Notes: generated by a model from the sequence alone, not told the origin. Counted from the whole stretch's first letter, positions 1 through 63,329 are shown. The stretch is DNA of 63,329 bases, filler included, from Aduncisulcus paluster (GCA_024181965.1; 6 parts of 6 records of this genome joined end to end with filler, not necessarily neighbours in it); one strand, 5' to 3'. Program-made: numbers and translations.

Positions 1-1935
1 AACAATAATCTTATCGGTGACACCTTGTTGACCTTCTCTCAATCTCGAACGATTTTCTCTTTTGTCTCTTTTCTCAATTCTCTTAAGTTCAGAGGCAGTC
101 TTCACACCAGTTTCTAACATTCTACCGGTTTGTCTCTTTCTCAATTGTCTAATTTTAGAGCTCTGTTTCAGAGTCTTCCTAACGTCAACATCCTCTCCAG
201 CAACAGTATCGAGGGCAGTATATTCAGTGTCAGCACGGAGCCGACGTTTGATAGCTTTTGCGGGAACCTTTGTAGAAGTGAATTCAGGCGCCTTCTTCAC
301 ACGCTTGTACTTCTTCTCCCATTCCTTCAGTGAAGCGTATGCCTTTCCGCCATCCCATTTTGCCTTGAATTCGGCAATCATTCTGTCCTCTTCCTCCTCA
401 AGGGCAGCCAATTTCTTCTCAATCTCTGGATCGATCCAATCAGCAACATTATGTCCTTGATATTCTTCTGGGACAGCATCATGAACCCATTCAGGATTCT
501 CAAGTTCATGGTGTTCACGCCAATCGAAATCAAACTTTCCAACTCCAAGTTCTTGCTGTTCATCTTTCAAAGTGTGTACGCCTTCACGACTGGAAAGAAC
601 ACCGAGTTCACGTTCGCGAAGGATGTCTCCAGCCTCCTTTTCACGTTGAATGGCTTCTCTCTCTCTAATTTCAACAGCAACAGTCTCAGGAACATCACGT
701 TTCACTTTGTGGCCAGCTCCAGGCCTAAATTGGGGCTGAGCAATAAAAACTCCTTGAGAAACACTCTTACGGCTCTGTTCAGCCCTCACTTGGAGCAGTA
801 ACTCGCAAGAAATACGCTTAACAAGGGCAATGCCTGCAGAATTAAGAGTAGAAGTGATAACAAATCTGATATTATTCAAGGGATTGTCACTCATGACAGA
901 GGGAAGAGTTTTGTTGAATTCCTCGGGACTACGTTTTGAAGGGTCGCTCTTTCCTTCAATGTATCCCTGCCACTCAGTCACGGCAATCTCAAGGGTCTTG
1001 GCAGCATCGAGACTGAGGAGAACATCACGAGTGTGCTCGGGAAGTTTATCCCATGACCACATATCAGCCTTGTTAAGTAAAACAATAAGAGGTTTGTTTT
1101 TAAAGGTTACGGCAAGTTGTCTAAAAAGTCCAACTTGTTGATCGATATCCATTCCACAAGATTCTGTTGGATCGATGATATATAAAATAGCTGCACGGAG
1201 ATGAACAAGAGCCATAATGGACTGCATTTCTATTCCATTTCTATCCTCTAACTCATGATCTAACAAACCAGGAGTATCAATAATCTGCCACCTCAAATGA
1301 CGATAATCCATGTGACCACAGAAAAGAGATTTTGTAGTGAAAGAATATTCCTGAATATCTACATCAGCTTTGGAAACACTCTTCATAAATGAAGATTTAC
1401 CAGCAGAAGGACAACCAGCAAGAACCAAAGTTCTGGCAGAAGGTTCAATGGCAGGAAGACGAGACATATGTTGTCTACACTGCTCCAAAAATACAAGAGC
1501 GGGATTTTGTTTCCGAATAACTGAACACATTATACCAAGAGCAGCTCTTTTTAGCGATTTACATTTAAAAGCGGAATCGGCATGCCTCAGGAGAGAAACA
1601 TACCTCTTTGCCTGGTTATCTACAATTCCTTTTGCTTTAGCTATTTGCGAAAGGGCTAATTTATAATAATCACGATCATACAACACATTTAGAAGACCTT
1701 TATAAAATGGATGAATATCATCAATCTGGGGGAACTCAGAAAGGATGTATTGTAACTTCTCAGTGGCAAATGACTGGGTAGCCTTAACTTTAGTCATATA
1801 AAAATCTCTAATTCTTTGAATATGGAAGTTGGGATGAATTTGGGTAGGAGTTTTCCTTTGTGTTTTAGATAAAACAATATCTACAAACACATTAGCATTG
1901 GGCACGGGCCTTATAGCTTTGAAGTTATACACCAT
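1..1935 (-). CDS. NOG1: Nucleolar GTP-binding protein 1 (3' end runs off the window)
   Basis: Hand translation from ATG 1935: MVYNFKAIRPVPNANVFVDIVLSKTQRKTPTQIHPNFHIQRIRDFYMTKVK; G1 GCPSAGKS, FTTKSLFCGH, WQIIDTPGLLDH..EDRNGIEMQSI are all NOG1 signatures. Absent from the ORF track because there is no stop inside the window. Confidence 0.97.
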   Translation of the reverse strand, partial: MVYNFKAIRPVPNANVFVDIVLSKTQRKTPTQIHPNFHIQRIRDFYMTKVKATQSFATEKLQYILSEFPQIDDIHPFYKGLLNVLYDRDYYKLALSQIAKAKGIVDNQAKRYVSLLRHADSAFKCKSLKRAALGIMCSVIRKQNPALVFLEQCRQHMSRLPAIEPSARTLVLAGCPSAGKSSFMKSVSKADVDIQEYSFTTKSLFCGHMDYRHLRWQIIDTPGLLDHELEDRNGIEMQSIMALVHLRAAILYIIDPTESCGMDIDQQVGLFRQLAVTFKNKPLIVLLNKADMWSWDKLPEHTRDVLLSLDAAKTLEIAVTEWQGYIEGKSDPSKRSPEEFNKTLPSVMSDNPLNNIRFVITSTLNSAGIALVKRISCELLLQVRAEQSRKSVSQGVFIAQPQFRPGAGHKVKRDVPETVAVEIREREAIQREKEAGDILRERELGVLSSREGVHTLKDEQQELGVGKFDFDWREHHELENPEWVHDAVPEEYQGHNVADWIDPEIEKKLAALEEEEDRMIAEFKAKWDGGKAYASLKEWEKKYKRVKKAPEFTSTKVPAKAIKRRLRADTEYTALDTVAGEDVDVRKTLKQSSKIRQLRKRQTGRMLETGVKTASELKRIEKRDKRENRSRLREGQQGVTDKIIV

Positions 1936-2301
1936 TCTTGCCGAAAGACTTGATTGAGAATACCCTTGATCGTGAGATTTTCTCAAGAGTCTATTTTATT
2001 GTGACTTTCTGAAACACTTCCAATAATAATCTATCAGGATATTAATTATCAGTAATGATTAAATTAATACACCAATATTTAAATTGTTTCTTCAGCTTCT
2101 GTTGTAATGGCTAATCAGCGAATCTCAATAAAAGACCATTATTCTTGATATACAATCGCAATATATTGATTAGATTTAAAGAAATTCGGAGCTATTAATT
2201 TCTTGACTTTCTTATTTCTCCTTATGAGAAGCATAACTATTTTTAGATTTATGAGAACGTGAAGTTTATACTTCTCTCCGTTTTGGCAAGAGTAGTCTAG
2301 C

Positions 2302-3017
2302 AGTATGTGATACATAATTAAATTAATGAGTTATAATTAATATTATCTTGATTTACAATATTTTTATCATGAATTTCTAATGATTTTCCCTATTTGATTG
2401 TTTTTGTGTTTATCTTCTTTAATATAGTGAGTATCTCTAGATCTGGTGAGTTCAAGCGTCGTTCCACTGGTGCCCGTCGCCGTCAATATCGTATGAAGCG
2501 TAAGAGTTACAGCGGCAAGCAACCCGCCCAAACCAAACTTGGAGCCAAGCGTGTTCACCTTGTCCGTGCCCGTGGTGGAAACATCAAACACCGTGCCCTT
2601 CGTCTTGATTCCGGAAACTTCTCCTGGGGTTCTGAGGTTGTCGCCCGTCCTTCCCGTATTTTGGATGTTGTTTACAACGCTACTAGCAACGAAATGGTCC
2701 GTACCAAGACTCTTGTTAAAGGAGCTATTGTGACTATTGATGCTACACCTTTCCGTGACTTCTACCAACGTTCTTACGGTGAGCTTCTCCCCTCCAAGGT
2801 GAAGGCTTCTCTTCCCAAGATGACCGTTGAGGCTCAGGCTAAGGCTGAACAGGCTTCTAAGGGTCACACCATTGATCCCTCCGTTAAGAGTCAGTTCTTG
2901 TCTAACCGTCTTCTTGCCCGTATCAGCTCTCGTCCTGGTCAGGTTGGTCGTGCCGATGGTTACATCCTTGAGGGTCCCGAATTGGACTTCTACGTTAGGA
3001 AGATGGCTAAGAAATAA
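2302..3017 (+). CDS. RPS8: 40S ribosomal protein eS8; join(2302,2428..3017), 196 aa
   Basis: SISRS..KRRSTGA, RARGGNIKHRALRLDSGNFSWGSE, SSRPGQVGRADGYILEG. The ORF has no in-frame ATG; splicing GTATGT(2303)..TAG(2427) creates A|TG-AGT-ATC-TCT-AGA. Confidence 0.95.
2303..2427 (+). other. Spliceosomal intron (125 nt) inside the RPS8 start codon
   Basis: GTATGT donor, AT-rich body, tctttaatatAG acceptor; removal restores the ATG. Confidence 0.8.
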
Positions 3018-3361
3018 ATGAGATATTGATATATAAAGAATTATCGTTTATTCTTTTTTTATTTGTGTTTTTATCTCTATATTATGGGGTAGGGTTCTGA
3101 AATGTTTTATTGATATTTTTTAATTGTATTATGTATTTTTTTATCAAAATTTATTCAGTTGGATTTGTGTTTGGCAGATACGCTGACTTATCGGGATATC
3201 TTCAGGCGTTTTGAAAATTACATAAATATTCAAGAATAAAATAATTTAGCATGAAACATTATACAATTATTTACTACAATATTTATTTTCACGCACAATT
3301 CCACATCCGGGAAAAACTTCATCTTCCCCACTTCTTTTGTGCCATACAACCAATAGAAACA

Positions 3362-5449
3362 ATGATGAGGTTTGGAGCGCAATTATTATATGTTTTTGTG
3401 GCTTTGGCTTTAATTGTATTTTCTCTCCCTTCCGTGGTTTATTCCCACCAAGTCTCATGCAATAATTATGGTACCTGTGAAGCTACTTGGTCAATAGGTG
3501 CTATTTTAGATCCTATTCCTGAGGGAGAATATGAAAAGATATATTCTACTGCTGACTATTTTTCTAACCAGACAGATTGGGATAATTCTGATAACAAGGA
3601 CACTCTCATTTCAGTTCAGTTCCCCAAGATCGCATACCTATCTGATTCTCTTTGTATATACTATGAAAATCCTGACTCTGGCGTCAACACTTCCTACTGT
3701 GGTGAATATGGTCTTGATAAACAAGTTATGTTTAAAGTGAAGGATTTTGAAATGGCCAACCTCTATTTCTTTATTGAAACGATTGGATCTACAATTAATT
3801 ATGGTTCAATTCAAGTGTATCTTCGTCAGATTATCAATATCGATGATATGGATATTCCAACTTATGAACAAACTGCTCCTCCTTTTTTCCTCCGTATTCT
3901 TGATGATTATTCTTTACCTAGCTCAAAACAAGGGGAAATTATACGTGATTTCCCTGTTCAAATATCAGGATGGAATTCTTTCGAGCCTACATCCGTCACT
4001 GCTCATGTTGAGATCAGCAAACAATTAAAAGATCTTGGCGACAGTGAAAGGGAGCGCATTTGTGTTCGCGGTATTGACAGCCATGGATACGTCTTAAATA
4101 ACTATGAACATTGCCTTGATTTTAACACTATCGATTTACAAATGGATATTATCGTTGCCACTGACTATTCTCAGCTTGACTCTGTCCGTGTCATCCTTGA
4201 CCTCGATTATAATAAGCGTTCTCAGTATAATCTTACAATTGGTCTGATGTCCCAACGTAAATATAACGCTTCTTACACCACTCTTGTTGTGTGTGATTCT
4301 GACACTGATTGTCAGGATGCTGATGGTAATGGAGGTGTCTGCTACTCCACCAATGGTGCTTGTCAATGTAAAGATGGGTACGTTGGTGCCAACTGTGATG
4401 TCGTTACCTCCGATCTCTGTTCCAATGGATCTCCATTCAAGAGTGAGAAGCTCTTCTGTGAATGTGATGATGGTTACACTGGACCTTTCTGTGACTCTTT
4501 GATCGGGTGTGATGGTGATAGCCTCTGTTCTAACCATGGTCTCTGTGTGTCCGATGATGCCGAGGGATTCGAATGTCAGTGTAATGATGGCTATTTTGGA
4601 AGCACATGTGAGAATTACACGTGTGCTGACGATTGTAACAGTCATGGGGAGTGTTCTGGTCCTGATGAGTGCAATTGCTACCCTGGATGGGCTAATGCTA
4701 GTGATGGTTCTGCTAACTGTTCTGTCTGTGCCGAAGGATGGGGACCTGCCGTTGACGACACTGACCCTGATGGAGATTACTGTTATATGGCTGCTGGTAC
4801 CAGTACATGTGTCTATGGACAACGTGTCGGAGGTGACGCTTGTATCTGTGACCCTGGTTATTATGGTGATATTTGTGACACTGCCATCTGCTCATATCCT
4901 GCTGAACATGCCGAGACCTGTGCTACTCCCGACCACTGGGTTTGTATTGTTGGATACAAAGGTGCTCAATGTGATCAAGTTGAGTGCATTAACACAACTG
5001 ATTGTGTTCACGGCACTTGTGATACTGATCCTGAGGTGTGTGATTGTGACGAAGGTTGGTATGGTGATAGTTGCAATGAGGTCGAGTACTGTCTCAGCTC
5101 CATTCAATGTGTCAATGGACAGTGTGTTGATAGTCCTGATGAATGCCAATGTGCTGACGGATGGACTGGTGACTCCTGTACCACTGTTGACCACTGTACT
5201 GTCAAGTGTGGAAAGCATGGATCCTGTGTTGATTCCCCGACGATTTGTAAATGCCATGGAAGCTACCTTGGTGCCAGTTGTTCTGTTAACCTTGTCGCTG
5301 CCATTGTTGTACCCGTTGTATGTGTGATTATTATTATTATCCTCATCCCTGTCTGTCTTGTCCACTGTAAAAAGGCCAAGGAAAGGGTGTATAGCAGTGA
5401 ACTTCTTACTTACACTGATATTCAGGATGGTAATGAAGAAAGCCTGTGA
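3362..5449 (+). CDS. Tenascin-like EGF-repeat single-pass membrane protein
   Basis: Signal peptide MMRFGAQLLYVFVALALIVFSLPSVVYS, ~310-aa Cys-poor N-domain, about ten EGF-like repeats (CxCxxGYxGxxC), TM LVAAIVVPVVCVIIIIILIPVCLV, short tail ending ESL. Confidence 0.88.
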   Translation: MMRFGAQLLYVFVALALIVFSLPSVVYSHQVSCNNYGTCEATWSIGAILDPIPEGEYEKIYSTADYFSNQTDWDNSDNKDTLISVQFPKIAYLSDSLCIYYENPDSGVNTSYCGEYGLDKQVMFKVKDFEMANLYFFIETIGSTINYGSIQVYLRQIINIDDMDIPTYEQTAPPFFLRILDDYSLPSSKQGEIIRDFPVQISGWNSFEPTSVTAHVEISKQLKDLGDSERERICVRGIDSHGYVLNNYEHCLDFNTIDLQMDIIVATDYSQLDSVRVILDLDYNKRSQYNLTIGLMSQRKYNASYTTLVVCDSDTDCQDADGNGGVCYSTNGACQCKDGYVGANCDVVTSDLCSNGSPFKSEKLFCECDDGYTGPFCDSLIGCDGDSLCSNHGLCVSDDAEGFECQCNDGYFGSTCENYTCADDCNSHGECSGPDECNCYPGWANASDGSANCSVCAEGWGPAVDDTDPDGDYCYMAAGTSTCVYGQRVGGDACICDPGYYGDICDTAICSYPAEHAETCATPDHWVCIVGYKGAQCDQVECINTTDCVHGTCDTDPEVCDCDEGWYGDSCNEVEYCLSSIQCVNGQCVDSPDECQCADGWTGDSCTTVDHCTVKCGKHGSCVDSPTICKCHGSYLGASCSVNLVAAIVVPVVCVIIIIILIPVCLVHCKKAKERVYSSELLTYTDIQDGNEESL

Positions 5450-5803
5450 AAAAATGAATAGGACAAAAAATGGGAGGAAAGAAATGGTAATATACCTTCA
5501 TTTCTTTTATTTGAGTCTCATATTTTTGAGATATCTTTATATTATTTCTTAATCACACTGCATTGTTCTTCCCATTCAGTTATCATATATTGATGACTGT
5601 TTTCGAGGGTGGAGCTGCGATAATCCGTTATTTTGTTTCATATTTTTACCATATTAGAGTAAATGATTCGCTAATCTTATATTATCTCGGAATTGATTCA
5701 TCCTAGAGAATTGGTTCTTAAATTTACGTTATTTTTCGGGATGTTTTATAATTTTTATCCTCTTATAGATACATTTTATGGGGAATACCATACTTTCTAT
5801 GAG

Positions 5804-5858
5804 ATAATAGTGCCACCGTGGCCGCCACGGTGGTTATGCGGCATAATAGTGACTATTA
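5804..5858. repeat. GC-rich cluster of three palindromes flanked by a 9-bp direct repeat
   Basis: ataatagtg at 5804-5812 and 5843-5851; ccaccgtggc-c-gccacggtgg 5813-5833; ttatgc-g-gcataa 5834-5846; taatagt-g-actatta 5844-5858. Confidence 0.85.
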
Positions 5859-6019
5859 AAGTGGAGATTCATTAGGATAAAATATTGACATATTTCACAT
5901 CATTTTGTGCTTAAAAATCAATTTGAACGTATTTTAGAAGAGTAATTTAATGGAAACGTCACCAAATTGCTGATAAATGGGGAAGATTCTCAAACTCGAG
6001 AATACATGATTTAAATTTA

Positions 6020-7707
6020 TTATTCTTTTGGAAGGATTCTATAACTTAGATCATAAAACTGTTGTGTTTCAAGATAATCGTGTTCTATGATCATTTTTCT
6101 GACTTGTTTGCTCTGTGAATCTCTAATCCAATCTCTGAATCCCTGGGCTTGGTACCGCAAGAATCCAAATGTAGCATTATAACAGAGGGCAGCACGTTGC
6201 ATATTAAACAAATATCCATCAACATAACGGTCAAGCTCACAAGCATATACAATTACCTTGAAGAACATCCCTGGGAAGGGAACACAGGCTGTCGTGCCCT
6301 CATATTCGCCTTTCTTGGGATTGTATTTACCGTGAGTCCCTAATATCATCTTTTTCATACGGACATTACCTTCATTGGTGCCAACAAGAGGAGACAAATC
6401 AGTATAGAGACGACGGACTGATGGGACCATATCTATTTTTAGACGATCAACTGCGTCTATTTTTAGAGCTGAGATAAAACAATACATTGCCTGGAAATTC
6501 CCCCTATCAACGCATAACTTTGCGGCTTTAATATACCTTCCGAGAACCTTTGAGCGGACTTTGGGATCACTCTCACCCAAAAGACTCACAACAAGAAAAC
6601 TCGTGGTATGATTGAATCGGTCAACGAGACATACAAGATTGGGCGAAGCGAATCTATTTTTAGGATTTGTAAATGATTGAGAAACAACTTCTCTTGGGGT
6701 AACCTTATAATAGGGCTCAGAAGTATATGAACAGACGGCATCAGCAAGATTTTCTGTTGAAAATGAAGAAATTGAAGGGAATAAGAAAGGTAATACTGAC
6801 TTTTTAACCTTAGGAAGGCTTGTTTTGGATGTTATTTCGGGAGAGTCATCGATAACATCAGTCACTTTAATGGGCTCGATTTCCTCCTCTTCCTCCTCTT
6901 CCTCACCAGAGAGATGGGAGGTAGCAACCGTGGAAAGGGAAGATGTGGGTCGTGGAATCTCGGGAGAGTGTATTTCTTTCACGACTCCATCTCCACGAGT
7001 GATGTCTTCGTCTCTTTCTTTCAGATCTACACTCGCTACAGAATCGTCAGACACTGCATGCAACTCAGGAAGAGGCTCAAGGGCATCATGATCATCAGCT
7101 TCCTCAGTGACTTTGCCGGAAGATGAAATATCACTCTTTAATGGAGACATGGATATGGCATCCTTGAGAGGCAATGGGGAGGACGCAATAGGTGAAGTAA
7201 TACCCAACAAACTTCCTCTACGAGACGAAGCTTTTCCTTCACGAACAAGGGGTGGTTCACTCACGCGTAGAACACTTCCACTCCGAGTGAAACGAAGAGG
7301 TAACCCATCCCTCGAAATCAGGGAGAGGAAAGGTGATGTATGTAGTAAGGAATCCCTTGGAGAAGTCGAGAGAGACGCGGGAGAAGAGGAAGTCGGGGAT
7401 GTGGCTCCAGTGGAAGAGGATTCAGGACCAGATGTCAGTTTGATAGTAATGGGAGGAGGAGTCGGGAAAGATATCACAAGACAGGGTGTTGGGTTACCCT
7501 TGGTATCGTCCTTCAGGGCTTCTTTCTTCAAAGTAGCATAGGCACTTGAGTGAATATGTTTTGGAATTGGCCCAATAAACATGGTTAAAAGGGGGATTCT
7601 GGAGAAGAGATCGTGATTGGGAATGGCACCCTTATATGAAAGAGAAGAATTATATCCATGCTGATGAGACATGAAGATATTGCTCATGGTTGGAAGGGGA
7701 CGGGAAG
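6020..7707 (-). CDS. RasGEF (CDC25-homology) domain protein, 5' partial
   Basis: SPNLVCLVDRFNHTTSF...RSKVLGRYIKAAKLCVDRGNFQAMYCFISAL..AVDRLK, CVPFPGMF, FNMQR; Ser-rich linker upstream; cut by the linker at 7708. Confidence 0.88.
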
Positions 7708-7807
7708 NNNNNNNNNNNNNNNNNNNNNNNNNNNNNNNNNNNNNNNNNNNNTTAATTAATTAANNNNNNNNNNNNNNNNNNNNNNNNNNNNNNNNNNNNN
7801 NNNNNNN
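7708..7807. other. Artificial contig linker N44-TTAATTAATTAA-N44 (also 16974-17073, 22209-22308, 29999-30098, 53831-53930)
   Basis: Identical 100-nt spacer with stops in all six frames; genes on both sides are truncated and unrelated. Confidence 0.97.
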
Positions 7808-8511
7808 ATGGTGCATGTGACTCTTGTGGTGGAGAAAGAGGAGAATGTGTTTACTCGACCGATCTTTCAACCGCTATCTGTGAATGTTTCGATGGATGGT
7901 TTGGAGATGAATGTTCACGACAATGTCCGACAGATGCAGACGGAAATGTTTGTAGCACCAATGGTACTTGCAGTTCTGTGTTTAATACATGCTCTTGTTC
8001 CGATGACACATTCTTTGGGTCTGCATGTCAATTGGTATGTGTCGCTGACGACAATTGTTCTGGAAATGGAACGTGTGTGTTTGCAATAGAAAATGATTCA
8101 GAGCTTGTGACGTGTCAATGTTATGATGGTTTTGGAGGAGACTCATGTGAAACAATTCTTTCTACGTCTTCATTGGAAACATGGCAACTCGTCCTGATCA
8201 TTTGTGGAGGTGTTGCAGTTGTTGTTGTTGCAATTGTAATCGTGAAGTGTTGTTGCTGTTCAAAGGGGAAGAAGGGGACTAAAGGCGAGAAATATTATTC
8301 CGGAGTGCAACCTTCACCTCCTGTAATGTCTTCAAATAGGTCAAACCCTCGTAAAGCCTCTCGCCATCCAGCTCATCCCATGATACATCAAGGAATATCC
8401 CCTGTTTCTCAATCAGTATATCATCCTCCAATGGGACATGGATTTAGCAATAGAAATCCTGAAAATTCCCAATATTTCCATAGTTTAGCAGAATCAGAAC
8501 TCTATGGCTGA
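7808..8511 (+). CDS. EGF-repeat membrane protein, C-terminal part (5' partial)
   Basis: Frame open from the linker: GACDSCGGERGECVY..CECFDGWFGDEC..., three EGF-like repeats, TM WQLVLIICGGVAVVVVAIVIV, then KCCCCSKGKK and a Pro/Ser tail. Confidence 0.85.
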
Positions 8512-8834
8512 TATTGAACATGCATTGAGTTTGAACAATGAATTAGTTAGTGAGGATAAAATTGTTTTTTTTATTTATTTATTTGTATTGAAGGTTTGTA
8601 TTTTCGTGTTTTTACTAGATTTATCTTGCTTCGATGGTCAGTTCCATCCTTAATATTCACCCGAAACTTCTTAAACTTTTACATATCATTTCTTCAGAGA
8701 ATGAATGATTGTATTCTCAGTATCCTGCTTTGTTGCCGATAAAACCCCCGTTTACATGGTGAATTCACATTGTTTTTTATAATGGTCAATTCAAATTATT
8801 GGTCTTCCAAGGAAATTTCCCAGTAAAATTACTA

Positions 8835-9511
8835 TCATAGTAATACTGATGAAGATTCTCTTATGGTTTTCATTGCAAACAATGCAACCTCTTTTCCACT
8901 TGCTACTACGATCACAGATAAGAAGAGCTTTGTCAACACTATAGTTGGAGACGGATCTTCGATGATTGAATTCTCAAGTTGTTGGGATATGAGAGGTAAT
9001 ATCTTGGAGAGAAATAAAGAGATTTGGAAGACAACCATTGGACAAAGGTCATGATAGAGAAAGAGTGAGATGTGTATGATTCTAAACAATGACATTGTGA
9101 TGGAATTCACTTGGAATATACGTTCTTTTTCGTTCTCTTCTTCTTTTTCATCATTTTTATCTTTTTCTTCTTTAGCTCTTACAACAGATTTCAACGTCAG
9201 CCAGAGGTTAACGTCAGCGTCAGATTTTCCCCAGATTTCAACCGATCATTGCAGGCGACAGAGTCTGTCTCGGAATCTTCGAGACCAATCTCATCTTGAT
9301 CAAGGGATTCATCAACTTTATGACTTATGAACAGTGACAGACATTGGAAACACATTGCAAAAACTATCTGAATAGAGATGATCTTAGATATTGAGGAAAA
9401 GCGCGCAAATAATGCAGCAATACGATCATATTCCCTTCTAAACAGAATTATTACATCAGTTTGTGAAGATGAACTCTTAATATTTTCGTTCGACCTCTCG
9501 AATTCATGCAA
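8835..9511 (-). pseudogene. Possible decayed gene (two ORFs in different frames)
   Basis: Coding-like composition (acidic run, hydrophobic helices) broken by a stop and frame change near 9195-9250; no family recognised. Confidence 0.3.
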
Positions 9512-9625
9512 AATCGAGGATTCTTAATCTTGGACTTCTCATTTTTGTAGAATTTCTTATAATATATAATAATTATAGAACATTTGAATCAAAAAAATTT
9601 TTTGGAAATCCGTTATTCACAAAAT

Positions 9626-10309
9626 CTAACAAACTTTGCTACGGATGAGATCAGCCGATGAAAACCTTTTTTTGTCACCAGCGGAACGACGAAGATCAAG
9701 AAAAGCTTCAAGACGAGAATTCCAGCGTCTTTGAGAGGCAAGAATGGGTTTAACAGATCTAAACAAAGATTCAAGAGATTCAAATTTATATCTTAAAATA
9801 TTTCGCCGAATATTTGGCAATTTTTGAGAAATCATCCAACGAAGCTTATCTTCACATAAGGAAGAAGAATCAATTAATTTGCAAAACTTTGCATCGGATT
9901 TTAATTGAAAAGTGATACAACTTTCTCTTATTCTAGAAGATTGTCTTTTTACCTTTCCTTTTTTCTCTTGTGCAGTTTCTTCTTCCTCTTCTTCTTCAGA
10001 CAAAGTTTCACTTGTTACATGGACAATTTGATCGAGTTCTTTTGCAAATAAATCAACTGCAACAAGCTTAGCGATACGTTCAATTTCTTTTTCAAATGAT
10101 TCCCCTATTTCCAAAATCTTCACTAAATTATCCCATTTCATTTCCCATATATCCCCTTTTAACAATTTAATTTCATCTGACTGCTCTTTTAAGAGCATTT
10201 TAACCTCATCCCATTCCTTTTTAGATTCTTCATGTAGTGAACGTATCAACTTATCTTGTTGTTGAAAATAGAATGCTAGCATACGATTTAACTGTGGAGA
10301 AGACTCCAT
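9626..10309 (-). CDS. Hypothetical coiled-coil protein (227 aa)
   Basis: ATG-started ORF flanked by AT-rich intergenic DNA; E/K-rich heptad-like N-half. Confidence 0.7.
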   Translation of the reverse strand: MESSPQLNRMLAFYFQQQDKLIRSLHEESKKEWDEVKMLLKEQSDEIKLLKGDIWEMKWDNLVKILEIGESFEKEIERIAKLVAVDLFAKELDQIVHVTSETLSEEEEEEETAQEKKGKVKRQSSRIRESCITFQLKSDAKFCKLIDSSSLCEDKLRWMISQKLPNIRRNILRYKFESLESLFRSVKPILASQRRWNSRLEAFLDLRRSAGDKKRFSSADLIRSKVC

Positions 10310-11199
10310 CTATTTCTTAGATTGACGTTCTTTTACAAAAAAACTTATTTTTCAGTATCTGAATAATTTCATAATATTTGATTTTGAAATTAAAGATATT
10401 AAATTATAACAATCGAATTTATCTTATATTTTACATTAATACCTCCAAAAGTTTTGAAATAACAGCTGTATCTATTTTTTTTTTTGTCCTCTGTTCTTCT
10501 TATTATGGCTAAAGATGAGTATCATTTCTTGAAAATTATTCTAATATAAATCACATTATTCACAATTATAGTTGTAGACAATATTGATTTCTTGTGTTCA
10601 TGAATCAACATTGAAATTTATTGTGTTCAAACTGTGTCATCGAATCGCTACGAATTGCCAATTTTTGCGGCAAATGAGACAAAAATTTATTCAATGATCC
10701 CAAAAGAATAAATAAATACACCTTTCTTGCCATTGTAAATATATATATTATATTGATTTTATGAATGAGGATCACTCTCATCGCTCAGCCAATAGATAGA
10801 GAGAATTCTTCGAAAATATGCAAAGGTGAGCAAATACAACAAATGCAACAATAAGATGCAACGATAATTGACGGTCACACAAGGAATTAAAATATTCAGG
10901 AAACAAAAGCTTCCATTTTCAGAGAGATTGACTGCTAAATGACGCAATACCATAGTAGAAGTAAAAATTAGACATTTAAAAAACAAAAGATTATTAATCA
11001 CGTTCAAAATTGATTGAAGAATGATCCATTACGAGACAAAGACATTCCTAATCTAAGAAAAATTTAATAGGAACAGGCATTAATTAAAATAGCAAGAATT
11101 TAAAGAATAAAGAATAAAAAAAACAAGAAAGAACAAAGTAAAGACGGAAGGAAATGATATCTACGAATGAAATTAATATCAATCAACAATAATTTTCAA

Positions 11200-11955
11200 C
11201 TACTTCCTTGGTATTACTTGGTTCTCCATTCTAAATACAAGAGGACAGTAAGACTCGGCCTCAGCGACGAAGAGTGCGGCGTCGGCGACTTCCTTGGGAA
11301 TGATCATTTTCTCCATGTCAAATGAGTCAATGTATGCCAATAGATCGGTTGAAACACAGCCAGGGTGGATGGAACACACTTTGATACCCTCAGTACGAAC
11401 TTCCTTGAACACACACTTGGCAAAACCAAGGAGACCAGCCTTAGATGTGCCGTATGCAGAATAGATTCCAGGGCATTCGAAAGCGGCGCTAGAATTCAAG
11501 TAGAGCAAGCAACCGATACGGTCGAGACCAGCCTTGTCACGAGCTTCCTGGCCCTTGATGATCAGAGGAGTGATACGGGCTGTCAACATCATGGGGATCT
11601 GAAGGTTGAGCTTGATGACTCTTTCCATGGAAGCAAGGGTCTGCTCGGTGCATTCACTACCAACAGGAGTCTCGGTGAAGCATCCAGCATTGCACACGAA
11701 GATATCAATGCCATCCTTGCAAGCATCGACAATACCGTCGAGAGATCCAGACAACAAATCGACGGCAACAAAGTTAACGGAGGAAGCGCCTTGGCTCAAA
11801 CATTCCTTCTTGGCCTCTTCAAGCTCGGACACTTTTCTACCAACAAGGATCAGGTGTGCTTGCCAACGCTTGCTGAAACTCAGAGCAATCTCTTTACCAA
11901 TACCTTTGGTTCCACCGGTGATCAAAACTTTACAATTCTTCAAATCTTTTCCCAT
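11200..11955 (-). CDS. Classical short-chain dehydrogenase/reductase (SDR)
   Basis: TGGTKGIG Rossmann motif, NAG, NSS, YGTSK (YxxxK), IHPGCVST; GC3-rich codons suggest high expression. Confidence 0.93.
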   Translation of the reverse strand: MGKDLKNCKVLITGGTKGIGKEIALSFSKRWQAHLILVGRKVSELEEAKKECLSQGASSVNFVAVDLLSGSLDGIVDACKDGIDIFVCNAGCFTETPVGSECTEQTLASMERVIKLNLQIPMMLTARITPLIIKGQEARDKAGLDRIGCLLYLNSSAAFECPGIYSAYGTSKAGLLGFAKCVFKEVRTEGIKVCSIHPGCVSTDLLAYIDSFDMEKMIIPKEVADAALFVAEAESYCPLVFRMENQVIPRK

Positions 11956-11996
11956 CTTTAAATGCAAATAAACAAAATTCTTAAATGTTTGATGCC

Positions 11997-12871
11997 AAGA
12001 AGAAGCAAAAGAGATTCATTCTATAGAACATGTCAATCTCTTTGAATTGTCCATATCAAAGTGTTTAAATTGTTATTTAATCAATGGGTCTATTTAGTAT
12101 TTCTCGCTAGATCTTGGAATTATCTTCTCAATGGTTTATATTGCTTTTTTTGCCCATAGAAGTATTTTGGGAGGTAAAATTCCAAATATGACTGAGGAAT
12201 GTGACGATTATGAATATTTAGAAGCAGGATCTGGTAAGGATATCCATGCTTTCCCGAATTATGAAACTGTCACCCAAACCTTTTTATTAGTGTCTCAAGA
12301 TGCAATTTATGGCAAAAAACCTTACCTTGGAAAACGTAAACACCTTGATGGCGATACAAAAAGAATGACTGGACCGTATGAATTTCTTTCGTATGCCGAA
12401 GTACGTGATATTTGTCTTAAGATNNNNNNNNNNNNNNNNNNNNAAGAAGAAGCAAAAGAGATTCATTCTATAGAACATGTCAATCTCTTTGAATTGTCCA
12501 TATCAAAGTGTTTAAATTGTTATTTAATCAATGGGTCTATTTAGTATTTCTCGCTAGATCTTGGAATTATCTTCTCAATGGTTTATATTGCTTTTTTTTG
12601 CCCATAGAAGTATTTTGGGAGGTAAAATTCCAAATATGACTGAGGAATGTGACGATTATGAATATTTAGAAGCAGGATCTGGTAAGGATATCCATGCTTT
12701 CCCGAATTATGAAACTGTCACCCAAACCTTTTTATTAGTGTCTCAAGATGCAATTTATGGCAAAAAACCTTACCTTGGAAAACGTAAACACCTTGATGGC
12801 GATACAAAAAGAATGACTGGACCGTATGAATTTCTTTCGTATGCCGAAGTACGTGATATTTGTCTTAAGAT
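11997..12871. repeat. Overlap duplication around a 20-N gap (assembly artefact; same pattern at 31563-32017, 36406-37225, 39385-39714, 45541-46188, 52171-52714)
   Basis: Sequence right of each 20-N gap restarts with a near-exact copy of the sequence left of it; collapsing the copies restores single reading frames. Confidence 0.92.
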
Positions 12872-15518
12872 TTGCTATGGTTTTGATTGTCTTGGAATTT
12901 CTGGAGTAGATCAATATTCTAATCCAAAAATATTTGATCCAACAACTAAAAAAGTTATTCCAAGCTTAGATTACGAGTCTAGACCCAAAGTTGCTATAAT
13001 CAGCCACAGTTGTATTGGATGGACTCTACTCGATCACGCCTGTCATTTAGGTGGTATTATATCCATTCCCGTCTACGACACTTCCAGTCCCTCAGATATC
13101 CAATACATGATCAACCAGTCCGATGCCGAAGCTATTTGTGTTTCTCCGGAGTTTTCTCGAATTTTCCCAATCATATTCGAGTGTACGAAGGTTAAATACG
13201 TTATTGTTATGGATGAAGATGAGAAAAAACAAAAATGGGTCCGGGATAGAGAAATGCTCTTCCAGGATTCATTTATACGTTTGCTAAATGAAAGATACCC
13301 AACTATTTTTGCATCTAAACCACCAGATGTATCTGTTTTGAACACCATTGTCTCATCTATCCGAAGAAACCTTGAACATCCCAAGACCTGTGGTAGTTGC
13401 TGTGATCTTCCACCTCAATCTGCTTCTGGAGTTGATTCCACCCTTCATGCTCCATCTTCCCAAGCTGCAGATGAAGAAGAAAAGGATAGGAAGGATAAGG
13501 TTAGAGATAGGAAGAGAAAAGAAGAAGATCGTCCGTCTGTTAGTGTTGTACCATCCTTAGGAGACGGACCAAAGAAGAAGGAGGTAAAACAGTCAACCAA
13601 ACCTTCCTCTTCTTCCACTTCTTCCTCTTCCACTTCTTCCTCTTCCACTTCAAACGCATCTGATGTTACTGTATTTGGACCTGTAGATGAGGATATAACA
13701 ACCTTTGTGGCATCCGGAAGAAGGTTCTTGACTCTTTCTCAATTACAAGCCCTTGGAGGATCTCTCAAAGTCCCATTGTCCTCTCACACAATGCGTCGTA
13801 TCTTATCGAATTCATTGCCTACTGATACCATTGATGATTGCAGGTGCAGAGAGAAAGAGGAATATCTTTCAGGTGGACATGAATATAGATTTAAAGGTTC
13901 TCAGGTTGGGAGGCCCCAGGGTCAGACTAAAGCTGATGATGATAGCAAATCCAAGAGTACACAGGTCGATATAAGAGAGCAATGTCTGATGAAATATCAT
14001 CCTTTACCGACTCCAGAACATGTATACACCGTTGTGTTCACGTCTGGGTCAACAGGGACCCCCAGTGGTGCAGTTCTCACTCATTCTGGAATCATGGGTT
14101 CTGTGTGGAGGTGGCAGCAACGTTTCCTACAGTCAGATCAGCACACATATCTCTCCTACTTGCCTCTATCGCATGTTTATGAGAGGATATTGTCCCTTAT
14201 AGCTCCAGTGAAGGCTACAAAGGTTGCTTTCTTTGGAGGAAGTATTGGAGGACTCACCAGCGATATGATGGCATCGAAACCAACACAATTGGCCGTCGTT
14301 CCAAGAGTTTTGGAGAAGATTCATGACGGAATTCTTAGTGAAGTTAGAAAAAAAGGTCGAATTGTCTCTGGTATTTTTAATTTCTGTTTCTGGTTACAGC
14401 AAAAAAGTATCTGGCGTCGTAAACGTCGCTCTGTTATCTGTGATAAGCTTGTTTTTGATCAGATTCAGAAGAAAACTGGTGGGTTATTGAAGACTATTTG
14501 TTGTGGAAGTGCTCCCGTGTCTCCTGAGTTGGCCATTTTCATTCGGGTCGTTCTTGGGAGTGGAATAATAGAAGGATACGGGAGCTCAGAGACCATTGGA
14601 GCCGTGAGTTCACTTGAGTTTGGTTCAGGCTTTGAGAATTATGGGTCTGTTGGTGAGCCTATGAGTGGAAACAGTATTCGTCTTGCCAGTGTGCCATCTT
14701 TGGGTTATTCAGTCAAACCGACTATTTCTCACCGTCACACCTTACCCCGAGGAGAGATTCTCATCCGAGGAGTTGGTCTATTTGATCACTACCTGAAGAA
14801 TCCAACCCTCACTAAAAATGCATTCACTTCTGATGGTTGGTTGAAGACAGGGGATGTCGGAGAAATGCAACCCAATGGAAGCATCACTATCGTTGACCGA
14901 ATTAAAGCATTTTTCAAGACTTCCCAGGGTGAATTCGTTGCCAGTGAACCTATTGAAGTGAGCATCAGGAAGAGTATGTTCGTTGAACAAGTGTTTGTGA
15001 CAGCTAGAAGTACTGAGAGTCATCTTGTGGCTGTAATTGTTCCTTCAGAGCCAGAGATTCGCAAAGTCCATCCTCTTTTAAATGGTACTGACACATCAAC
15101 CTTATCCTTGAGTGAAATATTGCAGTACAAATCAGTCCAAGAATCTATATTTGTGTCGATCCTTCGTCATTGCAAAGAAGACAAGCTTAGAGGCTTTGAA
15201 ATGCCCCGTTATATCGTTCTGGACCCAATCGTTTGGTTACCCCAAAGCATGCTTGTGAGTGCTGCACTGAAAGTACGAAGAGTTGTCTGCAAAGAGTATT
15301 ACGAACCTTCCGTTGATCTCGTTTATAAACTATCCAAGGCATCAGTGTCTTCAAGTTCAGGCGAGGGAAGCAAGAAGAAGAAAGAAGAAGAGGAAGGTTG
15401 TCGGAAAGAGAGAGTTTTTGATTTCCATGGAAGACAGCTCGTTGCCGTAGTCGATACTCGTGCCCATGAAGTCAGAGAGGTGATAAAAGGAAAGATTAAA
15501 AGAACTCGCAAGATCTGA
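12636..15518 (+). CDS. Long-chain fatty acyl-CoA synthetase (ACSL/FAA family) with a long low-complexity insertion
   Basis: VFTSGSTGTPSG AMP-binding loop, YLSYLPLSHVYER, VVPRVLEKI, EGYGSSET, GEILIRG, GWLKTGDVG, DRIKAFFKTSQGEFV. Confidence 0.94.
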   Translation: MTEECDDYEYLEAGSGKDIHAFPNYETVTQTFLLVSQDAIYGKKPYLGKRKHLDGDTKRMTGPYEFLSYAEVRDICLKICYGFDCLGISGVDQYSNPKIFDPTTKKVIPSLDYESRPKVAIISHSCIGWTLLDHACHLGGIISIPVYDTSSPSDIQYMINQSDAEAICVSPEFSRIFPIIFECTKVKYVIVMDEDEKKQKWVRDREMLFQDSFIRLLNERYPTIFASKPPDVSVLNTIVSSIRRNLEHPKTCGSCCDLPPQSASGVDSTLHAPSSQAADEEEKDRKDKVRDRKRKEEDRPSVSVVPSLGDGPKKKEVKQSTKPSSSSTSSSSTSSSSTSNASDVTVFGPVDEDITTFVASGRRFLTLSQLQALGGSLKVPLSSHTMRRILSNSLPTDTIDDCRCREKEEYLSGGHEYRFKGSQVGRPQGQTKADDDSKSKSTQVDIREQCLMKYHPLPTPEHVYTVVFTSGSTGTPSGAVLTHSGIMGSVWRWQQRFLQSDQHTYLSYLPLSHVYERILSLIAPVKATKVAFFGGSIGGLTSDMMASKPTQLAVVPRVLEKIHDGILSEVRKKGRIVSGIFNFCFWLQQKSIWRRKRRSVICDKLVFDQIQKKTGGLLKTICCGSAPVSPELAIFIRVVLGSGIIEGYGSSETIGAVSSLEFGSGFENYGSVGEPMSGNSIRLASVPSLGYSVKPTISHRHTLPRGEILIRGVGLFDHYLKNPTLTKNAFTSDGWLKTGDVGEMQPNGSITIVDRIKAFFKTSQGEFVASEPIEVSIRKSMFVEQVFVTARSTESHLVAVIVPSEPEIRKVHPLLNGTDTSTLSLSEILQYKSVQESIFVSILRHCKEDKLRGFEMPRYIVLDPIVWLPQSMLVSAALKVRRVVCKEYYEPSVDLVYKLSKASVSSSSGEGSKKKKEEEEGCRKERVFDFHGRQLVAVVDTRAHEVREVIKGKIKRTRKI

Positions 15519-16597
15519 ATCGAGAATCAAGTCTAATTATGATTGTACTTGAAAGAAAGGGACATTGTAGAAATGCGGAGGGAGCTTAGATATTCTTCTT
15601 GTTATTCAAGGATAAATATAAGATAATTTGTTTGATTAGAATAGCATCAATCTTAATGCTATCATCCTATACTATAGTATATTGTACAATCTATAGATAT
15701 TTATTTCTTGCTCCTTATCTAAGAAATCAATTTTTTTTTTTTAAGTTATTTTTTTTTGTTTCGTTTTTTTATTTTTTTTTGTCTACTCAATTTTTTTTTT
15801 TTTTTTGATTATTATTTTCAATGAATAATTGCTTTAAATGTCGTTCCTTGCACGTGTAGTTGGTTTTCCACTCTGAAAGTGACCTTAATTAGTTTCTTGA
15901 CAAATTTGAATAACAACATAATCCGTTGTTACTCCCTGATTTTGAGAATAAACCAGATATTTTCTCTCAATGACTCAACGGATAAAACTTTGTCCCGGAC
16001 AAAAAATCAAATTGATTTCCGAGATAGAAACAAAATTTCAAGAAAATAGTAGCGAGCCAAGGAAATTACTATCTTGTCTTTACAAAGACATTTTAACGCA
16101 GTATTAGATCAAATATTGGCTTTGTTTTAATAAAAAGTTTCGTACACCTCTGCTGACACGGATAATTGCAAAGCAAGTTCTGCATTAGTTCTGCTCATTT
16201 TCATTCATTTATAATGCATATTAACCTTTACACATCTAAGTGCGATTGGAAAAAATCGAGAAAACTCCGAATCCACCCAAAAAATGTTCAGTATAAGACA
16301 AGAATTGGATATATGATGATTGGAGGTGGTGAAGACAGGAAGATATAAAATTATGTAACCTAAATGATGAAATATATCATTAATATCTATTCTATTTCTT
16401 CAGCATGGCAAAATCAAGAAAATACTTTTGAAAATTATTATGAAAGCTATGACGTTGTTTTCGAGAAAAAAAAAATTCAATTTAATATTTTGGATAGTAA
16501 TTCTTTTATAATAGAGATGAATTAACATATTCCAAAATTTCTATTTTGAGTTTTCAGTTGATGATCTCGAAATGACATTTCATTTTTGTTCAACGCT

Positions 16598-16973
16598 ATG
16601 GCCCTTACTACCGTTAAACAACTCCTTGACCACGCCAAAAAACACAAATACGGTGTTGGTGCTTACAATGTCAACAACATGGAAAACATTCAGGCCATCA
16701 TGAAGGCTGCTTCTGAAACTAGATCCCCCGTGATCATCCAAGCTTCCCGTGGTGCCCTCAAGTACACAAATTTCACTTACTTGAAACATTTGATGTACGC
16801 TGCTGTTGAAGAGAACCCTGACATCCCTGTTGCTCTCCATCTCGACCATGGTGACACCCTCGACTCTGTCAAGAAGGCCATTGCTATTGGATTCACCTCT
16901 GTTATGATTGATGCTTCTCACCACTCTTTCGAGGAGAATGTTCGTATCACCAAGGAAGTTGTTGAGTACGCTC
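16598..16973 (+). CDS. FBA: Class II fructose-1,6-bisphosphate aldolase, 3' partial
   Basis: YGVGAYNVNNMENIQAI, SPVIIQASRGALKY, ALHLDHG, FTSVMIDASH; truncated by the linker. Confidence 0.95.
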
Positions 16974-17917
16974 NNNNNNNNNNNNNNNNNNNNNNNNNNN
17001 NNNNNNNNNNNNNNNNNTTAATTAATTAANNNNNNNNNNNNNNNNNNNNNNNNNNNNNNNNNNNNNNNNNNNNGAGGAAATTATTGTTGAACGATTATCT
17101 CTTCTTCCGTGGAAATAATCTCATTGTGATATTATCTCCCAATGTTCAATGTCTTCTTGCCTGTCTTATCAAAATATACTTTTTATTAATTAGTTTTTAT
17201 CATCCAATGGACTTCGGAGGAGTTCTTCTTGTTCTTGTGGCTTGCATTCATTCCTCTCTCACGTGTTCTGAAGAAGATGCTTCGTTTGATCGCATACAAA
17301 ACTGTTGTGAAGGATTGTTGGAGTTTATAAAGTGCAACTCAAGTTGTCTACAAATCACAAATGTTTCAACCATATCTCTCGTCCTCTTTACCAGTCATTA
17401 TTGGCTTCTTAACAAGTACTCATTCAATATTATGTTTTTAGAAAAGTAGAGAAAGTTTCTTTGATGAATTACGGAAACCAATTGGAAGGATCCTTTCCTC
17501 ACTATGCACTACCCTTGATGACCTGTTACAACAAGCACATCAACTCCAGAAAAACGAAACTTATGCAGCCTATATGTGGAACGCTTTCAGAGAACATAAA
17601 TGGTCTGAGATGGGCGACCTTTATATTGTGCTGAGTTCTCTATCATTTTATTTTTTCTATTTTCCATTGATTTTGACTCAATACATGCAATTTATCCCCA
17701 TTTTCTACGACATTTCTTCGTTTTCTATGGGTTTTGAAAAGTGGAATTCTAAAAATAGAATTTCTAAAAATAGAAATGTAAAAAATATTTTTGTTCCTTT
17801 CGCGTCATACGTGTCATTTATATTGGATTTTCTTCCCAGAAGTTGTGATTTATGGTAGTTTTGAATATTCTGAAATTGTGTTGAATAGTTTGATTGTCTA
17901 TAGTTTCGGCTCCAATT

Positions 17918-18535
17918 AAACATATATTCTGGGCTGATTGAGAGATATTTGTTCTCACAAGGAAGTGTTTAGAACGTTATCTCCATCAATATGAAGTGCA
18001 TTAAAAGATAAATAAACCACGAACTGCTGTTCGTTGACTTTCTTCAAATGGAAAGGGAATTGAGATTCCAAAATATTTGTTGCTTCAATTCGACAAGAAT
18101 GAGGAACCAAGCGATTTTCCACACTATTTTACTCGAATAAACCCTCAATGAAAAGATATGAATATCCATCATACAATCATTGTATTACAATGTATGGCAT
18201 GATTTACATCATGTCTGGTAGAAATCGTTATGAAAGAGACTGATTCACCTGAAATTCTGATTCTGAAAAATTAAAGATTTGATCTTGTTTTTTTAAGAAA
18301 CTTTAAATAATTTTTCCATCATCTCAAATGGAGATTATTGGTGTTTGTGGCCCTTATCAAAAGATGCCAATATTTGCTTGGATACCTTGAAGATCATGGC
18401 ATTTCAATCACATTCCATCACGTATATGCCCATCAATCATACTCCCATTCAATGTCCGTGAGAGATATGTTTGAAGCAGAAAACAATGCAATCGTTGATA
18501 GGGAAGCTTCGAGGGCTGCATCACGAGGATGGTGA
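17918..18535 (+). mobile_element. Degenerate non-LTR (LINE-like) retroelement remnant: RT C-terminal motifs plus RNase H tail
   Basis: One frame reads KHIFWAD*EIFVL...*KINKPRTAV..NGKGIEIPKYLL (cf. FADD, LKINxxKT, KYLG). 18338-18535 reads ISITFHHVYAH...NNAIVDREA (RNase H HVxAH..N..VD..A). Multiple stops. Confidence 0.6.
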
Positions 18536-18640
18536 GTGGACACCAATGGATTTCGATTGCTTCCCATGGGCAGCATGTTGATGCATATCTATTGATAAAA
18601 TATACGCGGAACAGTAATAGGTCAAACATCAGCATGAAGG

Positions 18641-21600
18641 CTATTCTCGGAACTTTGAGAAGATGGTAGATGGAGGAACACCACTATCTGTACCAAACAA
18701 TTTGTAATATCCATTTAACAAGTCCTTTCCATGTTGCCAAGCCTTGTCAGCAAATACTTCATCACATATCTCACATAGATCCTGACAACTATCCCCAACA
18801 TGGCCCTTGCGTTTTCTCCCACCAGTGCGTTGACGATATTCGATCTCATCTCCGTCAAATCCGACAAAAACATTCATATAGAAACGCATCCCTTCCAATC
18901 GTTTAAGGATCCTTGCACGAATTACCTCAGCATCAATCTCACGGTGCACTTGGATCTGCATACTGTTCCGAGCAAAGTTCACAAATGTGTGGATAGCCTC
19001 GTATGGTGCAATGGAAGCCAATATCTCTTTCTCTGGATACACCAAAGCCACATCAACATACCACATTCCTTCACACCCGACATCAGCACCCAGAACGACA
19101 TGAGACTTAAGAATATCAACCTCATCAATCACCCCATACACGCCAAGTACAGGAGGGTGAAATGGAGTTGATCTTCCACTCTCATGAATGGATGCAACAT
19201 AGGTAGAGGAAGAAGAAGTAGAGGGGCTTATGGTAGAACGATCAGTCTGAAGGATTCCTGCAGCAGCAGCAAACAATTCAGCCAATCCCGATGTCTTCTT
19301 CTTTGTAGAACCCATCTTGGTTCTTTGAGAAGAACCAGATTCGATAGACCCTGAAATAGAGCTTGGCGAGGCTTCTTCGAGTCTTCTTTTGGCAATGTCA
19401 CAGGCAGCAGTGCATGCATACATTATTATCCGACCCTCACTATCAACATCATGGCCATGGGAAGGAAATCCTGGATTCTCAGGACAACTTCCACACTTGA
19501 CAGTGATCTTGATAGCACCACATTTGCAAGTTAAGATAACAGGAGCTTCACACTTCTTGTCTTCACAGGGATCCTCATGACATCTATATTGACACTTATG
19601 ACCACAATCTTTCCTGATTGTATTGCAGTCCTGAGAACATAAGAATCGTCCACTCTCCGTTTCTGTCAGAATCATTTTTGATCCACCAAAACAAGGTCCA
19701 GCATGACATTTACGACCGCACTTATGCCGACCGCACTTAAGGAGTTTGTTGCATTTTTCATTGCATATTACATTCTTTGGATCATCCCCACACTTGATTT
19801 TAACCATATTCTCATGCCCTCCGACACAAGGAACTTCATAATATCTCCCACAGCCACGTAAAGACGAGGAACAAAGATATTTGTCTCGCAGGACAACAGC
19901 TCCACAATCACATCTCAGCGGTTTATCTATCATCGTAGAGCAAGGAGGGCAGGGAGAGTCACCATGACAGAATGATAAACATTTATGCCCACACGGCAAC
20001 TCCTTCCCGCATTGTCGAATACACTCATGTTGGTCTTTCCCGCCGGGACAGCATGTAACATTGCACACATGAGCACCACAGCTCATCTTACGCCTGCATA
20101 CATGTGTACAGAGGACTGGAGGAAGCACTGGCGGAGCACTCTGGAAATACTTTACAAGCGGATAGAAGAGGGAGAGGATGGGCTTGAATGGGAAATGGTT
20201 GAACAGGATCGAAACCAATGTGTGAGCAAGGAAGAAAGAATGGTCACTGGGATCTGCTGAAGGAACGACTGAATCCGAAGTAGCAGTTGCACAGTCAGCT
20301 CCAATAAGAAAGGTAACAAAAGAAGTGTGAAGAAGTTCTCCAATCTTGGCAAAATCACGCGATTTTGAAACATCTGAGTGCTTCCTTCCAACATCTTTCA
20401 ACACATTAACCCAGATATTATGAGAATTATTAATGCACCAACATTGTTTCTTCACCTTCTCTCTTCCACATCGGCATCGAGCACTCGTTTGGGATGTACA
20501 TGGAGGGAACACCTTTGATAGAAGATCTGCGACAATTGAATGGATATTCGGAGAATCGCTGAGAGTGGATATGGTTCCCTTTTCTCCGGTTGAAGAAAAA
20601 TCACTCCCACCAGACTTGGATGATGCATGGCGTGATGATCTTTTTTGTAACTTTCCACCACAAATGCAGAGAGAAACATACCATAGGAACAGTTTATACA
20701 CAGTTCCGATACGGCCAGGGATTAATGTTTCCAGCAAGGAAGAACTCTTTGGGAGTGCAGTTTTCTCTTCAATACTTGAGGGAAGGGATACCGATTCCTC
20801 CTTCTCTCCTTCCGATACCACAATTGATGGTTTTGGGCCGCTACCAAGCAAATGTCCACACCTATAGGAGCAGGAATTTCCATTGTTGAATTGTGACAAA
20901 AGGGAAACAATATCTTCAAAGGAATGGGAAGCCTTCCCTTTCAGAGATGGAATTCCTGGAAGACAAGCATAATGGGGATTGAGGTGACGAATATTCTGAG
21001 GATTGTGACATATCAAAGGACATACAAATCCATTGGAGCTTTTGTGTGCACAAGAACACCCACAGCTGTAAGCTCTTCGGTAATATTTGTTGCCTATCTT
21101 CGCCTCATTCTTGTCTTGATAGAAGGCTACCTCATGCTCAACAACATCAAGAGTGGACACGGATGAGGAATCTTGTTGTTTGTCCTTGCTCTTTGTTTTA
21201 CCTGCTCTCTTGGCTTTCGTTCTTCTCTCCCTCTTCTTGGGATCTTCTTCAAACCATTCGAGAAGACCACAGACAGCATCTCCTTCTCGTTGACGGCAGA
21301 AGCACGAAACATTAGATATTTTTTCACAACAGGGAAGGCAAGAGGATATATGACACGGGAGATGACAAACATGAGTGTCAATTGTCTCGAGAAGAGTCTT
21401 GGAATCTTTGAAAGATCTTCCTTTCGATTGAATCATTTCAATTAATCTGTTTTGAGAGCACAAGAAGGGTTGTAAAGGTTTCTGACAACGTGATAAGCAC
21501 ACAAGGGATGATTCTTGGGGGGAAACAGATAGATAGTTCAACAAACAGCCAACATATGTGGATTCTGCAAGATGGAGCACAGATTTGGGAAGAGAAACGG

Positions 21601-22208
21601 ACATATCTTCACAGCTACGAAGAAGAAATCTGCTAATATCCCATGGTTCAATTGTCTGTTGAGTGGATTTGTCTTTCCGACTCCCATATACCATCCATGA
21701 ACTCACTTCAGAACACCATTGTCGTTTCAAATTAAGCCATTCTCCAGAGTAACCATCACTTCCACCAGCTCTCCTCTCTCTTTCACGCACGGAAGCAATA
21801 ATCTCACATCCAACTTCCCTTGGTTCCTTACCACACATACATTGACAAGAGTGTGGAGGAGCAGAACAGGAATAACACTCACCAGGATGACAAGGAAGTC
21901 TACAACGATGTAAACCACAGTCTAACACTTTACCACAGATGTTTCCACATGAGTGAGGAAAGGAAGAATCGTGCAAATGACTGGTTCTCAAAATAGCCTT
22001 GGACTTTGTGGATTTCTTGCCCCCACGCCTGTCAAAATCAGTAATATGCTGAGTTGTGGCACCACAGTAACAGCTAGAAGTAGTGGTTGACTCGTCACTT
22101 TGGGGAAATTTGTGACGACACGAAGGGCATGTCCACACTTTGGGTTGGGATGGTTTAGATCTGGGTGCTTCCTCGAGTTGAGAAGAAATAGAACGTTGGA
22201 GCTGCATT
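18641..22208 (-). CDS. NF-X1-type zinc-finger protein, 5' partial
   Basis: WTCPSCR, CYCG, PHSCGNICGKVLDCGLHRCRLPCHPGEC and many CGxH-C-xx-CH-G-C repeats. Confidence 0.9.
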
Positions 22209-22308
22209 NNNNNNNNNNNNNNNNNNNNNNNNNNNNNNNNNNNNNNNNNNNNTTAATTAATTAANNNNNNNNNNNNNNNNNNNNNNNNNNNNNNNNNNNN
22301 NNNNNNNN

Positions 22309-22932
22309 ACTCAGATCCAACGTCGTCAGCGCGGGGAGGGCTGACCCATCGGACAGGGCAAGACTCGAAAAGAACCCGGGGAACGTGACGTTCGTGCGCC
22401 CAGAGATGGAAAGCGTGGTCAGGGACGATGGGAACATGCCTTGCACAGTCACATCATAGTGATTGTCAGAGTCGAACAGAGGACTCAGGGACGACAGCTG
22501 AGTCGCCCAGTAGTCGCCAGAAGAAACGGCTCCAACAGTCAAGTACAATGCACGCAGAGACGTCAGACGCGAGAAATCAGTGTTCGGCGCAATGTCAATG
22601 TTATTCAGCGTAAGCGTCTCCAGGCTCGTGGGAAGATCATCGATGTCACTGGTGCTCAGTTGTTTGGACACAGAGTCCGTGTTGCTCACATACAGCGTCG
22701 TAAGGTTCGTCGCAGCACTCAGGCCTGCAAAGGAGTCAACAAAGTACGTGTTCAACGAGGTCAGTTGTTGAAAATCACCTGGGGTTAAGTCATCACAATG
22801 GGCTGCATGATCAAGGGTAATGCAGATGTCATTGCGAAGGTTGGCATCAACAACGTCATCATTTGTGACTAATGATGCACAAAATGGCATGACAAAAGCA
22901 ATTACAAGCAGAAAAAATAGAATTTGCTGCAT
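22309..22932 (-). CDS. Secreted internalin-like LRR protein, 3' partial; paralog of the 53.9-62.8 kb gene
   Basis: Signal peptide MQQILFFLLVIAFVMPFCAS; DANLRNDIC..CDDLT..VDSFAGLSAATNLTTL..LPTSLETLTL aligns with DSNLRSAVC..CDDLT..VDSFEGLQSAVNLTSL..LPLSLVELSL near 55400-55690. Confidence 0.8.
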
Positions 22933-23189
22933 CCAGGCGAAGGATCCAAGATGTATGAATTCTTCCAGGAAATTTCATTTTAACCCTTGAAAGAATTGCA
23001 AATTGGCGGTCGTGTCGAAAATTATCATAAATTTCTCGATTGTCATTTTGTAGGTCGGAAAAATCGTCAAATCGGAGTGGATATTCCTCATGCATATATA
23101 ATGGAATAATTATTTCTTTAAAATATTTAATATTCATAGATTTTGAATTTGCTTGCGTTTTCTTTCCGTTTTTCATTCATATCCTCCCA

Positions 23190-24470
23190 GATTTCTTCAC
23201 TCGAGTATGTCACCATCAATTGGACAGCAATTACACCCAATGCCCATTCTTTTGGATCAAAAAAAAAAGAATGTATTCATATATTCGGTAAATTCATTCG
23301 AGTTCAAAATAATTGTGAATGGTGGGGCTTGGAATGAACTTTCAGAGGACTTGGAGGTAAGAATGCTAAGTTGATATCCGAAAAGAATATGCTGGTATGG
23401 ACAACCTTTCCCTTTTTTTGTTTGACACTGTATTAGACAAAAATACAAAAAAAAAATATCTGCAGAATCATGTAATAATGACTGCTGAGAAAGCATATCA
23501 TCACTCACTGGTCCAAGGGGGGGAAGTCCAATATATCCTGGGAAGTTTGAACCAAACTCCTCGATTTTCATGGACGAGACAGGATGAAAATCAATGATCA
23601 TGACAAAGGTTGAGGCGATAATGTCCATATCATCAACAGAGGGAGAATATGATTATCTACGGTCTTTGAAACGCACGAATAAGAACTAACTTCAAGACTC
23701 ACTGATGTGGAGTGATGAAGAAAAGCTGTCACATTTGAAGATGCCTTGATAGCAGTCTTCTAGCCTTCCCTTTACTGTAAGGAGAAAGGTTGTGAAAGTT
23801 TATAGTCCAGCATGAAACTTTAGAATGCGAGTATATGTCGAATTATACTTCATTTCTGTTGCCATCTTGTCGGAATCATCCAAAATCGAGTGTTTTGTGA
23901 AAGAATCTTTCTGTCCAACCCTATACATAGAAATAAACTCAAGAATAAGGATATATTTCCTAGTATTTGCTGGAAACTGTAAAGAATATTTCGGGGATAT
24001 GAATAGATAACGATTTGTTATCAATTGCCTTTCTTGTCATCAATCACGGGTTATCTCATTTTCATTGTTCATGTGATCATGATATCTTTGAGTTTTTGGC
24101 AGAGTATTTCATGCTTAATGGGATCAACTATCGTCTAAACAAAAGTTATTGATTTAAAAACATATCCTGAATGAGTTGGTGCATATCTCAATGTTTTATG
24201 CCTGAGGAATGGTGGATATATTTAACTATATTTCATAGATATGATCAAATAGTATGAAATGATGATGAATCAACATCCTTTGTCAATCTTCAAAAGATTA
24301 CCTTTTCGGTTTCATATTAGACAAGAGTGTTCAACAGACTTCAACAAATTCGAAGCCATTTTATAATAATTTTTAAAAATACAAATGTTCGAGACTTTCC
24401 CCTATTTTTCATGGTGAGAAGGGGTGTTGTCAGCATTTGTGTGCAATATTCCGCGTAATAATCGTTAGAG
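23190..24470 (+). mobile_element. Possible heavily decayed Ty3/gypsy pol remnant
   Basis: Colinear fragments across frames: QLDSNYTQCP, SFEFKI..TF(Q)R, GMDNLSLF, EVQYILG, G*K..TKVEAI...YLRSL, LMWSDEE, FHCSCDH. Many stops and frameshifts; no LTRs seen. Confidence 0.4.
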
Positions 24471-24653
24471 ATACAATAACGATAATAATACTACTGATAT
24501 TAATCAAATTAGTAATCGATTATCTTACATCTCGTTCATTTTTAATGTCTGACGCTTGAAGTGTTTCTCACAAGAATCCCTATGAAGGGGCCGACCCTCA
24601 AACTAAATTAAGAGTATATATTCGTGTTTTCATTGAGTTGAGAGATAAATTTA

Positions 24654-25883
24654 CTATAAATATGGGTATAAATTCTCTTGTTTGACCTTGATATTGGACG
24701 AGTTTTCATTAATGTTATTTGGATCAGATATTATGAATCCATTCCTATTACCACTTATGAACAGATCAAAACGAGGAGAAATGTTTTTATCATCATTATT
24801 ATCAGCAAAATAAGCACTATAAGGAGACTCTGGGGGTATTTTGGGTTCAGATATAGGTTTGGACGGATGATTTGAAGAGGAAGGGCTATAATTAGAATCG
24901 TTGCTATTTATAGAAGTTTGAGAATCAATTAGGATATTTATGGAGCTATTGTGTGAAATATCTTTCAAAATATATTTAAGAATCAATTCTAAATCAGAAA
25001 TTTTGATTCTATTTTCATGAACCATTTTCTCTGAATATTCTCCATTGATATTGATATTGTAATTGATATTGTAATTGTTGGTTGTGTTATAATTATTATT
25101 ATTATTTACATATTTAAGATCTGAAAGAGTTTCCAATATGGAACCAAGGATATCTACGGATAAAACGCCGTTAATAAATGCATTTAAGATGCATGAATAC
25201 ATTGCATCGAAACTATCCTCATCAATGACCAAAATTAGAGAGGAGATATACTCGGATATATCATCGATAAGCTCATAATCATCGGTTTCTTCATAAATAT
25301 CAATAATATCAATAATATCCTCGAGATACTCCATATAAATGTCGAAATAACCGTCATCAAAAACCAAATAACCGGGATTAATGTCATCAATTTCGAAAAA
25401 CTCAAGAAATGGGATATGAATCACTGATTTAATTGATTGATTTGAATAACTAGCTTCACTCAGAAATAATTGATCTAAAAAATCCTCCATTTCATGAGGA
25501 ATTTCAAACAATTCTTCTTCTTGAAGAGGTTCAAATAATGCCAGGAAAAGTTCTTCAAAAAATTCTTCGTCAAGTTCATCGCCATTCAAAAAAAGTGAAT
25601 TATCATCCTGGAAAATCTCATTAATCTCAACAAATACATCTAATGCCATATCAATAAATTCGTAAATGTCCTCATCTGTGTTAAAAACATCAGGGAACGT
25701 TGAAAATAATGTATTTACAATTTCATCATAGAATATTTCAAGATCTTCTTCTTTTAGATATTGATCGCTATTATTTTGTTCATTTTGAATTGATTCATCT
25801 GATGATATAGAATAAATTAAAGGAATTAAGTTGATACAAAATAACAAAGTTAACAACCAATAGAAAGGTATTCCGGGATTCAT
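24654..25883 (-). CDS. Highly acidic putative secreted protein
   Basis: Signal-like MNPGIPFYWLLTLLFCINLIPLIYS followed by D/E-rich helical region and an Asn-rich tract. Confidence 0.7.
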   Translation of the reverse strand: MNPGIPFYWLLTLLFCINLIPLIYSISSDESIQNEQNNSDQYLKEEDLEIFYDEIVNTLFSTFPDVFNTDEDIYEFIDMALDVFVEINEIFQDDNSLFLNGDELDEEFFEELFLALFEPLQEEELFEIPHEMEDFLDQLFLSEASYSNQSIKSVIHIPFLEFFEIDDINPGYLVFDDGYFDIYMEYLEDIIDIIDIYEETDDYELIDDISEYISSLILVIDEDSFDAMYSCILNAFINGVLSVDILGSILETLSDLKYVNNNNNYNTTNNYNINYNININGEYSEKMVHENRIKISDLELILKYILKDISHNSSINILIDSQTSINSNDSNYSPSSSNHPSKPISEPKIPPESPYSAYFADNNDDKNISPRFDLFISGNRNGFIISDPNNINENSSNIKVKQENLYPYL

Positions 25884-26267
25884 ATTCCGAAAGATCGAAG
25901 TAAAAATGTTGTTAAACTTATTTTTATATGGCAAAGTCGCTATATAAAATTGACCGCCACCAAAATGGAATGATCCGGATATTGTTGAAACTTTATAATC
26001 TTCATTAATTATCAAACATAGATATAATAAGTGAAATGTATTGTAGTTAAGTTTCCAATTGGTCTGTAATCAATTGTTCATACTTCGATAGGAACGAATT
26101 AGGGATTCTTTTCATTTTTCTTTCGAATTAAGTTCAGATACGTGATCTTCATACGTTATTTGTCCATAATATTTCCATTTAATTATGAAAATGTTCTCAT
26201 AAATAAATTTAGCTTCTGTTATAACTGTTTTTCCATCATTGCTTGTAAATAATGCTGATTGGTTGAC

Positions 26268-27149
26268 ATGTCATTTATTAATCTTCATTCTTTTCTTTCA
26301 AAACAAAAATCTATTCCTGGAAAGGATGATCTAGAAAGAATAATTCATGAATATGGAAAATTGTTTGCTCCCTGTATAACTCCCAAGTTTTCCGAATGTT
26401 CCCTGGCTGAAGATGTAAAAGACATTCTTCATAATAAGTTTGGTGGTATTCCGTATTGTTCTGAAGCCTATCCCCACGTAATGTGTTCAGAGTGTGGGGA
26501 AACAAGTTATTTGTTATGTCAGATTGATTTATCAACTGTTCCACCCGATATTCTTCCGCCTTCAATTCCTACTCGTGGTTTACTTCAGGCCTTTTTGTGT
26601 TGTGCGGACTGTGGCGATATGGGTACTGTTCGCATCATCCCCCAAGATACCCTAACTCACCCACACGTTATTCCCTCTTATGCACTTGATCTTTTGGAGA
26701 AAGAGAGTGAGAAGAAGGGTGCCAAAGATGATGAAGCAGAATCAGAAGCTCCTCCTTCTTATGAACTTCAAAAGGGTCCATTCAAATGCAACCGTGTTAC
26801 TTCTTGGAGTGACACCCAATATATGCTCCCATATAACAACATAGAAGACGCATTCACATACGTGTATGGAAAAGAGGTTGAGGAGAGCATCCGAGGGGAC
26901 CTTGATTTACTCCAAGAAATGGCAGATGCTATCGTTCCTTCCGGTGATTATTTTGGTGGTTGGTCCGTATATATTCAATCCACACTGACAGAATGCGAGT
27001 GTTCCACGTGCAAGAGTGTTGTTATGAATGTCGTACAGATCGAGAGTGAATGTGGTGTTGAGTATGGGTTCTGCGATTGTGGAAGGGCATATGTCACCGT
27101 TTGTCCTAATCATTTGAGTGAATTGGAAATTACTTGGGATTGTGATTGA
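26268..27149 (+). CDS. DUF1963/YwqG-like (TYPP-fold, PDCD2/Tsr4-related) protein
   Basis: KFGGIPY..CSECG..LLCQIDLS..P.RGLLQAFL; second half FGGWSVYIQ..CSTC..VVQIES..FCDCGRAYVTVCPNH..ITWDC. Confidence 0.75.
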   Translation: MSFINLHSFLSKQKSIPGKDDLERIIHEYGKLFAPCITPKFSECSLAEDVKDILHNKFGGIPYCSEAYPHVMCSECGETSYLLCQIDLSTVPPDILPPSIPTRGLLQAFLCCADCGDMGTVRIIPQDTLTHPHVIPSYALDLLEKESEKKGAKDDEAESEAPPSYELQKGPFKCNRVTSWSDTQYMLPYNNIEDAFTYVYGKEVEESIRGDLDLLQEMADAIVPSGDYFGGWSVYIQSTLTECECSTCKSVVMNVVQIESECGVEYGFCDCGRAYVTVCPNHLSELEITWDCD

Positions 27150-27230
27150 TTCGAATCATTGATTTCAAGAATATAATAAATCTACTAAATATAGTCTCAA
27201 TAGATCTATATATATACATGTATAATTGAT

Positions 27231-28853
27231 TTAGATCAATTTAGGGGAAATTATTGCGCCATACAATTGTTTTTGGAAATCAAGGGAATCGATTATCAAA
27301 GTAACAGTTGAGAGAGGTAAAGAAGGTTTCATATAGACACATATTTTTGGCATTGAATGAGATTGGATGTATTTTGCACTGAAAATAATCCCTGGAAACT
27401 GTTCAGAAAATATTTCTTTTATGTATTTTGTGGATATTCTATCGGGTAGTTTTGTGAGTGTGAAGCAAGAGACTTCATCTCCTGGACGGTAAGATGACAT
27501 CTTTGTTTCTGAACTTAGCATCGATTCTGATAAAGCTTTCTCGCAAAGATCAACACGTTTGGCGTCATTATTGGGACCCCAAATTAAACAATCTTTTGTA
27601 ATTTTGTTCACAATGGCTATCGAACAATGCTCTTTGAAATAAAGGTTAAACTTCGATTCATCAAACGAACCGACTTCAAAGGAACCCAACAAACATGTCG
27701 TCACATTTTGGAAATTGAACTTGATCTCCTTTACAATCAGGGGGGAGACAGGAACCAAGTGACCACGACGCATGAAATATATAGCCACACAGAAATAATG
27801 TAATTGATTGTTCCATGACATTGCAATACGGGGGTACATCAGAGACTCATCCACGATGGGAGGAGCGGGGGAAGAAGCGGAGAAGGATTGACAATGAAAA
27901 TCGGCAGGATCTTTGGGGGCGAAATGATCAAGAATAAATTTCTTCCAAGCTGGAATGAACCTTGAATCCTTACTTATATTAAAGATAGCTCTTGTGAAGG
28001 CTGAACTGAGGACTTGATTCTTTCCTTTGAAGGGTTGAACCTTCGTGTTTGGCATACTGATAAAAAATATATGTTTCTCAAGTTCATCAAGCTGTTGACT
28101 ACTTCCTTTTATCGTGACATTCTTGGTTTTTCTATCAATTGAAGTTTCAATGCTTGAAACACAGTCAGGACAACATTTTCGCAAATCTCGAACCATTTCG
28201 TCCAATGTAAGAAGGTCGGCCTTTTTGGTTTTCTTTGGAAATACCATCGGTGGAGATGCTAAGCTAGAGTGAATAGTAAATTCGTCACGGAATAGTTCAG
28301 AATTATCGTGACAATCAAGGCGGATTGGAGATATGCTTTCCCTCTCTCGATCTTTCATTGGAACAGGTGGGAATAAGGTCTCAGAGCACATTCCATAGAT
28401 AAAACAAGCATGAGAGTCTCTATAAATTAAGCAACGTCGAGGAATGGAGCCAATTCGTTCAAGTTCAAGAAAGTCGTCAAATGAGTACCCTTTGGCCCGA
28501 TATAGATTAGACGAATCTATTGAGTCTTCGACAATATATACATTATATCCAGGTAATTGTTTGGAGAGAATATCAGAAAGTGAATCAGAACAATAAGATA
28601 TCGTTGAACTTGAAGAAGAAATCGTGGAAGGATGCTTGGGTTCAGAACCTGCCCTAATAGAAAGCGAAAATCGTAGAAATGATGGCAATAAACATTTTAA
28701 AGATCCTTCAAATTCATATCTTTTCGATTTTTTATGCGAAATCGTTTCAAAAATGCCTAACTTGGTAAGCTTTTGTTTAACATATTTTTTATCGGTGGAA
28801 CTAGTATCAATACTTTGAATAATTACAGAAAACTTCGATTTAATGCGTTCCAT
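27231..28853 (-). CDS. Hypothetical protein (~540 aa)
   Basis: Long uninterrupted ORF; no family recognised. Confidence 0.75.
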   Translation of the reverse strand: MERIKSKFSVIIQSIDTSSTDKKYVKQKLTKLGIFETISHKKSKRYEFEGSLKCLLPSFLRFSLSIRAGSEPKHPSTISSSSSTISYCSDSLSDILSKQLPGYNVYIVEDSIDSSNLYRAKGYSFDDFLELERIGSIPRRCLIYRDSHACFIYGMCSETLFPPVPMKDRERESISPIRLDCHDNSELFRDEFTIHSSLASPPMVFPKKTKKADLLTLDEMVRDLRKCCPDCVSSIETSIDRKTKNVTIKGSSQQLDELEKHIFFISMPNTKVQPFKGKNQVLSSAFTRAIFNISKDSRFIPAWKKFILDHFAPKDPADFHCQSFSASSPAPPIVDESLMYPRIAMSWNNQLHYFCVAIYFMRRGHLVPVSPLIVKEIKFNFQNVTTCLLGSFEVGSFDESKFNLYFKEHCSIAIVNKITKDCLIWGPNNDAKRVDLCEKALSESMLSSETKMSSYRPGDEVSCFTLTKLPDRISTKYIKEIFSEQFPGIIFSAKYIQSHSMPKICVYMKPSLPLSTVTLIIDSLDFQKQLYGAIISPKLI

Positions 28854-29074
28854 ATTTTGGGGAAACAAAACAGGAAAAAAATCATCTCAGCGGACATCGG
28901 AGACCTCTATTTTCGTTCGAATTTGGGAGTATAATGAAACATTTGAAAGATTAGATGGTAAAATAAAAAATCAAGAGTGCAATTTTTGAAGGAAAAATTC
29001 CCCAATATACCATTAATACATGAACCGGAATTACAATTTCAAATTCATAACTCAGAATATACAAAAAAATTTAC

Positions 29075-29998
29075 TTATAAAGCCTGACTTCCAAGCAATA
29101 TCTTTTGAATTGTTGTCAATTCATGTAATAACATGTCATATAATTTGTCTTTTATGAGTGGATATATATCTTTTCCAACAACACATAATTTCCCTTCTTC
29201 ATCTTGAAGAATAAAATATAATTCGTTTTCAAAGTTGGTATGGTATGATACTTTCATTTTTAATAATCTGTCCAAGGGAATTGACAATTCAACTTTCTTG
29301 TCATGTAATAAACAATTAAATTTACCAATATCCAGAGAAGGGGTGGCAGAAGGAGCACTCAACTTATCCAAGCCCTCATCCATCGCCTGTGTTGCTGTCT
29401 TCTCAGTGGATTGAGCATGGGTGTGGGTCAAGGCTGAGGAGGAGGAGGAAGGGGCATGACGTTTCATGGGACTCGGGGAGGAGAACATGTCCGAAATATC
29501 GGCACCATCGAAACCAGCATGTTTGTCGGGCATCTTCTGGGCTCGATCAAACATCCCAAAGATGTCATCTTCTTGGTCACCAGAGGTTTCTTCTTGGGGC
29601 TTGGAGGATACGGCATCAGATGCTTGCGAGACGGGGGGGTTCGGCGCTTTCTCGTCTTTCGCAGGTTGGACCTCACGCACAGCACCAACATCGGTATTCG
29701 AGGTCAGCACAGACTCATAGATATCTTCAGAGGGTTTGGAGGATTTGGATTGTTCGGGTGCATTGGATATCTTGGATGGCTTAAGTTCATTGGGTTCCTT
29801 GGGTTCATTGGGTTCGGTGGAGTCGGTGGACGCAGCTTTCGGGGTCTCGGCGAGTTCTTCTGATACATTCGCTTCTTCTTCTTCTTTCTCTTCATGTTCG
29901 GTTGGAGTGGCAGCAGCTTTCTCACCAGATTCTTCCTCGTCCTTGGATTCTTCATTGGGCTCGGAGGTTGTTTCTGCTTCTTTCGTTTCCTTATCTTC
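29075..29998 (-). CDS. Acidic low-complexity protein with a small C-terminal globular domain, 5' partial
   Basis: Frame is open from the linker (EDKETKEAETTSEPNEESKDEEE...) into ORF 29075..29710. Confidence 0.75.
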   Translation of the reverse strand, partial: EDKETKEAETTSEPNEESKDEEESGEKAAATPTEHEEKEEEEANVSEELAETPKAASTDSTEPNEPKEPNELKPSKISNAPEQSKSSKPSEDIYESVLTSNTDVGAVREVQPAKDEKAPNPPVSQASDAVSSKPQEETSGDQEDDIFGMFDRAQKMPDKHAGFDGADISDMFSSPSPMKRHAPSSSSSALTHTHAQSTEKTATQAMDEGLDKLSAPSATPSLDIGKFNCLLHDKKVELSIPLDRLLKMKVSYHTNFENELYFILQDEEGKLCVVGKDIYPLIKDKLYDMLLHELTTIQKILLGSQAL

Positions 29999-30098
29999 NN
30001 NNNNNNNNNNNNNNNNNNNNNNNNNNNNNNNNNNNNNNNNNNTTAATTAATTAANNNNNNNNNNNNNNNNNNNNNNNNNNNNNNNNNNNNNNNNNNNN

Positions 30099-33000
30099 CT
30101 CTCATGGTCTCTCTTCTTTCTCCATTCCGTCCCTTCTTTTCCTTCATTCCACCACTTCTGCATCAGTTCGAGATTCCGCACTGATCTCTGCTTACTCAGA
30201 ACAATGGGGGAAGATTCAAATAAGTCAGCTGAAGCTACAACACCGAAACGTCCTTCCTTCTTTTGTTTTTTCTGAGTATGTTCACGTTCCATTACATTTT
30301 CCTTTTCCTTCCTTTCCATTGTTTTCCCCTTGGATGAATCAGATGGGTTAGAATCAAGCGGAATAAAGTGATCGTCAAGCTCTTCATCTTCAAACCATGC
30401 ATAAGCATCCTTCTTTTGCTGCTTGTCTGGACTAATACTTCCACTTCCATGGCTGCCATCATCATGAGACAGCCCTTGTTGCTGGTGTACTGAGGTCTGA
30501 AGACTCTGGTGAAGCCTGCTTGAATAACCTTTCGAGGAATATAACATATTACCATGACCATGACTATGACCATGATAGCCATGTAGACCATCATGAATAC
30601 GATCAATTCCAATTCCTCCCATTCTTTCCTCAATTTCCTCAATTTCTTCTTCTATTTTTGGAACCACACCAGATCTAAAAATAGAATGATACACACCGGT
30701 CTTGTGAGAAAGTTCTGCAGCCTTAAATGTAGGCACATCTTCTTCTTGTCCTCCAGATCTTCTTCTTCCTTTGTGAGTTGACTGGTGGCTATATTGACTC
30801 ATGGTTGATGATTTTTTCTTTCCTCGGAGTCTCTTCTTCCTCTCTTCTTCGATCTTTGCTCTTCTTATCTCCAGTGCTTTCCTCTTCTGTTCCATAGCTT
30901 CCATATCTTCTCTCTCACGTTTCCTAAAATAGAACTCATCGGTGCCAAGTTCTTGGGCTCTAAAAGCAGCTCTCTCATGCTGTTGAGCTCTCTGAATATC
31001 ATCATTACGAAGGGCATGGCGAAGAGACAGTGATAACCATTCTTCTCCTTCTCCTTCTACTTCTTGACAATGAGGATGAGGATCAACTTCTTTCTTTCTT
31101 TTGTTTCCTTGAATCATCTTTGGGGTTGGTTTTGGTTTTGTTGATACTCTACTTTTCACATCCGGTATAGCTCTTTCTCTCTCTTTAACTCCTTGATGAT
31201 GCTGTTTTTTGCTCCTTTGAGTCTTGTTTGTTATTGTACCACCAACGATAATTTCTTGATTATCTGGAGAAGCAGAAGGAGAAGGATAAGTGTCGGGGAA
31301 AAACTTATGTAGTTCTTCGCTGAGGGCTTCTTCAAGCAGCGGGGAAGCTATTTTAACCCTTTTAAGACTATCATACTGCTCCAATGCATCGGATTTCTGA
31401 ATCCTTAGGTGTCGATGTTTTCCGTGTTGATCGAGTGGAGCAGAATAGGATTTTTTGGGATGAGAATGAGGTTCTTCATAATTCATCTCAATTCCTTCAT
31501 TTCCTTTCTTGTCGTCAGTCCCCCCAGTTGTTGTATCAGCTTCAAGAGGAAGTTGCATGGAAGAAATAGGTTGAATCATCATTTTCTTATTGCTGATGCT
31601 CTTTCTCTTTGCATCTTCATCTCTTTCCGTAACAATAGCTTCCGATTCATTGTCAACCCTGTCTCCACGATAAGTTAACTCTCTGAAAGACAATCTGCCG
31701 CTCTGGTTGTGATCATGGGAGACCGAAAGATCGCCCCATTCATGAGTGTCTTCATCGATCGTGTCTCTTGTGTCTCTTNNNNNNNNNNNNNNNNNNNNGA
31801 AATAGGTTGAATCATCATTTTCTTATTGCTGATGCTCTTTCTCTTTGCATCTTCATCTCTTTCCGTAACAATAGCTTCCGATTCATTGTCAACCCTGTCT
31901 CCACGATAAGTTAACTCTCTGAAAGACAATCTGCCGCTCTGGTTGTGATCATGGGAGACCGAAAGATCGCCCCATTCATGAGTGTCTTCATCGATCGTGT
32001 CTCTTGTGTCTCTTGTGTCTCTTTTGGAGTGTGAAGAGGAGGCAATAGAGGGACCAACAGAAATACCATCAACAGTGCCTCCAGTTACATGGGTAATATC
32101 AGGCTGATCTACTCTCCTTTCTGCCCCACTGGTCCTCTTTGCTATTGGTTTTGAACTGGCTATTCCTTTCCACTCATGTTGAATTCCGGCAATGTCTGTT
32201 TGTTGGGGCAGATCGGAGTGAGGGAGAGGAATGGGAGATAACATGGATGAAGACGTTCTATTTGTTTTCTTAAGCTCCAATTGACGTCTTGATGACTCCT
32301 TAATCCATTCATAGACTTGGAACCAGACAGATACAAGCATAAATGGACCATAAGCTATCTTTTGGAGATTAGAACCAATTATGGCGACTGTATCAAATTG
32401 TAAAAATAATTTTGAAAAACCAAGAGTTTGAATTGTACTAAAAAATAGCGACAATAATGATAACGAAGCAGCAGCAGCAGGATCTTTGTTATCTCCAATA
32501 TCGGCTGTTAAAGCCATCTTTTTGGCCCCTGATGGAGTCATTTTGGTATATTTAACGGTTCCACAAATATCAATTTCGCCGCTAGAAATAGCAGAAGGGA
32601 ATAAATTCGACAATAATAATACTGGAAGTTTTCCAAGAGCTAATTGTTTGGCTAAATACATTTCGGTCTTATTTGGCGATCTATTTCTAGCAGATAATGT
32701 TAGTTGTGATGGTTTCTGCAATAGATAAGAAGGAATACTCGCTTCATCGCCTATCACAGTTGTTATCCATTCACCCAAATCAGCTAATTTCTCACGACGG
32801 GGTTTATAATAAGTAATAAAGAATATTTCAGCAGCTTCCGCCGTTAATTCAAACCATGGGGCTTTGTGAATGGCGGTAACAGAAGAAGGGACATAAACAT
32901 CGTAACAAGCTCTATCATCAATAATTATTTGCAAACAAAGGGACAAGGCAGCATGTTTCTTTGCTTTTGTATCATACATAGCCAATATTCCCTCAATATC

Positions 33001-33246
33001 ATTTGGGACTGGTGAAATTTCCCATTTTTCGGCCAATGTTTTAATTACAGGAGAATATCCAAGATTTGTCAATAAAATACTAAGTAAAGGTCCATTTGTT
33101 AACACAGAACAACAATCAAGCATGCTATCACTTCCTATAATATCAGTAACGAAACGACTAAAAATACGCCGTATAGCGCCAGGCTGCTGACCTAAAAATG
33201 TTTCATATATCCTTTTTTTCGCTCCTAATAGGTTTTTAGGCCCCAT
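30099..33246 (-). CDS. Large protein with CH-like N-terminal region and coiled coil; 3' partial; split by gap duplication
   Basis: ORFs 31675..33246 and 30047..31693 join once the 236-nt overlap is collapsed; LGEWITTV..QLALGKLPVLLLSNLFP resembles calponin-homology motifs. Confidence 0.7.
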
Positions 33247-33347
33247 ATTGTTTGATGTCGCAAGAAAAATTGCGAAATTATGAATTCTTTACTCCTTCGG
33301 CCCAAGTTGGGTCTGGATTTTTATTTTGGCTCTTTCTTCCGAATTAA

Positions 33348-33800
33348 ATGGGATCCAAAAAAGATAAAGAGTCAAAAACGATTTTAAAGAAGCTTTTAAT
33401 TGTTTTTCCAATTGTATATATCGGTTCGATTATCTTTAGCTTGCTCTGTACTTTATTTTTCTCTGATGTTGCATTAAAACAGTTTATTAAAGTTCCATTC
33501 GGTCTAAATGATTTAAACTTTTCTTCTCAATATGGAATATTAGTTTTTATAACTATATTCTTTGTTTTATTTCTTCTCTCACTGCTGTGTGTTATTTTCG
33601 TTAAAGCACCGGAAATGGTATGGGATTATCAAATAACCTTTCTTATTTTGTGGTATTTATTATCAATGTTGGTCAATTTGAAAGCCATTAATAACTGGAT
33701 GTTTTATGCCATTGTAATTCCTCTTTGTGGACTTTTTATTGGACTAACTACATTTATTTGCAATAGAATCGAACGTAAACAAGTAATTATTACAATGTAA
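33348..33800 (+). CDS. SYS1: SYS1-like Golgi integral membrane protein
   Basis: 150 aa, four hydrophobic helices, VWDYQIT (cf. LDFxxT), NWMFY, terminal CNRIERKQVI (cf. CxxxExxxI). Confidence 0.72.
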   Translation: MGSKKDKESKTILKKLLIVFPIVYIGSIIFSLLCTLFFSDVALKQFIKVPFGLNDLNFSSQYGILVFITIFFVLFLLSLLCVIFVKAPEMVWDYQITFLILWYLLSMLVNLKAINNWMFYAIVIPLCGLFIGLTTFICNRIERKQVIITM

Positions 33801-34363
33801 TACGAGGTTTTTGGGTCAACCTGCTTATATTCCCTCATATATTACAAGGTGACTATTTCTTTAATATTCGTCATAAACAGAACTATATTGGGAAATTATT
33901 GTGTTTTAGAGTACATTTTATTAAGAAATAGCTTTAATAATTGATATTAAATGATAAATAATAATATAATTTCAGAGGTCGAGATCTTCCAAGAGTTTTT
34001 GGTACTTGGAGGAAATTGTATTTTAAAAAAATAACATAAAATGAGAACAAAATATAAATTATTTCTCGTTCCATAGTTTTTCAAAAGAAATATCATAAAT
34101 ATTATTTTTCTCCCAAATCTCATCGAAAATTGGGTTATTTCTGCTTCTTTTTATATAGATATACTATAACAAAGTTGTTTGTGATAAGCTGCTTTTCCCC
34201 TCTTTCAAATATGTAATATCCCTAAATCACTCACTATCACATAATCAAACTGCTCCAACCTAGTTTTGGAAATGAAATAAATTCAATAAATAAGATATCT
34301 GATAGCCCAAATGTACATTGTACAAACACCGAGAGTTTGATTTGTTTAACCACTCAGACAGCT

Positions 34364-37300
34364 TCATTCGTGATCTTTCTTCTTTGTAAGGGCGTTCTTA
34401 AGAACTGTTCTGATCTGGGGATTATTTAGACCACTCAAGAGGTTAGATAACAACACAATATCCCTTTCTTTCCCTTCCTGAGACCCGTGAGAAAGTTTCT
34501 CTCCAATTTTAGCACCAATTGAGGATTTCCTTCTCTTCTCGATCAAAGAACTATGAGTATGTCCCTTTGAATCTCCTTTTCCTTTCTTTGTTCCTGTGCT
34601 CTTTGATCTTGACGGATGAGCACTCGAAGAAGTTTTCAATGTTGATGAAGACCTTCTCTTGTTTGTTCCAGAAATAGAACCACGGGTGGAAGCTGAGAAA
34701 GAAGAGGAGGACATTGAGGAACCAAGACTGTGTTTCCTTCCATCTCTTGAAGATGTCCTTGATGACTTGGAATACGACCCAGAAGATCCATGACCTTTGG
34801 ATATTCCTTTCTTCAGAGAAGCAGCAGAACTTCCTCCTTCTCCTATGCTATTTCGAGCAGACATCGCGCGTAAAGAAACCCCAGAACGTCTCATGGCCTC
34901 ATACGTCTTCTTTTCTCTCTTATTACCCATGGTGGGAGATGAACGTTTTTGTTTAGATGAAACAGACCGAGGACCACCAGTGCTGGACATGGACTGGTCA
35001 GAAATAGGACCCTTAGCAACACTAGATTTCCTGTCAGGATGCCCTGAAGAGCTCTGATAGTAAACTCTCTCCTTGGACGGCGAGATGACTTGACCTCCTC
35101 TAATAAATACATCACAAACAGAAGGTTCACGAGAGGAGGATCCGCGACTGACGGAAGTAGTTTCAGCTAAGGTAGTCTGTTTATACAATGAATGGTGACG
35201 GTTACCCACAGGAGTGTTTGTCCTTGACTTGAGCACGGAGGACATGGTCATAACTTCTGGTTCACTCATCCTGTCTCTGCTATATTGAAGAGTAGTAGTA
35301 GAGCTATTATTCACACCTCCATACCGCTGAGATTGGGGTTGACCATAGGCTTGACTATAGGCTTTGGATGAGGAATGTGGATGGCCATGTCCAGGATCAG
35401 TCACAATGAATGAAGAGTCAGCGATATCGGTGGTCCCTGTCCATCTCTGGAGGGGACTGATGGCTCGTGCTGACGACTGAAAGGCAGGGGATGAGAGAGG
35501 AGATGATTGGAGTTCCATCGTGGGGAGTTCTGGATCAGGGATTGAACTGTGCTCGTGATCTTGATACTGAGCATCTCTCTCTTGTTCTTGTTGCTCCTGT
35601 TCTTGTTGCTCCTGTTCTTGAAGGTGCTGTTCTTGAAGGTGCTGCAGGGCTTCATACTCTGCATGCAATGATGTGACATGTCCGGAACTGGCAATGACTG
35701 GCTTATATCCTTCTTCTTTGACCATCCCTTTTGACACTGAAGATCCCTGATCATTCTTAGTGCTGAAAGTCTCAGTGGAAGTTGCAATATCCAGTCTTGG
35801 AGTGGGTGTTCTTGAAGCTGCCGAAGAAGAGGAAGAAGAGGAAGAGGAGGAAGAGGAGGAATATTCTTTGTGTTTGTTCTTATGAAGACTGTTCAAGAAT
35901 TTCATCTGAGAGAACACAAGCATAGGTTGTTCTGTTTCTTTCTTCTTGGAACTATTATATTTCTGGTAATATGAACTCTGGAATATCGATGCAGCTGATG
36001 AGGAAGAAGAGGAAGAAGAGGAAGCTTTGGGGTTTGAACCCAGGTCTTCTTTACCAGAAGAGCCATAACTCTTCACTTGATCAATCTGTTCATCTGTTCC
36101 ATATTGAGTATTGATATCATCAGCAAGTGAATCATTGGATCCTACAATCTTTCCAGACTGTTGTGCACTTTGATCGGGACGAGATGAGGTCATGGGTTCT
36201 TCTTTCTTCCATTCTGGTGCAGGAGTTGCTAAATATCCACTTATCATTGCACTGATCTCTTCTTCTCTCTCTCCTTCATCCAATTTCTTCTTTAATAACT
36301 CAATCTGAGCCAATAATTCTTTCTCACGATCACTACTGGAATCTGAACCTCTTTTCCCTTTCGGTGGTACTAAGGGTACAGCTATATCATGATGCGGATG
36401 TTGTGATGCACAATGTTTATCTTTCTTGCCATCGCCAGAGGAAAAGGAGGAAGAGGAGGAAGATGAGGAAGATGAGGAAATGGTGTGGTCAGGTTTGGGG
36501 ACAGCTCCACTGTGTGTAGTAGGAAATTTTGACTGGAGGGAAGGTGAAGAAGTTGTGATGATCTTTGACGATGATGTATTATGAATTGAAATATGTTGTT
36601 GTTGGTCTGTAGGAGTATTATTAGTATTTACATGATGAGAGGAGGAAGAAGTGATATTGGAAGGAGATAAGGATGAAGTCGAACTTGGAAGTCCTGAGCT
36701 TGGAGGGAGAATGAGAGAGTCTGCTGACACTTTGCTGACAGTTTTTTGAGGAATCGAGGCAGGAATAGGATGGGTCACAAGAGGGGAATGGGGTGCCAAA
36801 CAATTNNNNNNNNNNNNNNNNNNNNATGCACAATGTTTATCTTTCTTGCCATCGCCAGAGGAAAAGGAGGAAGAGGAGGAAGATGAGGAAGATGAGGAAA
36901 TGGTGTGGTCAGGTTTGGGGACAGCTCCACTGTGTGTAGTAGGAAATTTTGACTGGAGGGAAGGTGAAGAAGGTGTGATGATCTTTGACGATGATGTATT
37001 ATGAATTGAAATATGTTGTTGTTGTTGGTCTGTAGGAGTATTATTAGTATTTACATGATGAGAGGAGGAAGAAGTGATATTGGAAGGAGATAAGGATGAA
37101 GTCGAACTTGGAAGTCCTGAGCTTGGAGGGAGAATGAGAGAGTCTGCTGACACTTTGCTGACAGTTTTTTGAGGAATCGAGGCAGGAATAGGATGGGTCA
37201 CAAGAGGGGAATGGGGTGCCAAACCATTGAGTGTATTGTCCCTGATCGAACGTGGACTTATTGGGGGAGTGGTGGCTTCTGCACCTGTCGTTCTCCCATG

Positions 37301-40300
37301 TGTGTATATCCCACCTGTAGCAGCATGGTGTGAGGATGAGGATGAGGATGAGGATGAGGATGCTGTATCGTTGTGAGGACTAATATTGTTTTTGGCACCA
37401 GGATTGGATGTTGTGGACTCCAAGACAGCTGATTTAGCATATTGAGTATCAGGAGTGTATAGAGGAGCATCTAGAGTTGAGGGTGGCAATTCTTTGACAA
37501 CTATTCTTTCAGCTTGGTATGGGGATATTGAAGGACTCACAACTTGTCTATTGATCATACCTCTCAGGCCTCCTATATCTTTTCGTTGTGCACCAAGGGC
37601 TGAAATGGCAGGTTTAATCTTCTCTTCACTTACACTCGACACGCCATGCTTTTTTTGCATTCCATGTAGATTTGAGGCTGAAAACATTGATTGGAATGCC
37701 ATGTGACTATGAATTTGACTTGTCCCACTCGAGGGGTGTGAGTTCTTTGTAAAATGACTGGAAGGGTCAGTAAAGAAGTCAAATAAGGCTTTAGATAGCT
37801 TACTATCGCTGGTATGGGTCCCCATCTCTCTCTTCAAATACTCCTGAGCGTGTGGAATGACATTAATATTCATTGCTCTGGTTCTCTGCTGTTGTTGAAC
37901 TGCTCTATCTTTTGCTTGCTGCTCGTGGTATACTGATGATGTTCCTGTTCCTGATGGTGCTGAAGGCACGGATAGAGGAGGATGAGTTGGAATGGTATGA
38001 ATGGAATGCCTGTGGTTTAATGGAACATCTCTGGCAGATTGAGAACGAGCGCACTGGCTTCTATTTCTGGTTTGTTGAGAAGGTTCTCGAGCAGATTTGC
38101 TTCGAGAGGAATCGAATGATTGAATTATTTTATCCTCGATCACCCGCAGAGAAACCCCATCGTGTCCAGAAGCATCAAGAACACGTCTTAGGACAGAGGA
38201 ATGGCCAGATGGAGAGGAAGAACGACGTCTAATAGTGTTTCTAGCAGTGTATGACGACATTAGATAATGCTGTTGAGATGGGGAATAGTCACTCAGTCTC
38301 CGTTGATATTTACGATACCCAGCACGAGTGGGGGATGATTGAGACCGTCCGAATAAACTCTTCACGCCGCCAACACCTCCAGTAGTAGAGCTCAAGCCAG
38401 TGGAGGAATCATCTCTCATAGGTCTATAACGATGACCAGATATGATATTCATTGTACGTTGAGCATAACTGGACTTAAGCATCGAATTATTGCCGGAATT
38501 GCCCATTCCAGTTGTTCCTTGGATTCCCTTATCAAAAGACTCATCAACAGAAGAGTGTTGGTATTGTCCTTGCTGGTGTTGACCTTGCTGGTGTTGACCT
38601 TGTGCAGCACCAGAAGACCTTGAAGGAGAGGAAGAAGAAGCATAAGGAGGGAATTTATGGGAAGATTTATCAAATAGCTCCCTGGATCCACGCATTAGAG
38701 CATGGGGATCCCCTCCCTTGTTCGGAATAACCTGGGATGCATGGAAACGAGGAATCGAATGCATCAGATTCTTAGCAAACGATTTGCTAAACCCACCACT
38801 GGGTGAAACACTTCCTTGTTGCTGCTGAGCCCGCCTTGAACGAGCGGCAGCAGCCATCTGGATGGAAGGAGAAGGGGATGATGCGGCAATCGAAGCAAGC
38901 GTTATGGGATTGTGACCTGTTGTTCTCTGTGATTGTGACTGGGTTGGATGCGCAGCAGAAACTATAATCTTTTCTTCTTCATCTTGGTCCTGTTGTTCTC
39001 TCCATACATCCTCAAGCATGGCTTTACGACGCATCAGAGAAGCCTCATTCTCCTGTTCAAGCTCGTCTTCTTCAGTTTCAAAGGTTTCAGTATCCTCGTC
39101 TGTATCTGCTTGTTCGTATTTCAAGACATCTACGAGTTGTGCCATTCGTTTCGAGATCATGTTGTTCTGTTCTTCAAGATAAGCCACTCTGGCTCTGATG
39201 GAAGGAGATGAAGAAGGGCCAGCCTGAAACGTACTATGGCTTCCTGCAGTCCCCGATTCTTTCCCTTGACCTCCAATGACAAGGCCACATTCTTCACATT
39301 TGGCATCGTCTGAGAGATCACTCCCACTTGTACTGCGATAACCCCCATCGCCTTCTGCAAGTTCTCCTCTTGCTGCTCTGTGCTGGCATGTTGAATTGGA
39401 TGATGTGTTGTTTCCACGGTTGAGACCTCCATGGGATGGGAGCTGGGAGGAAGAGGAAGGAAAAGAGGAAGTATCCTTGGAATGGGCAAGGGGAGGTTGT
39501 GGATGCGGCATTGGAGTGAACGGGTCAGGGGTTGGACGGNNNNNNNNNNNNNNNNNNNNGGCATGTTGAATTGGATGATGTGTTGTTTCCACGGTTGAGA
39601 CCTCCATGGGATGGGAGCTGGGAGGAAGAGGAAGGAAAAGAGGAAGTATCCTTGGAATGGGCAAGGGGAGGTTGTGGATGCGGCATTGGAGTGAACGGGT
39701 CAGGGGTTGGACGGGCCATACTAACAGATTGTAAGGAAGGAGAAGGCAACGAAGGCCGTGACATGGCTGATTTTGATCCCAGTAACTTACTACTAGGAAT
39801 AGAATGGACAAGGGGATCTCCTGATGTCGTGGGAGAGAAGACAACATCCCGATGATCTGGCTTACTATCGTCATCATTCATATTAGTGTTTTGTCCATCG
39901 GTGACTGCTCCACGGGAATGTTCAAGAGCTTCTCTAGTCATCTTTACAGCCATATCTGTGGAAGAAGAAGATGAGGACCGAGATATGAGGCATTCAGAAC
40001 CATCACCGGGTTGAAGAGCTCCACTGCCACATTTCTCGCCCAAATGATGGTGTTTATGGTCACTAGGTATAGTTGTTCCTCCACCACCTTCTTTCTTCAA
40101 TTCTCTCAGCTCTCGTCTGGCCATATCCAGTTGCATCTTAAGTTCGGTGATCTCGGCAACAGCTCGTTTTAAGGCTTCTTTCCCGTCGTGGACAACCTGT
40201 AACTTGGGAATACACTTCACTTGTCTCACTCTTTCAGCGAATTTCAATGTACTTATGGTCTCACTTGCATGGAGTGAAGAAGGAGAGAGTGTCATGATGA

Positions 40301-41421
40301 ACAAACTCATTCCATCGGCACCAAGACTGTCTTTGAGGAGATACGTCAGCTTACTATCTCTGAAGGGGACATGTTGATGCCCAGATTGGGCCAGAGTATT
40401 TACACAGAGCGACAGAACTGATAAAGATTGATTGATGGCAGTCATTTCTTTAATCTGGGCCATATGAACGCCGGTTATCGTTGAATTGCCCCATTTCTCA
40501 CTTCCAGCAAGATCAATAAGATTCAATTTGCTGACAGTTCGCCTTGGTCCTTTGACACAATCAACCCAAATAGTCAGAACAGCGTGAGATCTGGATGAGT
40601 TCTGGTTCATTCCAGTGGCACGTACGGCCCTATTTCTGATTCCAATGGAAACACATCGCTTCACATCTTCAACATCCGTACACTCAGACTCAGTGGCTCC
40701 TGCAACATAAATTCCTTTGACTTTGTCCCTTCGAAGCTTTAATTTATGCGGGTTGATTGGCGTTTGCGCGAAAGATAGTGTTGATGGCGTGTGATTATAG
40801 TTGGGGGTCTGAGCATATGGATTCTGTTTCTCCTGGAGTAAATCATAAAGATGTTCCTTATAAATCTCACAAAATGAAACTGATATCTTATATTTAGCAT
40901 CAGAACAGCCTGAAATATGGTTAAATATCTTTCTTACACTCCTTTGAGCGATTCCTTCAAAATAAGATTCTGCTCGAGGTGGGCCAAACATAGTATATGT
41001 TTTTCCGCTTCCACTTTGCCCATAAGCAAAGATAGAACACGTATATCCGTCCATCACATGGTCGATATTCCGTTTAACAATATCATCGAACATATCTTCC
41101 TGTTGAGTTTCGGGCCCAAAGACTTTATCAAAAGAATACGTACTATAAGTTTCGCTCCCACCATATTTATGCTTTAAGTTGAGTTGAGTTGATTCAATAC
41201 ACTCGATAACTTGGTTTCCGTCGTGGATTTCTTTTTCATTCATAGGCCTAAAACAAATTTGCGATAAACGAAAATATTTCATGAAATAAATAAAAAAAGT
41301 GAGGTAAGAATTGTGAATATAATAATAGATCAATGGATAGAGAAATTTTTCATTCAATAGGAAAATCGACATACCTGCATCGCACAACGACCTTAATATT
41401 CTCTTCTGTATGTTTTTTCAT
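34364..41421 (-). CDS. N-terminal-motor kinesin with very long Ser/His/Gln-rich tail (~2110 aa after splicing and collapsing two gap duplications)
   Basis: ENIKVVVRCR|PMNEKE, IFAYGQSGSGKTYTM, NQNSSRSHA, LIDLAGSE, HVPFRDSKLTYLLKDSLG, ETISTLKFA. Exon 1 is 41375-41421; the motor ORF continues into ORF 34364..39877. Confidence 0.9.
41248..41374 (-). other. Spliceosomal intron (127 nt, phase 2) in the kinesin gene
   Basis: TGCAG|GTATGT ... tttgttttAG|GCCT; splicing restores the conserved VVVRCRP. Confidence 0.92.
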
Positions 41422-41644
41422 GTATTTATGGTCCAAAAAATTATCACTTTTGATTGAAGGACCGTTAAGAGCGAAATTCTTTGCAAAAAAAAAAAACTTC
41501 AATAGTCGTTGTTTAATGAGCATGTAAAATGCAATAACATTTTGCAAAAATGATATAATTGTATTTTTTTACTTAAAATCTTCTTTTAAATAAAAATGGC
41601 ATTGAGCATAACCCATTTAAAACGAATATCCGTTTTTCTTGGCA

Positions 41645-42361
41645 ATGGATGAACTTCAACCTCATATTTTAAACTCAAAATTCAAAAAACCAATTCCTTA
41701 TGATATATTTGCCGAGATAATATCCAAATTAATTGAATATGTAGCCTTTTCCACAGGAATGTTTTGTGATCAAATTAGTAGATTAAAACAGATTGTTGTA
41801 AACGAATTGTCTTCTCCATTATCCAAAGGTAGTAGTATATTTCGAAGAGCAAAGAAAATAATTGAATCTGAAGAGTTATTCTTGCAGAACTTTTGTCACT
41901 TTTTAACACATTTACCCAGGGTTGAGCAACGCCCTATCAATATAATTATCTTATTTGGAAACACAAAAACTCGACCATCGATATTTTTGCGAATTTCAGC
42001 GATTATTACGTTTGACTGCAAATATAAGTCGAAAGAAGCCCTTATTCAAAAATATCTGATAAAAATGATGCCAATAGCAGTTCAAATTGTCTCAAAAGTT
42101 GTGCATCTTCCAAAAAGTGGGAAAATCTGGCTTGTTTTCGAAGATCATTTATCTGAGTCTTCTGCCGATCCATTAGATATCTCTTCTTCTCAATCAATTA
42201 TTTTAGCAAAGCATATATTCAAATCTTTAAAAATATTTACCCATTTTATTATGAATCAAGACATTGCTCCACGATCGTTTCCAGAAACAGGAACTATCAT
42301 TGCTGTTAAACGTGGGTTCTCAATGCCAAAGATAAAAGTTCGACGAAAATCAGTTAAATAA
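41645..42361 (+). CDS. Hypothetical protein; p31comet/MAD2L1BP-like HORMA candidate
   Basis: ~238 aa; FAEIISKLIEYVAFSTGMF...ISRL and IIILFGNTKTRPSIFLRI resemble p31comet blocks (ELLKHIMYQRQQLP; VLILLGGxxxSPKEFY). The family call is tentative. Confidence 0.5.
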   Translation: MDELQPHILNSKFKKPIPYDIFAEIISKLIEYVAFSTGMFCDQISRLKQIVVNELSSPLSKGSSIFRRAKKIIESEELFLQNFCHFLTHLPRVEQRPINIIILFGNTKTRPSIFLRISAIITFDCKYKSKEALIQKYLIKMMPIAVQIVSKVVHLPKSGKIWLVFEDHLSESSADPLDISSSQSIILAKHIFKSLKIFTHFIMNQDIAPRSFPETGTIIAVKRGFSMPKIKVRRKSVK

Positions 42362-42461
42362 ATAATTATTTTATGATATTATCTTCTGTTTTATGTGATA
42401 TCCTTTGTCACACGCGAAATCGTTCATTTTCTTCGAATCTAAAAATATTATAAATTATATT

Positions 42462-44021
42462 ATGTCAAATAGCTCTGGAGAAACAATAGATAATAGTATT
42501 TTATCTAAATATATTCTTGAGCCACTCTTGTTTCGACCTGTAACTGGATTGTATCCAAAAACTCTCAATCCTAACGTTATTTCTCTATTTGGTTGTCTAA
42601 TTCTATCATTTACATTTTGTGTCTCCTACATTTATGAAATATTTGATCAAGTTAATTTGTATATTAAAATATTCGCAGCTCTCAATGGTTTTAGTCTGTT
42701 TCTCTTTTTTGTTTGTGATAATACTGATGGATCTCATGCGAGAAAAACACAACAAACGTCATTTATGGGGGATTTTCTGGACCATTCTCTCGATATGATT
42801 GCTTATTTCTGTTTGTCTTCTGCTCTGTGTTTTTCTCTTGGTCTCAATGTCATTTCTTCTTTTATTGTATTATTTTCAACCCAAATTACTGCGTTAATTA
42901 ATGGAATTGAAGTTTTTATCTATGGAAAGCTTGTTTTGGGTCTAATTAACGGATGTATCGAAGGTATTTCCACTGTTATTATTGTTTTGGTCTTGGTTTC
43001 TCTCGGTGTCTTCGAAACAGTTCCATTTTCCATTAGAAATTCTATTATATTTCGGTTTAATGACATTCTTGCTATTATTGCCAGTTTTTTATTGATGCTT
43101 CTTCATGGCCCTTCTTGCTTTCGAGCCTGTAAAGTAATTTATGATCATCTCTCCTCTAATACTCCAAAACAAAAGAATGCCAAATGTAAAGATGATGATA
43201 ATGAGGACCAAAAAGGCTCTACAGGGACTGGGGATGAAAAAAATAACGTCCACCATTTTGAAAAGGGCGTGTTTTCCTTGTCAAAATCAATTCAATTATG
43301 TATCTCCAGTCTTGTAAGTATCTTATTGACATTTATTGTGATTATTTCTATTTTGTGGGATATCCGCAACCGTTTTGGAAGGTTTGTTGATTTTTGTCTC
43401 CCTATTGTTCTATGTTGCATCGTATTTGTTGCCAATGTTAGTATTAATCTATCATATATGCGAATTCTCAATGATATTTCCAAGACTCCAAAGTATCGTC
43501 CTTTTGAAGAAGAGGAAGAGGGAGAGGGAAAAGAGGAAGAGGAGGAAGAAGATGAGGAGGAAGAAGAGAGAGAGGAAGAAGAGAGAGAGGAAGAGAAAGA
43601 GGCAAGTTCTCAAGAACAAAAGGATATTCGAGCCATGGGAAAAGAAATGAGACAAAAAGTACCCATTTCAAACCCAAAGAAACTTGCATCCTTCTCTGAT
43701 GATCAAAATGAATTGTTTAATGCAATTAATTGTGCATATTCAATCAAGAACAATATATTTCATTATTTGATTGTAATATGTGGTTCGGTTGAGAACTTTT
43801 TATTCTATTACATGTGCTCACATCAAATTATTGATATTTTTGTATTGCGCGCACCCGTCTTATGTGCGCGTAAAATGATTACTCAAGTTGAATGTGTGGT
43901 TATATTTGTGTCCAGGTGTCTCCCAATTCTTTGTTTTCTCTGTTTATTTTTAGATGTGATTCGAAAAGGATACCGTTTATCAAAATTCGAAGGAAAAAGA
44001 TTCATTTTGAAAAGAAAATAG
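42462..44021 (+). CDS. Choline/ethanolamine phosphotransferase (CDP-alcohol phosphatidyltransferase)
   Basis: NPNVISLFG, CDNTDGSHARKTQQTSFMGDFLDHSLD (DxxDGxxARxxxxxSxxGxxxDxxxD), multiple TM helices, poly-Glu insert. Confidence 0.93.
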   Translation: MSNSSGETIDNSILSKYILEPLLFRPVTGLYPKTLNPNVISLFGCLILSFTFCVSYIYEIFDQVNLYIKIFAALNGFSLFLFFVCDNTDGSHARKTQQTSFMGDFLDHSLDMIAYFCLSSALCFSLGLNVISSFIVLFSTQITALINGIEVFIYGKLVLGLINGCIEGISTVIIVLVLVSLGVFETVPFSIRNSIIFRFNDILAIIASFLLMLLHGPSCFRACKVIYDHLSSNTPKQKNAKCKDDDNEDQKGSTGTGDEKNNVHHFEKGVFSLSKSIQLCISSLVSILLTFIVIISILWDIRNRFGRFVDFCLPIVLCCIVFVANVSINLSYMRILNDISKTPKYRPFEEEEEGEGKEEEEEEDEEEEEREEEEREEEKEASSQEQKDIRAMGKEMRQKVPISNPKKLASFSDDQNELFNAINCAYSIKNNIFHYLIVICGSVENFLFYYMCSHQIIDIFVLRAPVLCARKMITQVECVVIFVSRCLPILCFLCLFLDVIRKGYRLSKFEGKRFILKRK

Positions 44022-44378
44022 AAAAGAAAGAAAGAAAATGAAAAAAGAAACATTAATTGTTTTTTTTTAACAATTTTGTGAACAATTTAACAATAACAAC
44101 GAGTCATTTATGATAATAATAACGAAAGCAAGAATATCCATGAAATTAAAAAACAAGAAAATCCATCATTGAACGAAAAATACTAGGGAAACATAATAAT
44201 TATTATTGATAATTCATAAATGAGATCAGTTATATTGTATGTGGTTATGGTATCTATAAATAAACTAAAACAATGATGCAATGCTGTAAATATAAATGCA
44301 AATTCAAGGAGGTAGATCTAATGATCGTAATAATAATTGTTTTAACCGGGAATGACAATGAATTTGAAATTTTTATCG

Positions 44379-47300
44379 TTATTCTTGACTTTTATCCCAA
44401 TCTTTCTCATGAATAACGTCATCAAGATGATCTTCGAGGGTTCCAATACAATCGCCGTATTTCCGACGTTGTTCACCAATGATGTCTTCAATGCTTGGAC
44501 ACGTCCACCCTTCTCCAATTTCAGGAAGGAAAGCTTTGATAGATTGCACTTTCAAACGTGCTTGATGTACGGTCATCCGATTGTCATATTCCAACTCAGT
44601 GAGACCTGTGAACACTTCACTCAAACATTCAAATACTGGCCTGTACCTTCCTCCTTCAATGGTTTTCAAGGACATAAAGAGCAAATCCCTGGATAAAGGC
44701 AGGATATTCTTGTGTTCAATCAAATCAGCAAGTCTATTGGAATATTCGACAGGGTTTTCGATACCTTTCAAGGTGGGGTGTCGTGGAGGATGTCCAAGAA
44801 AGAGAGTGAGAATAGAAATACCCAAAGAATGGCCATCACTAAGCTGAGAAGTTTGGCCAAATTTCAGAGCTTCATATGAGTTGTAGCACAAAGTGCCACA
44901 GAGGGAATGCTTCGAATGTGAAGAGGAAGAAGAAGATTTCTTCGTTGAACTAACTGCCAGGGAAGAAACACTTGCAAAACTCTTTGAAGAAATGGAAGAG
45001 GAAATGGAATCTTGGATTCGGGCAAGGCCAAGGTCAGCAAGGACAACAGTGCACTTATGTGAACTGGGATCAACACGAACAAGGAAGTTATCAGGTTTAA
45101 TGTCGCGATGGACAAGACTTGGATTTGCAGTGAACACATCATCTAGACACTCGATCATTCCAATACACAGGGAACACAGTTTCACAGGATCCAGAGTCTC
45201 TGGATCAATGTAATCATCAGATGCACTCTCAGATTCTGAAGAACTCGAATATTCAGAGTCATCACTATCTTCCCCATGCTCAGATATCTTACTGTGTACA
45301 CACCATTTCTTGGAAAAATTCTTCACGCTGCCTCCAACACAAAATTCCATCAAAAATCCATATTCACCTCTCATGTCAGCATTAAGAAGGTCAAGGATAT
45401 ACAGAGGACGTGGAATGCGAGTGAAACATTTGGGATCATTAAATAGCCGCCTTTGCACTTTAAATTCCTTTCGACAATCCTCAACAACTTTTTTTTCGGC
45501 ACTTCGAAGCATTCTCTTCAGAATACATGGGAAAGAAATACCAGCAACTTTGACTAGAAGAACCTCTCCGAACCCACCACTACCAATGATGCAAAGAGGG
45601 ACGATCGATGACGGCGATGTGAGGATGAAAGAGTCGCGTTTAGATTTTCGGTCTTTTCTACGCTTCTTTTTAGATTTTGGAACAACAACTTCCATTCTTT
45701 TGGTTTCATTTGCAGAACTTTTAACAACAGAATTATCCTCAATTCTTCCTTTTTCTTCTTTTCTTTCTTCTTCTTTTCTTTCTTCTTCTTCTTTTCTTTC
45801 TTCTTCTTCTTCGCTCATTTTATCCTCAATTTTATCCTCAATTTCGGGCTCAGANNNNNNNNNNNNNNNNNNNNCCAGCAACTTTGACTAGAAGAACCTC
45901 TCCGAACCCACCACTACCAATGATGCAAAGAGGGACGATCGATGACGGCGATGTGAGGATGAAAGAGTCGCGTTTAGATTTTCGGTCTTTTCTACGCTTC
46001 TTTTTAGATTTTGGAACAACAACTTCCATTCTTTTGGTTTCATTTGCAGAACTTTTAACAACAGAATTATCCTCAATTCTTCCTTTTTCTTCTTTTCTTT
46101 CTTCTTCTTTTCTTTCTTCTTCTTCTTTTCTTTCTTCTTCTTCGCTCATTTTATCCTCAATTTTATCCTCAATTTCGGGCTCAGACTTTGTAATTCCTAT
46201 AACATTATTCAACTCCTCGTGATGGGATATCACATCAGCTTGGAGCTTTTCTTGTGACTTTATGGCTAAGGTTTTCCGTTGTTCACCCTCCATCTCACCT
46301 TTCTTATTATCTCTTCTTTGAGGAATCAATGTCTTCCTATCTTTCCTTTCTTCGAGATGCAGATCTATCACATCCTCGTCATCTTCCTCTTGTTCCTGAT
46401 CTTCCTTCTCTTTCACCTCTTCCTTGGGATTTTCTATTGGTGGACTATTAGGAGTTTTTGGAGCTGTCATACCATCAATAATAGTGGAAGTGAAGGAAAG
46501 GGGTGATTCTGAAAGGATATCTTTCCCACTAACAAAGATAAGAGAGTTGATTTGAAATACACAGTCATCATTCGATGGATTGTGATCGACCCATGTCCCT
46601 CTGCCTCGAATTTCACACTGAGAAACATAGTGGAGATCAATGGGAAGGAAATGCCATTCTTTTGAATGTTTTGGTCTTGTGAATTCATATTTTTTACAAC
46701 TTTCCCATGTTTTCTTCCCATCAGAATGAGTGAAAGTAAAGAGAAGAGAAGGTGAACTCCAATTCTTATGAACACAGATATAAGCACCATGAATCGGTAA
46801 AAGGGGAGGTGAAAATGGTATAAAAAGATGTGATAAAATCACATGTCCTTGCAATTTCAACATTCGTTGAGCATTTATACTCTGATCAAAAGCGTCCGAA
46901 TCTACACTTACTGAGGTTTTTTGAGCATGTATTTTGCGAAAAGGAGGCAAAATAATCATTGAATCATCAAGAGAAATCGGAATTGAATCGATATCTCCTT
47001 CCTTAACAAACTCGGCCTGTAAAGTAGGCTAAAATAAATATAAAACCAAAAAAATAAAAATAAAAAATAAAAAAATAAATAAAATAAAAAAAATACGAAT
47101 CACATAAATATTACATTAAATTAAAATATTAAAATAAACGGATATAAATAAATCCTATATAAAAACATACCAATTCAGTCCATAGTTGATCTCCTTGCAT
47201 GAACAAGAGAGAATTGATGCAAAAACACTCCTTCCCCATATATTTTCCAGTGATTTCACACAAAACAATATCAGAAAGATCGACCGATAAGAAAAACCAA

Positions 47301-50180
47301 CAATAATAAGCTTTATCAACGGTACAAATCTCGTATTTATCAAATTTCTTAACAAATTCATACCTTTTTGATACTTCCCTCTGCTTTGAAGAAGTAAATG
47401 TAAATATCAGATAGAATGTAGAGTCTTCTATCATTCTTCGGAGTTGGTTTTGAATATTCACACTCACAAACACACCTTTCAAGGGGCGGGGGGAAGCAAA
47501 AGAGAATGAAATATAAGTGAATAAGCCGTTATTGTTTTCTCCTTTCACCATTTTCTGAGCATTATTTCTCTGATCATAATTTTCATCGCCACGTTCCTTG
47601 GTTTCATTTATGGCTTGGATGTCTATAATGGAATGAAAATCAATTATCTCATCTTTTCTTGATAATGGAGGGCTCGAAAAATTTCCTTTATGAACAAACT
47701 CACATTTGCCAGGGATAATTCGAGTTTTAGAGCTTGGAATGGAAGGATCAGGAGAATCTTTGAATGTTTTTTCTTCTTTTTCTTCCTCTTCTTTTTCTTT
47801 CTCTTCTTCTTCTTCTGCTTCTTCTTCTTCTGCATCTTTTGGTTTGGGTTTGGTTTTTGGTGTATGTTCCAATTCTCGTTTCTCTAGTATTTTTGGAGAT
47901 TCTTCAATGGTTATGGTAGGAAGAGAAGAAGGGAGATCATTAAGAAATACAAGAGATTCTATTGCAAAACATCGACTTTTTTCTTCAAACCACATTCCTT
48001 TTCCAACAATCTCACACAATACAACATTATCTAAATCAATAGGAAGGAAATGCCATTCGCGCAAAAACTTAGGTCTTGAGAATTCATATTTCTTTAGTGT
48101 TTTCTTACCATCACAATCAGTGAAAGTGAAGAGAAGAGAAGGGGAGCTGGCTTTCTTATTCACACAGATAAAAGCACCTTTCATAGGACTAGGAGATGGG
48201 AAAGGGATAGAAAGGTGAGACAAAATAACACTTCCTTTCCCAATCAGCATCCGTTGTGCTCCTGAACTCTTATCATACACAATCGATTCCTTTCTATCGG
48301 GTTCCTCAAAGATTTGACGACTCATTTTCGAATCATCTTTTCCCTTAACCATCGAAAATGAAGGTTTTAGCAGCTTTGGATCATCACGTGGAATTGGAAT
48401 TGCTTCTCGAGCTCCTTCAATGACAAGCTTTGTCTTGAATGCTGAAGCCGCATCCCATTGATTCTCAATAAATTGTCTAGCAAATATTACACTCAAGGTT
48501 TCTCCTTCTTCAACGAAAGCAAGGGAAAGAATAACAAAACACATATCCCCATGCTTCCCTGTTCCTTGGATATCACATTTATCAATATCATATGAGAGAT
48601 CAACAGGCAGTAAAAACCAATTGTTAAGTTGAAATTCAGGAAACTCAAATTTCTTGGACATTTTTTCCTTCTTTGAAGCTGAAAAAGTAAAGATAAGCTG
48701 CGTAGGCCTTGTCTCTCCATTTAGACAGATATAAATACTCTTAATATGTGATCTTCGTTGTGGAAAAGGGATAGAAATGTGAGTAAAAGTCCCAGTATGA
48801 GGTTTTCCGATCACCATTCTTTGTGCATTCAAGCTTTGATCATACAGTTTGTCACTTGGGGCTTTGCTTTGATCCCTGGCAGTTGGTTTGCCAACTCTAA
48901 TCATTGTTAAATCATCTCGAGCGATTGGAATAGAGAAATGCCCACCTTCATGGACAAATACATGATGGAACAGAGGGATTTCATCACTGCTGATAAATAA
49001 AAGGGAATCTATCTGGAAATTACGACTCTTTTTCTCAATCCAAGTCCCTTTCCCTTCAATCTCACACAAATCAACATTGGATTTATCAATAGGAAGGCAG
49101 AACCATCCCCCTTTCCAATGTTTTGGTCTCGGGAATTCATACTTCTTGTATGATTTCACTCCATCAGAATCTGTGAAAGTGAAGAGGAGAAAAGGTGAAC
49201 CGTAATCCTTATCCAAGCGAATATATGCTCTTCCAATCGATTTTGGCGAGGTGAATGGCACTGAAAGCCGGGATAATAACACCACTGTCCCTCCTTTAAG
49301 CATATCTTGAGCAATACGACTGCAACAAAATTTGTCAGAGTCCGTACTCAAGGAATCATCGAAGGCTTCAACTGCCAACAGAAAGGGATTTATGATATAG
49401 GAATCGTCACGGGATATAGGAGTGGAAAACATGTCGTCCTCGGTTCTTATTAGACCTGTACTGACTAGGGAAGATTTCATAATTGGAGCTTCAGACCATA
49501 GTTTCTCATGGGCAGCTTCTTTTGCTTTCCGAGCATCATATTCTTCAGAGGTTTCTTCTTTGATAAATATTAAAGAATTGAGGTGAAATTTCTTCTCTGT
49601 GGTTATCCTTTCTCCTTCAATTTCAATCTCAATTATATCAATGAGATCAACAGGCAAGAAAAACCACACGCTCGTTTCAATTGAAGGAAAATCATATTTT
49701 TTTGCTATTTTTATCGTCTTTTTCTTTTTTAGACAGGTGAACGTGAAGATTAGATTGGATGGAGGTTCAATCACTCCCAAACAGACATAGGCTCCTTTTA
49801 AATTGGGGGAATGTGCAAAAGGGATGGTTATTTTGGTAAAGATCCCAAATTGTAACTCTCCTCTCATCATGCTTGTGGCTTGCTTGGTCTGATCATACCC
49901 AAGAGTACCTGTTTTTTGTGTTTCATTGATAGCCTGGATTCCGGTATCCTGGCGAATTATTGGACAATTATCTCGATAAATTGGGTCCGTAACACAATTT
50001 CTATTGCCCTCATGAACAAATATTGGGGATTCAATATGGGTTTCTATCTAAATTATATACAGAGTAATAATATAAAACATAAATGAACAGTTGATGGAAA
50101 TAAAATTTAAAATTCAACAATTATATGTATTATAGCTAATGAGTTCAACTAAAACATACCTTTTTCGAGAACAAGCCCAT
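44379..50180 (-). CDS. Protein kinase with six N-terminal tandem ~150-aa repeats; complement(join(44379..47028,47171..50047,50160..50180)), ~1740 aa after collapsing a gap duplication
   Basis: Three ORFs are joined in frame by two GTATGT..TAG introns. Kinase motifs: IGSGGFGEV, CILKRM, HRDIKPDN, DLG, GTLCYNSYE. Repeat: FVHEG..PI.RDD..AQ.M.KG..SHLSIPF..KGAYIC..LLFTFT..KKYEF..WxFLPIDL..CEIxG..I.SL.F. Confidence 0.88.
47029..47170 (-). other. Spliceosomal intron (142 nt, phase 0)
   Basis: GAATTG|GTATGT ... T-rich ... tattttAG|CCTACT; keeps the frame into ORF 45850..46959. Confidence 0.85.
50048..50159 (-). other. Spliceosomal intron (112 nt, phase 0) after a 21-nt first exon (MGLFSKK)
   Basis: AAAAAG|GTATGT ... 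ataatttAG|ATAGAA; downstream frame IETHIESPIFVHEG runs into ORF 47129..49870. Confidence 0.85.
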
Positions 50181-50529
50181 AAGTATTTGAAATAAATTAA
50201 TAAATTAATCTATGAAATGAAAAGTTCAATAGGTTGTTGAGAAGTGAATCATTTTCCGTGAAAATAATATGAATTTACAGGAAAAGACGATCAAGAGAAT
50301 AAAACATGGAAGGGATAAGATAATAATAAGATATCGTGAAAATAAAAAACTAAGTGAGATTTTATGATAATATAAAATACATACACGTTGGGAAATTATT
50401 CAGAGCGTTCAAAACATAAATACAGCTCTCACATTTCTTATATCGTGAATAAAATGACTTATGAAATATTAATATAAAAAAAACTAATTAATTGTGAATG
50501 GATTTATTTTAAATAAAAGAAATTCTTTT

Positions 50530-50956
50530 AGAAATTGAAGTCTGTTTGCCATCAATGTCCCCGGTGAGCATGGGCCATAACAATCATTTTGTTCTTGTTG
50601 TCGGTAGCACATATAATATTTTTTGGGTGTTTTCAAAGCAATATAGAACTGGAAAACTGAGTAGAGGGTGACTTCGGCAATCCTAATGAATTAAATCAGA
50701 TACAGACTTTTAATTGATGAAGATGGAATAGAAATATGAGTCAGTCGTCCATTATTCCATTATATTTTCATCATTGCTTGGGGATTTGAACTCTGATTGT
50801 GCAGATTCACAGCTTCTTCTTTAAAAGAAGTTCTTTTGAGAGGATCATTTCCTTCTTTGATTGTTAACTCTGCACTTTCAATATTGTAGGGGATCAAGAG
50901 GAATTGACCAGTAAATTTCAATCTCCTTTCACGATTTGAATTTCAATTTCAGACAT
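50530..50956 (-). pseudogene. Decayed copy of the kinase-associated repeat domain
   Basis: Reads ...SQAMMKI*WNNGRLTHISIPSSSIKSLYLI*... matching AQKMVKGENNNGLFTYISF / THISIPF..IKSIYIC, with in-frame stops. Confidence 0.65.
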
Positions 50957-51425
50957 GTTTCAGAAATTATCAAAAAAAAAATTAGTCGTGGATTAATTCA
51001 TGGATAATATAGTTCAATGGCAAGTAAAAATACAAAAAGGAAATAAATCTTATAAAATGACCGGATTAACTCAAATTGGTGGAAGCAAATTCACACTTAG
51101 GAAGCGATTTGTGTGACATGCATGAAATGCACACGTTATCGTTGAATACATTTGTACAATAAAGAAATAGAAACACTTTAAATCTTTTTTTTCTTCCTGA
51201 TATCATCTCCTCCTTGCTTCTGAATAAGCAGAAAATGAAAAGGTTCCATTTTTTCTGCATTGAAGATATTTCTATCCTTTATCGTATGTAAAAAATATAT
51301 GTTTTAATCGTATAAATAATATTTTATGCATAGCCGATTATATTATCTGATTTCTAACATTTTGTGATAACTGATCATGAAATAGAGCACTAACTAGCTG
51401 GCCTTAAAAGGACTATCACAGCAAA

Positions 51426-53830
51426 ATGTATAAATTTGATTTAAAACCAATTCATGGTGACTATTTTGGTAGTCGAAGTACATCAAGATATTCTTTTGGT
51501 AAAATATTCCCTTCTCCATATCCTGAACATTTTTCATTAGAAAATCTCGTTGTTTTGAGTCAAGAAAATATTTTGCAGTATTTCAAGGATAAACAAATGT
51601 TTTCTAATACTTGTGTTGCAACTCGTGAAAGAGTTTTGGGTGGTATGGAATCATTTGGTGTATCTTTCCAATGTGAGTCCAAATTCCATTTTATTGGGAA
51701 TTATTACACGTCTGTTGAAGATAAAACGTGTTGTTGTACGGAGTCCCAACTCATTTATTCGTATTCAAAGGAGGATGGTTTTGTCAAAGTATCTGAGGAT
51801 TGGCCCAAGATTTGTGGCGACATTATTGGGAAATTATGTGACACTAGGATCCTTATATCGCATTCAAGCGATGTTTTGGCTGTTCCACGGGATGAATTCA
51901 TTGCTGCCAAATTTCCCCTTGTTGTGGATAAATCTAAGTTTTCAGACAGATCCGACTATTACAAACAACTAAATTACATTAATTCACTATCAGGCAAGGT
52001 TGCAGATGGATGGAAAGATTTTTCTATCGCCAAGGGTAATTGTTTCGATTCTGTTGCTCTTGCATCCTCCGATTCCTCCTGTCCTTTCGATCTTTTCGTT
52101 GTTGGAAGTCAGTTGTTCTTCATTCAAGATGGATCAAAACATTCAATCAAACTGAATCTTAGGGTTTCTGGCGAGGATTTGCCCTTGTCTGCCGAACGCT
52201 GTTCCTTGACGATCGTTCCTTGTTCTGAACAAGATACAACTTCTCCTCTGAGAAAGTTGAGTGACTACACTGTTGTTTTGGGCACGGGAGCAAAGTTCTT
52301 TACCTTCTCTCTTCCTGAAAGTCTTGGTGATGGATCTGACGGTGATGCTGTTGTTCTTACTGATGACGAGATTCCTCCTATTCCCATTGACTGTGCAGTC
52401 TTTATTTGCATTAAAGATGTGTCTGTGTTCCCNNNNNNNNNNNNNNNNNNNNGCGAGGATTTGCCCTTGTCTGCCGAACGCTGTTCCTTGACGATCGTTC
52501 CTTGTTCTGAACAAGATACAACTTCTCCTCTGAGAAAGTTGAGTGACTACACTGTTGTTTTGGGCACGGGAGCAAAGTTCTTTACCTTCTCTCTTCCTGA
52601 AAGTCTTGGTGATGGATCTGACGGTGATGCTGTTGTTCTTACTGATGACGAGATTCCTCCTATTCCCATTGACTGTGCAGTCTTTATTTGCATTAAAGAT
52701 GTGTCTGTGTTCCCTTGTCCAATTCCTGGATATATCATCGTTGATGGCAATGTTTCATCTCCGAGCCACGAATATTCTCACTGCCTTGAGAAAGTTGCGA
52801 GTGAGATAAAAAAAGATGTTCCAACGACGTTTATACCGCCGAGTTTGTCTGGAGAATCCGAATCCTCAGATCCAAAGTCTAAAAGTGCTTGTTCAAGAAA
52901 GGGTGCAAGAAAGGGTACAAGAAAGGGTACAAGAAAGGGTTGTGCAAGAAAGGACTCAAAACAAGCCAGTGTTCTTCATTTCATTCGATTGAAGGATTTT
53001 ATGGTTACTCCGATTACAACTATCCTTCCAAACACTCTTTTCCAAACATGTTTTGCACTCGACATGTTGAAGAAAGATGATATCTCGTGTATATTTGCGA
53101 ATGCCGAGACTCGAACCTCTTCTGTTCTTACGATTACTGATTCATGTGATTTGTTTGCTTCCTGTTCACTTCCACTATCCGCGTGTATTCCAGTGATCTC
53201 TCCAGAAGCATTGCCAAGTCAATGGAACCCAGAGTCAGTGGGGATTGAATGGGCTTTCAAACCCTACACACCAGTTGAGAAGACAAGGATCTTTAAAATG
53301 TCAGAGAAGTCTGCTTTCATGAACACTCCTTATCGGATGGCATTGAATCCTAAATACTACAATATTAAATATGGCATCGTTGAATGTGAAGAGGACAAAG
53401 AATCGTATGTTGCTGAATTTGGAAGTGAGAAGGGAGAAGAGAAGGAAGAGGAAAAGGAAGAGGAAAAGGAAAAGGAAGAAGAGAAGGAAGAGAAATCTTC
53501 ACGTGTTCGTGTTGTTCGGCATGTCCCTGTTAACCTTCGATCCCCTGACTTTGTCGAGCTGACATGTTCTGAACTCAAAGATTTCTTGGGTGTTCCTATC
53601 ATCAGCACATCATACGATGGGTCTCTTGAGGAATATTTCATTGGAGGTTACAACGACGATTCAACGTTAAACTTTCTCTGGATAGCAAGCACTGGTGAAG
53701 GGATGAATGCTGGGTCTCGCTCATCCAGTATCAATACAGACCATGATTGGTATGGTATTCCTTGGCCCACTGACGAAGCCATACTCATCCACTCTGAGAA
53801 GGGTTCATTTGAAAGCAAATCACGTGAATT
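51426..53830 (+). CDS. Hypothetical protein, 3' partial (contains a 282-nt in-frame gap duplication)
   Basis: Long ORF, beta-rich appearance, short (A/T)RKG tandem repeat and poly-Glu tract; cut by the linker. Confidence 0.75.
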
Positions 53831-53930
53831 NNNNNNNNNNNNNNNNNNNNNNNNNNNNNNNNNNNNNNNNNNNNTTAATTAATTAANNNNNNNNNNNNNN
53901 NNNNNNNNNNNNNNNNNNNNNNNNNNNNNN

Positions 53931-56900
53931 ATGGAAGAGAAACTCACAAGAACGGATGGGTCAAACAATGAAGTCGTTTCTGCAACATCATCATACAACG
54001 ACACACCATTCATTATCAGCTCCGTCAACGAAACATTGGTAGAGTCGGCAGCAACAAGAAGAGCACTAACATCAATAATGGATGTTTCGGCGAGATTGAG
54101 AGAGCTCAAGGATGTGTACGTATCAGCACACTCGGAAGTGTCGGGAAGAGCAGACACAGAAGTGACAGAAGAGAGGGTCAGAGTGGAGAGTGAGTGAAGG
54201 GAGCAGATGAACGACAGATCAGAAAAGCCTTCAATGTCATTCCCACCAGCATCCTCAGGAGCACCATACATGTTATGGGCAAGGGAAAGGGACTCAAGAC
54301 TATACAGAGAACCCAATGGATCAGCACTCACAAAGTTGTGATATGGCAACGAAATGGATGTAAGAGAGCGAATATGTTCAATTCCATCAAGCAGGGAGAA
54401 TCTATCAGAGTTGGAGAGAGCAAAACCATCGTTGGACAAAGTGGAAGTGGAAATGGTCCGCAACGAAGCAACACTGAATATTTGATCTGTGGCATCACAA
54501 TGTAAGTCAGATCCTTCAAATAGACCATAGATAACATCGTGCAAGTTCTCATCAACGATCACTTGTTGACACTCTCCTGTTGTGAAAGTATCATCACCAA
54601 TCACTTCATCACCAAGATATCTACACTCATAACCATACTCACATCCTCCAGAACAGTTCGTGGTTGGGGATGTTGTTTGCATGCATGTAAAGTCCTTAGC
54701 AGATGTGTATGACGTGTATGAATCACTGGCACATACAACATACCATGAACCAGAGCCAGGTTTTGTTTCACTGCAGACCTTGTTGGAAGCGAGTGGAGTA
54801 GATCCAAGGTCACCAGAGGAACATATACAGTCTTGACCTGTCACATTCACATCTGCAGTAGAAAGAGAAAACTTAGATGCAAGGAAAATTTCAATCTCAG
54901 AATCACCATTATCACCACCACAGATATGATTATATGACAAGTCAATGCTACTCCAAGAACCACTGCTGGACAAAGCATACAATGGGGAAGGATCGGAGAT
55001 ATTATTGTTGTTCAGAGATAGTTCAGTCAGATTGGGCATGCTAGCAACAAGATGGAACAACAGAGAGATTGAAGTGTTGTTGGCACTGAAAGAAGTGAGA
55101 GATGATGGCGATGGGAAAAGATCAGACTCAGTGATATCGAATGATGGATTGTCATTCAAAGAGAGTGTTGTAAGATTTGCAAATGTCGAAAAATCTGTAT
55201 TTGCTGGAATATTGCACCCATTTGCATAAATGATGGAAACAGTTGTTGGAATGGATGCGAAAGAGGATAATGCAGTGTAACTAACATCAAGAGATGTGAA
55301 ATAAGAAGATGATGGGAGATATGTAGAATCTGGAACGTCATAATATGGATTATTTTTAACAGAAAGTGCTGTAAGATACCCAAAGATATTGAACTCACAG
55401 TTAGAATCAAGATAGACAGCCTCAAGAGACAACTCAACGAGGGAGAGAGGAAGGTATCCAAGATCAGTATTCCCAATGGACACAGAACTAGACGAAGTGC
55501 CAGAGATAGACAAAGATGTGAGGTTCACAGCAGATTGAAGACCTTCAAAGGAGTCCACAATGGAAACACTAACAGAAGTCACGGTTGCCATGTCTGAAAG
55601 AGTCAGATCATCACAGGAGGAATCGTGAGCACTTGGATTGACAACAGACAAACACACGGCACTTCGAAGGTTGGAATCGGGAATGTCAACATATTCACAG
55701 GAATCTCCATGGAAGCCAAATGAACACCCACATGAAACAACCGATGAGTTGATATCAAGAATTGGAACAAAGATGTCTTTCATCTCACACACTTGGCAAC
55801 GGATGGAATTTTCAGAGGCAACGGCCTTCACACAAGTATTTGTTTCTTTGTCCAAGTAATACCCATGCCAGCACTCAACTTGGTAATATCCATCAGAACG
55901 TTGACGACAAGTCTTATGGGCAGAAAAGGAGACATCCGCTCCTTCAGAACATCGACACCTCGATTGATTAGACACTGAGAGAGAAGTAAGATTTGTAAAA
56001 TATGATAGTAGATTTGTGGTTACAGAATCAATATCACAGATGGAGTTGCCACTGATGTCAAGAGTTGTGAGAACAGTATCAGTATCATCAGGGAACATGG
56101 ATGATGTGATGAGAACAGACACATCAGAGATGGAGTTGTTTGAGAGATCTAGGGATATCAGTTTGAACTTGTCTGTGCCAGGATCTCCAGAAGCAATGGG
56201 AGTCAAGTCAAGGACATCACTGATAGCACTCAATCCACATCCACTCGCAGATAATATCCTCAGACCAGAATCAATGGTTCCAGACGTCACAGCCTTGGCC
56301 AGGATCTGAACAACCAACTTATCATACTCAGCGTTGGAATTACTATCTCCACTCAAGTCATACCCATCAAGGGTCAGAGAGGTCAGTGAAGTGGCATACT
56401 CAAGACCTTGCAGGGTCGTGATGGAATTCACAGAACTTAAGGAAGCTGCAGAAGCTATGGCTGGAAGTGACAATGACTCATTACTATTAGCATCCAATGG
56501 ACATGTCAAAATACTCCTCATGGTGGCAACACTGATTATTCCAGAGTCAAGATCATTAGTTCCTCCAGGTAAACAATTAGCAACCAAGTACTGACGAATA
56601 TAATCGTCATGAACAGTGTAACATTTACCATCAGAAGACTTGGCAATGAAAGCACATTCTTTGACTGCAGGATCAGCAACACTGTTATACACCTCATTCA
56701 GAACTATTGAAGGACATTGCGTTGGATATGTTTCTGAGTCACATACATAATCATCCACATTGTTCAAAGCACAACTATTTGGAATAAAGAGTTTGAGCTT
56801 GTTTGAGGCTGAGTAATGAATTGGAAAGACAGTCGTTATAAATGTCCAATAATCGGTATCATCTTCTGATCTACAGAGAGGTATAAAGTCAAACTTACTC

Positions 56901-59900
56901 GCAATACCCATATAATACAATCCAACATTCCTAAATGAGACAGATATATCATAGATTTGTTCATTCCCATAAATATACAATCCATAGAATCTGTTCAATG
57001 TAAACAAGGAATTGAAATCATAAATATTGACATTATAGGCAGTTGAATACTGATAAAAATATAAGATTGGAAGTTGTTCAAGGAAAGGAATAGGATAAAC
57101 TGATGTTACATCCGTATTGTCTCCACGGAAATTAGAAATGTTTATCAAATACTGAGCACCTTCAAAGGATGTAATATGGGAACTATATGAGTTAAAAATT
57201 CCACTTATACCAGCCATTTCAAACTCTGTGACATCACACAATGGATCACTATTGCTTATAGCATCACACACTTTACCTCTGAACAACTTATCAGGGATAT
57301 GGACGGAATATAACTGGTCACAATCGTCACCATACCAGGCAGATCGACACCCACATGTGATGGATGAAGCGCCAACCTCAAGAACAGGCATCATATTGGA
57401 ATGTCCTTCACACACTTGACAACGGATAATGTCTGAGTAATCAGTGGCTTCAACACACTCTCTAGTTGATTTGTCGAGATAGTACCCATTCCAGCACTCA
57501 ACGGCCCAGCGATCGGGATACACTTCACGACACACTTGGTGAGCTGCAGAAGACACAGATGCAGAACAATGGCATGTTTGGTCAGAATATGTCAAGGTTG
57601 ATAGGGTTGGGAATTCGGTTTGCAATTGACTCACAATTCCTTCAATGTCACAGATATTATTATCACTGATGTCAAGAGTTGTGAGAACAGCATCAGTATC
57701 ATCAGGGAACATGGAAGATGTGATGAGAACAGATACATCAGAGATGGAGTTGTTTGAGAGATCTAGAGATATCAGTTTGAACTTGTCTGTGGTTGGATCT
57801 CCAGAAGCAATGGGAGTCAAGTCAAGCACATCACCAATGTTACTCAGACCACACTCGCTCGCAGATAAGGATGTGAGACCAAAAACAATAGATTCATTGA
57901 TATCATTTAAATATGAAACACTTTTAGCCAAGATCTGAACAACAATTTGGTCATAAGCAGAAACATCATTATCACCACTCAGATCATACCCATCAAGGGT
58001 CAATGATGTCAAACCAACAGCATTACCATCTGTATCGAGACCTTGAGTATATTCGAGACCCTGTAAGGTTGTGATAACAGATATATCGACATACACATCA
58101 GTAAGGGTTAAGGAAGTACATGTCATATCACTTCTCAGACTGGCAACACTGAGCACACCATTCGACTCAGCAGTCACACTACAGTTCGAAGTCAGATATG
58201 AACGGATCATGTTATCATGAACAGTGTAACACTCACCACTAGAACCAATTTTTGCAATAGAGGAACATTCTTTTTGGACGAGGATGTTATTGTACACTTC
58301 ATTTCGGACAATTGATGGGCAATTTGAATTATTTGAACAATAATATTCAGATGTATCATTGATGGGACAGTCATTTGGAACAACATAAGTTTCAGTATCA
58401 GAATCTGTAATACGGCCAAAAACAGAAGTAATAAATCCGATAAATGTCGAATCATTTTCAGATCGACAATATGCAGTGTATGATAATAAAGATGTATCAG
58501 CGAGTGAAAGTTCTGATAAGGCTATATTTCTATAAAACATGGAAATGTCAAAGAGTAAATATGCCCCTCTGATAGCCAATGAGGATAATCTATGCATATT
58601 CGGGGTTGGATACTCATAAACAGCAAAATCATGAAGAGAAGGGTAATTATTCAGATATAAGAGAGATGTTAGTTGAGGCATGAGAGAGAATTCAAGGGCA
58701 GAAACAGGGGAAATGTTAAACAAAGCAACATCACTAACATTGATCATATAGTGAAGACCTTCAGGAGTTGTGACTGGAGAAAATCCATCAGAGTTAGACA
58801 CTGAACCAGAATATCCAGCTGCTTCAAATTCAGAGAAATCACATAAAGTCAATTCAAACCCAAGATAATAGCACATACCTTTCCTCAACCACGGAGAAGG
58901 AACATGAACTTGATACAAACTCTCACAATCATCGCCATACCAAGCAGAACGACATCCACATGTGATAGCAGAAGCACCCGATTCAAGAATAGGTCTTCTA
59001 TGTGGATCACGTTCGCATACTTGACAACGAATGATATCCCCAGAATTAGTCGCTTTCACGCAAATGTCATTGTCGATATCGTAATAGTACCCATTCCAAC
59101 ACTCCACATCCCAACGACCAGGATATACTTCACGACAAACTTGATGATCTTCTGAAGAGATGGGCATTGTACAATTACAAGTCTGATTATCGTAGGTTAG
59201 TGAGAATATTGTGAAATTATCTTGTAACTGACTCACCATCCCATCAATATCACAGATGAAGTTGCCACTGATGTCAAGAGTTGTGAGAACATCTTCGGGG
59301 AACATGGAAGATGTGATGAGAACAGACACATCAGAGATGGAGTTGTTTGAGAGATCTAGGGATATCAGTTTGAACTTGTCTGTGCCAGGATCTCCAGAAG
59401 CAATGGGAGTCAAGTCAAGGACATCACTGATAGCACTCAATCCACATCCACTCGCAGATAATATCCTCAGACCAGAATCAATGGTTCCAGACGTCACAGC
59501 CTTGGCCAGGATCTGAACAACCAACTTATCATACTCAGCGTTGGAATTACTATCTCCACTCAAGTCATACCCATCAAGGGTCAGAGAGGTCAATGAAGTG
59601 GCATACTCAAGACCTTGCAGGGTCGTGATGGAATTCACAGAACTTAAGGAAGCTGCAGAAGCTATGTCTGGAAGTGACAATGACTCATTACTATTAGTAT
59701 CCAATGGACATGACAAAACACTCCTCATGGTGGCAACACTGATGACACCATTTGATTCAACATTACTACTGGAAAGACAATGATCCTTCAGATATTGTCG
59801 AATTGAATCATCATGAACAGTGTAACACTCACCACTGGTCCCTTCCTTCGCAATGAATGCACATTGTTTCTCGTTCACATCATCCACACTGTTATACACC

Positions 59901-62751
59901 TCATTCAGAACTATTGAAGGGCATTGCGTTGGATATGTTTCTGAGTCACATACATAATCATCCACATTGTTCAAAGCACAACTATTGGGAATATAGTATG
60001 TATCCTTGTATGTGCCTGAGGAATGAATTGGAAAAACAGTCGTTATAAATGTCCAATAATCGGTATCATCTTCTGATCTACAGAGAGGGATGAAGGCAGA
60101 ATAATCTGTATACGCAATAGATATATAATCCAATCCAGCATTCCTAAATGAGACAGATATATCATAGATTTGTTCATCCCCATAAATAGCCAATCTATAC
60201 AATCTATTCAATGTAAACAAGGAATTGAGATCATAAATATTGCCATTAAAGGTAGTTGAAGTCTGATGAAAAAATAAGTATGATAATTGTCCAAGGAAAG
60301 AAATAGGATAAACTGATGTTACATCTGTATTTGGTCCAGAGAAAGAAGTAAGATTTATCAAATACTGAGCACCTTCAAAGGACGTAATATGGGAACCATA
60401 TGAATAAAAATACCCATTTATACCAGCCATTTCAAACTCTGACACATCACACAATGGATCGATTGTAATATCATATCCAGCGGCATCACACACTTTACCT
60501 CTGAACAACTCATCTGGAATATATACTTGATACAATTCATCACAATCATCACCATACCAGGCAGATCGACACCCACATGTGATGGATGAAGCGCCAACCT
60601 CAAGAACAGGCATCATATTGGAATGTCCTTCACACACTTGACAACGGATAATGTCTGAGGAATCAGTGGCTTCAACACACTCTCTAGTTGATTTGTCGAG
60701 ATAATACCCATGCCAGCACTCGACAGCCCAACGATCGGGATACACTTCACGACACACTTGGTGAGCTGCAGAAGACACAGATGCAGAACAATGGCATGTT
60801 TGGTCAGAATATGTCAAGGTTGATAGGGTTGGGAATTTGGTTTGCAATTGACTCACAATTCCTTCAATATCACAGATGGAGTTGCCACTGATCAGCACTC
60901 GACAGCCCAACGATCGGGATACACTTCACGACACACTTGGTGAGCTGCAGAAGACACAGATGCAGAACAATGGCATGTTTGGTCAGAATATGTCAAGGTT
61001 GATAGGGTTGGGAATTTGGTTTGCAATTGACTCACAATTCCTTCAATATCACAGATGGAGTTGCCACTGATGTCAAGAGTTGTGAGAACAGCATCAGTAT
61101 CATCAGGGAACATGGAAGATGTGATGAGAACTGAAACATCAGAGATGGAGTTGTTTGAGAGATCTAGGGATGTCAGTTTGAACTTGTCTGTGGTTGAGTC
61201 TCCAGAAGCAATGGGAGTCAAGTCAAGCACATCACCAATGTTACTCAGACCACACTCACTCGCAGATAAGGATGCAAGACCCGAATTAACCGAACCATAA
61301 TCATTAGAAATTGTCACAGCCTTTGCCAGGATCTGAACAACCAACTTATCATACTCAGCGTTGGAATTACTATCTCCACTCAAGTCATACTCATCAAGGG
61401 TCAGAGAGGTCAATGAAGTGGCATACTCAAGACCTTGAAGTGTTGTGAGGGCATTTACAGAGGCTAAGGATGACGCAGTAGCAATATCTTGCAAAGATAA
61501 TGATGAAGAAGGACATGACAAAACACTTCTCATGGTGGCAACACTGATTATTCCAGAGTCTAGATCATCAGAGCCATTTGGCAAACATTCATTTATCAGA
61601 TACTCCCTCACATTATCATCATGGACTGTATAACATTTCAAGTCTCCATCGATCACAGACCCACTTGTTTTAGCAATGAAAGAACACTCCTTATAATCAG
61701 CTTCATCAACACTATTATACACTTCATTAAGAACAATAGATGGACATTTGTCTGGGTATGTATCTTGACTACAGAAGTAATCATCAGTAATGTTAAGTGG
61801 ACAACTATTAGAGGTGTGAAATTGGGCAATATTATCGGTATCTTGATCATGAGTTGGGAAAACAGTGGTAAGGAAAGATATAAAATCTTCATTTGATTCA
61901 GATCGACATAATGGAATCATCTCATTCTCATAGTATCCGATTATCAAGGATCTCAATGCAACGCTCTTGAAGGAAAGAGAAATATCATAAACTTGATCGT
62001 TACCATAAAGACGGAGAGTAAAAAGCCTATTCAAAGGATACAGGGAGTTAAAATCAGTTAATTTCATCGAATAATTTGGACCCCACAAAACAATAGTCAA
62101 ATAACAGAGCTGTGTAAGTTCTGAAAGAACTTGGACCGATGTGATATCTGTATTGTTGACATAATAGGAATAAACATTGATCAAATTTTGAGCAGCTTCT
62201 AACGTGGTGGTATGTGCATTTCCACAGTTAAATTGTTCATTAATACCAGCCATCTCAAACTCAGACACATCACACAATGGATCGACTGTAATATCATATC
62301 CAGCAGCATCACACACTTTACCTCTGAACAATTTATCAGGGATATGCACGGAATACAACTGGTCACAATCATCACCATACCAGACAGATCGACAGCCCAG
62401 AGAAAGGGATGAATCTCCATCAGCAAGGATGCACATGTGATACTCATCATTAATGGTTGGACATTGGTATGTCGTATCTTCAATGTCACAAGAATAAGTG
62501 GCCTCATTGTAATAATACCCATCCTCACACTCGGCAGTATAACGACCAGGATATACCTCATTGCAGACGAAATGATCGTCCTCGGAGAGATACATGGAAC
62601 ATTCTTCAGAGAACTCTGCGCTAAGGACAGATTGAAAGGAAGAACTCAGAAAAATCAAGAAGATAAGGATATGAAGAGTAGAAATGGAAGAAGAATTAGG
62701 ACAAGAGGATTGAGCTGATCTAAATTCATAGTTTAATGATTGAGTTGTCAT
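53931..62751 (-). CDS. Giant secreted or surface LRR + EGF-like modular protein (>2800 aa, 3' partial)
   Basis: Signal-like HILIFLIFLSSSFQSVLSA. Four ~530-aa modules (EGF-like CxCxxxWYGDDC, IPDxxFRxxVC cap, 4-5 LRRs, Cys-rich spacer, LQGLEYATSLTSLTL..LDLSNNSISDVSVL..LDISGNSIC), then further LRR/Cys blocks. The two ORFs join on collapsing the 179-bp duplication. Confidence 0.88.
60714..61071. repeat. Exact 179-bp tandem duplication that frameshifts the LRR gene
   Basis: 60714-60892 equals 60893-61071 (cagcactcgacagccc...gttgccactgat); no N gap between copies. Confidence 0.92.
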
Positions 62752-63286
62752 TGATGAATAAATATTTCTGATAACAGTCCGAAACAGCGATTCAGAAAAA
62801 AGAAAATAACAAATGAGGAAATCTCGGTTGCATGACAATAATAAGGGTAAAAATGGAAATATCAGATATGATATGATGAAATAACAAAACAAAGTCAGGA
62901 TAATACATTGTGGGCCATTCAATACACGGATATGAAAATGGCCTCTATGAAATAGGGGTTTAGACAAATTTGCTTTCATAATACTTGAATATAATCGTTG
63001 TAAAAGATGAGAATTTGGAAAATAAGTTGAATTATTTTCTTGGATCGTCACCGAAAGCTGTTTTTTTTTGTCATCGATGTACTAACACTTTTAATTATTA
63101 TTCCAATTTGAAAATGAATCCTAATAAGTTAATTTTTTACTTTTTTTTTGGTGGAACATTTTAGGAAGTGCAGATAAGTCTGTCAGTGGCTACCACTGAA
63201 TGGCAAAGGTACTAAAAGATATTATTAATAAATTAACCCGGGAAACTATTTACAGTTCATAGTTATTGGACTTTAAGGGGAAACTA

Positions 63287-63329
63287 TCATAATATGTCAA
63301 GAGTTGTGAGAACAGCATCAGTATCATCA
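63287..63329 (-). pseudogene. 3' end of an upstream, truncated copy of the LRR module
   Basis: atgtcaagagttgtgagaacagcatcagtatcatca is identical to ~61070-61105 and ~57669-57704 (DDTDAVLTTLDI) but is followed by TTA TGA TAG. Confidence 0.65.

Follow-up and report, generated by a model that had tools for sequence, protein, structure and literature searches.

On the minus strand of one contig of Aduncisulcus paluster, we observed a gene in which four LRR modules follow one another in tandem and in which, despite a scaffold that hardly changes, the amino acid differences between closely related modules are concentrated at the strand positions of only one of the two LRR domains in each module. 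We consider it probable that this gene belongs to a lineage-specific family, encoded in the germline, of LRR receptor-like proteins with several heads, in which the scaffold is homogenised by gene conversion and one face is diversified. The window is the whole stretch of 63,329 nucleotides, filler included, from the assembly GCA_024181965.1, and all coordinates are counted from its first letter.

Gene layout and module anatomy

ORFs and translations show the region to be one long minus-strand reading frame, with an ATG at 62751 that is followed by a hydrophobic, signal peptide-like stretch, by four tandem modules, M1-M4, with a typical size of about 535-540 amino acids, and, in the C-terminal part of the gene, by a different LRR- and Cys-rich sequence. 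At 53931, the contig stops within the gene, so that the C-terminus is missing; an N44-TTAATTAATTAA-N44 linker marks this boundary. M1 is without the inter-module linker because it comes after the signal peptide, and M3 is the most divergent of the four modules and has low depth in run X1. The features are as follows.

53931..62751, minus strand: gene as assembled (ORFs and translations)
61066..62613, minus strand: module M1, 516 aa, LRR1 at 61927-62262
60714..61071, no strand: exact tandem duplication of 179 bp (60714-60892 = 60893-61071, 0 mismatches)
59267..60886, minus strand: module M2, 540 aa, "module 2" of the preliminary description (AF2 mean pLDDT 85.7)
60539..60796, minus strand: Cys-rich, EGF-like spacer of M2 (motif CxCxxxWYGDDC)
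60104..60439, minus strand: variable LRR1 domain of M2 (AF2 strands and alignment)
60392-60418, minus strand: N-cap strand of M2 LRR1
60329-60352, 60263-60286, 60179-60202 and 60110-60133, minus strand: LxxLxLxx strands of M2 LRR1
59996..60022, minus strand: second hypervariable patch, C-cap loop, M2 residues 289-297
59267..59632, minus strand: constant LRR2 domain of M2
57665..59266, minus strand: module M3, 534 aa, LRR1 at 58490-58831
56051..57664, minus strand: module M4, 538 aa, the earlier "module 4"
57317-57574, minus strand: Cys-rich, EGF-like spacer of M4
56891..57226, minus strand: variable LRR1 domain of M4
within 56780-56818, minus strand: M4 counterpart of the C-cap hypervariable loop
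56051-56425, minus strand: constant LRR2 of M4
54431..56050, minus strand: fifth unit, with linker and Cys-rich start as in the other modules

Each module is a doublet of the same arrangement, namely, a Cys-rich spacer, a helical cap and an LRR solenoid with 22-residue repeats of the internalin type. LRR1 consists of four regular strands and an N-cap strand and carries a Tyr-rich, hypervariable, predicted concave sheet together with a variable C-cap loop, whereas LRR2 and the spacers are almost unchanged from module to module (7 nucleotide differences over 149 codons between the LRR2 of M2 and M4). In the fifth unit, the Cys-rich start is followed by a longer, regular LRR domain, and further Cys-rich and LRR stretches extend as far as the end of the contig. 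The label "EGF-like" refers to the motif CxCxxxWYGDDC, and no Pfam EGF domain scores above threshold in the window gene.

The AF2 model of M2 places strands at residues 179-183, 203-205, 231-233 and 254-256, which are the LxxLxL positions, and the top Foldseek matches are InlA, InlB and InlH (the best PDB matches being internalins A, B, H, F and C), so the proposal that the variation lies on the strands of an internalin-like LRR solenoid fits the predicted structure. The internalins share with M2 the helical cap and 22-residue LRRs, with about 150-190 columns aligned at 19-25% identity and, for InlB, an rmsd of about 4-6 A to the model; the N-cap region of the model is likewise of the internalin type, with helices at 126-135 and 150-155, then strands every 22-28 residues and Pfam LRR_4. 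By contrast, the M2 model contains no beta-sandwich corresponding to the Ig-like inter-repeat domain of internalins; instead, the last strand is followed by helices at 274-284 and 291-298, that is, a Cys-containing helical C-cap, and then by Cys-rich hairpins. The gene also differs from internalins in being eukaryotic and in having its LRRs embedded in Cys-rich spacers, and membership in the internalin family was rejected.

The only Pfam repeats in the window protein are LRR_4, LRR_1 and LRR_6, with a repeat length of 22-28 residues. Membership among plant LRR-RLK/RLP proteins was rejected, there being an internalin-type motif instead of the 24-residue consensus and LRRNT_2, and so was membership in the BspA-like (TpLRR) group, since Pfam LRR_5 is absent from the window protein and the 19 relatives scanned. 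The ESM Atlas returned only generic bacterial LRR clusters, whose scores (0.83-0.86) fall short of the relevant cut-off, and lateral transfer of the LRR from bacteria, hinted at by weak metagenomic and bacterial LRR look-alikes alone, was dropped.

Divergence between modules and across the family

The preliminary description, based on counts by eye, reported about 6 differences between the scaffold blocks 59298-59742 and 56091-56536 of M2 and M4, and the alignment yields 6 mismatches in 445 bp and a single gap column, the latter because the blocks are 445 and 446 nt long. The hand count for the 107-codon LRR blocks (60113-60433 and 56900-57220; 45 nucleotide differences) was reproduced exactly, with 28 replacements and 6 silent codons. 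The described swaps to or from Tyr and multi-base swaps are both present (9 of the 28 replacements involve Tyr, and 9 of the 28 change at least two bases), and the stretches called invariant (HITSFEGAQYLIN, TDVTSVYPI and EQIYDISVSFRN) are indeed identical in this alignment. The claim of near-identity of the two modules holds for the scaffold and LRR2 but not throughout: M2 and M4 are mosaic, with two strongly divergent stretches, M2 residues 116-154 (dS 0.79) and 334-392 (dS 0.95).

The replacements cluster in the predicted strands, as proposed, with 12 of the 19 x codons that are comparable between M2 and M4 (out of 20 x positions in the four LxxLxLxx strands) affected, against 16 of the 88 other codons (Fisher P=1.8e-4). 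The nonsynonymous excess suggested for the whole 107-codon block did not hold up, with a dN/dS of 1.4-1.6 that does not differ significantly from unity (bootstrap 0.7-4.1, Fisher P 0.2-0.3); for the strand positions, in contrast, omega is about 4.6 in the one module pair, M2/M4, that is close enough for codon counts. The x sites contain 18.5 nonsynonymous differences over 45 nonsynonymous sites (pN 0.41), to be compared with a synonymous background pS of 0.118 in the co-aged parts of the two modules (Poisson P=1.3e-5, Fisher P=2e-5); this site class was fixed after the alignment had been inspected and accords with the canonical LRR motif and with the strands of the AF2 model. The excess is retained when the synonymous sites of the block itself serve as the reference (P=9e-5 to 5e-4) and when each codon is counted as one event (P=6e-4), a test that partly guards against short conversion tracts from paralogs, which could bring several changes at once. 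The rest of the LRR1 block has a dN of 0.098 and a dS of 0.135 (omega about 0.7), LRR2 an omega of 0.44, and the Cys-rich spacer an omega of 0.18 with a dS of 0.13. This pattern suggests that diversifying selection acts on one face of LRR1, the putative face being defined by the strand positions and by general knowledge of LRR proteins.

The pattern is not confined to one module pair but recurs in eight further modules on other contigs. Among the 10 close modules (M2 and M4 together with 8 from 6 database proteins), at least four residue types occur at 11 of 19 x sites as opposed to 4 of 88 other sites (P=2.4e-7), and Tyr makes up 24% of the residues at hypervariable sites compared with 10% elsewhere. 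Across 30 modules, the entropy is 2.87 bits at the LRR1 x sites and 1.25 bits at the equivalent x sites of LRR2 (P=3e-6), so the variability of LRR1 is not simply what LRR x positions show in general. The suggestion of several specificities on one polypeptide is compatible with the four different LRR1 faces that the chain, as assembled, contains, although specificity itself is a prediction. The nearest neighbour among M1-M4 switches segment by segment, and a similar mosaicism is seen between M4 and the relative P0123a, in which strands S1-S4 are identical whereas S5 and loop B are different.

The homolog search identified 70 representatives of the family at E<=1e-10, all 27 named relatives among these being from Aduncisulcus paluster, and a search for shorter homologs added one 88-aa fragment. 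In run X1, the summed unitig depth of M2/M4-type sequence is 45,000-176,000 compared with about 1,200-1,400 in unique parts, a rough figure rather than a copy count, with uncovered parts left out of the evidence. Seven relatives combine LRRs and a single TM helix with a kinase or a short tail: P0032, P0035 and P0068 consist of a module end, a Cys-rich spacer, a TM helix and Pkinase, and P0025, P0044, P0033 and P0052 of a module, EGF, a TM helix and a short tail. The window gene ends with the contig before its C-terminus. The earlier receptor-type reading draws support from these relatives, whose architectures would fit a receptor role.

Assembly, decay, conversion and somatic variation as alternatives

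According to its announcement, the public A. paluster draft from which the named relatives come was produced with MaSuRCA from 150-bp paired reads with inserts of about 500 bp and has an N50 of 4.6 kb. The window contig includes exact repeats of up to 283 bp, and the sequencing runs yield only short unitigs, none of which spans a module or was seen bridging the 179-bp junction, so the segment order and some haplotypes may be chimeric. In the extreme case, the contig would be a chimeric path through near-identical paralogs, and the comparison of M2 with M4 would mix several genes. This possibility is favoured by the short-read nature of the draft, by a depth of M2/M4-type sequence 30-130 times that of unique parts, with unitigs of about 100-150 nt, by five joints to other module positions among the unitigs, by the exactness of the 179-bp duplication and of in-frame tandem duplications of 46-139 aa in 5 of the 134 proteins scanned (mostly of the A. 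paluster family), and by the predominance of "partial" relatives on contigs of 1.4-5.9 kb. We nevertheless regard it as unlikely: the strands are 66-90 nt apart, so that adjacent strands are joined by single 150-nt reads and the 321-nt block is bridged by read pairs, strands S1-S4 of M4 reappear unchanged on the independent contig of P0123a, and, even with wrong linkage, the variants are real and lie at x sites in 10 of 10 close modules. One of the five exact tandem duplications sits inside a kinase domain. The 179-bp duplication itself, located at the M1/M2 junction, shifts the frame; the gene is thereby broken into two ORFs, the large one lacking a signal peptide, so the window copy could be a pseudogene, its LRR1 differences reflecting neutral decay. 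This appears improbable given that some 2,300 further codons stay open, that an omega of 0.18 for the spacer and of 0.44 for LRR2 does not suit uniform decay, and that a duplication free of mismatches must have arisen very recently or be an artefact of the type found in the 5 related proteins.

It is likewise conceivable, but in our view improbable to a similar degree, that positive selection is absent: constraint on the x positions of LRR1 would simply be lacking, gene conversion with more distant paralogs would have brought in the clusters of differences, and the pattern would result from mosaic ancestry and relaxed constraint. M2 and M4 are clearly mosaic, their two divergent stretches resembling M1 or M3, the paralogs share segments reticulately, and omega over the whole block is not significantly above 1. 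However, dS in the LRR1 block (0.12) matches the value for the adjacent young scaffold (0.13), which argues against imported old tracts because these would raise dS, as in the two divergent stretches; the x-site pN is 3.5 times the neutral expectation, whereas relaxed constraint yields an omega of 1 at most; and the LRR2 x sites are conserved within the same modules. Lamprey and hagfish VLRs resemble the proteins described here in having a short capped LRR solenoid with diversity confined to the concave sheet and the C-cap loop and with Tyr-rich variable sites. The proposed likeness to VLRs stands with respect to diversity concentrated on the predicted concave beta-sheet but not with respect to somatic assembly, of which there are no VLR-type signs: VLRs have an incomplete germline gene and an array of donor cassettes, and the 9.4-kb contig contains neither an incomplete germline gene nor flanking partial LRR cassettes but four complete, in-frame modules. 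The multiple heads per protein are a further difference, and no VLR appears among the Foldseek matches shown, the best of which are internalins and designed LRR proteins. A VLR-like system, with LRR1 cassettes put together or converted within growing cells and part of the variation therefore somatic, would be in keeping with the cassette-like, reticulate variants, the very high copy number and the pairing, known from lamprey VLRs, of Tyr-rich predicted binding sites with a variable C-cap loop. It is very improbable, considering that the genomic contigs hold complete in-frame modules and that the culture DNA is bulk DNA.

Proposed function and other LRR systems

Under the germline receptor interpretation, the window would encode the extracellular portion of a very large protein that is either secreted or a type I membrane protein, putatively located at the cell surface. 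Tandem duplication together with gene conversion or unequal crossing-over would maintain a uniform scaffold and reshuffle short stretches, while diversifying selection would keep the LRR1 faces different; a homogenised scaffold with diversified faces implies several different binding heads per polypeptide and many more in the genome. The heads are predicted to bind extracellular ligands, conceivably, surface molecules of prey or harmful microbes. At least some members would signal to a protein kinase in the cytoplasm through their single TM helix, a role that the window gene may share, and others would be kinase-less receptor-like proteins, the diversity being, presumably, germline-encoded. 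More tentatively, tens to over 100 germline LRR1 "paratopes", each a Tyr-rich concave face with a variable cap loop, might be carried, several per chain, on receptor kinases and receptor-like proteins and, under constant reshuffling by inter-module conversion, amount to an independently evolved antibody-like repertoire.

The plant LRR proteins and kinases of the Cf-9/Hcr9 and Xa21 types, which are under diversifying selection, appear analogous in the hypervariable exposed x residues of xxLxLxx in an extracellular LRR, in tandem families reshuffled by unequal crossing-over or conversion, and in the coexistence of kinase-bearing and kinase-less members. The lineages are, however, unrelated, the repeat here is of the 22-residue bacterial/internalin type (Pfam LRR_4) as opposed to the 24-residue plant type, and, unlike in plant receptors, several capped LRR heads separated by Cys-rich spacers are arranged in tandem in each chain. 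Slit is likewise a secreted chain with four LRR domains, each capped separately, and with EGF-like repeats, but its domains are conserved ligands of guidance receptors and are not known to form a hypervariable multigene family.

Among protists, species-specific LRR expansions in Tetrahymena are described as very large, young, tandemly duplicated, diversified by recombination and often combined with kinase and TM regions (PMC6564038), so that a free-living bacterivorous protist with a young tandem LRR family is common to both cases. Tetrahymena shuffles 90-bp exons between phase-2 introns, in contrast to the intron-less modules of about 1.6 kb and the variation at defined strand positions seen here, and the repeat type and the lineage differ as well (PMC6564038). 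The LRR-ROCO and NB-ARC proteins of brown algae, presented as candidate recognition receptors with fast-evolving LRRs, are, like the A. paluster family, candidates outside plants and animals, but they are exon-shuffled intracellular GTPase/NB-ARC proteins and not, as predicted here, extracellular and multi-headed (PMC3341825, PMC11378527). A. paluster is a free-living fornicate flagellate. Its genome announcement does not mention the family, and, in the literature on Aduncisulcus and Kipferlia LRRs and on LRR receptor kinases of Metamonada, we found no paper describing it; one diplomonad paper lists LRR and BspA-like counts in a supplement.

Plants, jawless vertebrates and many invertebrates rely on hypervariable LRR receptors for recognition, whereas, to our knowledge, the discrimination of prey, pathogens and kin by free-living protists is largely unexplained. 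The family described here would be a testable recognition candidate in a free-living relative of Giardia, in which the hypervariable sites are defined, the scaffold is constant, some members bear a kinase and the multi-head architecture is unusual. If the repertoire of LRR1 "paratopes" is real, it would allow a free-living bacterivorous metamonad to tell prey, pathogens or kin apart.

The modules and their predicted fold

The gene lies in the last piece of the window (53931-63329) and encodes four modules in tandem on the minus strand, M1 to M4, of 516-540 amino acids each, followed by a fifth unit with a longer, different LRR. Each module is a doublet of Cys-rich/cap/LRR units, with a first LRR (LRR1) and a second (LRR2), and consists of the following parts:

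part 1: Cys-rich, EGF-like spacer (label from the motif alone)
part 2: helical cap 'IPDxxFRxxVC...CDVSEFEMA' and LRR1
part 3: Cys-containing C-cap 'CRSEDDTDYWTFITTVFP' and a second Cys-rich piece
part 4: second cap 'YTVHDDxIRxYL' and LRR2 'TTLQGLEY...LDLSNNSISDVSVL...TTLDIS'

A Pfam EGF search gave no above-threshold match for the Cys-rich spacer. The AF2 model of M2 (59267-60886; mean pLDDT 85.7, with 24 aligned sequences as input) has strands at residues 158-161, 179-183, 203-205, 231-233 and 254-256, and Foldseek ranks internalins A, B, H, F and C highest among PDB structures (lowest E 8e-8), with the LRR of InlB aligned over ~150-190 columns at 19-25% identity. The regular LRR of the fifth unit has a weak tblastn match on another contig of the window (22312-22857, minus strand; 35% over 190 aa, E 9e-15), which is probably a further LRR protein from the same organism.

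Variation and probable selection at the strand sites of LRR1

The preliminary description contrasted the near-identical scaffolds of M2 and M4 (56051-57664) with their divergent LRRs, and all of its hand counts proved exact on recount: there are 6 mismatches in the 445-bp scaffold blocks and 28 replacements with 6 silent codons in the 107-codon LRR1 blocks, 9 of the 28 replacements involving Tyr and 9 of the 28 being multi-base. By Nei-Gojobori counts on this pair, the block as a whole has dN 0.166, dS 0.118 and omega 1.40 (Fisher P=0.31), and a slightly shifted block has omega 1.57 (P=0.21), neither excess over 1 being significant. The flanking spacer has dS 0.129, dN 0.023 and omega 0.18; because dS is equal in the two (0.118 vs 0.129), block and spacer are of one age, with dN ~8-fold higher in the block.

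We applied the standard LRR rule, taking x2, x3, x5, x7 and x8 of LxxLxLxx as the site class (set after the alignment had been seen), with L1 of the strands at M2 residues 179, 201, 229 and 252, coincident with the AF2 strands. Among the comparable x codons, 12 of 19 are replaced (nd 18.5 over 45 nonsynonymous sites, pN 0.41, dN 0.60), with just 0.5 synonymous changes, and the other 88 codons of the block have dN 0.098 and dS 0.135. The excess at x sites is significant against the level of synonymous change in the young module parts (0.118; Poisson P=1.3e-5, Fisher P=2e-5), against synonymous sites within the block (P=9e-5 to 5e-4), and when each codon is counted as a single event, which allows for multi-base imports (P=6e-4). 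At the strand positions, where the proposal of diversification called for dN/dS above 1, omega is ~4.6, a value that comes from one module pair and a post hoc site class and that conversion and assembly errors could have affected.

The same sites vary across the family. A homolog search of 1.84 billion representatives yielded 106 matches, of which 70 reach E<=1e-10 and 51 reach E<=1e-30; all 27 named sources among the top 70 are Aduncisulcus paluster, and the six weaker matches examined are metagenomic LRR proteins with similarity confined to the LRR1 stretch. The alignment with M1-M4 took in 47 full-length LRR1 blocks, which came from 39 of 134 proteins. In the close clade with at least 73% identity to M2 (10 blocks, namely, M2, M4 and eight from six proteins), at least four residue types occur at 11 of 19 x sites vs 4 of 88 other block sites (P=2.4e-7), and Tyr accounts for 24% of residues at hypervariable sites vs 10% elsewhere. 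The N-cap strand residues 159 and 164 and residues 261-264, just past the last strand, are additional hypervariable sites, and so is the C-cap loop (M2 residues 289-297), which also has indels:

59996-60022 (M2) and 56780-56818 (M4): second hypervariable patch, LRR1 C-cap loop, with indels

In the variable lymphocyte receptors (VLRs) of lamprey and hagfish, a variable LRRCT loop borders the concave sheet. LRR2 serves as an internal control: over 30 modules covering both LRRs, x-site entropy is 2.87 bits in LRR1 vs 1.25 in LRR2 (P=3e-6), and among M1-M4 an x site has on average 2.95 residue types in LRR1 and 1.32 in LRR2.

Mosaicism, duplication and the state of the assembly

The likeness of M2 and M4 is uneven. 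Residues 116-154 (dS 0.79) and 334-392 (dS 0.95) are old stretches of divergence, in which M4 is closer to M1 and M2 to M3, and the last 149 codons differ by 7 nucleotides; some stretches of M1 are 100% identical to M2/M4, or 98% to M3. Segment sharing among paralogs is likewise reticulate. The relative P0123a is identical to M4 in strands S1-S4 and differs from it in S5 and loop B, and another, P0012, is M2-like in S1, S3 and S4 but shares features with M4 in S2 and S5. The patchwork among modules is a signature of conversion or recombination between them, or of chimeric assembly. LRR2 and the inter-module linker are nearly identical in nucleotides across M1-M4 (93-100% over the last 45 codons), which suggests concerted evolution or, alternatively, that LRR2 has a conserved partner:

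61066-61452 (M1), 59267-59632 (M2), 57665-58078 (M3), 56051-56425 (M4): LRR2 and inter-module linker

According to the A. paluster draft genome announcement, the assembly was made with MaSuRCA from 150-bp paired reads of ~500-bp fragments and comprises 25,863 contigs (N50 4.6 kb, BUSCO 40%); judging by the names of the related proteins, the window probably derives from this draft. The longest exact repeat within the contig is 283 bp. In sequencing run X1, unitigs over M2/M4 are ~100-150 nt, none of them spans a module, and five joints go to other module positions. Summed unitig depth for M2/M4-type sequence (likeness >=95%) is 45,000-176,000, vs ~1,200-1,400 over the unique parts (M3, 5' end), a rough hint, short of a copy count, that copies of this type number in the tens or higher, well above the ten assembled. 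The order of segments is provisional, and the variants and their strand positions are independent of it.

The reading frame is broken at the M1/M2 junction:

60892-63051, minus strand: first ORF, 719 codons (ORF scan)
53879-60910, minus strand: second ORF, 2,343 codons, after the frame shift, continuing into the linker (ORF scan)
60714-60892 = 60893-61071: exact tandem duplication of 179 bp, 0 mismatches, M1/M2 junction

The duplication shifts the frame and constitutes the break between the two ORFs. Exact tandem duplications that keep the frame, 46-139 aa long, occur in five of 134 scanned proteins (mostly of the A. paluster family), in one case within a kinase domain, which hints at a recurrent assembly artefact; because of these relatives, we lean slightly towards an artefact over a real lesion as the origin of the 179-bp duplication. 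Translation probably begins at the ATG of position 62751; the hydrophobic, signal-peptide-like stretch after it is shared by the N-termini of paralogs. At the window edge, ~540 bp upstream of this ATG, lies the end of another module (63295-63329, minus strand; '...DDTDAVLTTLDI'), so family genes may be arranged head-to-tail; the alignment of a 1,916-nt Logan unitig stops at 63295.

The 63-kb window strings together several contigs and is not one molecule, so genes on either side of a linker are not genomic neighbours:

7708-7807, 16974-17073, 22209-22308, 29999-30098, 53831-53930: N44-TTAATTAATTAA-N44 linkers between stretches, with stops in all six frames
12424, 31779, 36806, 39540, 45855, 52433: N20 runs inside stretches, which look like scaffold gaps

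Elsewhere in the window, the long ORFs and gene density fit an intron-poor eukaryote.

Receptor-like architecture and affinities of the family

The gene in the window is without its C-terminus. In three relatives, the sequence after the module end continues through a Cys-rich spacer and a hydrophobic helix to a protein kinase domain (Pfam Pkinase E of 4e-15 in P0032, 3e-14 in P0035 and 2e-14 in P0068), with HRD and DLG motifs visible; in four others (P0025, P0044, P0033 and P0052), EGF repeats lead into a TM-like helix, and the protein closes with a short tail. TM helices were called by a simple hydropathy scan. The public gene models P0036 and P0073 join family pieces to prolyl-tRNA synthetase and actin domains, probably through merged gene predictions on short contigs.

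The literature search returned no description of the A. paluster LRR family in the paper texts that it covered; among these, the two closest protist precedents found were the LRR expansions of Tetrahymena (PMC6564038) and the LRR receptors of brown algae (PMC3341825). The observation of a hypervariable LRR face in near-identical modules stands, and so, in substance, does its reading as a diversified, predicted binding face carried by a receptor-like protein, with several faces per chain; the analogy with VLRs was too bold, as nothing points to somatic assembly. The family is best filed as a lineage-specific set of putative multi-headed, internalin-type LRR receptor(-kinase)s, found in a free-living metamonad and probably subject to diversifying selection.
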